DNA of 64,000 bases from Acidimicrobiia bacterium (GCA_029210695.1 JARGFH010000012.1:1-64000); one strand, 5' to 3'. Numbered from the stretch's first letter, positions 1 through 64,000 are shown. The notes: generated by a model from the letters alone, not told the origin. Numbers and translations are program-made.

Positions 1-45
1 GGCATCGACGATGAGCGGCTTCACGAACTGGGCTGGGACTGATCG

Positions 46-438
46 TCAGGACCGACGAGTCCTGGGAATCCCCGCCTGCTTCAGGACGGCAGCCGAGACC
101 CCGATCTCTCTCCAGGCCGAATACGTGATCCCCTTTCGATCCGAATACTCAGCGGCGCACTCGACAAAGGCAGCCTCGAGTGCGGCGAAATCGATCTCCT
201 CAAAAGATGCGATTCGTTGCTCGATATCGATACGAGTCTGCATCAAATCAACCCGTTTCAACGGATCGACTTCTTCACCAATCCGGCGATTCACTTGATC
301 GAGCCTTCCGGCCAGACTTGCCAAAGTGATCGGTCGGCCGGGCCTCCGCTTTTCGAGAGCTTCGAGGTAGCGCTTGATGGCTGCCGCCTCTCGTCTGCCC
401 CGCGCCAATGCAGCCTTGTGCTCATCAGACATCGCCAT
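46..438 (-). CDS. Hypothetical basic/helical protein (130 aa), possibly DNA-binding
   Basis: ATG at 438 with GGAGG RBS; helical sequence with RRPGRP motif and basic C-terminus. Confidence 0.75.
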   Translation of the reverse strand: MAMSDEHKAALARGRREAAAIKRYLEALEKRRPGRPITLASLAGRLDQVNRRIGEEVDPLKRVDLMQTRIDIEQRIASFEEIDFAALEAAFVECAAEYSDRKGITYSAWREIGVSAAVLKQAGIPRTRRS

Positions 439-741
439 GCAACGGCCTCCTGGTTCGATCTGCCGTTCATTCTCACACGAATGCAGGCGACGGTGAACCG
501 GATCCATCATCTTCAGATCAGCATGAAGCGCCCCGGCCGGCCGAGGGCTCTGAAACTGTCGAACAGATATCCGGGCACGCGACCGAAACGTTGACCGGGT
601 TCGCATCGAAGGGCCCAATACCAATCAAACCCCCTGCCGGACGGTAAGTCAGCCCTTAGGGCATCCATCAGGACGGGTTATCGCCGCATTAACGGTGACT
701 CCGGCAACCTGTGGGACGAATCGAATCAGGGGAGACCGCCA

Positions 742-1014
742 ATGAAAGTCTGGATCGACGCCGACCTGTGCATGGGTGCAGGTACCTGCGAGCAAATCGT
801 CCCTGAAGTCTTCTACGACCGCGGTGACGGACTGTGGGCCGTCGGCGAGAGCGCCGCCCACTTTGGCGAAACCACCATCTTCGATGGACGCCCAGAATCC
901 GGACACGGACCTGCCGGCACCGAGGGCGCGGCCCGCGTGCCCCGGGAGCTCCATGGCTTGGTCAACGAAGCAGCCGAAGAATGTCCGGCCGAGTGCATCT
1001 ATCTCGAGGTCTAA
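742..1014 (+). CDS. Ferredoxin, probably [3Fe-4S]
   Basis: MKVWIDADLC-MGAGT-C...CPAECI (CxxAxxC..CP); GGGGAG RBS. Confidence 0.9.
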   Translation: MKVWIDADLCMGAGTCEQIVPEVFYDRGDGLWAVGESAAHFGETTIFDGRPESGHGPAGTEGAARVPRELHGLVNEAAEECPAECIYLEV

Positions 1015-1054
1015 CCCCTCCTACCCCACCGGTAACTCGAACGAGGAGACGCCA

Positions 1055-1594
1055 ATGAACGCACCTACCCAACGCAAGAACTTCCTCATCGCGCTACTGA
1101 TCGGCGCACTCGCCGTTCCGCTGCTGGCGCTGGCTGCCAATGGACTGATCGAAGGAAACGGTTCGCAGGATCAAGCGGACGAGCCAGAGGTCGCATCGCT
1201 CAGCCCGCTTCTCACCGAATCGATCGAGAAGGTAGTAGACACCGACCGCCAGGTCGACGAACCAACCGAGGACTACTTGGCGGCCGCCTGCGGATCAGAC
1301 GGAATGGCGCTGGTTGACAAAGAGACCGACGGGTCGATCGACGCGATCGAGCAGGCCGCGCTCGACGCGTTGCGTCCCATCTGTGATGAAGCGGGATTGA
1401 CGCTTCCCGACGCTGCTGAGGTCGCCCCGGTCGTGCAGAAAGTCGTGGTAGTCGAACAAGCCCCTGCCCCTGCTCCTGCCACAAGCGTGGATGACGGCGG
1501 AGCGGAATCCGGGAGCGATGACGGCTACGAATCGAAGGATCACGAGGACGAGAAGCACGAAGAAGACGAGGAAGACGAAGAGGACGACCATTGA
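1055..1594 (+). CDS. Exported/membrane-anchored protein with acidic His-containing tail
   Basis: GAGGAG RBS, N-terminal hydrophobic helix, two Cys, DHEDEKHEEDEEDEEDDH tail. Confidence 0.8.
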   Translation: MNAPTQRKNFLIALLIGALAVPLLALAANGLIEGNGSQDQADEPEVASLSPLLTESIEKVVDTDRQVDEPTEDYLAAACGSDGMALVDKETDGSIDAIEQAALDALRPICDEAGLTLPDAAEVAPVVQKVVVVEQAPAPAPATSVDDGGAESGSDDGYESKDHEDEKHEEDEEDEEDDH

Positions 1595-1947
1595 CCATGA
1601 GTAGGAGATTGGAAGCGGCGATCACTGTGATCGCCGCCGGTCTCGCCCTGTTCGGCGCGGTGTACTACACACTCGGCATCGTCGGAACCCCGACGGAGGA
1701 CCAGACGGCGAGAAAAGCCGGCCTCGAGACCGCCTTCTCGCCAGACGTGTCGACTACTACGTCGACCAACCCTCTGGAGATCGCCGAACTGCCCGACGCC
1801 GTGTCCAACGTCCTCGCTGAGAACGGGTTCACGGAAAAGCTGAGCGAATCCGCTCTGACTGCAGAACTCTCCGAGTCGATCGTCAAGGTGCTGGTGGCGA
1901 ACGACGCGGTGCTGCGGGTGGCCGACGAGTCTGGTGGTGAACGATGA
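1591..1947 (+). CDS. Small single-TM hypothetical protein
   Basis: Overlaps upstream stop (TTGA; alternative ATG at 1597); N-terminal TM helix. Confidence 0.75.
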   Translation: MTMSRRLEAAITVIAAGLALFGAVYYTLGIVGTPTEDQTARKAGLETAFSPDVSTTTSTNPLEIAELPDAVSNVLAENGFTEKLSESALTAELSESIVKVLVANDAVLRVADESGGER

Positions 1948-2264
1948 TCCGGAAGCGGTTCCCAACGATCCGAACGACGAGGATTGCCGCCTGGACTACG
2001 GTCGCAGTCGCCTGGGCGGTAGCAATCGTCGGACGGCAGATGGAGGCTCCGGCGCAAGAGGATCTCACCGTCGCGCCCGAAACCACCCCGGCCACGGCGC
2101 CGGCCGCCGAGACCGCCACCACCATGCCGACCCTCCCCGAGGACGGTCTGGTGGTCATCCGCTACACGCCGGCTCCGCCCCCACCTCCCACCGTTGTTCG
2201 GCAGGTGGTCGTCCAGGCGGGTCCGGCGCCGTCGCCAACGGTTTCGACGAGCCAGGGCTCATGA
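1944..2264 (+). CDS. Single-TM Pro/Thr/Ala-rich protein ending STSQGS (candidate flavinylation substrate)
   Basis: ATGA coupling on both sides; TM helix plus low-complexity linker. Confidence 0.75.
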   Translation: MIRKRFPTIRTTRIAAWTTVAVAWAVAIVGRQMEAPAQEDLTVAPETTPATAPAAETATTMPTLPEDGLVVIRYTPAPPPPPTVVRQVVVQAGPAPSPTVSTSQGS

Positions 2265-3104
2265 TCGCCGCATCGTTCCGGGCAATGGGCACCAGCGTCC
2301 AGGTGACGGTGGGTCGGCAAGAGGACATCGCCGCCACGCAGGATCTATTCGAAGAGGTGGAACGCCGCTGCAGCCGATTCCGACCTACCAGCGAGCTGTC
2401 CAACCTCAACAACGCCGACGCAAGCAGCGTCGTGGTCTCCAAACCGATGGCAGAGGTATTGCAGATCGCCGCGGACTTGAGGGAACGTACCGGCGGTCTG
2501 GTCGACGCAGGACTAGGTGCGGCGGTCTCCGCGTGGGGCTACGACCGTAGCTTCGACACAATCGACGAAGCGCCGACGCCTACCCCGATCGACTCGCATC
2601 CGGTGTGGTCGATGTCGGGGAATCGCCTCCACCGATCACCAGGCACCCAAATCGATCTAGGCGGAGTTGCCAAAGGCTGGGCATGCGACCAGGCGGTGGA
2701 GAGTGGGCGGTCCATCATCGTCAACGCCGGGGGCGATGTCCCGTTCCGGGAGTTCCGAGGCCCTGGTCGACATCATCGATCCCTGGGGGCATCGAGTCGC
2801 CCGGGTGCCACTCGGTGTCGGAGCGCTGGCCACCAGTTCGACCACACGCCGGCGTTGGAAGATCCCGGGCGGCGAAGCGCACCACCTCATCGACCCGCGC
2901 ACGCTGGCCCCGGCGGTCTCGCCAATCATCAGCGCCACAGCCATTGCCGCCACGGCCGTCGAAGCAGGAGCCAAGGTTATGTTGCTGCACGGATCCGATG
3001 GTTTGGTATGGGCGGCTGCTCAACCGTGGATCAAGGGAGCATTGGCGATTTGGGCGGAGGGCAGCGTCTACGCAACCAACGGCTGGCGGTTGGTTGCCGC
3101 ATGA
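2261..3104 (+). pseudogene. apbE: FAD:protein FMN transferase (ApbE family), split by a +1 frameshift at ~2740-2742
   Basis: FRAMGT, SRFRPTSELS, IDLGGVAKG, VNAGGD in one frame; ALATSS and HHLIDPRT in another; extra C in GTCCCGT; may be a sequencing error. Confidence 0.85.
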
Positions 3105-3712
3105 CCTGGATCGTGATTCGCGCCGCCGGGTTCGTCGCCTACCTGCTCCTCGCACTGTCGGCCATCTGGGGCCTCGTCGTCTCAACGGACCTGCTGGGCA
3201 GGAGCGCTTCGAAGAAGACCCTTACCTTCATGCACGAATCCCTGGCGGTCGGTTCGTTGTTGGCGACCGCCGTTCACATGCTATTTCTCTATCTGGATGA
3301 GTTCGTCGAATTCGGACCGAAGGACCTCTTCGTTCCCGGGGTCTCAGAATGGGAGCCCTTGTCGGTGGCCTTCGGCGTCGTCGCCTTCTACGGCCTCGTG
3401 CTCATCACTGTCAGCTTCTACGTCCGCAAGTTCATCGGGCAGAAGGCCTGGCGCTTCACCCACTTCGGCTCTTTCGGTGTATTCGTCGGGGCCGCCACCC
3501 ACGGCATCATGGCCGGAACCGACACCGCAACCCCGGTCGGGATCGGCATCTACGCCGGGAGCATTGTCATCACCCTGGCGTTGGCGGTAGTGCGCACGCT
3601 CATGACCGGTGCGCCCTTTCAACCGGCCGGGCGAACTCCGCGTCCGAGACCGCCGTCCGCAGCCGACCCGGTCGAAACGCTGCCTTCCGATTCGCTGCCG
3701 CTACCTCGGTAG
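3101..3712 (+). CDS. Ferric reductase-like (MsrQ-type) transmembrane heme protein
   Basis: WIVIRAAG start, ~6 TM helices, His residues (MHESL, VHML, WRFTH, THG); ATGA overlap with apbE. Confidence 0.85.
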   Translation: MTWIVIRAAGFVAYLLLALSAIWGLVVSTDLLGRSASKKTLTFMHESLAVGSLLATAVHMLFLYLDEFVEFGPKDLFVPGVSEWEPLSVAFGVVAFYGLVLITVSFYVRKFIGQKAWRFTHFGSFGVFVGAATHGIMAGTDTATPVGIGIYAGSIVITLALAVVRTLMTGAPFQPAGRTPRPRPPSAADPVETLPSDSLPLPR

Positions 3713-3796
3713 GCTCGTCGGTCGCCATCCCGCGCGATCGGCCGGGACCGTACAATCCGATCGGTGGTCGTCCGGGAAGCAGGCAAGGAGAGCTCC

Positions 3797-4402
3797 ATGG
3801 AACCGAAGATGCAGATCGCGGTGCAGCAACTTGCGCGTATGCGCGGCATGACCGCCATGTATCACCGACAGTTCTTCGCGGACGTCCGGTTCACGCTCGT
3901 TATCGGCATCGGGACCGTGGTCGTGGCGGTTGTGTACGACCGGCGCCTCATCGCCTTCTTGCCGATCATCGCGCTGATCGGCGCTGCGCAGACCGCCTTC
4001 GACGCCTCCTACCTGATCTTCGCCCGTCATTACGCCCGCAGCCTGGAGGGATACCTCAACCGGACGCTCAAAGAGGAAATCCTGGTGGCGGCCCGACTGG
4101 AGGACGCCTATCTCTTCCCCCTCGATCGGCCGAAGCTCGTCACACTGCCGTTGTCGGGAGGCCTCACCTGGTTCGGGTTCATGACTGCCCTCTACACCGC
4201 ATTCGGTGTGGGATTCTTTGTCGTCGGCATGATCCTCGCCTATGACGCGCTGCCGGCGCAGTGGAACGACGTGTACCTTGGGGTCATGGCATTGGTGACC
4301 GCCATCTCCTTCGCGGTCGGCTGGATGTGGTTCTGGAGAGGCGAAGGCGAAGCACGTCTGCGGGCGATTCTCGACGACTACCCGTCGTCGGTCGACGGAT
4401 GA
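3797..4402 (+). CDS. Hypothetical 4-TM membrane protein
   Basis: AAGGAG RBS; four hydrophobic segments. Confidence 0.75.
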   Translation: MEPKMQIAVQQLARMRGMTAMYHRQFFADVRFTLVIGIGTVVVAVVYDRRLIAFLPIIALIGAAQTAFDASYLIFARHYARSLEGYLNRTLKEEILVAARLEDAYLFPLDRPKLVTLPLSGGLTWFGFMTALYTAFGVGFFVVGMILAYDALPAQWNDVYLGVMALVTAISFAVGWMWFWRGEGEARLRAILDDYPSSVDG

Positions 4403-4479
4403 CCGGCGGTCCTGGGGGTGATCCCCCATAGCCGTTCGAGCCGCCGGGATGCACAATCCCTACATATGGAGGGAGCGGT

Positions 4480-5688
4480 ATGACCGACACACAACAGCCC
4501 AAACAACGAAGGTGGCCGCAAAGGGCACTGATCGGCCTCGTAGCGTTCGCAGTGGTATTCCACCTGGCCGGTGGCTGGTACTTCTCCGGTTTGATCCGAT
4601 CTGACGGCCTCGAACCGCGAGCTCCGCAACACGACTTCGGCGTTCGAGTGGCCGAGATTGGAGAGTCTTCGATCGTGCTCGACGGAACCGACCGGGGGAT
4701 GATCGAAAGCCCGGGCACGTTCGGGTTGTGGTGGGAAGGCGGCTACGGGCAGGTGGGGACCATCCGATCGAATAACGACGGGGCCATCCTGAGAGATTTC
4801 ACAACCCTCTCCGGTGGCCCACCGCCCATCTGCCTGAAAGAGGATCTGGACCAATGCACGGAAGTCGACCTCGAAGGCTACGCGTTCCCAACCGACCCGT
4901 CTGATGTCGGCCTGGCCTTCGAAGAGGTCACCTACCCCTCACCCCTCGGCCCGATGGGAGCCTGGTTGGTCCCACCGACCGACGGGAGTGTCACGATCTG
5001 GGCAATACACATGCATGGATGGCGCGCCGAACGGCGCGAGACCGTGCGAATGCTGCCCACGTACGCGGCGGCCGGAATCACCTCCCTGGTGATCGACTAT
5101 CGCAACGACCCTGATGCGCCCGCCGATCCGAGCGGTTTGTACAAATTTGGCCGAACCGAATGGCAAGACGCCGAGGCAGCAGTCCAATACGCTCTCGACC
5201 ACGGCGCCGATCACGTGATTCTGGCCGGCTACAGCACCGGCGCAACTGCGGAGATGTCCTTCCTCGAATCGTCACCACTCGCAGATCGTATAGCGGGTGT
5301 GGTGTTCGACTCGCCCAACCTCGATTTCGGTCGAGCGGTTTCTGAAGAAGCATCCAAACGAATGATTCCCGGCACCCCCATTCCTTTGCCGGGCACGTTG
5401 ACATTCACGGCCAAGTGGATTGCAGACCTGCGATTCGATGTCGACTGGGGAGCCATCAACTACGTCGATCGAGACGGAATCCTGACCGTACCCACGTTGG
5501 TGTTCCACGGCGCCGACGACCAGACGGTCCCTCTCTCGGTTTCCGAAGATCTCGAGAAGCTGTACCCGGATCTGGTGACCCTGGTAGTCACCGATGAGGC
5601 CGACCACGTAGGGAGCTGGAACGTCGACCGGGAACGCTACACAGCGATCCTGGCTGCCTATCTTTCCACGGTAACGACGGACAACTGA
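4480..5688 (+). CDS. Membrane-anchored alpha/beta hydrolase
   Basis: HG-W oxyanion motif, GYSTG nucleophile, HGADD-VP, DHVGSW; N-terminal TM. Confidence 0.88.
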   Translation: MTDTQQPKQRRWPQRALIGLVAFAVVFHLAGGWYFSGLIRSDGLEPRAPQHDFGVRVAEIGESSIVLDGTDRGMIESPGTFGLWWEGGYGQVGTIRSNNDGAILRDFTTLSGGPPPICLKEDLDQCTEVDLEGYAFPTDPSDVGLAFEEVTYPSPLGPMGAWLVPPTDGSVTIWAIHMHGWRAERRETVRMLPTYAAAGITSLVIDYRNDPDAPADPSGLYKFGRTEWQDAEAAVQYALDHGADHVILAGYSTGATAEMSFLESSPLADRIAGVVFDSPNLDFGRAVSEEASKRMIPGTPIPLPGTLTFTAKWIADLRFDVDWGAINYVDRDGILTVPTLVFHGADDQTVPLSVSEDLEKLYPDLVTLVVTDEADHVGSWNVDRERYTAILAAYLSTVTTDN

Positions 5689-5742
5689 GCCGAGCGCCGG
5701 CTCGCCTTGTGGGCACCAGGACGAGGATCCGCCGGGCAATGC

Positions 5743-6471
5743 TCAGTCGGACTCTGACAAAGCGGGCTTCCTCAGCAGTGCAAAGAGGCTCCTGGCCAGC
5801 GAAGGGGTCCTCTCGTCGTCTGCCCCGGCTCGTTCCCGATCGGGGGCTACCGACCGCAACCGGGTGTCGACGGGTTGGTCGGACGGCGGGACGTCGCTAC
5901 CCCGGACGAACAGCGATACGAACTGAGGGCTCGAGAGGAGTCGGAACTCTGAATACACGTGGCTGAAACCCGCAGGTCCGGCGATAGCACGGAGCCGCGC
6001 CGGCCACAACCACTGGCAGTGGACCTGCCGCGCCTTGAACGGATTGCCATGCAGCACGATTGCCGTTGGAATGGCCCACGATCCCTGGATCGGTTCCGCC
6101 GGGTAAATGAATAGGGCCCGGCCACCAGGTTTGAGCACCCGGGCCATCTCGTCGAATGCCCCCCGAATGTCAGGGATGTGCTCGATCGCATGCACCGACA
6201 CGACCTTGTCGAAACTCGCTCCGGGGAACTGCAGCGACTCGGCGAGCATCGTCGACACCCCGGATGTCACTGCGTTTGCTGCGGCGTGAGGGTTGGAATC
6301 GATACCAATAGCATCGGCTCCGAAGTCCCTGAGACGCTTGGTGAGATGTCCGCGTCCGCAACCTACTTCGAGGACCCGATCACCCGTTTTCAGATCGAGG
6401 TGGTGTTTGACCGTCTCCAGATGCCGGCTATCCCAGCGGTTGAGGGACGCGTACTGCTCTGAGTCATACAT
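5743..6471 (-). CDS. Class I SAM-dependent methyltransferase
   Basis: VLEVGCGRG, FDKV, EH, RVLKPGG motifs; start uncertain (6471 or 6546). Confidence 0.85.
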   Translation of the reverse strand: MYDSEQYASLNRWDSRHLETVKHHLDLKTGDRVLEVGCGRGHLTKRLRDFGADAIGIDSNPHAAANAVTSGVSTMLAESLQFPGASFDKVVSVHAIEHIPDIRGAFDEMARVLKPGGRALFIYPAEPIQGSWAIPTAIVLHGNPFKARQVHCQWLWPARLRAIAGPAGFSHVYSEFRLLSSPQFVSLFVRGSDVPPSDQPVDTRLRSVAPDRERAGADDERTPSLARSLFALLRKPALSESD

Positions 6472-6567
6472 CTGTGTCGATCCCCATGATGAATAGTTGT
6501 GCCAAGGCGCTGCGCGTTCGGGACACGTGGTCGTGTCAATGGCCATCTATCCAACCCCGCCAACTCC

Positions 6568-8135
6568 ATGATACCCACCGCACAGGCAATGCTTTCCTGG
6601 GCGCTCACGAACGCGGCGAACCACACCCCCAACGAGCCGAGTTGCCGCAGCTTTCCGCCTTTACCGGTCCGCTTGTTCGAGCGGGTGTGCCGCCCGGACC
6701 GACCAGCTCACCAAGTGAGGCGACTGCCAGCCACTCGGTTGAAGGCCGCCGGTGCCGCAGCGGGACTCGTCGTGGTTGCCATCGCGGCCGTCGTGGCCCT
6801 CAATCCGTTGGGATCGGAAGCGCCTTTTGTCGAGCAACCGGCCACCGTGCCGACCGCCGCGACGCAACCCACCACGAACACAGAAGCGGCCTCGGCCGAC
6901 ACCACAGGGGCCGCCCCGACCACCACTACCGAGGCCGCCATGCCTGCACCGGTGGCGATGGCCTGGACCCGAATCGAGTCCGACGTCTTCGGTGGGTCCG
7001 GGCAGCAGGAGATAACCGACATCGCCGTCGGTGGGTCGGGGTTGTTGGTGGCGGTCGGTTCAGACGGCTCGGTGGTGATGATGATGCCGCGGTCTGGTAT
7101 TCGAGCGACGGACGGGCCTGGAACAAGGTTGCCCACGACGAGTCGGTCTTTGGGGGTCCGGGGGATCAGTACATGGGGGCCGTTGCGGCCGGCGGGCCGG
7201 GGTTCGTGGCTGTGGGTGAAGAGGACTCGGAAGACGGAACCACCGGCGTGGCTGCCGTATGGATTTCCGAAGATGGGATCGGCTGGAGCCGGGTACCCCA
7301 CGACGAGGCCACCTTCGGCGGCGAAGAGAACACCAACGTCTTCATGAAGGACGTCACCGCCTTCGGGTCGGGTCTCGTGGCCGTGGGGATGGAGTGGGAG
7401 GGAAGCTCTGCAGACGCGGCTTCATGGACCTCGACCGACGGAATCACCTGGGAACGTGTCTCATCCGACGAGGCGGTATTCGGAGGGCCTCAAAATCAGG
7501 TCATGTGGGCAGTAGTGCCGGCCGGCCCCGGACTCGTGGCGGTCGGACAGGGTGGTGATGGGGCCGGGGAAAGTGGCCCGGGCCAGCCGGCAGCCGTGTG
7601 GGTGTCAACCGACGGCCGGGACTGGTCGCGGGTGCCCGAGCAGGCGGCGTTGCTGAGCGGATACCCGGCCGGAGGACCCGGCACTGGAGACTGGGCACGC
7701 ATGGACGACGTGATCGTCGGTGGTTCCGGCCTCGTGGCCGTAGGTCGCGTGGGCAAGTGTCCGGAGTTGCTCTCGCCCTGCACCGGGGATGCGGCAATCT
7801 GGACCTCAGCAGACGGCGTGACCTGGGAACGGAGCACCGTCGAGCAGGCAGTCGGCATCCCCTTCGACCACATCTTCGGGGTGAGCAGTTTCGGCGACCG
7901 TCTGGTTGCGACCGGGTCTGGCCTCGCCGCCGACGTACAGCTTGGGCCGGCCGTGGTGTGGACCTCGACCGATGGAGGCCGGACCTGGGATCGCGTACTC
8001 AGCGCCGCCGCCTTCGGGAAGATGAACGAAGGGCCGAATTACATATATGCCTCGGTCGAGTTCGAGTCCAGGTTGATCGCAGTTGGCAGCTGGGGGTCGG
8101 ACGCCGCCATATGGATCGCCACCAACGAAGAGTGA
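6568..8135 (+). pseudogene. Membrane-anchored Asp-box/BNR beta-propeller protein, -1 frameshift at ~7071
   Basis: TM plus Thr-rich linker in one frame; six AAVWxSxDGxxW-type repeats in the next frame; missing G in TCGGTGGT; start uncertain. Confidence 0.75.
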
Positions 8136-8158
8136 CCCGCCTCGAAAGGAGTTCGACG

Positions 8159-8701
8159 ATGAAGAAGACGATGAGCGTGCTTTTGGCACTTGGGATCTTG
8201 GTGACCGTTCCGGCATCGGCAAGTGCGAAAAAGCCGGTGCCTCCACCGGGACCGGAGCCGATGATTGGCCTCACGTGTGAAGAGTGGACCTTCGATCCCG
8301 AGCTCTTGCAGATCGACTCCGTCGAGGACGACTTTGATCTGGTCCTCGGATTTGATCCGGTCCTCGGCGAAGACAACCCGCCGGCGGCCTGCGTCGATGT
8401 CGTCTCGCTGCCAGGCACCTGGCGGATTCGTATCGATGCGGTGTCGGCAGCGTCTCTGCAGGTCCACGTGAAGGACAGTGTCCCCGGCGACTTCTGTTAC
8501 CGCGAGAGCTTCGGAAAGAAGACGAACCCCATTCCCGATACGATCGACGTCGAAACCCCCGCCGCGGCCATCGATGCCTGCACTGACGGTGAAGTCGGCC
8601 TAGCAGCCGACCAGGACGCCGCCCTGGTGTTCATGGTGGCCTACACCCCCGAAAGGAAGACGACCGGCTCAAAAGTGACGATCAAAGTCGACCTTCCGTG
8701 A
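8159..8701 (+). CDS. Secreted hypothetical protein
   Basis: AAAGGAG RBS; signal peptide MKKTMSVLL...ASA; four Cys. Confidence 0.8.
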   Translation: MKKTMSVLLALGILVTVPASASAKKPVPPPGPEPMIGLTCEEWTFDPELLQIDSVEDDFDLVLGFDPVLGEDNPPAACVDVVSLPGTWRIRIDAVSAASLQVHVKDSVPGDFCYRESFGKKTNPIPDTIDVETPAAAIDACTDGEVGLAADQDAALVFMVAYTPERKTTGSKVTIKVDLP

Positions 8702-8850
8702 GCCGCAGCTTCGTCGAACGCCTCCACTCGACGATGGTCTCGATCGCGATGCAGCCGATCGCCTCGACGAATCCTGGCCCGGGAGCGTGACGGACCCACG
8801 ACGGACCCAGGCACCGTAGACCATCGACAAACCTGCCACCCAGGTAGCAG

Positions 8851-8876
8851 GAAACCCCCAAATCATTGGGGGTTTC
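8851..8876 (-). terminator. Hairpin downstream of the tRNA operon
   Basis: GAAACCCCCAA-atca-TTGGGGGTTTC inverted repeat next to the tRNA-Val 3' end. Confidence 0.7.
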
Positions 8877-8878
8877 TC

Positions 8879-8953
8879 TGGTGGGCCCTGAAGGATTTGA
8901 ACCTTCGACCTCTTCCGCGTCAGGGAAGCGCTCTCCCCCTGAGCTAAGGGCCC
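8879..8953 (-). tRNA. tRNA-Val(GAC)
   Basis: Cloverleaf GGGCCCT...AGGGCCCACCA, anticodon loop CTGACGC, T-loop GTTCAAAT, encoded CCA. Confidence 0.95.
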
Positions 8954-8980
8954 TTATGCAGCGAGTATATACCTCGCTCG

Positions 8981-9052
8981 AGGCGACGACCGGAATCGAA
9001 CCGGTGTAACGGGTTTTGCAGACCCGTGCCTAAACCACTCGGCCACGTCGCC
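8981..9052 (-). tRNA. tRNA-Cys(GCA)
   Basis: GGCGACG acceptor stem, CTGCAAA anticodon loop, GGTTCGATTCC. Confidence 0.95.
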
Positions 9053-9085
9053 GCAATCAGCCAGGACGGCAAGGACCGTCCTCAG

Positions 9086-9158
9086 AGCGGAAGACGGGAC
9101 TCGAACCCGCGACCTCAACCTTGGCAAGGTTGCGCTCTACCAGCTGAGCTACTTCCGC
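9086..9158 (-). tRNA. tRNA-Gly(GCC)
   Basis: GCGGAAG acceptor stem, TTGCCAA anticodon loop, GGTTCGAGTCC. Confidence 0.95.
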
Positions 9159-9199
9159 GTGCCGGGCATTGTAACCCGACGCCGCCGACTGACCCAACG

Positions 9200-9628
9200 T
9201 CAACTCCCGGTCGAACCGAACCCCCCGGTGCCCCGATCGGTGTCGGGCAGTTCGTCGACCTCCACCCAGTCCTGAACCGCCACCGGCACGACCACGAGTT
9301 GGGCAATTCGCTCACCGCGACTCACGTTCACCCCTTCGTCCCCATGGTTGACGAGGACGACTTTGATCTCGCCCCGATACCCGGCATCAATGAGGCCGGG
9401 GCCGTTGACCACGCCAAATCCGTGCCGGATCGCCAGACCGCTCCGGGGAACCACCAGGCCGGCGAAGCCGACGGGCACAGCCACGGCCACGCCCGTCGGA
9501 ACCAGGGCGCGTTCTCCGGGCTCGAGCCGGAAGTCCGTCCGGGCATACAAATCAACACCCCCGTCGCCCGGATGAGCGTGATGGGGCGTAGGTAGTTCCG
9601 AATCGAGCTTCAGGTAACTAATCTGCAT
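9200..9628 (-). CDS. dut: dUTP diphosphatase
   Basis: GVDL, PRSGLA, GLIDAGYRGEI, RIAQL, RGTGGFGSTG. Confidence 0.96.
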   Translation of the reverse strand: MQISYLKLDSELPTPHHAHPGDGGVDLYARTDFRLEPGERALVPTGVAVAVPVGFAGLVVPRSGLAIRHGFGVVNGPGLIDAGYRGEIKVVLVNHGDEGVNVSRGERIAQLVVVPVAVQDWVEVDELPDTDRGTGGFGSTGS

Positions 9629-9683
9629 GGCGATAACAAGGTTCGTGGGGCTTTCATCGGGTGGAGAGTCATGGAGAGTCCAC

Positions 9684-11168
9684 GTGCCGCAAGGGTACTG
9701 CAAAGAATGCCGAGCTCACGTCACGGTCCGTAATGGCGCTTGCCTGCTCGGACATGCTGTCGACCAGGCCACAATCGTTGCCGGAAACGGCCGCCATCGT
9801 GCGGCGCGCTTTTCTCGTGTCAATCACAGGCCTGCGGTTGCGTCACGAGGGGCAATCGGCGTCGACGTCGTCTCGATCGAGCAGCAAGGCCCGCCGACCG
9901 ATCCTCCGGTCCCCGTCACGCCCCCCGCCGCAGTCCTCACCCCGGATCCATCGCCTGCGCCAACCTCACCAACTCCCGAGCCGTTCCGGGACCGGGCTCC
10001 CGCCCAGGAACCCGAACAATGGCGGCGCCCTCTCCTGGGCCGGAGCCGGATGCCGATGCTCGAGCTCCTCGGATTCACCGATTCCGACGACGTTGAGGTC
10101 ATCACGACGGCCGATGCTCCCCCCGCAGCGCAGCCGGCCCCATTCGTCGTCAGGCCGGTCGAAACAGCACCAACGGCGGCGGCTCCTGTTGAGACCCCGG
10201 CAACGGCCGCCCGATTGGCAGACGTTCAGACCGGAGAGAACCCGCAGAACACCGGCGTGCTGGTCGCCCGACTGTGGGAGGCGACCAGCGAGCACCCTCC
10301 ACTCGGCGACGACTGGGCGCCCACCCAGGCAGTAGAACCGCCGAGCCGGACGTTTCGATGGTCATTCGTTTCCACCGCCCTGGCCATAACGGTCACGGTC
10401 GCCCTCCTGGCTATTGCCGCCTACCGATGGCCCATCAATCAGGCAGCAGAGCTTCGACAAAACCTGGCGGCCAGCCTCACGGCACTGGAAACCGCCACCG
10501 CGCTCATTCCCGAAGCAGGATCAGTCGTGGTGGACGCAAGTCGAGCCAACGCACAGCTGACCGAAGTCGCGATCCCGCTCCTTGCCTTCTCCGACGCCGC
10601 CAACCGGGCATACACCACCGCCACTGCTGAACACGGAACCGGTCTACCGTTTGTCTCGAGTGCACCCGTCGACGAACTCGACGCGCCCAGGCTCGATCTG
10701 CAACGAGCCGCCGACCAGGCTCTGGTTATTCACGAGGGCATCGGCGACCTCCTCGACTACCGCATCCTGCTCGGTCGAGCTCTCGTCCTCCCCGACTCGC
10801 TGCCCATTCAGGCCACGGACGCCCAGATCTCCGAGATCGGCGTCGAACTCGCCGACACCCTGGCGGCTACGACCGAAGTCCTCCTCCAACTCCCCCAAAG
10901 TGACCTCCTGGCCGAGCACCGACTCATCCTCGAGGCTGCCTTCGCCGAGATGAATGCCGATGTCGCCGACTACCTGTCGGCGCTCAGAGATGAGAACCAG
11001 TTCGCAGCTTCCCGCATCACCGGGGAAATGCGCGACACGGTCGCATCGATGAGGGGCGGGCTCGACTCTACGCTTGCCGCATTCGACGCCTGGTTGGATA
11101 GCGCATTCGGGAACCTCGGAGAGCAACTCGCCGCCACGAGAGTGGAGCTTCAGGCCTCCGGTTCTTGA
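9684..11168 (+). CDS. Hypothetical protein: N-terminal Zn-ribbon-like motif, Pro-rich region, TM, helical C-domain
   Basis: CKEC...CLLGH; TM near the middle; GGAG RBS before GTG 9684. Confidence 0.75.
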   Translation: MPQGYCKECRAHVTVRNGACLLGHAVDQATIVAGNGRHRAARFSRVNHRPAVASRGAIGVDVVSIEQQGPPTDPPVPVTPPAAVLTPDPSPAPTSPTPEPFRDRAPAQEPEQWRRPLLGRSRMPMLELLGFTDSDDVEVITTADAPPAAQPAPFVVRPVETAPTAAAPVETPATAARLADVQTGENPQNTGVLVARLWEATSEHPPLGDDWAPTQAVEPPSRTFRWSFVSTALAITVTVALLAIAAYRWPINQAAELRQNLAASLTALETATALIPEAGSVVVDASRANAQLTEVAIPLLAFSDAANRAYTTATAEHGTGLPFVSSAPVDELDAPRLDLQRAADQALVIHEGIGDLLDYRILLGRALVLPDSLPIQATDAQISEIGVELADTLAATTEVLLQLPQSDLLAEHRLILEAAFAEMNADVADYLSALRDENQFAASRITGEMRDTVASMRGGLDSTLAAFDAWLDSAFGNLGEQLAATRVELQASGS

Positions 11169-11626
11169 TGCCCAATACCTTCCGGGTCCTCGAGCGTCGC
11201 CATCTCGCGCTCGAAATCCTGCGCTCCCGTGAACTCCTTGTACACGGACGCAAAGCGGAGATAGGCGACCTCGTCCAACTCCCGCAGCCGCGCCAGTACC
11301 TGTCTACCGATCTCGTCAGACGAAACCACGGTCCCGATGGCCCGGAGTTCCGACTCAATCGTGTCGACCAGGTCATCCAGGGTTCCGGTCCCTACCGGAC
11401 GATCGGCGAGAGCACTCTCGAGGCCCCGGCGGAGTTTGTCTGTGCGGAACGGTTCAGCGCGACCGGATCGCTTGCGCACCATCAACAGGGACTCGATCCG
11501 CTCATAAGTGGTGAACCGGTCGCCGCATGACTCGCATTCACGACGGCGACGTATCGCCCGACCGTGTTCGGCCGGTCGACTGTCGACGACGCGTATGTCG
11601 CCAGAGCCGCAGAAGGGACAGTGCAC
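11150..11626 (-). CDS. nrdR: Transcriptional repressor NrdR
   Basis: HCPFC..VVDSR..IRRRREC..C..RFTTYE; ATP cone; VAYLRFASVY. Confidence 0.97.
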   Translation of the reverse strand: MHCPFCGSGDIRVVDSRPAEHGRAIRRRRECESCGDRFTTYERIESLLMVRKRSGRAEPFRTDKLRRGLESALADRPVGTGTLDDLVDTIESELRAIGTVVSSDEIGRQVLARLRELDEVAYLRFASVYKEFTGAQDFEREMATLEDPEGIGHQEPEA

Positions 11627-11755
11627 CGCGCGCAGGCTACTACTGATAGGTGGAATCACGCCTGAAACGGTTGTGTCGACCATTGAGACGGGTGCGTCGC
11701 CTCCGTGACTGCTGATGCGGTTACGCACCAGGCACGGCACGTTCGAACCGTCTAC

Positions 11756-12043
11756 TCAGCCTTCGATGAGAGGGACGACCAGCCGATCGCCCGGGAAGAT
11801 GGCGCTCCCGTCGAGCAGGTTCATCACCTGGATCTCATCAACCGTGTCGCGAACATCGGCACCGTTCGAAGTATGGGCTCTGGCGATCTCCCACAGTGTG
11901 TCGCCGGCCCGGACTACGTGCTCTTGAGTCGGGATGGCGCGATCGCCGGCATCGACCTGGGTAGCGAGCAGGAGGAACAGGGCAGCAACGGCCACAGTTA
12001 GGAGAACCACGACCCTGAGCAGGGCGTTGGAGCGAACCGTCAT
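11756..12043 (-). CDS. LysM membrane protein, SOS cell-division inhibitor-like (YneA/ChiZ type)
   Basis: TM plus LysM (VVRAGDTLWEIA...IFPGDRLVVP); divergent from lexA; AAGGAGG RBS (alternative start 12130). Confidence 0.85.
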   Translation of the reverse strand: MTVRSNALLRVVVLLTVAVAALFLLLATQVDAGDRAIPTQEHVVRAGDTLWEIARAHTSNGADVRDTVDEIQVMNLLDGSAIFPGDRLVVPLIEG

Positions 12044-12130
12044 GACCTGTTGCCTCCTTCTCGCGTCTCGGTGAACCGGTTCTTGGTCCAGAGTACGAAC
12101 GACCTGTGACAGAAACTCACTTCGGGTCAT

Positions 12131-12235
12131 CCGAACGTCTGTTCGATACGCTAGACGAACAGACGTTCGAGGTCAAGCACGAACATATGTTTGATTCGGA
12201 GCCCGTATGCGTGTAGATTCGGAACATACGTTCGA
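12131..12235. promoter_or_regulatory. Four LexA (SOS) boxes over the divergent lexA/LysM promoters
   Basis: GAAC-N4-GTTC/GTTT at 12131, 12155, 12179, 12220; TTGATT-17-TAGATT (+) and TTGACC-17-TAGCGT (-). Confidence 0.9.
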
Positions 12236-12247
12236 GAAAGGGAGACG

Positions 12248-12868
12248 GTGGACGAACTGAGTACCCGCCAACAGGAAATCCTCGACCTCATCGGTCATGC
12301 CGTGCAAGATCGGGGCTACCCACCATCGGTGCGCGAGATCGGTGATTCGCTCGGGCTGCGATCCCCCTCCACAGTGCACTCCCATCTCTCGACGCTAGTA
12401 CGACTCGGCTACCTGCGACGCGACCCGACCAAACCACGAGCAATCGAAGTCATCGACCGCCTCGACACGCCGCACCGCTCGAACGCCCCTACTCGCGACG
12501 TGCCACTGGTCGGTCGGATCGCGGCCGGATCGCCGATCCTGGCCGAGGAGGACATCCAGGAGGTGTTCCCGCTCCCGGAGCAACTCGTCGGCGCCGGACC
12601 CGTCATCATGCTCGAAGTCAGCGGCGACTCGATGGTCGACGCGGGAATTCTCGACGGCGACTACGTGGTAGTGCGTCGCCAGGATGACGCCACAGACGGT
12701 GAGATCGTTGCCGCGCTCATAGGTGACGAGGCAACCGTCAAGCGCCTCGAGCGCCGGAACGGCAAAGTCATCTTGCACTCGGAGAACCCCGCCTACGAGC
12801 CAATGGAGTTCGGTGAAGGAATCAGCCTGGTCGGCAAGGTCGTTTCAGTGCTGCGATCCGTCCGGTAA
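12248..12868 (+). CDS. lexA: SOS repressor LexA
   Basis: GYPPSVREI, VPLVGRIAAG cleavage site, GDSM Ser, EATVK Lys. Confidence 0.97.
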   Translation: MDELSTRQQEILDLIGHAVQDRGYPPSVREIGDSLGLRSPSTVHSHLSTLVRLGYLRRDPTKPRAIEVIDRLDTPHRSNAPTRDVPLVGRIAAGSPILAEEDIQEVFPLPEQLVGAGPVIMLEVSGDSMVDAGILDGDYVVVRRQDDATDGEIVAALIGDEATVKRLERRNGKVILHSENPAYEPMEFGEGISLVGKVVSVLRSVR

Positions 12869-12876
12869 CTCGGTAC

Positions 12877-13641
12877 CTACCCCGGCCAAACGCCCGAAAA
12901 GACCGTCGTCGCCGGTCCCGTGATCCACGCCACCCCATCGGCAACCTCAACGTCCAGGTGGCCGCCGGGCAACCGGACTCTGGCCGTGGCCGCGGATCGA
13001 CCGGTGGCTGCTCCGGCCGCCACAACTGCAGCCGCACCTGTGCCACAGGCCAACGTCTCTCCGACTCCTCGCTCCCATACACGCATATCGATCACATCCG
13101 CCGACACCACCGAAACGAACTCGACGTTGGTGCCTTCGGGGAAGACGGGATGCTGTTCGAGCTGAGAACCGATCCCCTGCACATCGACCGCGGCGGGATC
13201 CTCCACGAATATCACTGCGTGTGGGTTGCCGACCCGTACGGTACGCAAGGTGTGGCCGTCGACCTCCTGGTCGGCTCTTGCGGCTTCAACCGGCCCCAGC
13301 TCCACCCTGATCCGGCCGCCGTCGAGTATCGAAACTCGACGAGGCCCTATCGCGGTCGAAACTACGAAGTCCCACCCGTCGACCAGGTTCTGGTCGACCG
13401 CCCGGCGGGCCACGCAGCGCAAGCCGTTCCCGCACATCTCTGCCGCGCTTCCATCGGCGTTGAAGTACTCCATCGCCACCCTATTGCGTGAGTCGGGCGA
13501 GACGATCAGCACTCCGTCTGCACCGACCCCACGGCGCCGATCACAAAGGGCGGCGATTACCGCCGAGCTCAATTCGAAAGGGCCGTCGATGACCACGAAA
13601 TCGTTGCCGAGTCCCTGCATCTTCGTGAAATTCACCTTCAA
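12877..13641 (-). CDS. dapF: Diaminopimelate epimerase
   Basis: FTKMQGLGNDF, EMCGNG, GNPH, ERGVGETLACGTG. Confidence 0.97.
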   Translation of the reverse strand: MKVNFTKMQGLGNDFVVIDGPFELSSAVIAALCDRRRGVGADGVLIVSPDSRNRVAMEYFNADGSAAEMCGNGLRCVARRAVDQNLVDGWDFVVSTAIGPRRVSILDGGRIRVELGPVEAARADQEVDGHTLRTVRVGNPHAVIFVEDPAAVDVQGIGSQLEQHPVFPEGTNVEFVSVVSADVIDMRVWERGVGETLACGTGAAAVVAAGAATGRSAATARVRLPGGHLDVEVADGVAWITGPATTVFSGVWPG

Positions 13642-14534
13642 CTCCTCAACCCGGCGGCGGCCAATCGATATCGCTCGTCGGCGTCGTCAGACCACGTTAA
13701 CCATTTCAGGCGGGGATCTCGACGGAAGTAGGTTCGCTGCCGCTTCACCAGCGCCAGTGTCGCCCGGCGGGCCGCCTCAATCCCTTCTGCCAGCGAGGTT
13801 TCCCCTGCAACGACGGGGAGCAACTCCTTGTATCCAACCGCCTGGCGCGCCGTTCGCCCCATCTCCGCGGCCAAGCCGGCTACCTCCTCCACCAGGCCTG
13901 CATCGACCATAGACTTCAGGCGGTTGGTCACGCGCCTAGCTAGTCCCGGGCCCGGGTCGAGTGCTATTGCTTTGAATGCAAACAGCGGGTGGTAGGCGTC
14001 CAGGCTTCTCTGTTCCTCCGAAACGGCGCGGGAGCTCGGCGTCTCGCCCGTCAACTCAGCGATTTCGAGTGCCCGCGTCACCCGTCGCGGGTTGGCCAGG
14101 TCGATATGCCCGGCGGCCATCTCATCGATGACTTTCAGACGCGCCACGCTCTCCTCGGGCGAGAGCGCCTCGAGCTCGGTTTTCAGCGCGGCGTCGTGCG
14201 GGCGGAACCGCAGCGGGTCGACCAGAGCCCGAAAATGGAGGCCGGAACCCCCGACGATGACCAGCGGGACGGACGAGTTCTCCATGACCGCTCTACCGAT
14301 CTGCTGATACTCGGCGACACTGAAAACTCCCGACGGTTCGACGAGGTCGAGCCCATGATGCCGGACTCGCTTCCGTTCCTCCAGAGTGGCCTTGGCCGTA
14401 CCGATGTCCATTCGCCGGTAGACCTGCATCGAATCAACACTGATGATCTCCGCACCGAGATCCTCCGCAAGTCGCAACGCTACATCGGACTTACCCGAGG
14501 CGGTCGGGCCGAGCACGGCACAAATCAGGCTCAG
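13638..14534 (-). CDS. miaA: tRNA dimethylallyltransferase
   Basis: GPTASGKS, DSMQVY, DIGTAK, KRQRTYF; start proposed at CTG 14534 (first canonical start 14516). Confidence 0.95.
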   Translation of the reverse strand: MSLICAVLGPTASGKSDVALRLAEDLGAEIISVDSMQVYRRMDIGTAKATLEERKRVRHHGLDLVEPSGVFSVAEYQQIGRAVMENSSVPLVIVGGSGLHFRALVDPLRFRPHDAALKTELEALSPEESVARLKVIDEMAAGHIDLANPRRVTRALEIAELTGETPSSRAVSEEQRSLDAYHPLFAFKAIALDPGPGLARRVTNRLKSMVDAGLVEEVAGLAAEMGRTARQAVGYKELLPVVAGETSLAEGIEAARRATLALVKRQRTYFRRDPRLKWLTWSDDADERYRLAAAGLRS

Positions 14535-15913
14535 ATCGGGCTCCCGATCAGGTGGTGCTTGGCCGCTTTCGTTATCTCGACGTCGAGGAATGTGCCGGGT
14601 GGATAAGCCCCGGCTATGTGGACGACGCGTCCACCGCGGGTGCGGGTCGTGGCTACGGTCCGATCCTTCTTGGACGGGCCTTCGGCCAGCACCTCTACCC
14701 TTTTGCCGAGTTGGGCGCGATTCAGCGCCACCGAATTGTCGGATTGGACCTCCAGCAGGCGATTGAATCGCTCCTGCGCGATCGCCGGGTCGACGAATTC
14801 ATCAACCCGTAACGCCGCCTCTGTCCCGGGCCGCGGCGAGAACTGGAACATGAACGCCTGATCGAACCGTGCCTCCCGCACGACGTCGAGCGTCATGTCG
14901 AAGTCCTCCTCGGTTTCGCCGGGGAACCCCACAATGATGTCGGTTGAGACGGCCAGGTCGGGGATGATGCGGCGGGCCAGCTCGAGGCGGGACAGGTAGC
15001 GCTCTACGTTGTATCCACGGTGCATACGGGCCAGGACACGCGAACTGCCCGATTGGAGCGGAAGATGAAGTTGCTCGCAGACCGCCTCGGTCTCCGCCAT
15101 GGCCAGAGCAACGTCCTCCCGGAAGTCCGCCGGATGGGGGCTCGTGAACCGGATCCGCCGGACTCCCTCGACCTCGCCGACTCTCCTCAGCAATTCGGCG
15201 AAGACCGGTCTACGCCGGCCGTCGATGGCGAGATCGCGTCCGTAGGTATTGACATTCTGACCGAGCAGAGTCACCTCAACGACGCCGTCTGCCGCCAGAC
15301 GTTCGACTTCGCGAACGATGTCACCCGGCCTGCGGCTTATCTCGACGCCGCGCACCGCCGGGACGATGCAAAACGTACAAGTGTTGTTGCAGCCGACCTG
15401 GATAGTCACCCATGCCGAGTGCGCCAGTTCCCGTCGGACCGGTAGATCCGACGGCATGCTCTGGAGTTCCTCGGCGATCTCGGTGATCGGACCCCACTCC
15501 TGAGCGTGGTCCATGAGATCGAGTACCCGGTCGAGGTTGTGAGTTCCCAGCACCACGTCGACCCACGGGGCTCGCCTGCGAACAGTTTCACGGTCCTTCT
15601 GGGCGGCACACCCGCCGACGATCAGCACCTTGCCGGGCAGTTCGTCCTTCAACTGCTTCAGATGGCCCAGATGGCCGTATAGGCGGTTGTCGGCGTTCTC
15701 GCGAATCGTGCACGTGTTTATGAACACCACGTCTGCCGCCGCGTAATCCGACACCGGCAGCATCCCATCGGCCTCGAAGAGGCCAGCGATGCGCTCCGAA
15801 TCGTGTTCGTTCATCTGGCAGCCGAACGTGCGCAGAAAATACGTCTTACCCTGGCGGGTCGGACGGCGACGCTCCTTGCGCGTCGGGTCTGCGATCAAGA
15901 CGGGCTGGACCAT
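14531..15913 (-). CDS. miaB: tRNA methylthiotransferase MiaB
   Basis: TFGCQMNEHDSE, radical SAM CNNTCTFC, TRAM domain. Confidence 0.97.
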   Translation of the reverse strand: MVQPVLIADPTRKERRRPTRQGKTYFLRTFGCQMNEHDSERIAGLFEADGMLPVSDYAAADVVFINTCTIRENADNRLYGHLGHLKQLKDELPGKVLIVGGCAAQKDRETVRRRAPWVDVVLGTHNLDRVLDLMDHAQEWGPITEIAEELQSMPSDLPVRRELAHSAWVTIQVGCNNTCTFCIVPAVRGVEISRRPGDIVREVERLAADGVVEVTLLGQNVNTYGRDLAIDGRRRPVFAELLRRVGEVEGVRRIRFTSPHPADFREDVALAMAETEAVCEQLHLPLQSGSSRVLARMHRGYNVERYLSRLELARRIIPDLAVSTDIIVGFPGETEEDFDMTLDVVREARFDQAFMFQFSPRPGTEAALRVDEFVDPAIAQERFNRLLEVQSDNSVALNRAQLGKRVEVLAEGPSKKDRTVATTRTRGGRVVHIAGAYPPGTFLDVEITKAAKHHLIGSPI

Positions 15914-15918
15914 TGTCG

Positions 15919-17460
15919 CTACCTGGCGTAATCGGTGACCCGGAACTCCCGGATCACGGTTACCTGGATCTGGCCGGGATACTGAAGGTCCTCCTCCATC
16001 TGGCGGGCAATGCGTCTGGCAAGATCCGCAGCCTCCAGATCGTCGAGAGTGCCCGGATCAACCACGACCCGCACTTCCCGTCCTGCCTGCATGGCAAAGA
16101 CGCGCTCAACACCCTCAAACGCACCGGCCAGTTCCTCGAGTCGCTCCAACCGCCGGACGTACGATTCCAACGCCTCCCGCCGTGCACCGGGACGGGCAGC
16201 CGAGACCGCGTCGGCAGCTTGGACCAGCACGGCCACCAGGGTGCGCGGCTCGATCTCGTTGTGGTGTGCCTCAATGCCGTGAACAACGGCCGGATCCTCT
16301 CCGAATCGCCGGGCTATCTCCGCCCCGATCAATGCGTGGGACCCTTCAACTTCATGGGTAATCGCCTTGCCGATGTCGTGAAGCAAGGCGGCGCGCTTGG
16401 CGTGCACGGGGTCGATTCCGATCTCGGCGGCCAACATGGCCGCAACATGGGCGGACTCTACGACATGGCTCAGCACGTTCTGCCCGTACGAGGTCCGGTA
16501 CTTCAGACGGCCGAGCAACGTCACCAGTTCAGGATGCATGCGAGCCATACCGACATCGAGCAGTGCCCACTCCCCAGCATCCCTGACGCTTTGTTCGACC
16601 TCGGCCTTGGCCTTCTCGAACGATTGTTCAATCGAGGCCGGATGAATCCGGCCGTCGGTCACCAGTTTCTCCAGGGTGATGCGGGCAATCTCCCGGCGGA
16701 CCGGATCAAACGAAGATACCGAAACAGCCTCCGGGGTGTCATCGACGACCAGGTTGACGCCGGCGATGGCTTCGAAGGCGCGAATGTTGCGGCCTTCCCG
16801 GCCGATGATCCTCCCCTTCATCTCATCGCTGGGCAGCGCCACGACGGACACGGTGCTCTCGGTAACGACCTCCGAAGAGAGCCGCTGGATCGCAGTCGTC
16901 AGAATCCTCCTGGCTCGTCGGTCGGACTCCTCTCGTGCTTTGATCTCCATGTCCCGGACCATGACCATCGCATCGCGACGGGCTTCGTCCTCGACCTTCG
17001 TCATCAACTCCTGTTTGGCGGCCTTGGCGTCGAAACCGGCCAGCCGCTCTAGAGCCGTACGGCCCTCCTCACGCAACGACTCGATTGCCGCACGATGGTC
17101 GGCCAATTCTGATTCGCGCTGGATCAGCAGTTGTTCACGCTGCGCCAGATTCGACGCACGTTGCTCGAGGGTCTCCTCCCGCTTAGCGAGACGATCCTGT
17201 GACGTAAGCATCTCGATTCGACGGTGCTCGAGTGTGGCGTCCTCACGATCTCGATACGTTTCGGCGACCGCACGAGCTTCTTCCTCGGCTCGCGCCAGGA
17301 GGCGTTGGGCTTCAAGCCTGGCATCGCCGAGTACTTGTCCTGCGCTGGTGTCCGTGTCTCCTCGCCTTCGCAGGTGGTTCGTGCGCGTCGAGAAGAATCC
17401 AATCACCGCTCCTACCAGCACCGCCGGAACGCCGATCAACAACGCCCATAACGGTTCCAT
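15919..17460 (-). CDS. rny: Ribonuclease Y
   Basis: N-terminal TM, coiled coil, KH (KGRIIGREGRNIR), HD (LLHDIGK). Confidence 0.97.
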   Translation of the reverse strand: MEPLWALLIGVPAVLVGAVIGFFSTRTNHLRRRGDTDTSAGQVLGDARLEAQRLLARAEEEARAVAETYRDREDATLEHRRIEMLTSQDRLAKREETLEQRASNLAQREQLLIQRESELADHRAAIESLREEGRTALERLAGFDAKAAKQELMTKVEDEARRDAMVMVRDMEIKAREESDRRARRILTTAIQRLSSEVVTESTVSVVALPSDEMKGRIIGREGRNIRAFEAIAGVNLVVDDTPEAVSVSSFDPVRREIARITLEKLVTDGRIHPASIEQSFEKAKAEVEQSVRDAGEWALLDVGMARMHPELVTLLGRLKYRTSYGQNVLSHVVESAHVAAMLAAEIGIDPVHAKRAALLHDIGKAITHEVEGSHALIGAEIARRFGEDPAVVHGIEAHHNEIEPRTLVAVLVQAADAVSAARPGARREALESYVRRLERLEELAGAFEGVERVFAMQAGREVRVVVDPGTLDDLEAADLARRIARQMEEDLQYPGQIQVTVIREFRVTDYAR

Positions 17461-17633
17461 CGCTCCCACCTTCCTGTGGGAGATACAGACATGCCGAGCC
17501 AGCCGGCTCGGCACACACACGAACGAAAGAGAAGTTCGTCAGTCCCTCGTTCTCGTTCCGTTTCTCCTCTGTATCTCGACCACAGTATTTAGCGTTTCAG
17601 TTTGTTTTAAGTGTGTGCTTGCCGCACATGGTA
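17461..17633 (-). promoter_or_regulatory. Structured 5' leader of rny (candidate cis-regulatory RNA)
   Basis: TACCAT -10 at 17628-17633; multiple long complementary helices, including an RBS-sequestering hairpin. Confidence 0.55.
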
Positions 17634-17640
17634 CCCGATG

Positions 17641-17685
17641 AGAGGTGGGTTTGGGGCAGATCATTCCGTCCCCAAACCCACCTCT
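17641..17685 (-). terminator. Hairpin after recA
   Basis: 16-bp perfect inverted repeat AGAGGTGGGTTTGGGG/CCCCAAACCCACCTCT, 6 nt past the recA stop. Confidence 0.75.
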
Positions 17686-17691
17686 GTCCAC

Positions 17692-18732
17692 TCACCGCTC
17701 GTCGGTTAGCTCTTCTTCGGCCGGTTCCTCGGCCTCGTCTTCCTCGGCCTCGATCAGCCCGACGGCCTCCATGACCTTGGCCTGAAGCTGGACGGAAACT
17801 TCAGGGTTCTCCCGCAGGAAGCGCTTCGAGGCTTCCCTCCCCTGGCCGAGCTGATCATCGTCGTAGCTGTACCAGGCGCCGCTCTTGCGCACTATTCCTT
17901 GTTCAACGGCCACGTCCAGCAGGCTGCCTTCCCTGGAAATGCCTTCTCCGAACATGATGTCGAACTCGGCAAGGCGGAACGGCGGCGCCAGTTTGTTCTT
18001 GGAGACCTTCGCCCTGACGCGGTTACCAACGTTGTCCTGGCCTTCCTTGATCGCTTCTATGCGCCGAATATCGATCCTCACACTCGCGTAGAACTTGAGG
18101 GCTCGTCCGCCCGGTGTGGTTTCGGGTGATCCGAACATCACACCGATCTTCTCACGGAGCTGGTTGATGAACACCGCCGTGGTTTGCGACCGGCTGATGT
18201 TGGCTGTGAGTTTCCTCAGCGCCTGTGACATGAGCCGGGCTTGAAGACCGACATGGGTGTCCCCCATTTCGCCTTCGATCTCGGCGCGAGGTACGAGGGC
18301 TGCCACCGAGTCGATGACCACGACGTCGAGCGCTCCAGAGCGGATCAGGATGTCGGTTATCTCGAGTGCCTGCTCCCCGGTGTCAGGTTGGGAGATGAGC
18401 AATTCGTCCACATCGACACCCAGCGCCTTGGCGTAGATCGGGTCGAGCGCGTGCTCGGCATCGATGAAGGCGGCGATGCCGCCGTTGCGCTGCGCTTCGG
18501 CTACCACATGGAGCGCGAGAGTTGTCTTACCGCTGGACTCAGGGCCGTAGATCTCGACGACCCGGCCACGCGGAACGCCGCCGATGCCGAGGGCGAGGTC
18601 GAGCGACAGAGCCCCGGTCGAGATCACATCGACTCGCTGATGTGCTCTTTCTCCGAGCCGCATGATTGCGCCCTTGCCGAACTGACGCTCGATCTGTGAC
18701 TTGGCCATGTCGAGAGACTTGTCGTTGTCCAC
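17692..18732 (-). CDS. recA: Recombinase RecA
   Basis: [37 protein letters not shown]. Confidence 0.99.
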
Positions 18733-18761
18733 AAAGTTCCCTTTCGTCTGAGTCTTCCCCA

Positions 18762-18783
18762 ACGGTATGTCGCCGGTGTGACA
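18762..18783 (-). promoter_or_regulatory. RecA-NDp/PafBC-like promoter of recA
   Basis: TGTCAC-N10-TACCGT. Confidence 0.7.
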
Positions 18784-18804
18784 AATACCACGATTGTGGT
18801 TCGA

Positions 18805-18833
18805 AGACTAGGCGAACGTGTGTTCGGAGGCAA
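18805..18833 (-). promoter_or_regulatory. LexA-repressed distal recA promoter with SOS box
   Basis: TTGCCT-17-TAGTCT with CGAAC-N4-GTTCG (18812-18827) in the spacer. Confidence 0.85.
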
Positions 18834-18846
18834 GGAATTCGAGCCA

Positions 18847-18888
18847 ATTCCAAGTTCTAGGTTTTAGGTTTTAGGTTCTGGGTTCTGA
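18847..18888. repeat. Heptamer tandem repeat (consensus GTTYTAG)
   Basis: GTTCTAG GTTTTAG GTTTTAG GTTCTGG GTTCTGA plus one degenerate unit. Confidence 0.8.
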
Positions 18889-18895
18889 GCTCAGT

Positions 18896-19450
18896 TCATA
18901 GGCCGAAGCTCTCGAGTACCTCGTACCTGGTTTCGCCGTGTTCGAGGTGGCTCCGGAACAGCGTGACCTCATCAACCAGCATCCGCACCCGCACCGGGCT
19001 GGTTCCGGCAATGAGCGTCGAGACATCTTGCGGTGGCCGGATCCGGCTCAACGTCAGGTGGGCGCGAAACGGACGGTCTTCGGACGGGAAGCCGGCGCCT
19101 GCAACGCCCTCTTCCACAACTCCGGCCAACCTTTGAAGCTGTGACTCACCCTCGTTGATCCCGACCCAAAGTACGGTGGCACGCTCCGAGCGAGGAAAGG
19201 CGCCGAGTCCATCGAACCCGATGTCGAACGGCGCTCCGAGGCGAGCACTCGCCAACTCCATCAATAGACGGTCAAACTCGACGGCCCCGACCTCACCGAG
19301 GAACCGCAGGGTCAGATGCCAGTTCATGGGTGGCACCACCCGTCCGGGCAAACGTCCTTGGGCGTGTTCAGTCAGCAGCGCCGCCAGCGCTTGTCTGGTG
19401 TCGGACCGCAGGTCGACGCCGATGAAGAGCCTGCCTACGCTTCCCACCAT
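18896..19450 (-). CDS. thpR: RNA 2',3'-cyclic phosphodiesterase
   Basis: RLFIG, two HxT motifs (HLTLRFLG, HLTLSR). Confidence 0.93.
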   Translation of the reverse strand: MVGSVGRLFIGVDLRSDTRQALAALLTEHAQGRLPGRVVPPMNWHLTLRFLGEVGAVEFDRLLMELASARLGAPFDIGFDGLGAFPRSERATVLWVGINEGESQLQRLAGVVEEGVAGAGFPSEDRPFRAHLTLSRIRPPQDVSTLIAGTSPVRVRMLVDEVTLFRSHLEHGETRYEVLESFGL

Positions 19451-20679
19451 TCCCCCACCAGAGCCAGGCGAACCAGATGCAGGGCCGCGGTGGCGGCGTA
19501 CGTACGGACCCGTTCCCGGTCGCCCGGCAACCGCATTACCCGCGCCCGTGAACCCTCGGGGGTATGCACGGCGATCACCATCGTGCCGGCCGCCCGTTCC
19601 TGGGGGTCCGGGCCTGCCGATCCGGTAACGGCCACCGCCACATCGGCCCGCAGACGAGCGGCTGCTCCCTCTGCCATGAACAAAGCCGTCGCCTCGCTCA
19701 CCACACCCTCATCCAGGATCTCCTGTGGCACATCGAGGAGCGAAGCCTTGAGATCCGTGGCGTACACGACCACCCCACCCCGGAAGACCTTCGACGCCCC
19801 GGGCACCGAAGTCATGCGGGCGGCGATCAGGCCGGCCGTCGCCGACTCAGCGGTGGCCATCGTCCATTGCCGTTCCTCGAGCAGACCCAGGATGACCCGT
19901 TCGATCGTTTCATCGTCGACACCGAACACCGAAGCACCGAGTCGCTCCCGGATCGTCCCTTCATAGGGTGCGATCAATCGAGTTGCTTCTGCTTCGGTGC
20001 GTGCCTTGGCTGTGATACGGACTTTGATCTCAGCGGCCGACGCCAGGAAGGCGATGCTCGGATTCGTCGACCCGTGGTAGATATCGTCGAGCAGCTCGGC
20101 TACCTGCGACTCAGATCGTCCCCAACTTCGCAGAAGGCGGCTCAGCACGACCTGATCGACGCCTGCCGCGGTCCGCAGCCGCGGGAGTACTTCGTGTTGC
20201 ATCAGGTAGTGCATCTCTTCCGGGACTCCAGGCAGTGCGAAGATCCAGCGGCCATCGTGCTGCAGGGCTATCGCAGGAGCAGTCCCCTTCAGATTGGGGA
20301 TCTGCTCTGCCCCTTCCGGGTATTCAGCCTGACGGAGATTGCTTTCCGGCATCCGGCGCCCGCGTGCTTCCCAAAAGGACCGAAGACGCTCGGCGAACTC
20401 CTGACTGAACACGAGTGGACGGCCCGTCGCCGCCGAGATCGCCTCCCGGGTGACATCGTCCTGGGTCGGGCCGATCCCGCCCGTCATGATGATGACATCT
20501 GCCCGGCCGAGTGCAATCTTGATCGCATCGACCATCCGGTCGAGGTTGTCTCCGACGACGACCTGGTAGTGGGCGTCGAAACCCGACTCCGCCAGCTTCT
20601 CGCCGAGGAAGGCCGCATTACGGTTGGTGATCTGGCCCAGCAGCAGTTCAGTACCCACTGCAATGACTTCGACAATCAA
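19435..20679 (-). CDS. cinA: CinA (MocF domain plus NMN deamidase)
   Basis: VGTELLLG, GGIGPTQDDVT, TAESATAG, GVVS. Confidence 0.95.
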   Translation of the reverse strand: MIVEVIAVGTELLLGQITNRNAAFLGEKLAESGFDAHYQVVVGDNLDRMVDAIKIALGRADVIIMTGGIGPTQDDVTREAISAATGRPLVFSQEFAERLRSFWEARGRRMPESNLRQAEYPEGAEQIPNLKGTAPAIALQHDGRWIFALPGVPEEMHYLMQHEVLPRLRTAAGVDQVVLSRLLRSWGRSESQVAELLDDIYHGSTNPSIAFLASAAEIKVRITAKARTEAEATRLIAPYEGTIRERLGASVFGVDDETIERVILGLLEERQWTMATAESATAGLIAARMTSVPGASKVFRGGVVVYATDLKASLLDVPQEILDEGVVSEATALFMAEGAAARLRADVAVAVTGSAGPDPQERAAGTMVIAVHTPEGSRARVMRLPGDRERVRTYAATAALHLVRLALVGEWWEA

Positions 20680-20696
20680 GTATGAAGCTCCAGGTT

Positions 20697-21089
20697 CTAC
20701 GTCTTCTCGTCCAGCAAACGACGAATGTCTGCTATCCGGTCTTCGATCTCCCGCCGACCCATGGCTGCGTCGATCTGCTGGTTGACGCGGACGGCGTGCG
20801 CGCCGGAAAAAGCGTCGCCGCCCTGGCTCCCGCCCCCGGATTGCGCCACGACATCAATCCGGGTCTTCTGGAGCGCATCCCATCTGATTAGCAGATGTTC
20901 GAGCTCGGCCTCGAGGGACGGTCGATCGATCGCCGCACCAATTCGAGCGGTGGCCGCTCGTTCGCGCAGGTGCTTCTGTTCTTCCTTGAGCCGGTGGCGC
21001 TCCTCGAGTGCATCGTCGGGGAGGCCGGCCAACCGGTCAATGACCCGTCCCATCTCAGCCAGGATTGCATCGAGGTCGTTCGTCTCCAT
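20697..21089 (-). CDS. Hypothetical coiled-coil protein
   Basis: Fills the gap; helical; TAGCCT 6 nt before ATG. Confidence 0.7.
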   Translation of the reverse strand: METNDLDAILAEMGRVIDRLAGLPDDALEERHRLKEEQKHLRERAATARIGAAIDRPSLEAELEHLLIRWDALQKTRIDVVAQSGGGSQGGDAFSGAHAVRVNQQIDAAMGRREIEDRIADIRRLLDEKT

Positions 21090-21125
21090 CGTCCCAGGCT
21101 AACGCCCGGGACTCCTCTGGAGGGA

Positions 21126-22415
21126 TCAGCCCTCGAAGAACTGCTCGTCTTCGGTTGAGCCGTCCAACGCCAGCGTGGCAGACTCGCCCACCGTCATGGC
21201 CACCATGTCGAAGTAGCCGGCCCCCACCTCGCGCTGGTGGCGAGTCGACGTGTAACCACGCTCCTCAATATCGAACTCGTGCTGCTGCACTCTCACATAG
21301 GCGGTCATGCCTTCGTTCTTGTAGCCGAGCGCCAGATCGAACATGGCCGCGTTCAGCGAGTGGAACCCTGCCAGCGTGATGAACTGGTACTTATAACCCA
21401 TCGCCCCCAGTTCCTTCTGGAAACTGGCGATTTCGGCATCGTCCAGGTACTTCTTCCAGTTGAACGACGGCGAGCAGTTGTAGGAAAGGAGCTTCCCCGG
21501 ATACTCGGCGTGGATGGCTTCTGCGAACCGGCGCGCCTCTTCGAGATCGGGATGGGCAGTCTCACACCAGATCAGGTCTGCGTACGGCGCATAGGCGAGG
21601 CCACGGGCGATGGCCTGGTCGAGCCCGGCCCGGGTCTCGAAAAAGCCCTCTTCTGTGCGTACACCGGTCGTGAAATCGTGGTCGCGCGGATCGATATCGG
21701 AGGTGAGAAGGGCTGCGGCGTTGGCGTCGGTCCTGGCCATGATCACCGTCGGCACGTCGAGGACGTCTGCGGCCAAACGCGCCGACTTCAAGTTGCGAAT
21801 CGCCTGACTCGTGGGAACGAGAACCTTCCCACCCATGTGGCCGCACTTCTTCTCGGAGGAGAGCTGGTCTTCGTAGTGGACGCCGGCGGCGCCTGCCTCG
21901 ATGAACGACTTGGTCAGCTCAAAGACGTTCAGTGGGCCTCCGAACCCTGCTTCTCCGTCGGCCACGATCGGGGCCATCCAATGGTGATCGCCTTTGCCTT
22001 CCGACCACTCGATTTGATCGGCTCGCCTCAGCGCGTTGTTGATCCGCCGGACCAGGGAAGGGGCACTATTGGCCGGGTACAGACTCTGGTCCGGATAAAC
22101 CTGTTCGGCCAGGTTGTTGTCACCGGCCACCTGCCACCCGGACAGGTAGATCGACTCCAGACCGGCCTTGACCATCTGCACCGCCTGATTGCCCGTCAGG
22201 GCGCCGAGTGCGTTCACATAGTCACGAGTTCCGAGCAGTTCCCACAATCGTTCGGCACCCTGACGGGCCAGGCTGTTCTCAACCCGGATCGACCCGCGCA
22301 ATCGCACGACATCCTCGGCGGTGTAGTCGCGCTGGATGCCCGCCCAACGGGGGTTGGTGTCCCAGTCCTTTTGGATCAGCTCCGCCTGGTTACGGACGCG
22401 TTCGTCAACGGTCAT
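21126..22415 (-). CDS. aceA: Isocitrate lyase
   Basis: [30 protein letters not shown]. Confidence 0.98.
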
Positions 22416-22429
22416 TTGGATGGTTCCTT

Positions 22430-24019
22430 TCAATCAATCAGTTCGTAGGCGGGAATGGTCAAGAACTCCTGGAAGTCCGGCGCAACCGCGACCGTCTCGA
22501 AGAGACGACGGGACTCCTCGTAGAGGCCGGTGTCAAAGAAGTCGGCACCGACCATCTCACGGATGTTGCTCATCTCGTCGGAGATGATCTGGTCGACGAG
22601 CTCGGCGGTGAGGGCGCGACCATCGTCGAGTTTGGCCGCGTTGTGAACCCACTGCCAGATCTGGCTGCGCGATATCTCAGCAGTAGCCGCATCCTCCATG
22701 AGGTCGTAGAGGGCAGCGGCACCGTTCCCGCGCATCCACGAGGCCATGTACTCGATTCCGACCCGCACATTGGTGCGCACACCCTGTTCCGTGATCTTGC
22801 CTCCCACCACGGCGGTGTCGATGAGTTGGCCGGCGTCGACCTCAACGTCGTCGCGTTTACGGTCGATCTGATTGGGACGGTCGCCCAGGATCTCGTCAAA
22901 CACTTCCATCGCGATAGGGACGAGATCGGGATGCGCCACCCAGGTTCCGTCACAACCGTCACCGGCTTCGCGCAGTTTGTCGGCCCGAACTGCGGCCAGT
23001 GCCCGCTCCGTCACCTCCGGGTCCCGCCGGTTGGGAATGAAGGCTGCCATGCCGCCCATTGCATGGGCACCGCGCCGGTGACACGTCTTGATCAGCAAAT
23101 CGGTGTAGGCCCGCATGAAGGGAACGGTCATGGTGATCTGGGTGCGATCGGGAAGGATCAGATCGTTGTGGTTCCTGAACTTCTTGATGACGCTGAAGAT
23201 GTAGTCCCAGCGCCCGGCGTTGAGGCCGGCGGAGTGCTCCCGAAGTTCGTAGAGGATCTCGTCCATCTCGAAAGCGGCCAGGATCGTCTCGATCAGAACG
23301 GTGGCCCGTATGGTTCCACGCGGGATCCCGAGTTCGTCTTGTGCTGCCAGGAAGACATCGTTCCAGAGACGCGCTTCGAGGTGACTCTCGAGCTTGGGAA
23401 GATAGAAATACGGGCCGGTCCCCACCGCGATTGCCCGCTTGGCGGAGTGGAACATGTACATCCCGAAGTCGAACAGGCTGGCCGAAATCGGTTCGCCGTC
23501 GATGAGCACATGCTTCTCGTCGAGATGCCACCCGCGGGGCCGAACGAGGAGCGTGGCAGTGTCTTCGTTCAATGCGTAGCGTTTCCCATCGGGGTTCTCG
23601 AAGCTGATGGTTCGCTCATGAGCATCGATCAGGTTGGCTTGCCCATCGATCGTGTTCGCCCAATTCGGGGTATTCGAGTCCTCGAAGTCGGCCATGAACA
23701 CCTTGGCTCCCGAGTTGAGGGCGTTGATCATCATCTTGCGCTCTACCGGTCCCGTGATCTCGACTCGACGATCAAGTAGGTCGTCCGGGATGGCGGCGAC
23801 CGACCAGTCGGCCTCGCGAATGTCTTTGGTTTCGACGAGGAACTCGGGCATCTCACCGGCGTCGATGCGCAACTGCCGTTCGGCTCTGGCTGCAAGCAGT
23901 GTTTGGCGGCGCCGGTTGAAACGCCGGTGGAGATCGGCGATGAAAGCGAGTGCCTCGTCGGACAGGATCTCTCCGCCTCGTCCTTCGATGGGTCCCCTCA
24001 CCTCTGTATTGTCGGCCAT
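22430..24019 (-). CDS. aceB: Malate synthase A
   Basis: [35 protein letters not shown]. Confidence 0.97.
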
Positions 24020-24051
24020 GTGATTCCTCTCAACGGTGACCTAGATGCTGC

Positions 24052-24067
24052 AAGAAGACATCTTCTT
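24052..24067. promoter_or_regulatory. Palindromic operator candidate
   Basis: AAGAAGA-CA-TCTTCTT between divergent aceB and the regulator. Confidence 0.55.
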
Positions 24068-24137
24068 CTACCGGGGCAGCCACCGGAGGCGATTTGCGCG
24101 GTAATATTGAGGGTTCTTATCGTATAGGCAGGAGCGC

Positions 24138-25586
24138 GTGATCTTGGCCGAGCAACTCGATCCACTCGTCTTCGGACATCGGCTCCGGCATTTCCGGAAG
24201 TCGGCGGGCCTCACTCTCGACGAACTGGGAGAACGAGTGGGAAAGCCGGCCCCGTACTTGTCGACGATCGAGAATGGCAAGCGAGAGCCGAAGCTCTCGC
24301 TGATTTCCGCTCTGGCCGAGGCCCTCGACACCCCGGTGCCCGAGCTCCTCGACTCGACTCCCCCGTCGAAGAGGGCCCGCCTCGAAATCTCGATCGAACG
24401 CATCCAGAACGACCCCCTCTATCGCGAGCTGGGATTGCCCCATCTCAAGCCGTCCGCCCGGGTGCCCGATGACGCGCTCGAAGCCATCGTCGGCTTGTTT
24501 GAAGGGCTGCGCGACCGTGCACAAGTGCGAGCCGCAACCCCTGAGGAAGCTCGCCGGGAGAACGCCGCACTCCGGCTCTACCAGCGTGAGGTGGGCAACT
24601 ACTTCGGCGACATCGAGGCCGCCGCCCGCCGGGCGCTGGCGGCGATCGGATTCTCGGGGTCGGGGGCGCTCTCCCAGCGCAACCTCCTCGATCTCGCAGG
24701 CCATTTCGGGTTTACCGTGCATCCCACCGACGACGTACCTCACGCGGTTCGATCCATCACCGACCTTCGGAACAACCGGATCTTCATTCCTCAACGAAAC
24801 GCTCTCCGCACCAGGGCCGCCCGTTCGGTGGTGCTGCAAACCCTCGGCCACTTCGTGCTCGGCCATACCGACCCCAAAGGTTTTGGGGACTTCCTGCGGC
24901 AGCGCCTCGAAGCCAACTACTTCGCCGGAGCGGTCCTGGTGCCCGAGTCGTCGGCGGCGCCGTTCCTGAGCGAAGCTCATTTCGCGCGCGACCTGAGCGT
25001 CGAGGACCTCAAGGAACGGTTCTACGTCTCGTATGAAATGGCCGCGCATCGTTTCACGAACCTGGCCACCAAACACCTCAACCTGACCGTCCACATGATT
25101 CGCTCCGACGAGGACGGCATCATCTGGAAGGCATATGAGAACGATCACGTTCCCTTCCCCGCCGACCCCAACGGCGCCATCGAAGGCCAGCGCCTGTGCC
25201 GGAACTGGGGAACACGGATGGTGTTTCAGTCGCGTGACAAGTTCTCGATTCACTACCAGTACACCGACACTCCTGCCGGCACGTTCTGGTCATCGACCCA
25301 CGTAGAGGCCGACCGCGAACCTTTGCACGCGGTGACCGTGGGGACGACCTTCGATCAGGCCAAGTGGTTCCGGGGACGCGAAACCGACAACCACACCGCC
25401 TCAGCTTGTCCCGACGGCGACTGTTGCCGTCGACCACCACAGGATCTCATCGCCCGTTGGGAAGGCATGGTTTGGCCGTCGGCCCGACCCCACTCACACA
25501 TCCTCGCCGCGTTGCCGGCCGGAACCTTCCCCGGCGTCGACATGACCGAGATGTACGAGTTCCTCGAGAAGCACCCGGTGGTGTAA
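24138..25586 (+). CDS. RamB/PrpR-like XRE-family regulator
   Basis: N-terminal HTH (YLSTIENGKREP), EANYFAGAVL, VSYE..AHR, C-terminal Cys cluster; divergent from aceBA. Confidence 0.85.
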   Translation: MILAEQLDPLVFGHRLRHFRKSAGLTLDELGERVGKPAPYLSTIENGKREPKLSLISALAEALDTPVPELLDSTPPSKRARLEISIERIQNDPLYRELGLPHLKPSARVPDDALEAIVGLFEGLRDRAQVRAATPEEARRENAALRLYQREVGNYFGDIEAAARRALAAIGFSGSGALSQRNLLDLAGHFGFTVHPTDDVPHAVRSITDLRNNRIFIPQRNALRTRAARSVVLQTLGHFVLGHTDPKGFGDFLRQRLEANYFAGAVLVPESSAAPFLSEAHFARDLSVEDLKERFYVSYEMAAHRFTNLATKHLNLTVHMIRSDEDGIIWKAYENDHVPFPADPNGAIEGQRLCRNWGTRMVFQSRDKFSIHYQYTDTPAGTFWSSTHVEADREPLHAVTVGTTFDQAKWFRGRETDNHTASACPDGDCCRRPPQDLIARWEGMVWPSARPHSHILAALPAGTFPGVDMTEMYEFLEKHPVV

Positions 25587-25592
25587 TCCCAC

Positions 25593-25647
25593 CCCGTTCT
25601 TGCGTGGTTCCTCGGCGGTATGCGCCCCAGAGCGACGCAAGAACGGG
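25593..25647. repeat. ~50-bp palindromic element / bidirectional terminator
   Basis: CCCGTTCTTGCGT...ACGCAAGAACGGG. Confidence 0.7.
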
Positions 25648-26964
25648 TTACTCCGCCAGGAAGAGGGCCGGTTCCTCGAGGTTTTCGACGATCATCGCCA
25701 GGAACCGCCTTCCGAGACCTCCATCTATGACGCGGTGGTCGTATGAGAGGCTCAGCGGCATCATCGGCGCCGCCACCACTTTCCCGTCGCGGACGACGGC
25801 TTGATCCTCTGCCTTCCCGAGCGACAGGATGGCGGTGGTGCCGTGTGGGACGATCGGTGTGCCGTATCCCCCGCCGACGGCTCCGATGTTCGAAAGTGTG
25901 AACGTCGCCCCGGCCAGCTCGCCGGGTTCGAGGGTCCTGGCTCGAGCAGATTCCGCCAGCCGGGCGATTTCAACCGCCAGGTCGGCTACGCCGGCCTCTC
26001 CAACATCATGGAGCACCGGCACGATCAGCCCGTCATCGGTATCCACCGCCACACCGATGCTGAAGTACCGCTTGAACACCAGGTCCTCGCCGTCGATCGA
26101 CGCATTGAACTCCGGGAAGGCGCGCAGCGCCGGAATCACTGCCTTGACGATCAGCGCCTCGATCGGCGTGTCGGCGCTTCCCCGTCTTGCCAGAGCTCGC
26201 CTGGCCGCCAGCAAGCGGCCGGCATCGGCCGAGTCGAAGGCTGTGACGTGTGGGATCTCCGCCCACGACCGGCTCATCCGGTCGGCAATAGTCCGCCGCA
26301 GCCTGCTCATCCGAACGCGTTCCTCGTCACCCGACGGTGTCACGACCGTCTCCGGAGCCGGCGGTGCCTTGTAGGGGGCCTCCATGGGTGGCTCACCCGC
26401 CGGTTCGTCAATGTCGAACTCATCGACGTCTGCGGTCGCGCCGTCGATGGCGGCCGGGCCGTCGATGGCGGCCGGGCCGTCGATGGCGGCAAGAACATCT
26501 TCACGAGTGATCCGACCGAGCGGACCGGACCCCTGCACGGCTTCGAGATCGACCCCGCGTTCTCTGGCGAGCTTCCGCACCAGGGGCAGCGCTTTCGGGC
26601 GTTCGGGAATCGATCCGGATTCTCGAGCTCCCGCTCCGAGCAGCTCGGCCTCGTGGGAGAGCGTCCCGACGATGGGCGCCGCCTCCTGCGCGGCTTCGTC
26701 CTGGCCGGTCGGCGCCCACTCCTCGCCTTCGTAGCCGATGACGACCAGGATCTCCCCGACCATGATCGTTGACCCGGCCTCTCCCCCCCGGTGAAGCACT
26801 ACGCCTGCGAACGGCGAGGGAATATCGGTCACTGCCTTGTCCGTCTCCAGTTCCACGAGGGGCTGATCGACACCAACCGGGTCACCGACCTCCACGAGCC
26901 ACTGAACAACTTCGGCCTCGGTCAAGCCTTCACCGATATCGGGCAGACGGAACTCCTGCGCCAC
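25648..26964 (-). CDS. 2-oxoacid dehydrogenase E2 (dihydrolipoamide acyltransferase)
   Basis: Lipoyl ETDKA, E3-binding GSGPLGRIT, YDHRVIDG. Confidence 0.95.
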   Translation of the reverse strand: MAQEFRLPDIGEGLTEAEVVQWLVEVGDPVGVDQPLVELETDKAVTDIPSPFAGVVLHRGGEAGSTIMVGEILVVIGYEGEEWAPTGQDEAAQEAAPIVGTLSHEAELLGAGARESGSIPERPKALPLVRKLARERGVDLEAVQGSGPLGRITREDVLAAIDGPAAIDGPAAIDGATADVDEFDIDEPAGEPPMEAPYKAPPAPETVVTPSGDEERVRMSRLRRTIADRMSRSWAEIPHVTAFDSADAGRLLAARRALARRGSADTPIEALIVKAVIPALRAFPEFNASIDGEDLVFKRYFSIGVAVDTDDGLIVPVLHDVGEAGVADLAVEIARLAESARARTLEPGELAGATFTLSNIGAVGGGYGTPIVPHGTTAILSLGKAEDQAVVRDGKVVAAPMMPLSLSYDHRVIDGGLGRRFLAMIVENLEEPALFLAE

Positions 26965-27942
26965 CTAATCCTCCAATGTCTTTCCAACCGCAGCAACAAT
27001 CCGGTTGGCGGTCGGGACGTAATGGTGTTCCGCCAGCTTGAGCGGGACGATCGTGTCCCACCCGGTAACGCGCTGGACGGGCGCCAGCAGCGAGAACAGA
27101 GCATGTTCCTGAATCTGCGCAACCACCTCAGCGCCAAATCCGGCGGTGCGATGAGCCTCATGGACCACGACCGCCCGACCGGTCTTCTGGACGGACTCCA
27201 AGATGGTGTCGAGATCCAGCGGGACGATGCTGCGCAGGTCGATCAACTCGGCCGACACGCCTTCCTGCGACAAGACGGCCAGGGCCTTGCGGGCGGTGGC
27301 CGTCATGGCACCGTAGGTGATGATCGATACGTCGTCGCCGGACGCCAGAACGCGCGCCAGTCCGAGCGGAACCCGGTACGGCCCGTCCGGGATCTCCTCC
27401 TTCACCGACCGGTAGAGGCGAATCGGCTCGAGGAAGATGACCGGATCCGGATCTTCGATTGCCTCGAGGAGCATCCCCTTGGCGTCGTAGGGCGTCGACG
27501 GGACGACAACCTTCACCCCGGGCGTGTGCGCATAGATCGACTCGGTCGATTCCGAGTGATGTTCCGCCGCCCCGATCCCTCCGCCGAAGGGCATCCGAAT
27601 CACCATCGGAGCTGTGAAACGATGCCGGGACCGATTCCGAATCCGTCCCACGTGCGAGACGATCTGGTCGTAGGCAGGATAGGAGAATCCCATGAACTGA
27701 ATCTCGGTGACCGGGCGCATCCCGGCGACCGCCATCCCGAATGCGGTGCCGATGATTCCCGACTCGGCAACCGGAGCATCGATCACCCGCTCCGGCCCGT
27801 ACTTCTCGTAGAGGCCACTCGAGAGCCTGAACACTCCCCCCGTCTTACCGACGTCCTCGCCCATCAGGAGCACGCGGTCGTCCTGGCCGAGGGCAATATC
27901 CAGTGCGTCGGTGATCGCCTGGGCCAGAGTGCGAACCGCCAT
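26965..27942 (-). CDS. 2-oxoacid dehydrogenase E1 beta
   Basis: GEDVGKTGGVFR, EIQF, EHHSES, VVVHEA. Confidence 0.95.
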   Translation of the reverse strand: MAVRTLAQAITDALDIALGQDDRVLLMGEDVGKTGGVFRLSSGLYEKYGPERVIDAPVAESGIIGTAFGMAVAGMRPVTEIQFMGFSYPAYDQIVSHVGRIRNRSRHRFTAPMVIRMPFGGGIGAAEHHSESTESIYAHTPGVKVVVPSTPYDAKGMLLEAIEDPDPVIFLEPIRLYRSVKEEIPDGPYRVPLGLARVLASGDDVSIITYGAMTATARKALAVLSQEGVSAELIDLRSIVPLDLDTILESVQKTGRAVVVHEAHRTAGFGAEVVAQIQEHALFSLLAPVQRVTGWDTIVPLKLAEHHYVPTANRIVAAVGKTLED

Positions 27943-28979
27943 CAGCCGCCCTCGGATTCGAGAAGGCTGCGCTGGCGTTCGAGGTCGGAAGTTGGTTCGG
28001 CGAACATCGAGTCGAAGAGCGCATCGGAGTCCGGAGCCCGCAGGCCCTCCGCCAGTTGAACGGCCCGTTCAACGACCGCGCTCTCTTCACCCTCGATGTG
28101 CTTCTGCCACTCTTCATCCCAGGCATCGTTGATTTCCAAGTAGCGGCGCACCCGCTCGAGCGGATCGCGCGATCGCCACGTTTCCACTTCGCCTTCGTCG
28201 CGATACAGAGTCGGGTCATCACTGGTGGTGTGCGGTCCGAGCCGGTAGGTCACCGCCTCGATCAGCGTTGGCCCGTTCCCACTTCGCGCTCGTTCGACTG
28301 CTTTTTTAGCCGCCCAGTAGACGGCGAAGAGGTCGTTGCCGTCCAACCGGACCCCCGGCATGCCGTACGCGCCCGCCTTCTGCGCGATCGTTTCGGTGGC
28401 CGTTTGTCCGGTGAAACCCATCGAGATGGCGTACTGATTGTTCTGGCAGAAGAACACCGTGCCGGTGTGAAACACGGCGGCGAAGTTCATCGCTTCGTGG
28501 AAATCCCCCTCGGATGTTGCCCCGTCTCCGAAATAGGTGATGGCAATGCGCTCACTGCTCAGAAGGCGCTCAGCCCACGCCAGACCGACGGCGTGCAACA
28601 TGTGCGCACCGACCGTGATCGACGGCGGGAGGACATTCACGTAGTCGGGCGGCGACCCACCCCGCTCGTGTCCCGTCCGCCCTGCGAGCAGCAGTTCCCA
28701 CGGATACCCTTGCATCCACATAGCGGCGGCATCCCGGTAGGTGGCCACCATCCAGTCGTCCGGTCGCAGCACCGCGGCACTCCCGACCTGGGCCGCTTCC
28801 TGGCCCTCAAAAGGGGCATAGGTCGCCAACCGGCCTTGCTTCTGGATCGCGGTGGCCTTCCGGTCGAACATGCGGGCCGCCACCATGGCGCGATACAGTT
28901 TGCGTGTCATCGGGATGTCGACGGGTGGTTCGCCGACGAGTTCACCCTCGGGCGTAAGAATCTGGAGCATGGACTCCAC
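27942..28979 (-). CDS. 2-oxoacid dehydrogenase E1 alpha
   Basis: GQEAAQ, GDGATSEG...NN TPP motif, HTTSDDP; start 28979 or 28970. Confidence 0.95.
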   Translation of the reverse strand: MESMLQILTPEGELVGEPPVDIPMTRKLYRAMVAARMFDRKATAIQKQGRLATYAPFEGQEAAQVGSAAVLRPDDWMVATYRDAAAMWMQGYPWELLLAGRTGHERGGSPPDYVNVLPPSITVGAHMLHAVGLAWAERLLSSERIAITYFGDGATSEGDFHEAMNFAAVFHTGTVFFCQNNQYAISMGFTGQTATETIAQKAGAYGMPGVRLDGNDLFAVYWAAKKAVERARSGNGPTLIEAVTYRLGPHTTSDDPTLYRDEGEVETWRSRDPLERVRRYLEINDAWDEEWQKHIEGEESAVVERAVQLAEGLRAPDSDALFDSMFAEPTSDLERQRSLLESEGG

Positions 28980-29056
28980 AATCTAGTGCGCGGCGCGAAG
29001 GTGGCGCGCTAGCTCCTCACACGTCGCACAGAAGCACCCGGTAACAGTCCCCGGCC

Positions 29057-30784
29057 CTACTCCTCCACGTAATCGATCAGCCAGACGAACACACCCCGCG
29101 TCATAGTTGCGTCAACCTCATACGCAGCCGCCATAGGACCGAGCGGTGACAGCGCCTCCGCCATGTCGGCAGGAGCCTCGAATACATCGATGAGGGCCTG
29201 GGTGTCGACGAAGAGCATGAGGGCACCCGGATCGACGCCGATCGCATCGGCTGCCGCCCGCAACTCTGCATTCTCCGACAGGGAAGGAGACGAGCCGATC
29301 GAGGCCGCCAGATCGAGGCTGGATGCCGCGGCCAAATACGTGTCCGTCACGCCGACCGCGGCCGCTTCGGTTCCATCGCCGCCGGCCAGCCAGAATGTCC
29401 CGGACTCGATTGTGGTTCTCGTCAAGTCCTCGAATCCATTCCTCGTGGCGTAGCCGATGAGGTCATCGACGTACCCTTCGACCTCCACCGGTCTGCTCGT
29501 ACCGAACAAGCCGACCAGACCGAGGGGTAGGGAAAGCTCTTGGGCCATCAGTCCTTCTCGTGATTCGACGAGCGCGAAGGCGGATGGGCCGTCGAGCAAG
29601 CTGAGGAAGCTATCGAGGTCGATACCGAGCTCAGCCCCGGCTTCGGCCAGCAGATCATCGGCGTCTGTTCCGCCGGCGGCCGTGGCGATGAGGTCCCAGT
29701 AGGACGCCATCGACCATCCGCCGACCATGACGAACGTGTCAACGGGCAGGTCCCCAACGACCTCGCCCGAATCGATGACGAGCCCTCCGGTGGGGTCATC
29801 ACCGAGAACGACACCCTCAAACCGTACGCCGTAGTCGGCAATGGTGAAGGACCCGCCGAATGTGTCGTTCCCGAAGTCGTTCAAAATGGAAGGATCCAAG
29901 CCCTCGACCTCGAACGCGTTTGAGAAGGCGGAACCGTTCACATAGAGCGACATGACGCGGTCGGCCGGGAGGGCATCCATGACGGCGGCAAAGGCCTCAT
30001 TGTCGGCCAACGACAGGCCGCTATCGGCATCTATGGCTTTCTCAACAGCTTGCTGGGTTCCGAATGCCACCATCGACCCGATCCGGGCAAAGACCAACGG
30101 AGGATCGAAGTCGCCGTCGTCCGACGCGATGAAGATCTCAACCCCGTTGTATGTTCCCCGGACAACATTCGTCCCGGTGGCGAGTTGCAGTCCGTCGGCG
30201 AAGTCGGAGAGGAACTGATCGGCGGCTCCTCCGTCCCGCGATTCGAGGATGACGAGCACGTCGGGGACCTCACGGGTCGAGAAGCTCTCGATGCCAGACA
30301 CCGACACCGACAACGTCCGCCCTACCCAGGGCCGGATGTCGTCGGTGAAGTCGACGCCGAGCGCATCCTGCATCGCCGAGTCGATCTCATCGATCAGGCC
30401 GTCCATGTCGCGCAGATCGGCAGCAGCCGTCTCGCCGGATGCCTCAACCATCGAAAAGATCGTGTCGTTGAGTTTGCGGGCGTCTCCCTCGAGGAACTGG
30501 AGGAAGTCAACACTGAAGAACAACTCAGTGTCGGGGGACATGATCTCTGCCGCAGCTACCGAAGTTGAGAGAAATGACCGCATGGCCAGTGCCCCTCCAC
30601 CGATCACGAACACGACAAGCGCGGCCGCACCGAGTGCCAGCCACGGTCTGCTCTTCGGTGCCGGCCCGGAGCCGGCGGTGCCCACCACCTGTATCTCGGG
30701 ATCCCAGCCGAGTGTTCCTTCCGGAGTGAATGGATCCGGGTGAGGTTGTTCGGGCGGACCGGCAGGCCCCGTCGCGTCGGGCAT
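29057..30784 (-). CDS. Membrane-anchored DUF3352-like protein
   Basis: N-terminal TM; GVDFTDDIRPWVG signature; duplicated SLA.N..F/L motifs. Confidence 0.7.
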   Translation of the reverse strand: MPDATGPAGPPEQPHPDPFTPEGTLGWDPEIQVVGTAGSGPAPKSRPWLALGAAALVVFVIGGGALAMRSFLSTSVAAAEIMSPDTELFFSVDFLQFLEGDARKLNDTIFSMVEASGETAAADLRDMDGLIDEIDSAMQDALGVDFTDDIRPWVGRTLSVSVSGIESFSTREVPDVLVILESRDGGAADQFLSDFADGLQLATGTNVVRGTYNGVEIFIASDDGDFDPPLVFARIGSMVAFGTQQAVEKAIDADSGLSLADNEAFAAVMDALPADRVMSLYVNGSAFSNAFEVEGLDPSILNDFGNDTFGGSFTIADYGVRFEGVVLGDDPTGGLVIDSGEVVGDLPVDTFVMVGGWSMASYWDLIATAAGGTDADDLLAEAGAELGIDLDSFLSLLDGPSAFALVESREGLMAQELSLPLGLVGLFGTSRPVEVEGYVDDLIGYATRNGFEDLTRTTIESGTFWLAGGDGTEAAAVGVTDTYLAAASSLDLAASIGSSPSLSENAELRAAADAIGVDPGALMLFVDTQALIDVFEAPADMAEALSPLGPMAAAYEVDATMTRGVFVWLIDYVEE

Positions 30785-30853
30785 TTCGCATCGATTCTTT
30801 CGCGGACGCCAATTATCGTCCCGAACGAATCGGAAATGAAGGGGATTTGTCGA

Positions 30854-33139
30854 CTAGCTCTCGGTGGAGGCGTACATCGACTCGAGGTCATCGACGTTCA
30901 TAAGGACGGCGCGGGCCTTTGAACCCTCGGATGGACCAACCACGCCTTTGCGTTCGAGGGTATCCATGATCCGGCCTGCTCTGGCGAACCCGACTCGCAA
31001 CTTGCGCTGCAACATCGATGTGGACCCGAGTTGCGACCGCACGACGAGATCGATCGCCTGTCTCACCAGTTCGGCGTCGTCATCATCTTCTTCGCCGACG
31101 GTGGCCCTGGCCTCTTGGGCCAGCGTCTCGATCACGTGATCCTGATATTGGGCCTCTCGCTGCTTCTTGACCCAACCGACCACTGCGTGGACCTCTTCTT
31201 CGGATACCCAGGCGCCCTGAATGCGCTCTGCCTTCGGCTCTTTGGCGGTCACGACGAGCATGTCGCCCATCCCGATGAGTTTCTCGGCGCCGGATCCATC
31301 GAGAATGACCCGGCTGTCGGCCTGGGATGCGACAGAGAAAGCCATCCGGCTCGGGATGTTGGCCTTGATGACGCCGGTGATGACGTCAACGGACGGGCGT
31401 TGCGTGGCGATCACGAGGTGGATTCCGACCGCACGCGCCATTTGTGCAATACGCACGATCGCTTCCTCGACTTCGCGTCCGGCCACGATCATGAGGTCGT
31501 TCAATTCGTCGACGATCACCACCACGAATGGGAACCGGTCGAATCCATCTCGATCGAGCTCGCCTGCCTCCCACTTCTCCCGGTAGCCGTCGATATCCCG
31601 AACGTGCGCATCGGCCAGAAGGTCGTAACGGCGGTCCATCTCGGCCACTGCCCACTTGAGGGCATCGGTGGCTTTCTTCGGGTTGGTGATGACCTTGGTG
31701 AACAGATGGGGAACACCGTTGTACTGGCCGAGCTCAACTCGCTTGGGATCGATCATGATCAGGCGAACGTCGTCCGGAGTCGTTCGCATCAAGAGCGAGG
31801 TCACGATCGAGTTGATGCACGAAGACTTTCCGGCGCCTGTGGCCCCGGCGATCAGCACGTGGGGTAGCTCAGAGAGGTTGATGAGCTTCGGACGGCCCGC
31901 GATGTCCATACCGAGGCCAACCTCGAGCGGGTGCCCGCCGAAATCGTCGTCGGCCGCTTGGAGTACATCGCCGAGGGTAATGAGACGCCGCTTTCGATTG
32001 GGAACCTCAATCCCGATTGCGCTCTTGCCGGGAATCGGGGCCAGCAGGCGAACGTCGGGGGTGGCCAACGCGTAGGCGATATCGTTGGCCAGGCTGGTCA
32101 CTCGCGAAACCTTGACGCCGGGTTGGAGTTCGATCTCGTAGCGTGTCACCGTCGGACCCGGGACGATCTTGGTGAGACGGGCATCGACTCCGTGCTGGCG
32201 CAGCGTGTCCTCGAGGTCGAGAGCGGTCTGTTCGAGAATGCGCTTCGACTGTGACTCCCCTCCGCCGCTCTTCAGGAGCGTCAATGGCGGCTTGCGATAA
32301 CCCTCTCCAGGTTTGGGGTCGGGAAGCTCGATCCTGATCTGGCCGGGTCCCGGGTGGGCCTTGCCCTTTGGTTTGGCGGCGGGTGCCTTGCGCTTGGGTC
32401 CGGCGGCGGAAGGCGGCTGCGAGGTCGGGCGGGGCGGTGCGGGCCGGTGGGCGCCGGCGGCCAGACGAGCGTGGCGGGCAGGACGGGCCGGCATACGAAT
32501 CGAACTCGCCCAGGCGCGCAGCGCCGTGGCGATCTCCCCGATCGCCACAAAGACTTGACGGACGGTGGCCTTCGACAGGATCAGCACACCCACGGAGGTC
32601 AACGAGGTCAGCACTACGAAGGCTCCCCAATATCCGATCACGCGGCGTAGGGGAAACGAAAGGAGCGATCCGACGGCACCGCCGCGTTCCATGACCGGAT
32701 CCACGTCCGGCCACAGCGGAACGGTGCCGGTGAGCAGGTGGAAGAGCGACAGTGATCCGACGAAGGCCGTCACGAGACCGATGGTCAGCCGCCCGTAGTC
32801 ATCGCGGTGTTTGCCGATGATGAGGACGAGCCCGAGTCCGGCCAGGGCTAGAGGGAACACGATCGACCAGAGACCGAACAACAGTCGAAGGACCGAGACG
32901 ATGCCACCGCCTACGGGGCCGGCCTCGCCGAAGAACCCGAGGCCCATGAGAGCAGCCACAACGAGGAGGACGACGCCCCACACGTCATCGGCCTGGCGGC
33001 CGAGTGCCTCCCGGATGAAAGCCCGTAGTCTCGCCAGCATGGAGACCCGATCTTTCCGGGACAGCTTCTTTTTGGTTGTCTTGGTGGACACCCGCTTCCG
33101 ACCGTTTGTCCCCCGGCGGGTGGGTGTCCGGGTAGCCAT
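30854..33139 (-). CDS. ftsK: DNA translocase FtsK
   Basis: 4TM N-domain, GATGAGKS, IVDEL, ATQRPS, gamma domain LQRKLRVGFARA. Confidence 0.97.
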   Translation of the reverse strand: MATRTPTRRGTNGRKRVSTKTTKKKLSRKDRVSMLARLRAFIREALGRQADDVWGVVLLVVAALMGLGFFGEAGPVGGGIVSVLRLLFGLWSIVFPLALAGLGLVLIIGKHRDDYGRLTIGLVTAFVGSLSLFHLLTGTVPLWPDVDPVMERGGAVGSLLSFPLRRVIGYWGAFVVLTSLTSVGVLILSKATVRQVFVAIGEIATALRAWASSIRMPARPARHARLAAGAHRPAPPRPTSQPPSAAGPKRKAPAAKPKGKAHPGPGQIRIELPDPKPGEGYRKPPLTLLKSGGGESQSKRILEQTALDLEDTLRQHGVDARLTKIVPGPTVTRYEIELQPGVKVSRVTSLANDIAYALATPDVRLLAPIPGKSAIGIEVPNRKRRLITLGDVLQAADDDFGGHPLEVGLGMDIAGRPKLINLSELPHVLIAGATGAGKSSCINSIVTSLLMRTTPDDVRLIMIDPKRVELGQYNGVPHLFTKVITNPKKATDALKWAVAEMDRRYDLLADAHVRDIDGYREKWEAGELDRDGFDRFPFVVVIVDELNDLMIVAGREVEEAIVRIAQMARAVGIHLVIATQRPSVDVITGVIKANIPSRMAFSVASQADSRVILDGSGAEKLIGMGDMLVVTAKEPKAERIQGAWVSEEEVHAVVGWVKKQREAQYQDHVIETLAQEARATVGEEDDDDAELVRQAIDLVVRSQLGSTSMLQRKLRVGFARAGRIMDTLERKGVVGPSEGSKARAVLMNVDDLESMYASTES

Positions 33140-33179
33140 TCACGGTCACTCTACACCTCAACGAGCACTCGACCAATCA

Positions 33180-33202
33180 TTCCGCGCGCAACTGCGCGCG
33201 GA
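33180..33202 (-). terminator. GC hairpin after the hydrolase gene
   Basis: TCCGCGCGCA-ac-TGCGCGCGGA. Confidence 0.5.
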
Positions 33203-33214
33203 GCGCGCGAACGC

Positions 33215-34024
33215 CTAAGGCGCCACTTTGATGACGCGTTCGCACCATTGCATCAGGTCGCGTATCACTTCGTCTCGGTTCAGCTCATTGACCAGCTCGT
33301 GGCGGGCACCGGGGTAGACCCGCATGGTCTTGTCATCGGATGCCATCCGCTCGATCGCATGCAAAGAGTCCCGGTACGGAACGTAGGGATCGGCCGCTCC
33401 ATGCAAGAACAACACCGGCATTGTGATGCGTTCGATCTCGGCGTTGAACGAATCGAGTGCCACGATCTCCGACTCGAGGAGCGAGCGCTTGTACTGACCG
33501 TGATAGACGAGTGGATCTTCCGCGTATTGACGGACGGTCTCCGGGTCACGGGACATACCTGAGTACTCGGCTTCCTGGTACGGGATCTCCGGAAGCGAGA
33601 GGACTCCACGCGCCCACTGCCAATCTCCGAGGACCGCTCCAAGGAAGGCGGCACCGGCGAGTTCCGACGGGTACCGCTCCGCAAAACGCGCAGTCAGCAG
33701 GCCGCCCATCGAATGGCCGGCCATGACCAGCGGGACGCCGGGATGCTCGAGAAGAGCTATGTCTGCGAGTGTGCGCAGATCGTCGACGATGTGTTCGAAG
33801 TCGGTGATCAGGGCGCGATCGCCGTCGCTCCGGCCGTGCCCGAGATGGTCTTCCGCGTAGACGGCCAAGCCCCTCGCGTTCAACGCCGCGGCTACATGGG
33901 CGTAGCGTGCACCATGCTCGGCATATCCGTGGACGAGCAGGAGAACGCCAAGTACGTCTCCCTCAGGTTGCCACTCGTGGTAGACCACGTTGCCTTCGGC
34001 CCCAACGAAACTCGCTTGTCCCAT
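33215..34024 (-). CDS. Lysophospholipase/monoglyceride lipase-like hydrolase
   Basis: HGYAEH, GHGRS, GHSMGG, RHEL. Confidence 0.9.
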   Translation of the reverse strand: MGQASFVGAEGNVVYHEWQPEGDVLGVLLLVHGYAEHGARYAHVAAALNARGLAVYAEDHLGHGRSDGDRALITDFEHIVDDLRTLADIALLEHPGVPLVMAGHSMGGLLTARFAERYPSELAGAAFLGAVLGDWQWARGVLSLPEIPYQEAEYSGMSRDPETVRQYAEDPLVYHGQYKRSLLESEIVALDSFNAEIERITMPVLFLHGAADPYVPYRDSLHAIERMASDDKTMRVYPGARHELVNELNRDEVIRDLMQWCERVIKVAP

Positions 34025-34042
34025 TCATCTCACCTCTTGAGT

Positions 34043-34092
34043 GTTTTCGCGCGGGATTCCCACCCTATGGGGTTCGATCCCCGCGCGAAAAC
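34043..34092. repeat. ~50-bp palindromic element
   Basis: GTTTTCGCGCGGG...CCCGCGCGAAAAC. Confidence 0.7.
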
Positions 34093-34094
34093 GG

Positions 34095-35735
34095 TCAGGT
34101 TTCCAGGATGAGCGGCAGCACCACCGGCCGCCGCGAGGTCTCTGAGCGGATGATCGTCGACGCCGCCTGCCGCACCGCCTGCTGAAGAGCAGTGTGATCC
34201 GTCTTGCGAGCCTTTTCGCCCATCTTGGCGACGGCAACCCGCACCGCCTCTGCCGCCTTTTCCAGGACTGCGTCCGGTTCGTCCATGAAACCGTGGCTGT
34301 CCATGATCGGCCCGTACTCAACGGCGCACTGCGCGATGTTGACACCGACGGTGACAACCACGACGCCCTCATCGGCCAGATGACGGCGCCGCCGGAGAAC
34401 GGCCCGCTTGATGTCGCCGACTCCGGATCCATCCAGATAGACATACCCGGCCGGAACAGCCCTTCGCTCCACGTATGTGTCGGCGCCGTCGAGCACGATC
34501 CGGTCCCCATCCTCGAGAACGAAGATGTGGGGCACCTTCATCTCTTCAGCGAGGTCGGCGTTGGCGGAGAGGTGCCGGTACTCACCATGGATCGGCACAT
34601 AGACGTCCGGACGGATCACATTGATGAACGTCTTCAGTTCCTCCTGTGCGGCATGACCCGAGACGTGGACCTGCGCGTTGCGACCGTGGAAGACGCGCGC
34701 TCCCGAGCGATGGAGCTTTGAAATCACCCGCGACACCGCCCGCTCATTGCCGGGGATCGGCGTGGCGCTGATCAGCACCGTGTCGTTCTCGCCGAGTTCC
34801 ACGAACTTGCTGGAGCCCGACGCCATCAGCGAGAGCGCCGCGAAAGGCTCGCCCTGCGCTCCAGTCGTGATCAGCATCTGTCGATCGGGCGGCAGGCCGA
34901 CAAGGTCTTCGACGTCGACGATCCGGTCCGCGGGGATGTCCAGCACGCCGAGCCGTGCTCCGACACCGGTCACGCGATGCATCGAGCGTCCCAGGAACGC
35001 GATGGTTCGACCGTCGTCGAGCGCGGCGTCGGCGATCTGCTGAACCCGGTGCACATGGGATGCGAAACATGCTGCGATCACTCGACCCGGTGCGGTGTGA
35101 ACAATCCGCTCGATCGGTTGGGCCAGCGACCGTTCAGATGGAACAAACCCGGACACTTCAGCATTCGTCGAATCGGCCATGAGCAGCCGGACTCCGCGTC
35201 TACCCAGGTGAGCGAAGGTCGGGAGGTCGGTCGGCGTTGAATCGATCGGGGTGGGATCGAGCTTGAAGTCGCCGGAGTGGACCACCATGCCCTCCGGCGT
35301 GTCGAAGGCGACGCCGGCCCCTTGCGGGATCGAGTGGGACACGGGTACCAGCATGAACCGGAAAGGCCCGTGTTCGGTCCACTCCTTCGTAGGCGTTGCC
35401 CGAAGGTCCGGTTTGACGCCCAGCTCCTCGATACGGCCGCGGGCTAGTTCAACCGAAAGCTCTGTGCCGTAGACGGGGATGTTCAAGTCGTTGAGTAGAT
35501 AGGCCAGGGCGCCTACGTGATCCTCGTGCCCGTGGGTGAGGATCAGGCACTCGACATCCTTGCTGCGGTCCAAGATCCACGACCAATCCGGGAACACCAG
35601 GTCGACGCCCAGCATGTCCTCCTCCGGAAACATCAACCCGCAGTCGATCATGGCGATCTTTCCGTCGATTTCGATCGCCGCGCAGTTACGACCGATCTCG
35701 CCCAGGCCTCCGAGGAAAGTGACGGAAACGCTCAC
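34095..35735 (-). CDS. rnj: Ribonuclease J
   Basis: LGGLGEIG, THGHEDH, GDFKLD, HVSGH. Confidence 0.97.
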   Translation of the reverse strand: MSVSVTFLGGLGEIGRNCAAIEIDGKIAMIDCGLMFPEEDMLGVDLVFPDWSWILDRSKDVECLILTHGHEDHVGALAYLLNDLNIPVYGTELSVELARGRIEELGVKPDLRATPTKEWTEHGPFRFMLVPVSHSIPQGAGVAFDTPEGMVVHSGDFKLDPTPIDSTPTDLPTFAHLGRRGVRLLMADSTNAEVSGFVPSERSLAQPIERIVHTAPGRVIAACFASHVHRVQQIADAALDDGRTIAFLGRSMHRVTGVGARLGVLDIPADRIVDVEDLVGLPPDRQMLITTGAQGEPFAALSLMASGSSKFVELGENDTVLISATPIPGNERAVSRVISKLHRSGARVFHGRNAQVHVSGHAAQEELKTFINVIRPDVYVPIHGEYRHLSANADLAEEMKVPHIFVLEDGDRIVLDGADTYVERRAVPAGYVYLDGSGVGDIKRAVLRRRRHLADEGVVVVTVGVNIAQCAVEYGPIMDSHGFMDEPDAVLEKAAEAVRVAVAKMGEKARKTDHTALQQAVRQAASTIIRSETSRRPVVLPLILET

Positions 35736-36616
35736 AGCGATTGAGCCTTGCCGAGCGCGATCTCGATGGCATCAACCGTCTCAGTGCGCGCCGCCACCAG
35801 TGGCAAACGCGGCTCCCCGACCGGCTCCCACAATCGGTTCATCGCCGCCTTGACGGGCATCGGATTGGGCTCGGTGAAGCACGAGTAGAAGACGGGCAGC
35901 AAGCCGTAGTTGAGGCGCTGCGCCTCAGCCCAGTCGCCTTCGTGAACAGACCTAACCATTCGCTTTATGTGCTTGCCGACGAGATGAGAAGCGACGGACA
36001 CCACACCGACGGCACCAACCGTCATCATCGCCAGCGTGAAGCTGTCCTGCCCCGAGTAGATGGCGAACTCGGTGGGTAGGGCAAGCCGAGACTGGGCGGT
36101 GTGGTCGATGTCCTGGACTGCATCCTTGACCGCCACGATGTTGGGGTGCGCGGCCAGTCGACCGAGGGTCTCGACCTCGATCAGCCGACCCGTTCTAGAA
36201 GGGATGTTGTAGAGCAGAACGGGGAGATCAGTCGAGTCCGCAATCGTTGAGAAGTGCCGAACGAGACCAGCCTGATCAGGCTTCGAGTAATACGGCGTGA
36301 CGGCCATCAGACCGTGGACGCCCGCCTCAGCCGCCCGCCGGGAGAGTTCGACAGACTCGGCTGTGTTGTATGTACCAGTACCTGCCACCACTTTGGCCCG
36401 GTCGCCCACCGCCTCGACCACAGCTCGATACAGAGCCACCTTCTCGTCGGGAGACAGCGACGGCGACTCCCCGGTGGTGCCGGTCACAACGAGCCCATCG
36501 GAGCCATTGTCGACGAGGTAGCGGGCCAGCCGCCAGACCTTGTCGTAATCGATTCCCCCCGACTCGCCGAACGGGGTGATCATGGCAGTGAGAACTTCAC
36601 CAAATGGCGCTATCAA
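35732..36616 (-). CDS. dapA: 4-hydroxy-tetrahydrodipicolinate synthase
   Basis: GTTGESP, PYY, LYNIPSRT, VAVKDA; TTG start after GGAGG. Confidence 0.96.
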   Translation of the reverse strand: MIAPFGEVLTAMITPFGESGGIDYDKVWRLARYLVDNGSDGLVVTGTTGESPSLSPDEKVALYRAVVEAVGDRAKVVAGTGTYNTAESVELSRRAAEAGVHGLMAVTPYYSKPDQAGLVRHFSTIADSTDLPVLLYNIPSRTGRLIEVETLGRLAAHPNIVAVKDAVQDIDHTAQSRLALPTEFAIYSGQDSFTLAMMTVGAVGVVSVASHLVGKHIKRMVRSVHEGDWAEAQRLNYGLLPVFYSCFTEPNPMPVKAAMNRLWEPVGEPRLPLVAARTETVDAIEIALGKAQSL

Positions 36617-36740
36617 CGACCTGCCTCCTATGCGGGTTATGACCAAGCCTAGAGCCTCGGAGATCCCGGTTCAGCCTTCCTGGTATGCGGGCCGGCCTCA
36701 CTAACCTGAAACCTCCGATTGTCCAGCCAGAGAGGTAGCC

Positions 36741-37574
36741 GTGTCTCACGTACGCGACGTCGACACCGCGGAGTTCAACCAGCAAGTCATCGAGCGTTCA
36801 TCTGAGGTTCCGGTCGTCGTGGACTTCTGGGCGGAATGGTGTCAACCGTGCCGAACGCTCGGGCCCAGCCTCGAGCGTCTCACCAATGCAGCGGATGGCG
36901 CGTTCGAGTTGGCCAAGGTCGACGTGGACCAGAACCAGGCTCTGGCCGCACAGATGGGCGTGCAGGGGATCCCTACCGTGGTTGCTTTCAAGGACGGCCA
37001 AGAAGTCGACCGTTTCACCGGCGCTCTGCCGGAACCGCAGGTCGAGAAGTGGCTGGCCGGTTTTGTGCCCAACCCGCTCGATGAGTTCGTGGCCGTCGCA
37101 AATGGCCTGGTCAACGAGGGTAGGGAGGAAGAAGCCGCGGCCATGTACCTGAAGGTGCTCGAGGCCGACGGACAACACGAGGGTGCGGCCGTGGCACTCG
37201 CCTCGCTGAAGCTATTGGACGGCGACACAGAGGCGGCACTCGAAATCCTCGAACCGCTCCCGTCGAGCGTCGGGGTCGACCGCCTGCGGGCAGCGGCGCG
37301 ACTCGGCACACCCGGCGCTATCTCAGTTGAAGATCTCGAAGCCAAACTGGCCGGAGATCCGGAAAACGAAACGGTGCAGGTGGACCTGGCAAGAGCGAGA
37401 ATCGCGGGCCACCAGTACGAGCAGGGACTCGATCTGCTCCTCGAGGTAATCACCCGCAAGGGCGACCTGATGGATGACGCCCGCACCGCCGTTCTCGACG
37501 TGTTCGAAGTCCTCGGTGCGGACAACCCACTGACCATTGAGTACCGCCGGCGGCTCGCCAACGCGTTGTTCTGA
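36741..37574 (+). CDS. Thioredoxin-TPR chaperedoxin (YbbN/CnoX family)
   Basis: VDFWAEWCQPC; C-terminal YRRRLANALF. Confidence 0.92.
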   Translation: MSHVRDVDTAEFNQQVIERSSEVPVVVDFWAEWCQPCRTLGPSLERLTNAADGAFELAKVDVDQNQALAAQMGVQGIPTVVAFKDGQEVDRFTGALPEPQVEKWLAGFVPNPLDEFVAVANGLVNEGREEEAAAMYLKVLEADGQHEGAAVALASLKLLDGDTEAALEILEPLPSSVGVDRLRAAARLGTPGAISVEDLEAKLAGDPENETVQVDLARARIAGHQYEQGLDLLLEVITRKGDLMDDARTAVLDVFEVLGADNPLTIEYRRRLANALF

Positions 37575-37576
37575 AC

Positions 37577-37626
37577 TTTCTCCGCAATGCTATGCACGCT
37601 TAACGCGCCATTGCATTGCGGAGAAA
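37577..37626. repeat. ~50-bp palindromic element
   Basis: TTTCTCCGCAATGC...GCATTGCGGAGAAA; same arms as the copies at 54255-54365. Confidence 0.8.
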
Positions 37627-37675
37627 ACCCGACCGATCCCTTACACTGCGGGACCGTTCCGATGAAAGGTTACCC

Positions 37676-38185
37676 ATGGCCGAGCAGTACTCCGCTCCCC
37701 CCGACTTCGAAATTGACCTCGCCAAGACGTATTCGGCGACGCTCCACACGAACCACGGCGACGTCGAAGTCGAGTTCGACGCGGTGAACTCACCGATGGC
37801 GGTGAACAACTGGGTATTCCTGGCCAAAGACGGCTTCTACGACGGTGTCATCTTTCACCGGGTCATCTCAGGCTTCATGATCCAGGGCGGCGATCCCACC
37901 GGGACCGGACGCGGCGGGCCCGGCTATAAGTTCCGTGACGAACTCGACGGGCCCGGCACCTACGCCCGCGGCACGGTCGCGATGGCGAACTCCGGCCCCA
38001 ACACCAACGGCAGCCAGTTCTTCATCATGCACCAGGACTACGGACTCCCTCACGCCTACACGATCTTCGGTAAGGTGACGGATGGTCTCGAGATCGTCGA
38101 TGCCATCGCGGCAACGCCGACAGACCGATCAGATCGTCCGAACAGCGATTGCACGATCAACCGGGTAACGATCACCGAGAGGTAG
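37676..38185 (+). CDS. Cyclophilin-type peptidyl-prolyl isomerase
   Basis: FHRVISGFMIQGGDP, AMANSG, NGSQFFI. Confidence 0.96.
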   Translation: MAEQYSAPPDFEIDLAKTYSATLHTNHGDVEVEFDAVNSPMAVNNWVFLAKDGFYDGVIFHRVISGFMIQGGDPTGTGRGGPGYKFRDELDGPGTYARGTVAMANSGPNTNGSQFFIMHQDYGLPHAYTIFGKVTDGLEIVDAIAATPTDRSDRPNSDCTINRVTITER

Positions 38186-38228
38186 CCACAACGAGAGCCC
38201 TCGGGCTCCCCGACCGCCTACCTCTACC

Positions 38229-38963
38229 ATGAACTCGATGATTCGACGCTTCCTTCTCATGCTCACCGTCTTGGCTCTCGCCGGCGGGTGCAGTTCCACG
38301 CCGTCCACCACAACGATCGCCGACATTCCGACCACGACGACCACCTTCGGCATAACGAGCACGATTCCCGAGCCGACGACCACCACGCTCCCCCAGGCGG
38401 CCCTCGAGATACGGGCCGCCTTCGACGGGTACGTCGCCGCGCTGGCGGCGGCCGACGGGCGAAGCGCCCTCAGCTACGTCGATTCCGGGACCCTCGACCT
38501 CTATGGAGAGCTGCTGCAGCTGGCCGCTGCACCGGTTCACGTCGACGAGATGGACTTCATCGATGCAGTACTCGTGGTCCGTCTTCGTTTTCGCTTCTCA
38601 GAACAAGAACTGGCGTTGCTCACAGCCGAAGACGTCTTCGTCACGGCCATCGACGAGGCGCTTCTCATATCAACACCCGGAGAGCGGATCAACTTCGACG
38701 CGTTCAATATCACCGATGACCAGGCGACCGGCGAGGTGAGGGGCTCTCCAGCGATGTGGTTTGCCCGTGAGGACGGCAAGTGGAAGGTCGCCCTCGGCCG
38801 CGCCTACGAAGAGTACGCGCCCGTGCTGAGCGTCCAGTTGGAACAGGCCGCTCACGACATCGCAGGGGCCGACGCCGGCCGGGCTGACTCTCTGCTCGGC
38901 CTCCTGAGCACCATCGAAGGAACCGGCATCGACCCGGCGCTCCTCGCCGGACCGCGTCCGTGA
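38229..38963 (+). CDS. Lipoprotein, hypothetical
   Basis: Lipobox LAGGC; Thr-rich linker; REDGKWKV (NTF2-like end). Confidence 0.8.
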   Translation: MNSMIRRFLLMLTVLALAGGCSSTPSTTTIADIPTTTTTFGITSTIPEPTTTTLPQAALEIRAAFDGYVAALAAADGRSALSYVDSGTLDLYGELLQLAAAPVHVDEMDFIDAVLVVRLRFRFSEQELALLTAEDVFVTAIDEALLISTPGERINFDAFNITDDQATGEVRGSPAMWFAREDGKWKVALGRAYEEYAPVLSVQLEQAAHDIAGADAGRADSLLGLLSTIEGTGIDPALLAGPRP

Positions 38964-39000
38964 ATTGGAACTTCCTGGCGGATGCGTGCGTTATAGCCTC

Positions 39001-41013
39001 ATGCGCAGGACAGCATTCACTCTCGTCTTGATCCTGTCGGCTTGTACCGGATCGACGGTTGAGACCACCGGCCCAACGAGCGCCACCACCGCTCCTGCCG
39101 GCCCCTCGGCAACCGAACCACCTATCGCGGGACCCACATCGACAACCTCGACCACATCGACCACGACCGTCCCGGCCACGGTTGTGCCGACTGCCTCGTA
39201 CCAGCTGCTCCCCTCGCCCGATGAGGACCTCGCCTACACGATCGGGCATATGGCGATCGGTGACGCCGGCCTGGTCTATGCAGGCGACGTGAGCACGACG
39301 CCCCGGGATCATCCCAACGAGGGTGCCTTGTGGCACTTCGACGGGCAGGTCTGGACCCGCGCGCTCATCTCCGACCTCACCACCACTGATGAGTACGGAG
39401 ACTCACCCCATGTCTCGGAGCTGGTCTTCTGGGGTGGGCGCTACCTTGCCTTCCTCCTCGGCGACCCTACCGCCCCGGAGTCCGCCGCCTCCCTGCTCGC
39501 CTCGATTGACGGCCGGACCTGGCAACTCGAGCACCTGCTCCCTCAGCGCGCCACCGGCAGTTCACCCGGTGGGATTTTCGCCACACCGGAATCCCCTCCC
39601 CGGCCCGGGGGAGCAGGCATCGCCGGCGTCGCAACGACCGCCGATGAGATCGTTGCCGTCGGATGGGTCACCACCTCTGAAGGGTCGACCGCAGCGCTCT
39701 GGCACTCACTCGACGGCAGGGACTGGACCCTCACCACCACCCCCAACGCTGTGTGGCCGAACGAATGGGCAAGTGCGATATCGGTCGGGGACTCAGGGTG
39801 GCTGCTGGGCGGATCCGGTCCCATCTACGGCACGACTCTCTTGTGGTTCTCAGAAGACGGGGACGACTGGACGTACATCGGCGACCGCTTCGGTGAGGGT
39901 GCATGGTGGTCATTCCATGAGTTGGCCTCGGGTTCCAATGGGCTGGCCGTCGCGGCGTTCGACATGGACTCAGCCACCACGTCGATGTGGAGGTCCGATG
40001 AGGGCATCACCTGGGCCCCGACTTCCGAGCCGCCGTGGCCGGAGGGGTCGGCCGTTTCCCTCGCTTCAGACGGATCGACGATGGCGAGACTGCGTCGTCT
40101 CGAAGACACGACGATCGTCGAAACGTCACCCGACGGCCTGGCCTGGGAAGGCATAGCCGGGCTCTCGTCTGATCCCGGCAACCCGGACATCTTTGTCGAG
40201 TCGCTGGGCCTCGACTATTGGGACGACTCCCTCACACTCACCCGGTTCATGACCCCGGCCGACTACGCCTCTGCCTCCGTCGAAATCTGGATCGATGCGC
40301 CGACGGCCGCGGTCGTTCTGGTTCCGGCCGACGACACGCTGAATGTTCGGCATGGCGTGATGGCCACCGTGATCGGAGAACTCGAACCAACCGCGACCAA
40401 TGTCCGGCCGACCGGTGCCAGCGACGGAGCGGCAGGATCCCTCTGGGTGGAGATCCTCCACAATGGGATCCTCGGGTGGGTCAACTCGATCTACCTGACC
40501 GAGGAGGTTGACGACTTGGCGGCCCTCGATCCATCCGCCACCATCGAGCGGTTCGCCGACGGAGTGTTCCGGGCGGGAGAACCGCTCGGTTCGTACGTCG
40601 GCGCCAAAGGCCTCACCATCACTCACTTCGATCTACCAAAGCATTTCACACTCAACGACGACCCGATGTCCGATCAGACGATCTACCTGTGGGGCAATCC
40701 GGGCTGCGGCCCCGACCCAGACTGCGCGTTCCAGGCGACTTTCGCCAATCAGATCGCCGACAGTTTCCTGTCTGCCTGGGACGACGAGGACCGGCGCATC
40801 GAAATCGATACACCGATCGCCGGAGGAAACGGAACGCTTCCCGAGGCCGTCGTCCCTGTGCTCTTCCGTAACTTCCACTTCGTCGCCGTCCACGACCCGG
40901 GTGACGATCCGGCCTACGGCGGTTTGGACTGGATCACCTGGTACGTCTACTTCGATGTCGTCGACGGTCTGCCCGTCGTCGCAGGGATGTCGGTGGACAT
41001 GTGGGCTCCGTGA
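39001..41013 (+). CDS. Lipoprotein with Asp-box propeller and SH3b-like domain
   Basis: LSAC lipobox; SxDGxxW repeats; DTLNVR...W.EI...GWVNS.YL. Confidence 0.82.
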   Translation: MRRTAFTLVLILSACTGSTVETTGPTSATTAPAGPSATEPPIAGPTSTTSTTSTTTVPATVVPTASYQLLPSPDEDLAYTIGHMAIGDAGLVYAGDVSTTPRDHPNEGALWHFDGQVWTRALISDLTTTDEYGDSPHVSELVFWGGRYLAFLLGDPTAPESAASLLASIDGRTWQLEHLLPQRATGSSPGGIFATPESPPRPGGAGIAGVATTADEIVAVGWVTTSEGSTAALWHSLDGRDWTLTTTPNAVWPNEWASAISVGDSGWLLGGSGPIYGTTLLWFSEDGDDWTYIGDRFGEGAWWSFHELASGSNGLAVAAFDMDSATTSMWRSDEGITWAPTSEPPWPEGSAVSLASDGSTMARLRRLEDTTIVETSPDGLAWEGIAGLSSDPGNPDIFVESLGLDYWDDSLTLTRFMTPADYASASVEIWIDAPTAAVVLVPADDTLNVRHGVMATVIGELEPTATNVRPTGASDGAAGSLWVEILHNGILGWVNSIYLTEEVDDLAALDPSATIERFADGVFRAGEPLGSYVGAKGLTITHFDLPKHFTLNDDPMSDQTIYLWGNPGCGPDPDCAFQATFANQIADSFLSAWDDEDRRIEIDTPIAGGNGTLPEAVVPVLFRNFHFVAVHDPGDDPAYGGLDWITWYVYFDVVDGLPVVAGMSVDMWAP

Positions 41014-41032
41014 CCGGGTATCGTCGCGCTCC

Positions 41033-41404
41033 ATGGATTCCAGACCCGACGAAGACGCAAGGCCCGACGAAGAAGGCGTCGGCTGTCGACAGGCCGTCAT
41101 GGCAACCGTCGTCTTCATCGCCTTCGCGCTGGCAATGCTGGTCGTTGCGCTGCTCATAGGACTCGACCAGCAACTTGCCTACCCTTTCCTCTTTGCCGGA
41201 GGGCCGGTGACTGGGCTAGTCACCAGCATTGGCGGTGACCTGGCCTTTTCTTGGCCACTCGATCTGACCGTTTGGACCGTCCTCGGGTTCTTCGTCGCCC
41301 GTTACGCAGAACAGCCCAACAAGTACCGGTTCGCCATCGGGGCGGTGATCATGGCTGCCCTCGTCCTCGGCACGGCGGCCGGGCTCATGATCGAACCAAC
41401 CTGA
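41033..41404 (+). CDS. Small membrane protein
   Basis: Three to four hydrophobic segments. Confidence 0.7.
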   Translation: MDSRPDEDARPDEEGVGCRQAVMATVVFIAFALAMLVVALLIGLDQQLAYPFLFAGGPVTGLVTSIGGDLAFSWPLDLTVWTVLGFFVARYAEQPNKYRFAIGAVIMAALVLGTAAGLMIEPT

Positions 41405-41408
41405 ATCC

Positions 41409-41465
41409 CCCGTTCTGGCGTCAGAAAGCCGTCAGAATTGCGCGTTTTCTGACGCCAGAAGCGGG
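41409..41465. repeat. ~50-bp palindromic element / bidirectional terminator
   Basis: GTTCTGGCGTCAGAAA...TTTCTGACGCCAGAA. Confidence 0.7.
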
Positions 41466-41468
41466 TTG

Positions 41469-42215
41469 TTAGATGTCCAGGAGGCCTTCGATTCCCACGG
41501 TGACGCCGGGCAGGCTCGCCACATGGCGCACGGCCAGCAGCACGCCGGTCAGAAACGATGCACGATCGGTCGTGTCGTGACGGATCGTCAGCAACTCACC
41601 GTCGTTTCCGAGCAGTACTTCTTGGTGGGCGAGTAAACCGGGCAGGCGAATGCCGTGCACCGGAACGCCCTCAACCGTCGCACCCCTGGCGCCCGTGATC
41701 AACTCCTCCGACTCAACCTTACGCCGCTGGGTTGGGTTCGCCGCTGCGATCCGTGCTGCCGTGTTCACCGCCGTCCCCGACGGCGCGTCCGCCTTGCGAT
41801 CATGGTGGAGTTCGATCACCTCGGCCGCCGCGAAGTGGGGCGCGGCCAGTTCCGCGAAGCGCATCATGAGCACTGCGCCCACCGAGAAATTGGGGGCAAT
41901 CAGGCAGTTCGGTGGCCCGCTCCCCCACGCCCGGCGCACCTCGTCGATCCGCGCTTCGGTGAATCCCGAAGTACCTACCACCGCGTGAATACCCATCTGT
42001 CGCCATCGTTCGAGGTTGGCCATCACGACCCCCGGCATCGTGAACTCGACCACAACATCAGCACCCCGGACATCCTCAGGATCTGCGGATACCCCGTCGC
42101 CTCGATCAGCCGACGGGTCGAAGAGCCACCCGAGGTCGAGGTCATCAGCCTCCCGGACCGCAGCCGCCACCAGCGACCCCATCCGGCCGGCCGCTCCGGA
42201 GACGGCAACCTTCAT
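41469..42215 (-). CDS. dapB: 4-hydroxy-tetrahydrodipicolinate reductase
   Basis: GAAGRMG, VVGTSG, ELHHDRKADAPSGTA. Confidence 0.97.
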   Translation of the reverse strand: MKVAVSGAAGRMGSLVAAAVREADDLDLGWLFDPSADRGDGVSADPEDVRGADVVVEFTMPGVVMANLERWRQMGIHAVVGTSGFTEARIDEVRRAWGSGPPNCLIAPNFSVGAVLMMRFAELAAPHFAAAEVIELHHDRKADAPSGTAVNTAARIAAANPTQRRKVESEELITGARGATVEGVPVHGIRLPGLLAHQEVLLGNDGELLTIRHDTTDRASFLTGVLLAVRHVASLPGVTVGIEGLLDI

Positions 42216-43462
42216 TTGACGAACTCCTCGAGATCAGAGGCCTCGAACGGCCCGACCGCACCCATGACGAATGGGCCGCACAGCATCTGTTGAGCAACCA
42301 GTTGGACGTCGGACTCGGTGACTGAGTTCACCCTGGCGATGCGCTCGTCTACGGATGTGTGCTCTCCCCCCGTGAGTTCCTGCCTCCCGAGACGGACCAT
42401 CCGGCTATTGGGATCTTCGAGCGAGAGAGCCAGGCTCCCGCGCAGGTTTCCCTGGGCCCGTTTCAGCTCATCGGGCGTGATGCCGTCCGCAGCCATCCTG
42501 GCCAGCTCTTCACGGACCAATCCGAGCACAGTCGGGGTTTGCGCCGGCGTCGTACCGGCGTACACGGCCCAGGCGCCGACGTCCGCAAACGGCATCTTGA
42601 AGGAGTAGACGGCGTACGCCAGCCCACGCTCCTCGCGAATGGTGTGAAACAAACGGGATGACATGCCGCCGCCCAGCGCCAGGTGCATGATCTCAAAGGC
42701 GTAGCGGCGTTCGTCCTCGCGGCTCATTCCTTCACCGCCCAGCACCAGGTGGCTCTGCTCGGTATCGCGGTGCACGACCGACAACCGACTAGCAACCGAG
42801 GCCCGGCGATACTCATGGTGCACGGCTCCACCCGTCCAATCCCCAAAATGACGCCCGACGAGCTCGACAGCTCGATCGTGCTCGATCGACCCGGATATGG
42901 CGATCACGGTCGAACCGGCGCCATACCGCCGCTGCCAGTATCCGAGAAGATCCTCTCGCTTCATGGCCCGGATCGAATCGCGTGTGCCCAGAATCGGCCG
43001 TTCGAGCGGATGCCCCGCAAAGATCGTCTCGTGGAACCGCTCAAACGCCACGTCGTTCGGGTCGTCCTCGTTCATGTTGATCTCTTCGATCACGACCTGG
43101 AGTTCCGAATCGATCTCGTTCTGCCGAAACGCCGGTCGCTGCAGCATCTCGCCAAGCAGGCGGAGACCCTCGTCGAGATCGGCGTCGAGCATACGGGCCC
43201 AGAAGCAGGTGTACTCCTGGCTCGTGAAGGCGTTGGATTGGGCGCCCATCGCGTCGAAGGTCTCAGAGATCTGGCGAGCGCTCAGCGTCTCGGATCCCTT
43301 GAAGAGGAGATGCTCGAGGAAGTGCGAAGCGCCTGCCTCTTCGGGTGTCTCATCTCTGGTACCGGTGTCTACCCAGCAACCAACGGCGACCGAACGAAGG
43401 CTCGGCATGGTTTCGGTGATGACCCTCAGTCCGTTAGGCAAGGTCGTGAGGTCGTAGTGCAT
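42212..43462 (-). CDS. M16 family zinc peptidase
   Basis: HFLEHLLFKG, NAFT, GGGMSSRLF. Confidence 0.95.
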   Translation of the reverse strand: MHYDLTTLPNGLRVITETMPSLRSVAVGCWVDTGTRDETPEEAGASHFLEHLLFKGSETLSARQISETFDAMGAQSNAFTSQEYTCFWARMLDADLDEGLRLLGEMLQRPAFRQNEIDSELQVVIEEINMNEDDPNDVAFERFHETIFAGHPLERPILGTRDSIRAMKREDLLGYWQRRYGAGSTVIAISGSIEHDRAVELVGRHFGDWTGGAVHHEYRRASVASRLSVVHRDTEQSHLVLGGEGMSREDERRYAFEIMHLALGGGMSSRLFHTIREERGLAYAVYSFKMPFADVGAWAVYAGTTPAQTPTVLGLVREELARMAADGITPDELKRAQGNLRGSLALSLEDPNSRMVRLGRQELTGGEHTSVDERIARVNSVTESDVQLVAQQMLCGPFVMGAVGPFEASDLEEFVK

Positions 43463-43503
43463 TGGGGGCATTGTACGTGCCGCACGGATCAGATCAGTGC
43501 GCA

Positions 43504-43542
43504 ACCCTCGACTCGCGACTCGCGACTCGCGACCCGCGACTC
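43504..43542. repeat. Heptamer tandem repeat (ACTCGCG)
   Basis: ACCCTCG, ACTCGCG x3, ACCCGCG, ACTC. Confidence 0.85.
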
Positions 43543-43543
43543 A

Positions 43544-44401
43544 TTACCGCGACATCCAGTCGTGGATCAGCTCCGCCACTTCGGCCGGTCTTTCCTGCGG
43601 CATCCAGTGCGACGCCCCTGCGATCACCTGCTCGTCGAACTCCGAATCGACGAAAGCGCCGGAACCGGTTGCCATCTCGGGGACAAACGCCCAGTCGAGC
43701 TCGCCGTGGATGTAGCGAACCGGGATGCGCACGTCTGGTAGCTCGAGCGGGACGTCGGCGTTGAAGAGGTCGGCGCGAAAATGCGCCCTGTACCAGTTGG
43801 CCATCGCATCGAAGCGACCCGGACGCCGCCAGTCCCGACGGTACGCCTCCCGATCCTCCTCGCTGAATCCAGGCGAACTCCCGAACGCGAATCGAGCAAG
43901 CAACGCGAAGTCCTCCGAAGCCAGCAAACGCATGCCTGCCTCGCCGGACTGCATCAGCCACACATAGAACGACCGGCTCAGCTGCTCCACATTCCCGGCA
44001 CCGACGGCCCGCATCCGGCTCGGGTGCGGTGCCGCTAGGACGACCGCCCGGCGCACCAACCCTCCCAGCCAGGTGGCTGCTTGCCAGGTGAGAGCACCGC
44101 CGAAGTCGTGGCCGGCCACGTAGGCCGGTCCGCCACCGTTCCACTCGATGATCCCGGCGACGTCAGCCAACAAGACCGGCATGCGGTAGGCCTCGAGGTC
44201 GGTCGGAGCATCGGAATCGCCGAAACCGCGTAGGTCGGGAACGATCACCCGGTAACGGTCTGAGAGCAGCGGCGCCACCTTCATCCAGCACCGGCCTGAA
44301 TCGGGCCAGCCGTGCAGCAGAAGCAGCGGCGGAGCTTCGAGGTCGCCGGCAGTGCGGACATGGATGGTGATGCCGTTGATGGCGAGATCATGGTCTTGCA
44401 C
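43544..44401 (-). CDS. Epoxide hydrolase-like alpha/beta hydrolase
   Basis: HGWPD, DLRGFG, GHDFGG, SHW. Confidence 0.9.
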   Translation of the reverse strand: MQDHDLAINGITIHVRTAGDLEAPPLLLLHGWPDSGRCWMKVAPLLSDRYRVIVPDLRGFGDSDAPTDLEAYRMPVLLADVAGIIEWNGGGPAYVAGHDFGGALTWQAATWLGGLVRRAVVLAAPHPSRMRAVGAGNVEQLSRSFYVWLMQSGEAGMRLLASEDFALLARFAFGSSPGFSEEDREAYRRDWRRPGRFDAMANWYRAHFRADLFNADVPLELPDVRIPVRYIHGELDWAFVPEMATGSGAFVDSEFDEQVIAGASHWMPQERPAEVAELIHDWMSR

Positions 44402-44464
44402 ATCGCCAACCTACCGCGGCGCCGGCCTCGGCGCAGGTTGCAGAGGTGTGAGACAATCAGCCTT

Positions 44465-46567
44465 GTGCGCGCCCAATCCACGCTCCATGAGATCCTTTCG
44501 CCGGAAGAGCGGGCGATCGAGCACGTCGTCGCCCGCTATCAGCGGGTCGCTCCGGCCGTCACACGGGTGGCCCGGAGCCTCGCCGGCGACGATGAACTCC
44601 AGGTGCGACTCGGTTCGACTGCCTCGGCCCGCACTGGCGAGATCGTGCTCGATCCGGGCATCTTCCAGGCAGCCTATGGACGCCGGGCGCCGGTGACGCC
44701 GGGCGAGGTCGCTCTCGCCTCTGCACTCCATGAGGTTGTTCATCTCGTTTCGACCCACCTCGAAGAAGTCCGGCCGCTCCCTCCCTCATGGTTCCCGAAG
44801 CGGGAGACCCCCTTGTCGGAAGAACCCGTCGATCTCTTGACCGCGCTCGCCGAGGCGGGCAGTGAGGCGGCCGTCTCGATGTTCTTCGCGCTCGAAGACG
44901 GGCGGCAGGAGTTGACGGGAATGGCCGCCTACCCGGGGGCACGATCGGTTCTCACCGACCTCTACCAATCCTCCATCAGATCGGCGATGGCTGCCGCCAC
45001 GCCGTTGGGACAGATGGCGATCGCCGGGTTCGCTCTGGTCGGCGAGCACGTCGAGCGCGATGTGCTCGAGAAAGCAGCACAACCGGGAGTGGCGGTCGCC
45101 CTTGCCGACGCTCAACCATTCTTCGATGCCGTGCAAGAGGCCGAAGATGCCTGGGAAGTGGCCACTCTGGCACTCCAGATTCTCGAAGTCGCCAGACTGC
45201 ACGGGCTTGCCTCCAAGGCTCCGGTCGATGAGTCGGCAGCCCAGAAGAAACTCCGCGAGGAGCTCGACAGCCAAGCGGTCGAAGATGGCGTCGACCGGGT
45301 GCGCTTGATCAGCCCGATCGTCCAGAACCTCGACGGATATGAACGCACCCGGCAACTCGAGCAACGAGCAGGAGCCGATGGCGAGAAAGGTCCGTCTGAC
45401 GTGGCCGACGATGCAGCAACCGATCAGCTGCTCCGGGTCAGCCAGGCCCCGACTGTGTTCCTTCCTAGCGGTCAAGGGGGTCGCCTGATGGTGTCGGGGT
45501 TTCCCCACCGCTTCCGGCAATTCGGGCCGGCCGGGCGCGAGACGCTCCTCGAGGCAGCCTCCGCCTGGGGCGTCGCTCAGCGACACGTGTCGGGCGAGCT
45601 GTTCCCTCTCTTCGCCGCTAATCAGCGCAGGGGTCTCCGCTCCGGATACGACGCCGGCGACATCTCGCCACATGCTCCCCTTTTCCTCGGTGCCGGCCTT
45701 TACCAGCGAATGTACGAGCGGCGGGCCCTGCGAACCCGGCGTAGCTACGCGGTATCGCTGCTCATCGACGGATCGGCCTCCATGCTGCAGCCCCGCCCGC
45801 TCACCAGCACCGGTGGCCGCACAGCTCCGTGGGGACTGGCGGCTGCCACGCTGGGGGCCTGGACGCTGGCCCGACTGTGCGATGAGCTTCAGATCGATTT
45901 CGAGGTGGCGCTCTTCAACCGGTCATTCAGCGCCCGGTCGGACGACTCGGAGTGGTCGTTCTCGCGCCGCAGGAGCCAGGCAACGGGGGGATTGCGTCGA
46001 TCCCAAGGGCAGGCGGCCGATCGCCTGACGAATACCATCAACCATTACCTGGTCAAACCATTCAATGCTCGCTGGCGCACTTCCGAGGATCTGCTCGCCG
46101 GGTTGTTCTTTGCAGCTTCCCATCCGACGCGGGCGTCGGCAGAGGCGCGCAAAGCTCCCCACGATTCCCCGCCGGTCGGCATGTTTGAGAAGGCCGCCAA
46201 CGTCGACGAGTTCAACCTCAGCTACGCAGCGCAGCGCCTGTCGCGCCTGGGCGCGACAGTCCGTGTCCTCGTCGTCCTGGCCGACGGCATGACCCGGGGT
46301 TCGCTCGAGTCGCTGGCCCGCTCGGTCGAAGCGGTCGAGCAAACCGGGACGACGGTCCTCGGAATAGGAATCGGAGACGACACGGTTCAGGTGGCCTACG
46401 GACGCCACCAGATCGTTGAGCGCCCGGACACACTGGCCGCGGCCATGGTCGACGGAGTACGCACCGCGTTGAGAAGGAGCCTGGCACTGTCCGGCCTGGA
46501 TGAGTGGTGGACCCGGGCCGGAACAAGAGAACACATGAGCGCATGGAAGGAGAAACCCGGTGCCTAG
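44465..46567 (+). CDS. VWA-domain protein with N-terminal HExxH domain (CobT/NorD-like architecture)
   Basis: ALHEVVH...LEDGRQE; MIDAS LLIDGSAS and VVLADG; VLGIGIG. Confidence 0.85.
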   Translation: MRAQSTLHEILSPEERAIEHVVARYQRVAPAVTRVARSLAGDDELQVRLGSTASARTGEIVLDPGIFQAAYGRRAPVTPGEVALASALHEVVHLVSTHLEEVRPLPPSWFPKRETPLSEEPVDLLTALAEAGSEAAVSMFFALEDGRQELTGMAAYPGARSVLTDLYQSSIRSAMAAATPLGQMAIAGFALVGEHVERDVLEKAAQPGVAVALADAQPFFDAVQEAEDAWEVATLALQILEVARLHGLASKAPVDESAAQKKLREELDSQAVEDGVDRVRLISPIVQNLDGYERTRQLEQRAGADGEKGPSDVADDAATDQLLRVSQAPTVFLPSGQGGRLMVSGFPHRFRQFGPAGRETLLEAASAWGVAQRHVSGELFPLFAANQRRGLRSGYDAGDISPHAPLFLGAGLYQRMYERRALRTRRSYAVSLLIDGSASMLQPRPLTSTGGRTAPWGLAAATLGAWTLARLCDELQIDFEVALFNRSFSARSDDSEWSFSRRRSQATGGLRRSQGQAADRLTNTINHYLVKPFNARWRTSEDLLAGLFFAASHPTRASAEARKAPHDSPPVGMFEKAANVDEFNLSYAAQRLSRLGATVRVLVVLADGMTRGSLESLARSVEAVEQTGTTVLGIGIGDDTVQVAYGRHQIVERPDTLAAAMVDGVRTALRRSLALSGLDEWWTRAGTREHMSAWKEKPGA

Positions 46568-47552
46568 GACCGTTGTATTCACAGATCCGAGTGGGGATGG
46601 ACCGCCGATCGAACTCGAACAGTTCGTGGTGCCGAAGGACCTGCCGGACCATGCGCACCGGGTCGGCAAGATACCGGAACCAGATCCCCATTATGTCGAC
46701 CTCGGGATGCTCTACCGCTTTGCAGCCATGGAGGACGTCCGTAAGCGTTTCCCTGAGGGCTACCAGCCGCTTCACCTGGCGGTCCGGGGCCATATGGGTA
46801 CCGGCAAAGACCACGACATCGAGCAGTTCGCGGCGATGCTTCGCCTCCCGTACTACCGGGTCCCTCTGACGGGCGAGGTTCGAGACGTGACGCTGATTGG
46901 TTCGACACTGCTGCACGGAGACGGCAAAGGGGGAACGGAGAGCCGATGGGAAGACGGCGAGATCACCCGGGCACTGCGCGGCCCGGCTTTGGTCAACCTG
47001 TCCGAGCTGAACGCAGCCGGGGCAGAGACCCTCTTCGCATTGCACGGCCTCCTCGACCGATATGCTGCGCTCGATCTCCCGACGGGCGAAACCGTGCGCT
47101 TGCGTGACGATGTCCGTTTGTTCGGAACAATGAACCCCACCGACTTGCGCGATTACGCCGGAACGCAAACACTCAACAAGGCATTCGCCGACCGCTGGGT
47201 GATCTGGGAAAAGGCCTTCCCTATCGTCGATCAGATTCGCGCCATGATCGAGCGCCGCTACCCGTCGATGTCCGAGCCGTTCAGTGACGCCATCAGCCGG
47301 TTGGCAGCCGAGGTGAACGCCTCGTTCACGGCCCCCGACGTCGCCACGAGGGTCGAGTCGCCGATGAGCCTGCGAACCGTGCTCGACCGGGTTCCGACCG
47401 GGTTGCGCGTGTATGCGGATGCCGACGATCCCCTCCGCAAGGCGTGGGAGGAGTTTGTTCTGCCGCAGATCGATGCCTTCGATCGGGACCATTACGAGAC
47501 CGTGTGGAGCGCGGTTGTGCGCAAGGGACCAAAGGGACCGGCTTTCCGGTAG
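46560..47552 (+). CDS. MoxR-type AAA+ ATPase (CbbQ/NirQ/CobS-like) with atypical Walker motifs
   Basis: GHMGTGKD, WEDG, VNLSELN, TMNP, AFADRW, SLR. Confidence 0.88.
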   Translation: MPRTVVFTDPSGDGPPIELEQFVVPKDLPDHAHRVGKIPEPDPHYVDLGMLYRFAAMEDVRKRFPEGYQPLHLAVRGHMGTGKDHDIEQFAAMLRLPYYRVPLTGEVRDVTLIGSTLLHGDGKGGTESRWEDGEITRALRGPALVNLSELNAAGAETLFALHGLLDRYAALDLPTGETVRLRDDVRLFGTMNPTDLRDYAGTQTLNKAFADRWVIWEKAFPIVDQIRAMIERRYPSMSEPFSDAISRLAAEVNASFTAPDVATRVESPMSLRTVLDRVPTGLRVYADADDPLRKAWEEFVLPQIDAFDRDHYETVWSAVVRKGPKGPAFR

Positions 47553-47593
47553 CCACCGGCGCCACCATCGGATTCTCGATCGGGACTCTCGAG

Positions 47594-48061
47594 TCAACCC
47601 GCTCGCCTGGTCGAGGCCGGCCCGTATTCGTTGAACCAGGTCTCATAATCCGGTACGGCAAACCCCGCCACGGAGAGCACGTAGTAGGCGCCGAACGGGC
47701 CAATGAACGGAATGGAACGGAGTCCGTCTTGTTGATCAGGGAAGTCCCCCAGCGACTGGATCCAGCGTCCGACGGAACCGAACTCGGCTTTCCGTTCTAC
47801 CAGTAGTTGCGCCGCCCGGCCGACGGCGGCGATCTTGCGCTGGTTGCCGATCACGCCGGGCGTCGCGCAGAGGCGCTCAATGTCACGATTGGTCAGTGCG
47901 GCCACGTCGACCGCCGAGAACCGACCGAAGGCCAGTCGTATCGCCGCCCAGTTGCGGTCGACGACCGCCCAGGACAGTCCTGAAGCGAAGATCGCCCTTG
48001 CGAACAACTCGAGGAACTGGTCAATCGTACGGATGTTGCGGGCTGTGAGATCAGCCGGCAT
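47594..48061 (-). CDS. DNA-3-methyladenine glycosylase I-like protein
   Basis: FASGLSWAVV...AF..F...VA...GVIGNQRKI; GGAGG RBS. Confidence 0.8.
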   Translation of the reverse strand: MPADLTARNIRTIDQFLELFARAIFASGLSWAVVDRNWAAIRLAFGRFSAVDVAALTNRDIERLCATPGVIGNQRKIAAVGRAAQLLVERKAEFGSVGRWIQSLGDFPDQQDGLRSIPFIGPFGAYYVLSVAGFAVPDYETWFNEYGPASTRRAG

Positions 48062-48089
48062 ATCAACCTCCATCTCGTGTCTGCTCTCG

Positions 48090-48111
48090 AACATACGAGA
48101 AGGGTGGGACA
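48090..48111 (-). promoter_or_regulatory. RecA-NDp/PafBC-like promoter
   Basis: TGTCCC-N10-TATGTT upstream of the glycosylase. Confidence 0.6.
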
Positions 48112-48156
48112 GTTCTTCGAGTTGACTACCGTTACTCAGCCGCAACGAAGGAACTC

Positions 48157-49254
48157 ATGCGACCGTACGCGATCGGGGATCCCGTCCTCGAAGAAAAAGT
48201 CAACGAACTCGTAGAAGCTACGGGCGCCGACACCGCCAACGCCGACCTCATCGGCGAGATCGTCACGACCGCCCTCAAACTGCACCGCGATGTAGCCGAT
48301 CGCGGTGACCTCAAACTGCTCAACACAGCCCTCAAGGAGATGCGCTACTCGATGCTCGTCTTCTCTCGCCATCGCGAAATACCGAAGGTGACGATCTTCG
48401 GATCGGCGCGCACCGAAGCGCACGATCCCAACTACCTGCTGGCCGTGGAATTCGCCGGGATCATGGCCCATGATCGAGCCTGGGGGGTCATCACCGGTGC
48501 CGGCCCCGGCATCATGGAGGCCGGCAACAAGGGAGCCGGACTCGATGCTTCCTTCGGCGTCAATATCCGGTTGCCATTCGAGTCGGACGCCAATCAACAT
48601 ATCGAGAACGACCGGGTCATCAACTTCAAGTACTTCTTCACCCGCAAGCTCGGATTTGTGAAGGAGTCGCATGCCTTCGCCCTGTTCCCGGGCGGTTTCG
48701 GGACCATGGATGAGACATTCGAACTCCTGACATTGATCCAAACCGGCAAGAGCGATCTCCACCCGATCGTCCTGCTCGAGGCGGAAGGCAACTCATACTG
48801 GGAGGAATGGCAGCGTTTCGTCGAGGAAAACCTCGTCGCCAACGGCATGATCACGGTCGACGACCTCAGCCTGTACAAGATCACGAGCAATCCCCTTGAA
48901 GCTGCCGACGAGATCTGTCGGTTCTACGCCAACTACCAGTCACAGCGCTATGTGAAAGGCATGCTGGTCCTGCGAATGAACCATGCACCCGACGAAGCCC
49001 AACTCCAGCGCCTCAACGATGACTTCTCCGACATCCTCGTGGACGGCGAGATCAGCGTCATTCCTGCCACCGAGGCGGAAATCGCCGACGCGGACTCGGT
49101 CGATGCCGGACGGGTTTCCCTCCATTTCGATCGCAGAAGCTTCGGGCGACTCAGAAAGCTCATCGACGCACTCAACGATCTGGTCGACACAACTCCCCAC
49201 GAGATTCATCTCCCACCCCCATATCGGGACGAACTTCCCGAGCGACCCTGGTAG
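48157..49254 (+). CDS. LOG-family Rossmann-fold protein
   Basis: FGSAR, TGAGPGIM, KYFFTRK, PGGFGTMDE. Confidence 0.92.
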   Translation: MRPYAIGDPVLEEKVNELVEATGADTANADLIGEIVTTALKLHRDVADRGDLKLLNTALKEMRYSMLVFSRHREIPKVTIFGSARTEAHDPNYLLAVEFAGIMAHDRAWGVITGAGPGIMEAGNKGAGLDASFGVNIRLPFESDANQHIENDRVINFKYFFTRKLGFVKESHAFALFPGGFGTMDETFELLTLIQTGKSDLHPIVLLEAEGNSYWEEWQRFVEENLVANGMITVDDLSLYKITSNPLEAADEICRFYANYQSQRYVKGMLVLRMNHAPDEAQLQRLNDDFSDILVDGEISVIPATEAEIADADSVDAGRVSLHFDRRSFGRLRKLIDALNDLVDTTPHEIHLPPPYRDELPERPW

Positions 49255-49297
49255 CTCCCCGCCTCTCGGCGGGCGGTGAGCGGCTACCATTACGCCG

Positions 49298-50038
49298 GTG
49301 CGTGAGATTCTTTCAGACCTCGTGGCAGAGCAACAATCGCTGGACCAGTTTCTCCAGCGCGTAGCCATCCGGGATTGGGATCGCCCCAGTTCGGCTGCAG
49401 GCTGGTCGATTCGCGACACCGTCAGTCATCTGGCCACCTTTGAGGAGTACGCATACAACGCGCTGGCGGAAGGCGGATCACGGCAATCGGAAGCCAACGC
49501 CTATCCCACCGACGAGGATTTCACCCTGGCGGGCGTTCTACCCGGCCGAGCCATGCGAGCTCAAGACGTCATCGAATGGTGGCGTGGGGCGAGAGCCAAA
49601 GTAATCGAAGAGCTGTCGAGGATCGCCCCCACCGTCCGCGTCCCGTGGTTCAAAGCCGACATGAGCGCCCGGACGTTCGCGACGGCCCGTCTGATGGAGA
49701 CCTGGGCCCACGGCCTCGACATATACACCTCCGTCGGCGAGGAGTGCGAAGACACCGTCAGATTGCGCCATATCGCCTGGCTGGGTTGGAAATCGCTGCC
49801 GTACGCCTTCGAGTTGGCCGGTGAGGAGTACTCCAAGCCGGTGCGGATCGAAGTCCTAGGCCCGCAGTGGTCGAAATGGATCTTCGGACCGGAGGACACC
49901 GACCAGGTGATCAAAGGCCAGGCCGGCGAGTGGTGCCGGGTCGCCGTGCAACGCATGAATGCCACCCAGGCGGGTTCCCTCAAAGCCCAGGGCGAGATCG
50001 CCGAAACCGCGCTGCGGGTCGCCCGCGCCTACATGTGA
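49298..50038 (+). CDS. DinB/maleylpyruvate isomerase-like metal-binding protein
   Basis: W..PS.AAGWSIRD..SHLA; RLMETWAHGLD. Confidence 0.85.
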   Translation: MREILSDLVAEQQSLDQFLQRVAIRDWDRPSSAAGWSIRDTVSHLATFEEYAYNALAEGGSRQSEANAYPTDEDFTLAGVLPGRAMRAQDVIEWWRGARAKVIEELSRIAPTVRVPWFKADMSARTFATARLMETWAHGLDIYTSVGEECEDTVRLRHIAWLGWKSLPYAFELAGEEYSKPVRIEVLGPQWSKWIFGPEDTDQVIKGQAGEWCRVAVQRMNATQAGSLKAQGEIAETALRVARAYM

Positions 50039-50811
50039 TCCCCGTGTTTCCTCGTCTGATCGGCATGGTTCACCTCGATCCCCTTCCGGGTGCTCCCGGG
50101 TTCAGGGACAACTTCGATGCCGTTGTCACCGCCGCTATCAAGGACGCCGAGACCCTCAAGGCGGCCGGGTTCGATGGCCTGATGATCGAGAACTTCGGAG
50201 ACGTGCCGTTCTTCGCCGAACGCGTGCCAAACATCACTGTGGCCTCCATGACCGCGGCCACCCAAGCCATTTCCGCCGCCGTTGACCTCCCGTTCGGCAT
50301 CAACGTCCTCAGGAACGATGGCGATGCAGCCCTCTCGATTGCGGCGGTCACCGGCGCCTCCTACATCCGGATCAATGTGCTTTCCGGTTCGATGCAGACC
50401 GACCAGGGTCTGATCACAGGCCGGGCGGCTGAACTCGCCCGCCTGCGCCGTTCCCTGGGGGTCGAGGTAGGGATCTTCGCCGATGTCTTCGTCAAGCATG
50501 CCGCCCCGCCGGGTGGGCTTTCGATCGCCCAGGCGGCCGCCGACACATGGGAGCGGGGCCTCGCCGACGCACTGATCGTCTCAGGAGCAGGAACCGGCGA
50601 GGAACCGGACGTCGGTGATCTCCGCCGGGTTCATGTCGCAGTCCCCGACGCCCACTTGCTGGTCGGCTCCGGCGCCCGTATCGACAACGTGGCCGGGTTG
50701 CTCGAGACGGCCAACGGAATCATCGCAGGAACGGCTCTGAAACGAGACCACGTGACCACAGCACCGGTCGACCCGGATCAGGCGCGCGCCTTCGTCGAAG
50801 CCGCCTCCTGA
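50035..50811 (+). CDS. BtpA/SgcQ family protein
   Basis: IGMVHL, ENFGDVPF, GINVLRND, ADV.VKH, IVSG..TG. Confidence 0.9.
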   Translation: MIPVFPRLIGMVHLDPLPGAPGFRDNFDAVVTAAIKDAETLKAAGFDGLMIENFGDVPFFAERVPNITVASMTAATQAISAAVDLPFGINVLRNDGDAALSIAAVTGASYIRINVLSGSMQTDQGLITGRAAELARLRRSLGVEVGIFADVFVKHAAPPGGLSIAQAAADTWERGLADALIVSGAGTGEEPDVGDLRRVHVAVPDAHLLVGSGARIDNVAGLLETANGIIAGTALKRDHVTTAPVDPDQARAFVEAAS

Positions 50812-50813
50812 TC

Positions 50814-51611
50814 ATGGAGCACATCGTCTATGAGCCGGACGGACGGATCGCCACACTGACGCTGGCGCGACCCGAAACCCGCAACGCCATCACCAACCCG
50901 GAGATGGTCGAAGAGGTCATGTCTGCCCTCCGTCATGCCGATGCCGATCCGGACATCGGCATCCTGATCATCACCGGCCAGGGCCCCGCCTTCAGTGCCG
51001 GAGGCAATGTCAAGGACATGCGGGCCGGTGTCGGCCTGTTCGAAGGCACCCCTGATGAGATAGCCGAGAAGTACCGGGCGTCGATCCAGCAGATCCCGCG
51101 CTTGATGCTGGGAACGGACCTGGTAACGATTGCGGCCGTGAACGGACCGGCGATTGGAGCAGGCTTCGATATCGCCCTGATGTGTGACCTGAGAATCGGA
51201 TCGACCGAGGCGCGATTCGCGCACACCTTCATCGATCTTGGCATTGTCCCCGGTGACGGTGGGGCCTGGTTCCTCCCCCGCGTTGTCGGTTGGCAGCGGG
51301 CGGCCGAACTCGCTTTCACATCCCGCATCGTCACCGCGGAAGAGGCAGTCGAGATGGGAATCCTGCTCGAGATGGTGGAACCCGACGACGTTCTCCCCCG
51401 GGCGATGGTGATTGCCTTGCAGATCGCAGCTAAGCCACCTCATTCGGTGCGCCTGACCAAGCGCCTGCTTCGCCATGCCCGGTCGATGGAACTCGATGGA
51501 TTCCTCGACATCTCGGCCGCTCTCCAGTCGGTTAGCCATCACACAGCAGACCACCGCGAAGCAGTGGAGGCCTTCTTCGAGAAGCGCCCGGGAGATTTCA
51601 AGGGTCGCTAG
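50814..51611 (+). CDS. Enoyl-CoA hydratase/crotonase family protein
   Basis: FSAGG, AAVNGPAIGAG, CDLRI. Confidence 0.93.
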   Translation: MEHIVYEPDGRIATLTLARPETRNAITNPEMVEEVMSALRHADADPDIGILIITGQGPAFSAGGNVKDMRAGVGLFEGTPDEIAEKYRASIQQIPRLMLGTDLVTIAAVNGPAIGAGFDIALMCDLRIGSTEARFAHTFIDLGIVPGDGGAWFLPRVVGWQRAAELAFTSRIVTAEEAVEMGILLEMVEPDDVLPRAMVIALQIAAKPPHSVRLTKRLLRHARSMELDGFLDISAALQSVSHHTADHREAVEAFFEKRPGDFKGR

Positions 51612-51752
51612 GCAGAGGGCCCAGGGTCGATGACCCGATCAACCGGCGGCCTCCCCTCCTGCGGGCGGAACACCTTCCGAGATCTTGCTTAATCCGGCCC
51701 CTGTGCCCGTTCCGTACTTAGGGCGTAACAGGAACAAACCAAGGAGGTCCTG

Positions 51753-52283
51753 ATGAGACGCACATTGACCCTGGCCGTAGCCACCCTACTAGCGGTGAGC
51801 TTGCTGGCCATCCCGGTATCCGCCAAAGGAAACAAGGCGCCCGCCGGCCCCACCATTGCCCAAATCACGGAGATGCCCGGTTTCAGCACTCTGAACTTCG
51901 CGCTGAACGCAACCGGCCTGTTCGACGTGCTGGATGGTGACGGTCAGTTCACGGTGTTCGCACCCACGGACGAGGCGTTCGCGGCACTCGAGAAAGCCAA
52001 CCCGGGCATCACCGCCTACCTGGTCGCCAACCCGGAGGTCTTGACCGACGTGCTCCTCTACCACGTGACCGACGGCCGCCGCTGGTCGAACAGCGTCATC
52101 AACAGGAACAACTCGAAGTCGATCGAGATGCTCAATGGGGGCTACGTGTGGGCGAACCCAACTGTCACCCTCACCGATAGCGACTCACTCGGCATCGGAA
52201 GCCCGGACGCAAGCATTGCTTCCCCCAACATCAATGCCAGCAATGGAGTCGTCCACGTCATCACGCAGGTGCTGATCCCCTGA
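51753..52283 (+). CDS. Secreted fasciclin (FAS1) domain protein
   Basis: Signal peptide; FTVFAPTDEAF, LLYHV, ASNGVVHVI. Confidence 0.93.
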   Translation: MRRTLTLAVATLLAVSLLAIPVSAKGNKAPAGPTIAQITEMPGFSTLNFALNATGLFDVLDGDGQFTVFAPTDEAFAALEKANPGITAYLVANPEVLTDVLLYHVTDGRRWSNSVINRNNSKSIEMLNGGYVWANPTVTLTDSDSLGIGSPDASIASPNINASNGVVHVITQVLIP

Positions 52284-52308
52284 CCCCGCCCGACACGGAG
52301 AGAATCCA

Positions 52309-52338
52309 CGAAGCCCGGGAGTCACCTCCCGGGCTTCG
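52309..52338. terminator. Hairpin between convergent genes
   Basis: CGAAGCCCGGGAG-tcac-CTCCCGGGCTTCG. Confidence 0.75.
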
Positions 52339-52379
52339 CTCTATGAATTGCCCGGCGGGCCTGATCGGGAATCCCCGCC

Positions 52380-52814
52380 TCACTGGACGCAAAACTCGTT
52401 GCCCTCTGGATCTTGCATCACTACCCATCGTTCCCCGCTCTCGGCGAACTCGCCCACGACTGCACCACCTGCTCCAACGAGGAGCTCGACGTGGGCATCC
52501 ACGCGGCTCCTGCGGTCTCCCGGGTCTGCATCGCCACCGCCCCCGATGTTGATATCGAGGTGCAGCCGGTTCTTCGCCAACTTCTCCTCTGGTACCTTCT
52601 GGAAGAAGAGACGCGGGCCACGGCCCGCCGGATCGATCAGTGCCCCACGCGCATCCCACTGATCTTGGGGGATCCCTTCGGCGGCCGCCCACTCTTGCCA
52701 CGACGCGAATCCAGGTAGCGGAGGTTGTTGAACGTACGCGAGGGCCAGCGCCCAGAATTCCACCAGGAGATTCACATCGTTTGCGTCGATCGTCACCTGA
52801 AATCCGTTCGCCAT
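52380..52814 (-). CDS. VOC/glyoxalase family protein
   Basis: FQKVPE.K..KNRLHLD; DPEGNEFCV. Confidence 0.9.
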   Translation of the reverse strand: MANGFQVTIDANDVNLLVEFWALALAYVQQPPLPGFASWQEWAAAEGIPQDQWDARGALIDPAGRGPRLFFQKVPEEKLAKNRLHLDINIGGGGDADPGDRRSRVDAHVELLVGAGGAVVGEFAESGERWVVMQDPEGNEFCVQ

Positions 52815-52821
52815 GGCTTCC

Positions 52822-53439
52822 TCACTCCTTGTGCACAGTGAACCCGATCTTCGTGAGCAATCTCAGGAAAGCCGTGGCCGGATCCTTGAAGTTGGCCGAT
52901 CTGAGCACATCATCGAAATCGCTCATGAACGCCGTCATTTGTTCAACGATATGCGACAGCGAGATGGTGTGGAGGTCGACGTCGGAGGTCCGCCCGAACG
53001 CGACCAGGCGGGTCCGTACGGTGGCACCGCTGCAACTCGGCGTCACGGCCACACCATGCGTCGCCACCTCATGCACTACGGATTCCAGATCGCAGCCGTA
53101 TACCCACGCCACTCGCCGGATGACCGCGTGAAGGACCTGGTGAGTCGCGAGGCCCGGATTGAACTCGGCCTCACCCTGTTTCACCTCACCGATGATCACG
53201 TCGATCTGATTGTCTTCCAGGCGCAACGCAGGATCCAAGATCAACAGCATGCGCCCTTCGGCGGTGTCGCCGGCATCGGCCGCGTAGATGTCGCCCGGAA
53301 ACCGCAGTGCAAGGATGTCCACGTCGGTGAGGGTCCGGTAGGTCCCGTCCTTCGCCCTCCCCTGTATGTCGAACTCGCTGAGGGTGAGGTACCCGTTCAG
53401 GCGGAGGTATGACTCCACCAGGTTGACTGCAACGTCCAT
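52822..53439 (-). CDS. Hypothetical PD-(D/E)xK nuclease-fold protein
   Basis: E in N-terminal helix, TDVDILA, IGEVK. Confidence 0.65.
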   Translation of the reverse strand: MDVAVNLVESYLRLNGYLTLSEFDIQGRAKDGTYRTLTDVDILALRFPGDIYAADAGDTAEGRMLLILDPALRLEDNQIDVIIGEVKQGEAEFNPGLATHQVLHAVIRRVAWVYGCDLESVVHEVATHGVAVTPSCSGATVRTRLVAFGRTSDVDLHTISLSHIVEQMTAFMSDFDDVLRSANFKDPATAFLRLLTKIGFTVHKE

Positions 53440-53646
53440 GGGGACATTCTGCACCATGCGGCGGGCACCGAGATCAAATGCCTGGCATACCGATGTTGCG
53501 CCACCCATCATCAACGCCCCAACGTGTCCTCACAAAGGGCCGAATTAGAGCCGACGACTCATGTACATAGGGTGGTCTCTGTGCCACCTTATGTAACGCG
53601 CGGGCTATTGCTGCGACTTAGCCTGGGACGCACAAGGAGGGCGCAA

Positions 53647-54222
53647 GTGTTGGAAGGCATGCTGGAGCGGATGTGGGAACGGGACGAGGCGCTCGCCCGT
53701 CACGGATTCCGGGTTGCTACCTTCGCGACGGCCCTCGCCCAACACCTCGATGCCCCTCCGGAGATGATCGACCGTCTCCGCATCGCAGCCATGATCCACG
53801 ATATCGGAAAACTCCGACTCGACCCGCTCATCATCGCCAAGCCGGGACCGCTCAACGAAGCGGAGTGGCACGAGATGCGCAAACACCCAGAGCATGGGTT
53901 CGAGATGGTGAAGGGATACGTCCATCCAGATATCTGCGGAGTCCTGCTTGCCCACCACGAACGCTACGACGGCGTCGGCTACCCGTTCAATCGGGCCGGC
54001 ACCGACATCCCCCGTGGTGCCCGCATTCTCCTCGTCGCCGACGCCTTCGACGCGATGACCAGCGACCGGCCGTACCAGCCGCCGATGCCCATCGCCGACG
54101 CCCTGAGAGAACTCGAGGAAAACGCAGGATCGCAATTCGACCCCAACGTGGTCGAGGCGATGCTGGACTTGTCCGCCAACGGGCGGCTCCGGACCGCTCA
54201 CGCGGTCAAGATCTCCGCCTGA
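53647..54222 (+). CDS. Standalone HD-GYP phosphodiesterase
   Basis: HDIGK, HHERYDGVGYP, DAFDAMTSDRPY; AGGAGG RBS before GTG. Confidence 0.92.
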   Translation: MLEGMLERMWERDEALARHGFRVATFATALAQHLDAPPEMIDRLRIAAMIHDIGKLRLDPLIIAKPGPLNEAEWHEMRKHPEHGFEMVKGYVHPDICGVLLAHHERYDGVGYPFNRAGTDIPRGARILLVADAFDAMTSDRPYQPPMPIADALRELEENAGSQFDPNVVEAMLDLSANGRLRTAHAVKISA

Positions 54223-54254
54223 TACCACCCGACCCCGAGGCGTAGCCACCAGCA

Positions 54255-54365
54255 GTTTCTGCGCAATGCAATGTATTGCCACGCGCCACAGCATTGCGGA
54301 GAAACAGCGCGGGGTTTTCTGCGCAATGCAATGTCTTGCCACGCGCCACAGCATTGCGGAGAAAA
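54255..54365. repeat. Tandem doublet of ~51-bp palindromic elements (60-bp period)
   Basis: TTTCTGCGCAATGC...GCATTGCGGAGAAA twice, one internal difference. Confidence 0.9.
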
Positions 54366-54367
54366 TA

Positions 54368-54389
54368 CGTCGGTGGGGGTCGCTACCGT
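54368..54389 (+). promoter_or_regulatory. RecA-NDp/PafBC-like leaderless promoter of lhr
   Basis: CGTCGG-N10-TACCGT, 6 nt before GTG. Confidence 0.7.
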
Positions 54390-54395
54390 GACGGC

Positions 54396-57300
54396 GTGCT
54401 GGATCTGTTCTCCCCTGCAACGCGAGCATGGTTTGAGGCATCGTTCGCGGCGCCCACCGATGCACAACGAGACGGCTGGCCGGCCATCGCAGACGGCCGG
54501 CATACGCTCATCCACGCCCCGACCGGGTCCGGCAAGACCCTGGCCGCCTTCCTCTGGACCCTCGACCGCATCCTCCACGAACCAATCCCTCCCGCCAAGG
54601 AACGTTGCAGGGTCCTTTACATCTCTCCCCTCAAGGCACTCGCCTACGACATCGATCGCAACCTCCGGGCACCGCTGATTGGAATCCAGCATGCAGCCCG
54701 GCGCCTGGGCCTCGATCCCCTGCCGGACATAACGACGTTCATCCGCACCGGCGACACTCCTGCAGACGAACGACGGCGGATGGAGCGGCACCCGCCCGAT
54801 GTTCTCATCACGACTCCCGAGTCTCTCTACCTTCTCTTGACCTCCCAGGCCCGGGCTGCCCTTCGCTCGGTGCGATGGGTGATCGTCGACGAGGTCCATG
54901 CAGTCGCCGGCACCAAGCGCGGGACCCATCTGGCTCTGTCCCTGGAACGCCTCGAGGAGATCACAGCCATCTCACCGCAACGCATCGGCCTCTCAGCCAC
55001 CCAGCGCCCTCTGGAAGTGATCGGATCGTTCCTCGGCGGTGGGACTGTCGATGGAGGTACGTGGACACCCCGTCCCGTGCATCTGATCGACGTCCCGGGC
55101 GACAAGGCGCTCGAACTCGAGCTGGTAGTGCCGGTCGAAGACATGACCGCCGTCACCGTGACGCCACCCACCCCCCTGGGCGTGTACGACGGCCCTGCAC
55201 AACTCCCACCGGCCAGAACATCGGTGTGGACGGCTATTTACCCAACTCTCCTCGAGCACATTCGTAGCCACCAGTCGACGATCGTGTTCGCCAACAGCAG
55301 AAGGCTCGCCGAGCGTATTTGTGACGAACTCAACCGCCTCGCCGGCGAAGAGGTAGCCAGGGCACACCACGGATCCGTGTCCCGCGAGCAGCGGGTCCAG
55401 ATCGAGGAGATGCTCAAGAAGGGTGAACTCCCGGCAGTCGTAGCAACATCCTCACTGGAACTCGGCATCGACATGGGCGCCGTCGATCTCGTCCTGCAGA
55501 TCGAATCGCCCACCTCCGTCGCCAGCGGGCTTCAGCGGGTCGGCCGGGCCGGCCACCAGGTTGGGGCGGCTTCCCGCGCCAAGATCTTCCCTAAGTACCG
55601 GGGGGACCTCCTGGTCGCCACCGTCGTGGTCGACCGCATGCTCGAGCGCGCGGTTGAGTCGACCCGGATCCCGCGCAGCCCGCTCGACGTCCTGGCGCAG
55701 CACATCGTGGCGATGGCCGCCAAGGACGAATGGGGTGTTGACGAACTGTTCTCACTAGTGCGACGCGCCGCACCTTATGCCGAACTCGGACGTGGCCCAT
55801 TCGAGGCGGTACTCGACATGCTCTCGGGTCGATACCCATCTGAGCTCTTCTCCGATTTGCGCCCTCGAATCGACTGGGATCGCGTCGCCAACACCATCGT
55901 GGGTCGTCCGGGTGCCCTGCAATTGGCAGTACAGAATCCGGGCACGATCCCCGACCGTGGCCTCTATACCGTGCACCTTCCTGATGGCGCCAGGGTTGGC
56001 GAACTCGATGAGGAGATGGTCTACGAGTCGAGAGTGGGCGACGTCTTCATCCTGGGCGCGTCCACCTGGCGAATCAACGAGATCACCGCCGACCGGGTCG
56101 AGGTCGTTCCTGCTCCCGGAGAGTCGGGCGCAACGATGCCTTTCTGGCACGGGGACATGCTCGGGAGAACAATCGAGACGGGACGTGCGCTCGGAGAATT
56201 CACTCGCGTCGTCGGCGCCCTCGACCGCCCCGAAGCCGAACGCACGCTCGCCGACCGGTACCACCTCGATGAATTGGCCGCTTCGAACCTCGCCGGATAC
56301 CTGCAGGAAGAACTCGAAGCAACGGGCCACCTCCCCTCGGACGAAACGATCGTCGTCGAACGCTTCCGCGACGAGATCGGGGATTGGCGGTTGGTCTTGC
56401 TTTCGCCGTTCGGCGCCAGAGTGCATGCGCCGTGGGCAATGGCGCTCACCGGCCGGTTTCGTCAGACACTCGGCCGCCAGGTCGACGTCATCTGGGGCGA
56501 CGACGGCATCGCACTCCGGTTTCCCGACCAGGACGACATTCCGACCGCGGCGGATCTGCTGATCGATCCGGACGAAATCGAAGCCGAGCTGGTGGATCAC
56601 CTGGCGGACTCAGCCATGTTCGCCGCTCGCTTCAGGGAGGCGGCGGCGCGATCGCTCCTGCTCCCGCGCCGCCGGCCCGGCAAACGGACGCCACTGTGGC
56701 TCCAGCGAAGGCGGGCCGGCAATCTGCTGGGGGTAGTGCGCCAATTCGGATCGTTCCCCATCGTTCTCGAGACCTACCGGGAGATCCTCCAGGACGACTT
56801 CGATGTTCCGGCACTGATCGAGCTGCTCGGTGAACTCCGCTCGCGGGCGATCCGTGTTGTTGAGGTAGAGCTAGATTCCCCCAGTCCCTTCGCCTCCTCT
56901 CTCCTCTTCGAGTTCGTCGCCTCTTTCTTGTATGAGGGTGACACGCCTCTGGCCGAACGCAGGGCGGCCGCCCTCACCCTCGACCGCCAGCTCCTGGGCG
57001 AACTGCTCGGTGAGGGAGAACTTCGCCAGCTGCTGTCGCGCGATGTCATCGCGACCATCGAGTTGGAGCTGCAACGCCTTGCTCCGGGGTATCAGGCAAC
57101 CGGCGCCTCCGGAGCGCACGACCTTCTCCGCCAGCTCGGTCCATTGACGGCCGACGAGCTCACCGCCCGCCTCACAGACGATGATCCGGTACCGCTCCTG
57201 GCGGATCTCCAATCCAGGAACCAGGTCATCCCGATCCAACACGGTGGCATCGGTCGCTGGGCTGCCATCGAAGACGCAGGGCGGCTGCGAGACGCCATCG

Positions 57301-58769
57301 GGGTCCAACCTCCGGTTGGAGTTCCGCATGTGTTCCTGGATCCGGTTGAAGACCCGCTCGGCGACGTGGTTGCCCGCTATGCCAGGACCCACGGGCCGTT
57401 CTCGACAGAAGCGGCGTCAACCGCGCTCGGCCTGCCAACCGCGGTTGTCGCCACCGCCCTGGCGAAGCTCGAGGAATCCGGACGGGCGGCCAGGGGCGCC
57501 TTCCGGGCGGAAGGCTCTGAGCGGGAATGGGTTGACACCGAAGTGCTTCGGAGGATCAAGCGACGCTCGCTGGCAGCCCTTCGCTCGGAGATCGAACCGG
57601 TGGATCCTGCGGCCATGGCCGCATTCGCCCTCACCTGGCACGGCGTTGGAGGCGACCGAAGGTCAACCGACCGCCTGGTCGAGACCGTCCACCAGCTGCA
57701 GGGGTTTCCACTACCTGCCTCCGTGCTCGAAACCGACATCCTTCCGGCACGTATGCGATACCAGCCGGCGATGCTCGATCAACTCATGCTGGCCGGGAAC
57801 ATCGTGTGGGTGGGACACGGTTCGCTCGGACCGCGAGATGGGAAATTGTCGCTCTACTTCCGTGATCAGCTCTCCAAGCTGGCCCTCCCCCGAACGGTCG
57901 ATTTCGAGACCACCGCGATGCACGACACCATCCTCGACTTGCTGCTCCGCCGAGGTGCTTCGTTCTTCCCGGCGATCTATGAGTCGGCCGGTGGCGGCGA
58001 CCCTGCACTGGTCGGCGAGGCGTTGTGGGATCTCGTCTGGCGCGGACTGGTCACGAACGACACCCTCGCTCCGGTCCGGTCTCTTGCGGCCCGCAAGCGC
58101 ACCGCCGCCCGGCGCGGAACACGGTCCCCGACCTTTGCGCCCTCCACCACCGGACGCTGGTGGTTGGTCTCCGAGGCGGTGGACGACAATATCCCGGACA
58201 CGCTCAAGAGCGCAGCCTGGACTGAGGTACTGCTCGAAAGGCACGGCGTAGTAACCAGGGATGGCACCTCGGCCGAGGCGGTCGCCGGCGGATTCACCCG
58301 CTTCTATCCGATCCTTCGTCAGATGGAAGACATCGGAAAGATCCGGCGCGGCTACTTCGTAGAGGGAATGGGTGGAGCACAGTTTGCCCTGCCGGGAGCA
58401 GTCGATCGCCTTCGAGCGGCAAACGACGCCACCCGGGCCCTAGCCGCCACAGATCCGGCCAACCTCTATGGAGCGGCCATCCCCTGGCCCGACCATCCGC
58501 TTGCCCGTCCCGCACGATCGGCGGTCTCATGGGTCGTCATCGCATCCGGGGCACTCGTGGCGTATGTGGATCGCCGGCGCCTCTTTACCTACGGCACCGT
58601 CGATGCCCCAACCGCACGGGCCATCGAGCAGATCGGGAGGCGGCGAGGACGAATGACCATCAACGAGATCGACGGCGAGGCATCGGCGCTCACCCCACTC
58701 GGAACCCTCCTCCAGGATTACGGGTTCGCAATGACCCCGCGTGGCCTGGCCTATCGGGGAAACAAGTAG
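54396..58769 (+). CDS. lhr: Long helicase-related protein Lhr
   Basis: APTGSGKT, DEVH, GLSAT, HHGS, QRVGRAGH; long CTD with ATDPANLYG. Confidence 0.95.
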   Translation: MLDLFSPATRAWFEASFAAPTDAQRDGWPAIADGRHTLIHAPTGSGKTLAAFLWTLDRILHEPIPPAKERCRVLYISPLKALAYDIDRNLRAPLIGIQHAARRLGLDPLPDITTFIRTGDTPADERRRMERHPPDVLITTPESLYLLLTSQARAALRSVRWVIVDEVHAVAGTKRGTHLALSLERLEEITAISPQRIGLSATQRPLEVIGSFLGGGTVDGGTWTPRPVHLIDVPGDKALELELVVPVEDMTAVTVTPPTPLGVYDGPAQLPPARTSVWTAIYPTLLEHIRSHQSTIVFANSRRLAERICDELNRLAGEEVARAHHGSVSREQRVQIEEMLKKGELPAVVATSSLELGIDMGAVDLVLQIESPTSVASGLQRVGRAGHQVGAASRAKIFPKYRGDLLVATVVVDRMLERAVESTRIPRSPLDVLAQHIVAMAAKDEWGVDELFSLVRRAAPYAELGRGPFEAVLDMLSGRYPSELFSDLRPRIDWDRVANTIVGRPGALQLAVQNPGTIPDRGLYTVHLPDGARVGELDEEMVYESRVGDVFILGASTWRINEITADRVEVVPAPGESGATMPFWHGDMLGRTIETGRALGEFTRVVGALDRPEAERTLADRYHLDELAASNLAGYLQEELEATGHLPSDETIVVERFRDEIGDWRLVLLSPFGARVHAPWAMALTGRFRQTLGRQVDVIWGDDGIALRFPDQDDIPTAADLLIDPDEIEAELVDHLADSAMFAARFREAAARSLLLPRRRPGKRTPLWLQRRRAGNLLGVVRQFGSFPIVLETYREILQDDFDVPALIELLGELRSRAIRVVEVELDSPSPFASSLLFEFVASFLYEGDTPLAERRAAALTLDRQLLGELLGEGELRQLLSRDVIATIELELQRLAPGYQATGASGAHDLLRQLGPLTADELTARLTDDDPVPLLADLQSRNQVIPIQHGGIGRWAAIEDAGRLRDAIGVQPPVGVPHVFLDPVEDPLGDVVARYARTHGPFSTEAASTALGLPTAVVATALAKLEESGRAARGAFRAEGSEREWVDTEVLRRIKRRSLAALRSEIEPVDPAAMAAFALTWHGVGGDRRSTDRLVETVHQLQGFPLPASVLETDILPARMRYQPAMLDQLMLAGNIVWVGHGSLGPRDGKLSLYFRDQLSKLALPRTVDFETTAMHDTILDLLLRRGASFFPAIYESAGGGDPALVGEALWDLVWRGLVTNDTLAPVRSLAARKRTAARRGTRSPTFAPSTTGRWWLVSEAVDDNIPDTLKSAAWTEVLLERHGVVTRDGTSAEAVAGGFTRFYPILRQMEDIGKIRRGYFVEGMGGAQFALPGAVDRLRAANDATRALAATDPANLYGAAIPWPDHPLARPARSAVSWVVIASGALVAYVDRRRLFTYGTVDAPTARAIEQIGRRRGRMTINEIDGEASALTPLGTLLQDYGFAMTPRGLAYRGNK

Positions 58770-58771
58770 TA

Positions 58772-59068
58772 CTACGTCTGATCGCCCAGGGCACGAAGCT
58801 GATCGAACGTGAAGATACCGGTATGGTGCCCGTCCGGACTGAACGTGAAGTTGATGCCGTAGCTTCCGACCAATCGCGCTTCGGCGATCGTGGTCGCCAT
58901 GACCAGCCTGATCCTTCCCTGCTCAGACTGAGTTGCGCAGTCCGCACAGGTACAGGCGTCTCTGAGTTGACGAGCCGTGAGTGTCTGATTCGCTCCGCCG
59001 GGCCAATCAACGACGACACGGGCGCCATCCTCGATCTCGATTCGTTCCGGCGTCTCCACGGCCGACAA
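58772..59068 (-). CDS. DUF971/GBBH-like N-terminal domain protein
   Basis: LRDACTCADC, VGSYG, DGHHTGIF; start may be GTG 59059. Confidence 0.85.
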   Translation of the reverse strand: MSAVETPERIEIEDGARVVVDWPGGANQTLTARQLRDACTCADCATQSEQGRIRLVMATTIAEARLVGSYGINFTFSPDGHHTGIFTFDQLRALGDQT

Positions 59069-59086
59069 CGCTAGTACCGTGCCGGC

Positions 59087-60286
59087 ATGACCTCACACAC
59101 CATCACGGTCCGGGCAGGACATCCGGACTTCCTCGATCTCGAGTGGGATCGTTCGATCGTTGAATGGTCGACCGATCGTATCGTTGACCTCCCGAAGGGC
59201 ATCTCCCGGCACGAGGTGCGATTCGTCGTCTACGCGGAAGGGACGTACGTCGTCAAAGAACTCCCGCGCCGGGCGGCCCGGCGCGACTACACGGTGCTGC
59301 GTGAACTGGAGGGCACCGGCGTCAAGGCGGTTCTTCCTGTCGGGCTGGTCGAGGATCGGTCGGATGATCCAAACGATGAGCGCTCGGCCGCCCTCATCAC
59401 CCGCTACGCCGATTTCTCTTTCTCCTATCGCGAACTCCTCGAAGGACCGGGGTTTGGTCCCCGCCGCAAGCAGATGCTCGACGCCTTCGCCTGGCTGCTG
59501 GTCGAGTTGCACCTCATCGGGTGTTTCTGGGGCGACTGCTCTCTTTCGAACGTCCTCTATCGATACGACGCCGATGCCATCGAGACCATCATGGTCGACG
59601 CGGAGACGGCCGAACTCCACGATGAACTGAGCGAAGGCCGTCGCCTCGAGGACCTGCAAATCATGATCGAGAACGTCGCAGGCGGTATGGCCGACATCGC
59701 AGCACTCCAGGGTTTCGACATCGACGAGGCCGACTACGAACTCGGCGAGGATGTGGCAGCTCGCTATCTGGCCTTGTGGACTGAAGTCAATCAGGAACTC
59801 GTGATTCCGCGTGATGAGCGCTTCCGCATTCGCGAACGAATCGAACGTCTCAATGATCTCGGCGTTACGGTCGACGAGGTAGAGCTCATCCCGGTCGGGG
59901 AAGAGCAGCATATGAAGGTGCACATCAAGATCGGAGTTCGGGATTTCCATGCCAGGGAGCTGGAAGAACTGACCGGGGTGCGGGCGCTCGAACAGCAAGC
60001 GCGCTACATCCTCGGTGATCTCCACTATTTCCAAGCGCTGCAGGCACCGGACACGGACCGGGTGATCAACGCCATGAAGTGGCGCGTGCAGGAATTCCGG
60101 CCGATGATGAAGCGCCTGCGCGGGGCGACCAAGACCGCCGACCCCATCCAGGCGTACTGCGACATTTTGCACCACCGGTACATCTTGTCCAGCCTGGCCG
60201 GCCAGGATGTCGGAACGCAAGCCGCCGTCGACGATTGGTTCGCGGCAGGCGAACCGGGCTATCCGCTCGACACTTCACCGACCTAG
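59087..60286 (+). CDS. DUF4032/LPS-kinase-like protein
   Basis: GISRHEVRF, LHL.G.FWGDCSLSN, VDAET. Confidence 0.82.
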   Translation: MTSHTITVRAGHPDFLDLEWDRSIVEWSTDRIVDLPKGISRHEVRFVVYAEGTYVVKELPRRAARRDYTVLRELEGTGVKAVLPVGLVEDRSDDPNDERSAALITRYADFSFSYRELLEGPGFGPRRKQMLDAFAWLLVELHLIGCFWGDCSLSNVLYRYDADAIETIMVDAETAELHDELSEGRRLEDLQIMIENVAGGMADIAALQGFDIDEADYELGEDVAARYLALWTEVNQELVIPRDERFRIRERIERLNDLGVTVDEVELIPVGEEQHMKVHIKIGVRDFHARELEELTGVRALEQQARYILGDLHYFQALQAPDTDRVINAMKWRVQEFRPMMKRLRGATKTADPIQAYCDILHHRYILSSLAGQDVGTQAAVDDWFAAGEPGYPLDTSPT

Positions 60287-60297
60287 CGGGTCGACAA

Positions 60298-61074
60298 TCA
60301 GGTCAGGCTGCCTCCGGCCCCGATGACGCCACCATCAACCGGCAAGTTGACCCCGGTAATCCAGGAGGCGGCCTCCGAGGCGAGGAATAACACCGCGTTG
60401 GCCACATCTTCCGGCTCTCCCAACCTGCCGAGTGGATGGGTCGCGGCCGCCGCTTCTTCTCCGCCGACCCACAGAGCGGCCGACAAGCGGGTCTTGACGA
60501 CGGCTGGAGACACCGCGTTCACCCGCACGTTGGGCGCCATTTCAAAGGCTAGTTGTTGCGTCGTGAAGATCAGTGCTGCCTTCGAAATGTTGTAGGCACC
60601 GAGAACCGCAGTCGGGCGCATGCCGCCCACCGAGGCAACGTTGATGATCGACCCGCCGTGCTCGTGCATCCACTGATTGAAGGCAGCCCGGGCCCACAGG
60701 ATGGGACCCAGCTGGTTGACCGACCAGGTCTTTTCGAGAGCTCCGAGCTCGACGTCTACCAGATTGCCGGCCGCCGGATTGGTACCGGCGTTGTTGACGA
60801 GGATGTCGCAGGCCCCGAACGTCTCGATGGCTCCTTTCACCGTCGATTCGGCATGCTCTGCATCGTCAGCGCGGGCGACCATCGTGACCAGCCGGTCGCC
60901 GAGGCCCGTTGCCGCGCTGATGCTCGTCCGAGCCTCCGCCAGGTTCTCTTCCCGGCGCCCTGTGATGATGACGCCGCGCGCCCCGCTGTTGAGGAATTCG
61001 GTCGCAATCGATTCGCCTATCCCCCGGCTGGCTCCGGTGACCACCGCTACCTTGTCGTCAATTCGTACATCCAT
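60298..61074 (-). CDS. SDR oxidoreductase
   Basis: TGASRGIG, NNAG, YNISK, VDGG. Confidence 0.95.
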   Translation of the reverse strand: MDVRIDDKVAVVTGASRGIGESIATEFLNSGARGVIITGRREENLAEARTSISAATGLGDRLVTMVARADDAEHAESTVKGAIETFGACDILVNNAGTNPAAGNLVDVELGALEKTWSVNQLGPILWARAAFNQWMHEHGGSIINVASVGGMRPTAVLGAYNISKAALIFTTQQLAFEMAPNVRVNAVSPAVVKTRLSAALWVGGEEAAAATHPLGRLGEPEDVANAVLFLASEAASWITGVNLPVDGGVIGAGGSLT

Positions 61075-61103
61075 GTGTTCCTCCTCGGTCGTTCGTTCAG
61101 AGT

Positions 61104-61610
61104 TCAGTGGCCACCGCGCCGCACGCCTCCATATTTCATCCGGGTATCTCTGACGGAGGCGACGACCGCGTCGGGATCCGGTTGGCCTGCGTCGACGATC
61201 TCACCAATGAAGAACGTATGGGTTCCACAATCGACCTCTTTCCACAGTTGGAGGTCCATCCACGCAACGGCTTCTTCGAAGATCGGGGAGCCGGTCACAC
61301 CTGCCCGAATCGCCCGGCCGTTGAGCGTCATGCCCTCTTTGACTGCCGGTTTCGAGAACTTGACGAACGTCCGGGTGTCCTCGGCCGACCAGAGGTTGAT
61401 CGAAAAGCACCGACCGTCGGTGATCAAGCGATGGGTCACGGCCTTCTTGTCGACTCCGATGCCGACCAGAACCGGCTCCATAGCCACCTGCGTTATCCAA
61501 CTCGTGGTCATTGCGTTCCACTCGTCGCCGGCGTGCGAGCCGACGAGGGCCAACGCAGTGGGAATGCTCCATGTCACCTTGTTGACGAGTTCCGCCTGTA
61601 GGTCCGCCAT
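61104..61610 (-). CDS. Flavin reductase family protein
   Basis: NAMTTSWITQV, FSIN, GTHTFFIGE. Confidence 0.9.
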   Translation of the reverse strand: MADLQAELVNKVTWSIPTALALVGSHAGDEWNAMTTSWITQVAMEPVLVGIGVDKKAVTHRLITDGRCFSINLWSAEDTRTFVKFSKPAVKEGMTLNGRAIRAGVTGSPIFEEAVAWMDLQLWKEVDCGTHTFFIGEIVDAGQPDPDAVVASVRDTRMKYGGVRRGGH

Positions 61611-61674
61611 AGGTCCTCCTGCCATTTCGTGGTATGCCATCGCCTGGCGTAGCCAGGTCGCCTAATCTTCCCTG

Positions 61675-62208
61675 GTGCATATTCTGATCGCCACCGCCGG
61701 TGCTCTTCCCGCCGCCCGTGTCGCGGCTCTGGTCGCCACCCTGGCCCACGACGAACAGCACGTCTCGGTCATGACGGTCATCGAGGTCCCACTGTCGTTC
61801 CTGGACGATCTCGAAACCGGCGAGTGGCGCCCGTTCGACGATGGTACCGAAGGTGCCGCCGAGGTCCACACCCAACTCGTCAAACGGTACGTCGAGGAAC
61901 GCGGGGTCCGCCTGGTCGAACCGGTGGTGGCGGCTTTGCGCACACACGGTATTTCGGCAGACACCATTCTCGAAGAGGGCAGCGACGCCGGTGAAGTGAT
62001 TGTGCGTGTGGCCGGCGAACGGTCCGCGGACATGATCGTAATGGGAGCAACCAGACCCATCTTCGATGAGAACGTATGGAGCAGCGTCTCCGTCAAAGTC
62101 ATGCAGCGGTCTCCCATCCCGCTGGTGTTGGTTCCGGGCGTTTCGCGAACCTTCGATGACGTTGAACGCGACGAACGGCGCCGTGTGATCGACGAACAGA
62201 CCGGCTGA
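61675..62208 (+). CDS. Universal stress protein
   Basis: ILIAT, ADMIVMG, SVS..VM...P.P.VLVP. Confidence 0.85.
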   Translation: MHILIATAGALPAARVAALVATLAHDEQHVSVMTVIEVPLSFLDDLETGEWRPFDDGTEGAAEVHTQLVKRYVEERGVRLVEPVVAALRTHGISADTILEEGSDAGEVIVRVAGERSADMIVMGATRPIFDENVWSSVSVKVMQRSPIPLVLVPGVSRTFDDVERDERRRVIDEQTG

Positions 62209-62211
62209 GCG

Positions 62212-62646
62212 TCACGGAATAGCGAGTTCGATCGTCGCTCCGCAGTAACCCTCGACCGAATCCCGGGCACCTACGACCACGATCGTGACGCCGTCCGGTA
62301 TCGGGACTCCACTCAACGAGCGTGTGAACGGCTGCTCAGTTTCGTGCGGGTGCTCCAGGATGCGGGTTCCGAGCGCCGTTCCCTCGGGGGTCCAAACCGT
62401 CCACTCATCGGCGTATTTCTCCCACCCTTCATCCGGCGAGGCTACGGTCACAGAAAAGGTGTAGGTGCCGTCCCCGGCTTGAACGGCCTCGACGGCCACG
62501 ACATTCGCACAGCGGTCCGCCCCCTGCATTTCCGTCGTCGAGGTCGGAATCGTCTGATTCGCGCCGGGCGACCCGGTGGTCGCCGGTTCGGCGTCTGTTG
62601 TGCCACAGGCAGCCAACGCCAGGGCGAGCAAGAGCACTATTCGCAT
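62212..62646 (-). CDS. Lipoprotein with beta-rich domain (HPH..EQPFTRS)
   Basis: LAAC lipobox; TATGCT 6 nt before ATG. Confidence 0.8.
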   Translation of the reverse strand: MRIVLLLALALAACGTTDAEPATTGSPGANQTIPTSTTEMQGADRCANVVAVEAVQAGDGTYTFSVTVASPDEGWEKYADEWTVWTPEGTALGTRILEHPHETEQPFTRSLSGVPIPDGVTIVVVGARDSVEGYCGATIELAIP

Positions 62647-62748
62647 TCTCCGAGCATACGTTCACCCGGCGGCTACACCGGCGGGGACAGGCCCAACGAT
62701 TGAACCGACTGCGAAATTCTCACTCCACGACTTGCTCCAAGGACATTG

Positions 62749-62770
62749 TGTCACACCCCCCTGTCAGAGT
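62749..62770 (+). promoter_or_regulatory. RecA-NDp/PafBC-like promoter
   Basis: TGTCAC-N10-CAGAGT, shares TGTCACACC with the recA promoter; 6 nt before ATG. Confidence 0.55.
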
Positions 62771-62776
62771 GATGGT

Positions 62777-63166
62777 ATGACAGCAGCTTGCCGCCACAAC
62801 GTCACATGGGAAGGATCGACCGGAGTAGTTGCGTGCGCCTCATGCGGAGCCGTCGAATGGTGGTCCGATGGACGGCCGCTGGATGCCGCCGAAGGCATGG
62901 CCCGGCTGTTCGGGCGATTCGAGCTTGTGAGCACTATGCCATCGCTGCATGCTCCCGCTCCCGATATACTCGCCTATCGCCCACCATCGCGCCGGGCGCG
63001 GGCGCGCCTCGGAGCATTCCCGATCCACCAGTGGCTGCTCGTTTCCGACGGGCTGTGGTTGACCCACGACGGCACGCTACTGCTGCTGTGCCCGACCGAT
63101 CCCGTACTCGCTTCCAATATGTGGTCGGGCGTCGAGACGAGCCCTCAGGAGGTGGGAACGAGATAG
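62777..63166 (+). CDS. Hypothetical Zn-ribbon protein (129 aa)
   Basis: CxH...CxxC; promoter-like motif immediately upstream. Confidence 0.65.
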   Translation: MTAACRHNVTWEGSTGVVACASCGAVEWWSDGRPLDAAEGMARLFGRFELVSTMPSLHAPAPDILAYRPPSRRARARLGAFPIHQWLLVSDGLWLTHDGTLLLLCPTDPVLASNMWSGVETSPQEVGTR

Positions 63167-64000
63167 CCACCGAAGGGCTCCACTACTCGATCAACGAGCC
63201 TGCCTTCGCCGGCCACCAGTACGTACTCGAGATTTCGAAGGTGAGAAACCTCCCCAACCCGTTGACCCTGTGGATCGTGAATACCGATCTGCGCACCGAC
63301 ATAGCGCTTCGAGTCGAAAGCGAGGGCGAGTACCCGGCCCCGCCCCTGCAGCAACTCAACCAGCGCATCGAAGTCGATCCAGGACTCGTTGTTGTAGGAG
63401 AGGACGAGGAGGGTGGCATCGATCTTCGCGATCACGGCCCCGAGGGCAGCGGGCATCTCGCGCTTCTTGTTGAACACGCTCTTGGTCGCATCCTCACGGC
63501 TGTCTAATCGCTTGCAGGCGACGCCGTAATGCTCGGGGTGATCCCAGGCGACGAGCGTCTCCCAGATGTGATAATTCGTGAAGTAGCGGTGCTGGTTATA
63601 GGGAGGATCGAGGTAGGCGAGATCAAACGAACCGAGCTGTCCGGCCAGCTCAACTGCATCGCCTCTCACGACCTGCCCACCGCCGGCCAAAAGATCGGGA
63701 ACCCGCAGTTCGAGCGGTTTGAACGAACGCGGCGCCCACTTCTTCACATACGCCATCTGAACGCCGGTCGTTGAGTCGACCCGGTCTGCCGCCAGGATGA
63801 GCGACGTCAACAGCACCGGATACATCCACGAATCGCGATAGTCCGACTCAATCACCTCCCGGATCGCATCGACTCGCTCAGCGTTGTGCGGTTGGAAGAA
63901 ACGGGATTGGTGGCTGAACGTGTCCGTGAAATACCCCGCCGAGCCTTCCAGGCCGTTCAGCCGGTCGAGGGCGTCCACCACCTCGTCAGTGTCGGCGGTG
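63145..64000 (-). CDS. DNA adenine methyltransferase (partial; 5' end outside the window)
   Basis: DLAYLDPPY motif IV, LSYN; frame open to the window edge. Confidence 0.88.
   Translation of the reverse strand, partial: TADTDEVVDALDRLNGLEGSAGYFTDTFSHQSRFFQPHNAERVDAIREVIESDYRDSWMYPVLLTSLILAADRVDSTTGVQMAYVKKWAPRSFKPLELRVPDLLAGGGQVVRGDAVELAGQLGSFDLAYLDPPYNQHRYFTNYHIWETLVAWDHPEHYGVACKRLDSREDATKSVFNKKREMPAALGAVIAKIDATLLVLSYNNESWIDFDALVELLQGRGRVLALAFDSKRYVGAQIGIHDPQGQRVGEVSHLRNLEYVLVAGEGRLVDRVVEPFGGYLVPTS

Follow-up and report, generated by a model that had tools for sequence, protein, structure and literature searches.

A CobS-like AAA+ ATPase with Asp and Ser in exchanged Walker A and Walker B positions, encoded beside a CobT-like gene in Acidimicrobiia

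The Ser or Thr that follows the Walker A Lys and the Asp of Walker B are treated as near-universal, hydrogen-bonded residues of P-loop NTPases. In a recent review-type analysis (PMC9599734), the two residues of canonical sites are linked by a hydrogen bond of less than 2.7 Å, the pair is given a central catalytic role, and replacement of either residue abolishes activity; its main text lists no exceptions other than a Walker B Glu and the Gly of nucleotide-monophosphate kinases. A gene in the 64,000-nucleotide stretch of Acidimicrobiia DNA analysed here (GCA_029210695.1, JARGFH010000012.1:1-64000; the window) places the two residues the other way round. The same reversal, with the other catalytic residues intact, is kept by a widespread lineage (at least 80 species-level genomes, the best 80 of 453 holding a relative). 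How do enzymes of this kind split ATP? The lineage, made up of uncultured Acidimicrobiia, is a natural test of that question. Neither a GKD Walker A motif nor a swapped Asp/Ser pair was found in searches of the published literature, supplementary Figures S6/S7 of PMC9599734, where known exceptions are listed, aside.

The exchanged residues and their conservation

The ATPase gene, its upstream neighbor and the motifs discussed below lie at the following positions of the window.

44465..46567, + strand: CobT-like partner gene, 700 aa; a low-confidence linker joins its helical N-terminal domain to a VWA domain at the C-terminus
46545..46552, + strand: Shine-Dalgarno-like run GGAAGGAG, inside the 3' end of the partner gene and ending 7 nt before the ATPase GTG
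46560..47552, + strand: AAA_5/CobS-like AAA+ ATPase, 330 aa, GTG start
46788..46811, + strand: Walker A GHMGTGKD, residues 77–84 (ggc cat atg ggt acc ggc aaa gac)
46809-46811, + strand: D84 in the usual Ser/Thr slot of Walker A (codon gac)
46989..47006, + strand: Walker B strand LVNLSE, residues 144–149 (ttg gtc aac ctg tcc gag)
47001-47003, + strand: S148 in the usual Asp slot of Walker B (codon tcc)
47127..47138, + strand: sensor 1 TMNP (N192)
47181..47198, + strand: AFADRW, with R212 as putative trans Arg finger
47367..47375, + strand: sensor 2 SLR (R272)

Neither classical Walker pattern is present. K83 of Walker A is followed by D84 instead of Ser or Thr, and LVNLSE departs from hhhhDE in having no Asp within strand 143–148; E149 is retained and, in both the DNA and the alignments, N146 takes the place of a hydrophobic residue. 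The columns of D84 and S148 were assigned by HMMER alignment to midasin AAA modules and not by eye. GTGKD falls opposite SSGKT and GVGKT, and NLSELN falls opposite VLDELN; MAFFT alignments with GKT/DE relatives give the same assignment. The initial annotation, which had read the two motifs as GHMGTGK-D and LVNL-S-E with Asp and Ser in each other's place, is therefore borne out by the DNA and by both types of alignment.

The remaining catalytic roles were assigned from alignment alone, by which N192 is the candidate Asn of sensor 1, R212 a candidate trans Arg finger and R272 the candidate Arg of sensor 2. N192, P193 and R212 are invariant in an 11-row alignment that includes outgroups, and R212 pairs with the Arg of midasin 'RNRF' in the HMMER alignment. 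The equivalent of R272 is kept in GKT/DE relatives (STR, SHR or SPR) and is lost, as STG, in a GKT/EE clade.

D84 and S148 occur together in all of the best 120 protein clusters at 90% identity and in all 81 orthologous sequences, that is, the window and the 80 species-level genomes. The 81 orthologues share 70–100% pairwise identity (median 78%), and 149 of the 330 columns are invariant. R76–D84 and the unbroken stretch N146–H162 are among the longest invariant runs of the ATPase. The codons beneath the two residues vary: D84 is encoded by GAC in 62 sequences and GAT in 19, and S148 by TCC in 51, TCG in 22, TCT in 5 and TCA in 3. K83, E149, N192, R212 and R272 are likewise invariant in 81/81, each with at least two different codons, so the sensor and Arg-finger motifs are as intact as had been claimed. 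Gene-wide dN/dS is about 0.13 (median of 400 random pairs, with dS unsaturated in 395). The D84/S148 pattern exceeds chance and both residues are under strong purifying selection. A pseudogene or a decaying gene is rejected by the intact reading frame, the low dN/dS and the invariant site, in agreement with the initial annotation, which had proposed a test of the co-conservation of GKD and SE among homologues.

A CobS-like ATPase and its CobT-like partner

The ATPase passes the Pfam profile AAA_5 (PF07728, 'dynein-related' AAA), scoring 47.3 bits over residues 75–212 where the cut-off is 22, and falls short of AAA_3 (PF07726, MoxR proper), where it scores 18.4 bits and the cut-off is 27. Its best named family match is the CobS equivalog TIGR01650, at 52.2 bits against a cut-off of 558.55 and confined to residues 71–216. 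Among PDB sequences the top match is midasin/Rea1 (E 4e-23), which is also top in the 50% library listing; CobS chains match at E 4e-12, and NorQ and CbbQ match more weakly than either, with 18–24% sequence identity. In the AF2 model (pLDDT 85, pTM 0.84) helix 83–94 starts around D84 and strand 143–148 finishes with S148, in a block of pLDDT 92; the best Foldseek matches of the model are NorQ and CbbQ (TM on the target 0.77–0.83, E about 3e-16). The model also contains both hairpins of the helix-2-insert/pre-sensor-1-hairpin clade of AAA+ proteins (MoxR, CobS, midasin and chelatases), and the predicted fold is consistent with membership in it: strands 114–120/126–132 form a helix-2 insert between helix pieces 109–112 and 134–139, and strands 170–172/178–180 precede strand 185–191. 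The protein is thus an AAA_5, CobS-like ATPase that most resembles CobS and midasin in sequence and NorQ and CbbQ in fold, and for which the earlier name MoxR is too loose. Relatives carry the label 'MoxR-like ATPase' at JGI, as a source name only.

The layout of the ATPase matches that of Rhodobacter capsulatus CobS, for which a preprint (10.64898/2026.10.09.757910) gives Walker A at 70–75, Walker B at 133–138, N182 as sensor 1, the Arg finger R206 and R267 as sensor 2. CobS differs in that its Walker motifs have the canonical Thr and Asp-Glu; the preprint uses the E138Q variant as the hydrolysis-dead form. Midasin shares AAA_5 modules joined to a MIDAS domain but belongs to giant eukaryotic proteins. 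Among 484 midasin-type Walker A motifs in the 116 proteins listed, the residue after Lys is Thr in 420, Ser in 52 and Asn in 4, with Arg, Gln, Glu, Gly, Ile, His and Leu found once or twice each and Asp never. The NorQ/NorD and CbbQ/CbbO systems, of the MoxR-like CbbQ/GvpN/NorQ branch, likewise combine an AAA+ ring and a VWA/MIDAS adaptor; the Walker motifs of NorQ and CbbQ are canonical.

A VWA/MIDAS gene, as expected of an AAA+/VWA two-component motor, lies directly upstream of the ATPase gene. Its product shares with CobT an N-terminal helical domain, a linker and a VWA/MIDAS domain; the gene order is here T then S. Its MIDAS motif is D435-x-S437-x-S439, all three named residues being invariant, and an invariant H89-E90-x-x-H93 lies in the N-terminal domain of the orthologue alignment. 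Of 61 full-length orthologues, 60 have their GTG or ATG start aligned in one column, and the start of the remaining one is a single codon away. Pfam matches to VWA, CobT_C and CobT are weak and below cut-off, and the CobT VWA chain is matched among PDB sequences at E 0.029. With the AF2 model (pLDDT 78), Foldseek returns the VWA domain of NorD (E 2e-06, the best structural match to the partner's VWA domain) and the MIDAS domain of MDN1, as well as full-length CobT-like proteins of phages (E 6e-14 to 2e-12). The nearest known counterparts of the gene pair include the CobS/CobT motor of aerobic cobaltochelatase (CobNST) and the two-gene cobST-like clusters of tailed phages and archaeal viruses.

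The HExxH sequence raises the possibility of a metalloprotease, but no peptidase family was matched in profile searches; helix 79–96, which carries it, supplies residues 80–88 to the predicted interface with the ATPase. Phage cobT is often mis-annotated as a peptidase, according to PMC8651126, which fits the HExxH seen here.

The partner gene ends, with its stop codon at 46565-46567, 8 nt into the ATPase gene, and an overlap of the same length is found at 72 of the 81 loci. An open reading frame abuts the ATPase start at all 81 loci and is recognizable as the partner in 73 of 80; D[GA]SAS is present at 76 of 81 partner loci, the other five being cut by contig ends. The ATPase and the CobT-like partner are translationally coupled, and the pair is chromosomally fixed in one Acidimicrobiia lineage, as an uncharacterised CobST-like motor. 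A heteromer with a canonical paralogue was considered and found no support, as the window has just one AAA_5 gene and a search out to 6 kb at 80 loci revealed no other. A true cobaltochelatase CobS/CobT is disfavored by scores far below the family thresholds and by the absence of cob genes from the 36 ORFs that were scanned (24.1 to 64.0 kb of the window), although CobN could sit elsewhere in the genome and allow that identity after all.

Co-folding of the ATPase with the partner gave ipSAE values of 0.75, 0.72 and 0.75, against 0.00 for the best control. In calibration, which contained no ligands, 116 of 157 solved complexes attained the ipSAE mark, as did 2 of 215 mismatched pairs. At least 93% of contacts are common to the runs, with a partner pLDDT of at least 74. 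In the predicted interface, ATPase lid residues 251–264 and 310–322 pack against partner helices 27–38, 78–88 and 156–162. The preprint on CobS (10.64898/2026.10.09.757910) describes the same docking mode, in which CobT sits with its N-terminal domain on the small domain of CobS. The co-fold supports binding between the two proteins, and its score may derive in part from likeness to solved CobS–CobT or NorQ–NorD complexes.

Relatives and the origin of the Asp/Ser pair

A 50%-identity representative library of 1.84 billion proteins was searched, each protein being read, and the best 150 of 3078 matches were analyzed. Among these, GKD/SE is confined to one full-length cluster and fragments. The next full-length relatives have GKT or GKS with DE or EE, at 27–34% identity over the full length and 39–40% over the matched core, and neither a GKT/SE intermediate nor a closer GKD/DE one was found among the best 150 matches. 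Since the nearest outgroups are canonical, the GKD/SE family is a distinct subfamily, as the initial annotation had supposed. Among the outgroup rows, 59 have Glu and 12 have Asp as the Walker B acid. Ser was found in this column solely together with a Walker A Asp: it is absent from the 70 outgroup rows that cover the column and from the 55 proteins of a second clade described below.

This second AAA_5 clade (the P0333 family) shares the Walker A Asp in a CobS-like protein and retains the Walker B Asp. GKD is combined with canonical DE in 42 of its 55 proteins, GKN occurs in 4 and GKG in 2, and Walker B reads ADE[LIV]NA. P0333 itself is 28% identical to the window ATPase, members that share as little as about 40% identity with P0333 still have GKD, and a haloarchaeal name is attached to only one member. 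The clade stands apart in the tree with 98% SH-aLRT support, and a single origin of the rows lacking Ser/Thr is disfavored (delta lnL 20.4, AU p 0.025). GKD can thus occur with DE, that is, the Walker A change arises without need of the Walker B change.

The stem of the D84/S148 lineage is very long (2.58 substitutions per site). On it fall the core changes, Thr to D84 and Walker B Asp or Glu to S148, together with M79 (from Thr), H85 (from Glu), D86 (from Leu/Ala) and N146 (from a hydrophobic residue). The net acidic count near the site is unchanged, as the gain of D84 and D86 is balanced by the loss of Glu from position 85 and of the acid in Walker B. As both core changes lie on one long stem with many others, their coupling is inseparable from shared history, and the co-conservation of D84 and S148 represents one evolutionary event rather than repeated covariation. 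The initial annotation had proposed a reciprocal, compensatory swap and had named independent variation of the two substitutions as evidence against it. The exchange and its co-conservation stand; its compensatory character is weakened by the single event, the additional changes at M79, H85, D86 and N146, and the pairing of GKD with DE elsewhere. Independent variation is seen for the Walker A half, in the 42 second-clade proteins, and not for the other half, as no row examined has Ser without Asp.

An acid after the Walker A Lys also has precedents in another AAA+ clade. Sigma-54 activators normally have GKE, and Glu43 of PspF is essential and partly replaceable by Asp (PMC3419264); CbrB has the Walker A motif GESGTGKE (PMC8871633). 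PspF, NtrC and CbrB are active ATPases, and an acid in this position can take over the role of Thr in an AAA+ enzyme. They differ from the window protein in having Glu instead of Asp, in lacking a VWA partner and in keeping an essential Walker B Asp. The Vmax of PspF is 39.5 min-1 in the wild type, 22.3 (56%) in E43D and 0.23 (0.6%) in D107A (PMC3419264, Table 1). The near-dead D107A, which still carries E43, indicates that an acidic Walker A does not by itself free the Walker B Asp. The acidic residue that the initial annotation had treated as an oddity is therefore normal in sigma-54 activators; because the Walker A half of the exchange is precedented, what sets the protein apart is its Walker B Ser.

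Function of the remodelled nucleotide site

What the analysis shows directly are the residues, their conservation, the family placement and the gene pairing, with support from the co-fold. We read the pair as a two-gene CobS/CobT-like motor whose rebuilt Mg2+ site still binds ATP-Mg and hydrolyses it, and consider the chances of this reading about even. For such a motor we infer the following arrangement. The Mg2+ part of the nucleotide site would have been remodelled on the lineage stem. The carboxylate of D84 would ligate Mg2+ in place of Thr, like Glu43 of PspF, and, being the sole carboxylate beside the metal, would also supply the charge that normally comes from the Walker B Asp. The hydroxyl of S148 would hydrogen-bond to D84, so that a hydroxyl–carboxylate pair is kept with its orientation reversed; since the two positions are normally hydrogen-bonded in canonical sites (PMC9599734), the exchange would be one between residues in usual contact. 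E149 would activate the water, N192 and R272 would sense the gamma-phosphate, and R212 would act in trans within a hexamer. The N-terminal helices of the partner would dock on the ATPase lid domain and its VWA/MIDAS domain would be shown to a client. The narrower proposal of an active motor that runs on the inverted pair, with the P-loop Asp ligating Mg2+ and the Walker B Ser bonded to it, we advance tentatively, at somewhat below an even chance. If true, the 'strictly conserved' [Ser/Thr]-Asp module would be reversible in nature, the protein would offer a ready-made double-mutant cycle of metal holder against proposed proton trap, and the GKD/DE clade would be a natural single-step intermediate. 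ATP hydrolysis here would reveal freedom in the metal site and give an easy experimental handle on mechanism.

Loss of the Walker B Asp may instead have crippled Mg2+ handling, leaving a nucleotide-binding motor that is poor in hydrolysis or dead, with the site kept for binding and oligomerisation and the protein serving as an ATP-dependent assembly switch or a scaffold for its VWA partner. The fate of PspF D107A despite its acidic E43, the reported abolition of activity when either residue is replaced (PMC9599734) and the polar N146 within a normally hydrophobic strand all lean this way. Yet E149 and the residues of both sensors and the Arg finger are invariant in 81/81 sequences over synonymous variation. 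Modules that have abandoned hydrolysis usually lose some catalytic residues, and such loss does occur in this group, as the missing sensor 2 Arg of the related GKT/EE clade attests. Ser is, moreover, unlike Ala and could still position water or hydrogen-bond to D84. We regard a hydrolysis-poor or dead motor as possible but rather unlikely; it would be a clean case of a conserved ATP-binding AAA+ switch with a VWA adaptor.

Whatever the activity, D84 and S148 could be independent of each other and their co-occurrence historical, the Walker A change from Thr to Asp being recurrent and tolerated and the Walker B acid separately labile (Asp, Glu or Ser). The second clade, with its GKD/DE, GKN and GKG proteins and disfavored common origin, and the Glu/Asp variation among outgroup rows speak for independence, as does the fact that the Asp/Ser event is known only once. 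Against it, Walker B Ser was never seen with a Walker A Thr or Ser, the two positions touch in canonical sites according to PMC9599734, and the unchanged acidic count looks like rearrangement and not drift. Independence, too, is possible but rather unlikely. A changed cofactor preference, for another divalent metal, metal-free nucleotide or another NTP, is improbable. If a carboxylate replaces the hydroxyl as inner-sphere ligand, it would, with the new H85 and D86 beside it, alter the ligand field, and the relatives are metal chelatase motors; the P-loop glycines, the Lys and the adenine-side residues are nevertheless conventional.

The GKD/SE nucleotide site

The ATPase gene and its motifs read as follows from the DNA of the window, and both the coordinates and the residues reported in the initial annotation were exact.

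46560..47552 (+): ATPase ORF, GTG start, 330 aa
46788-46811 (+): Walker A, G77 H78 M79 G80 T81 G82 K83 D84
46989-47006 (+): Walker B strand, L144 V145 N146 L147 S148 E149
47127-47138 (+): sensor 1, TMNP (N192)
47181-47198 (+): Arg finger region, AFADRW (R212)
47367-47375 (+): sensor 2, SLR (R272)

Alignment, rather than inspection by eye, places D84 in the Ser/Thr column of Walker A and S148 in the Asp column of Walker B (together, GKD/SE). Against midasin AAA modules, gtgkd aligns with SSGKT/GVGKT and nlseln with VLDELN, and MAFFT alignments with GKT/DE relatives give both residues the same columns. Asp is absent throughout strand 143–148.

A word-indexed protein search found 1602 relatives, and the best 120 90%-identity clusters (75–93% identity) all contain GHMGTGKD and hh[N/S]LSELN, with Asn at position 146 in 119 of them; none of these close homologues is canonical. 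Scanning GTDB species, each represented by one genome, gave 453 relatives. The top 80 of these (75–97% identity) are labelled Acidimicrobiia (64), Actinomycetota without class (7), 'Actinomycetes' (1), bacteria only (7) and a 'Gammaproteobacteria' MAG (1). The co-conservation that the initial annotation proposed to check is complete here: D84 and S148 occur together in all 81 sequences (the 80 and the window), written with both Asp codons (GAC 62, GAT 19) and all four TCN types (51, 22, 5 and 3). The 81 orthologues, whose median pairwise identity is 78%, share 149 invariant columns out of 330, including the uninterrupted runs R76–D84 and N146–H162. K83, E149, N192, R212 and R272 are likewise invariant with two to six codons per residue, in agreement with the view that sensor 1, the Arg finger and sensor 2 are intact. 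Across 400 random pairs, in which dS approaches saturation, the median Nei-Gojobori dN/dS is 0.13. An invariant site with varied codons and this low ratio indicate purifying selection rather than decay.

The ATPase passes Pfam AAA_5 (47.3 bits, cut-off 22) and fails AAA_3, the MoxR family proper (18.4 bits, cut-off 27). In NCBIfam it matches CobS alone, with 52 bits where the cut-off is 558, and PDB sequence matches are led by midasin (E 4e-23) and CobS (4e-12), followed by CbbQ and NorQ. The AF2 model (pLDDT 85, pTM 0.84) has a predicted element order that is canonical for AAA+, with modeled β-hairpins inside helix 2 (114-120/126-132) and ahead of sensor 1 (170-172/178-180); NorQ and CbbQ are the nearest solved folds, with TM (target) of 0.77–0.83. 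The name MoxR is therefore usable only in its broad sense, and 'CobS-like AAA_5 ATPase' is more exact.

Relatives and the proposed reciprocal exchange

Among the best 150 of 3078 matches from a search through every protein of a 50%-representative library, a single full-length cluster has the GKD/SE site (P0121, 73% identity), accompanied by fragments, and each fragment covering a motif reads GKD or SE. The next full-length relatives lie past a gap, at 27–34% full-length identity and 39–40% over the matched core, and combine GKT or GKS with DE or EE. A profile built from these outgroups retrieved 71 proteins; tabulated together with the record P0200, they comprise GKT+EE (58), GKT+DE (9), GKS+DE (2), GKS+EE (1), GKD+DE (1, P0333) and one fragment that stops short of Walker B. 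The GKT+EE clade of 58 proteins (P0264, P0271-P0325), some of them named Thermoleophilia, is another case of a non-standard site in this group, in which Walker B is LLLLEEMNA, with Glu-Glu for Asp-Glu, and the sensor 2 Arg is gone (STG). Asp follows the Walker A Lys in none of 484 motifs from 116 midasin-like proteins; one such protein (P0246, 2600 aa) has four AAA module repeats, each with GERGTGKN (Asn after Lys) and WLILDEID.

P0333 belongs to a clade (P0333, P0338-P0385; one record named after a halophilic archaeon) that has the same Walker A Asp as the ATPase but canonical DE in Walker B. A search with P0333 gave 55 proteins: GKD+DE (42), GKT+DE (6), GKN+DE (4), GKG+DE (2) and one fragment. 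GKD persists to about 40% identity, GKN is nested within the clade, and GKG also lies inside it, with P0382 as the first branch. A quick IQ-TREE analysis of 47 rows separates two clades: the GKD/SE clade (SH-aLRT 100%), whose stem measures 2.58 substitutions per site, and the GKD/GKN/GKG+DE clade (SH-aLRT 98%). Constraining all non-Ser/Thr rows to one clade cost 20.4 lnL units (AU p 0.025); because this test was picked after tree inspection and involves long branches, the evidence that GKD arose twice is moderate.

These comparisons bear on the claim of a reciprocal, compensatory swap. Asp and Ser do occupy exchanged columns and the remaining catalytic residues are all kept, as proposed; compensation fares less well, since the D84/S148 exchange is one evolutionary event. 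The two substitutions vary independently in part: the Walker A Asp occurs with DE in the 42 proteins found with P0333. In favor of the swap, the Walker B Ser occurs only alongside the Walker A Asp among the matches listed in both tables. Neighboring positions also differ between the GKD/SE clade and 69 outgroup rows, 58 of which are one clade.

Residues of the GKD/SE clade and of the outgroups
Position 79: M in the GKD/SE clade, T in outgroups
Position 85: H in the GKD/SE clade, E in outgroups
Position 86: D in the GKD/SE clade, L/A in outgroups
Position 146: N in the GKD/SE clade, L/I/V in outgroups

The clade has lost two acids, the Glu of position 85 and the one in Walker B, and gained two, D84 and D86; the change looks like a wider charge-conserving rebuild of the site, not a clean two-residue exchange. 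The Walker A half has precedents in the GKE of sigma-54 activators and in the GKD/DE clade. The new element is the Walker B Ser within an otherwise intact, strongly conserved site; literature searches, with PMC9599734 covered by its main text, turned up no earlier account of an AAA+ protein with GKD/SE.

The partner protein and a possible mechanism

Directly upstream lies the gene of a CobT-like VWA/MIDAS protein (the partner).

44465..46567 (+): partner gene, 700 aa
44729-44743 (+): HEVVH, partner residues 89-93, an invariant HExxH in the N-terminal domain (helix 79-96)

In 72 of 81 loci the end of the partner gene and the start of the ATPase gene share 8 nt, and a GGAAGGAG run ends 7 nt upstream of the ATPase GTG. 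The partner start codons of 61 full-length orthologues align in 60 cases, and that of L073 is displaced by one codon. Invariant residues include H89-E90-x-x-H93 and the MIDAS D435-x-S437-x-S439; family searches gave no peptidase family match for the HExxH. Pfam matches to VWA, CobT_C and CobT are weak and all below cut-off, and the match to a PDB CobT VWA chain is also weak (E 0.029). In the AF2 model (pLDDT 78) the VWA domain is predicted to fold like those of NorD and the MDN1 MIDAS, and over its full length the partner is similar to phage 'CobT-like' proteins (E 6e-14). Language-model neighbors of the N-terminal 300 residues, as leads only, are clusters from phages (0.96) and one with a CobT domain (0.94). 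According to PMC8651126, cobST-like pairs are widespread in tailed viruses, whose cobT often carries an erroneous peptidase annotation.

Co-folding of the ATPase and residues 1-372 of the partner, in the presence of ATP and Mg, gave ipSAE of 0.75, 0.72 and 0.75 (best control 0.00). Among solved complexes 116 of 157 attain this mark, as do 2 of 215 mismatched pairs; the predicted complexes agreed in at least 93% of contacts, with partner pLDDT of at least 74. The predicted interface is formed on the ATPase side by lid helices 251-264 and 310-322 and on the partner side by helices 27-38, 78-88 and 156-162, and would include residues 80-88 of the HExxH helix. It resembles the contact of CobT-N with the CobS lid in a 2026 preprint (10.64898/2026.10.09.757910), and similarity to complexes already solved may therefore add to the score. 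The model supports ATPase–partner binding.

We infer that the ATPase may be a hexameric CobS-like motor, on whose lid the CobT-like adaptor would dock and which would act through the adaptor VWA/MIDAS domain on a client. In canonical P-loop NTPases the two exchanged positions are hydrogen-bonded (<2.7 Å) and termed strictly conserved in PMC9599734, which speaks for the swap. The likeliest arrangement here, to which we give about an even chance as a whole, is that D84 would ligate Mg2+, S148 would hydrogen-bond to D84, and E149, N192, R212 and R272 would perform hydrolysis. Sigma-54 activators offer an analogy, with Glu rather than Asp after the Lys. GKE is their norm, and in PMC3419264 PspF E43 fills the Thr role and E43D retains 22.3 versus 39.5 min-1 with Km unchanged; CbrB similarly has GESGTGKE (PMC8871633). 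PspF still needs its Walker B Asp, D107, at the column where the ATPase has S148, and D107A falls to 0.23 min-1. An acidic Walker A residue is therefore neither new nor enough to excuse loss of the Walker B Asp, which counts against the compensatory swap. The same D107A result (0.23 versus 39.5 min-1) favors the main rival, a hydrolysis-poor ATP switch, which we consider distinctly less probable than a hydrolyzing enzyme with D84 as metal ligand.

Genomic neighborhood

Window neighbors of the pair are housekeeping genes (dapA, dapB, RNase J, FtsK, M16 peptidase and Lhr). No cob genes occur among 36 ORFs scanned from 24.1 to 64.0 kb of the window, and no AAA_5 paralogue was found in the window or within 6 kb in 80 loci. 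By tblastn, the genes flanking the pair keep their order; synteny of this kind inside a single class is little guide to function.

Genes found by tblastn in 80 related loci
M16 peptidase: 55/80
Partner: 73/80
ATPase: 80/80
LOG-like gene: 71/80
MDMPI-like gene: 65/80

At the median offset of its 71 loci, the LOG-like gene immediately follows the ATPase gene in the same orientation; loci extending at least 1500 nt beyond the ATPase also number 71, not necessarily the same ones. The MDMPI/DinB-like gene comes next in 65. Other features of the window are as follows.

24138-25586 (+): HTH and M78 (ImmA/IrrE-like) regulator, unrelated to the ATPase finding
38229-38963 and 38965-41013 (+): adjacent ORFs of 244 and 682 aa with coding-like GC3
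47594-48145 (-): Tag-like methyladenine glycosylase (E 4e-13 to Pfam Adenine_glyco)
48157-49254 (+): LOG/'lysine decarboxylase'-family gene, 365 aa
63145-63981 (-): D12-class adenine methyltransferase, unrelated to the ATPase finding

The Tag-like gene, between the ATPase and LOG-like genes, looks like a local insertion in the conserved order because only 6 of 80 related loci have a counterpart. The adjacent ORFs at 38229-38963 and 38965-41013 had no Pfam match at E 1e-05 and have 1 and 0 counterparts, respectively, among the 80 loci. The 'uncultured Gammaproteobacteria' MAG contig (L057) is probably mis-binned, since its copy of the gene pair is 76% identical and is flanked by the usual Acidimicrobiia neighbors.
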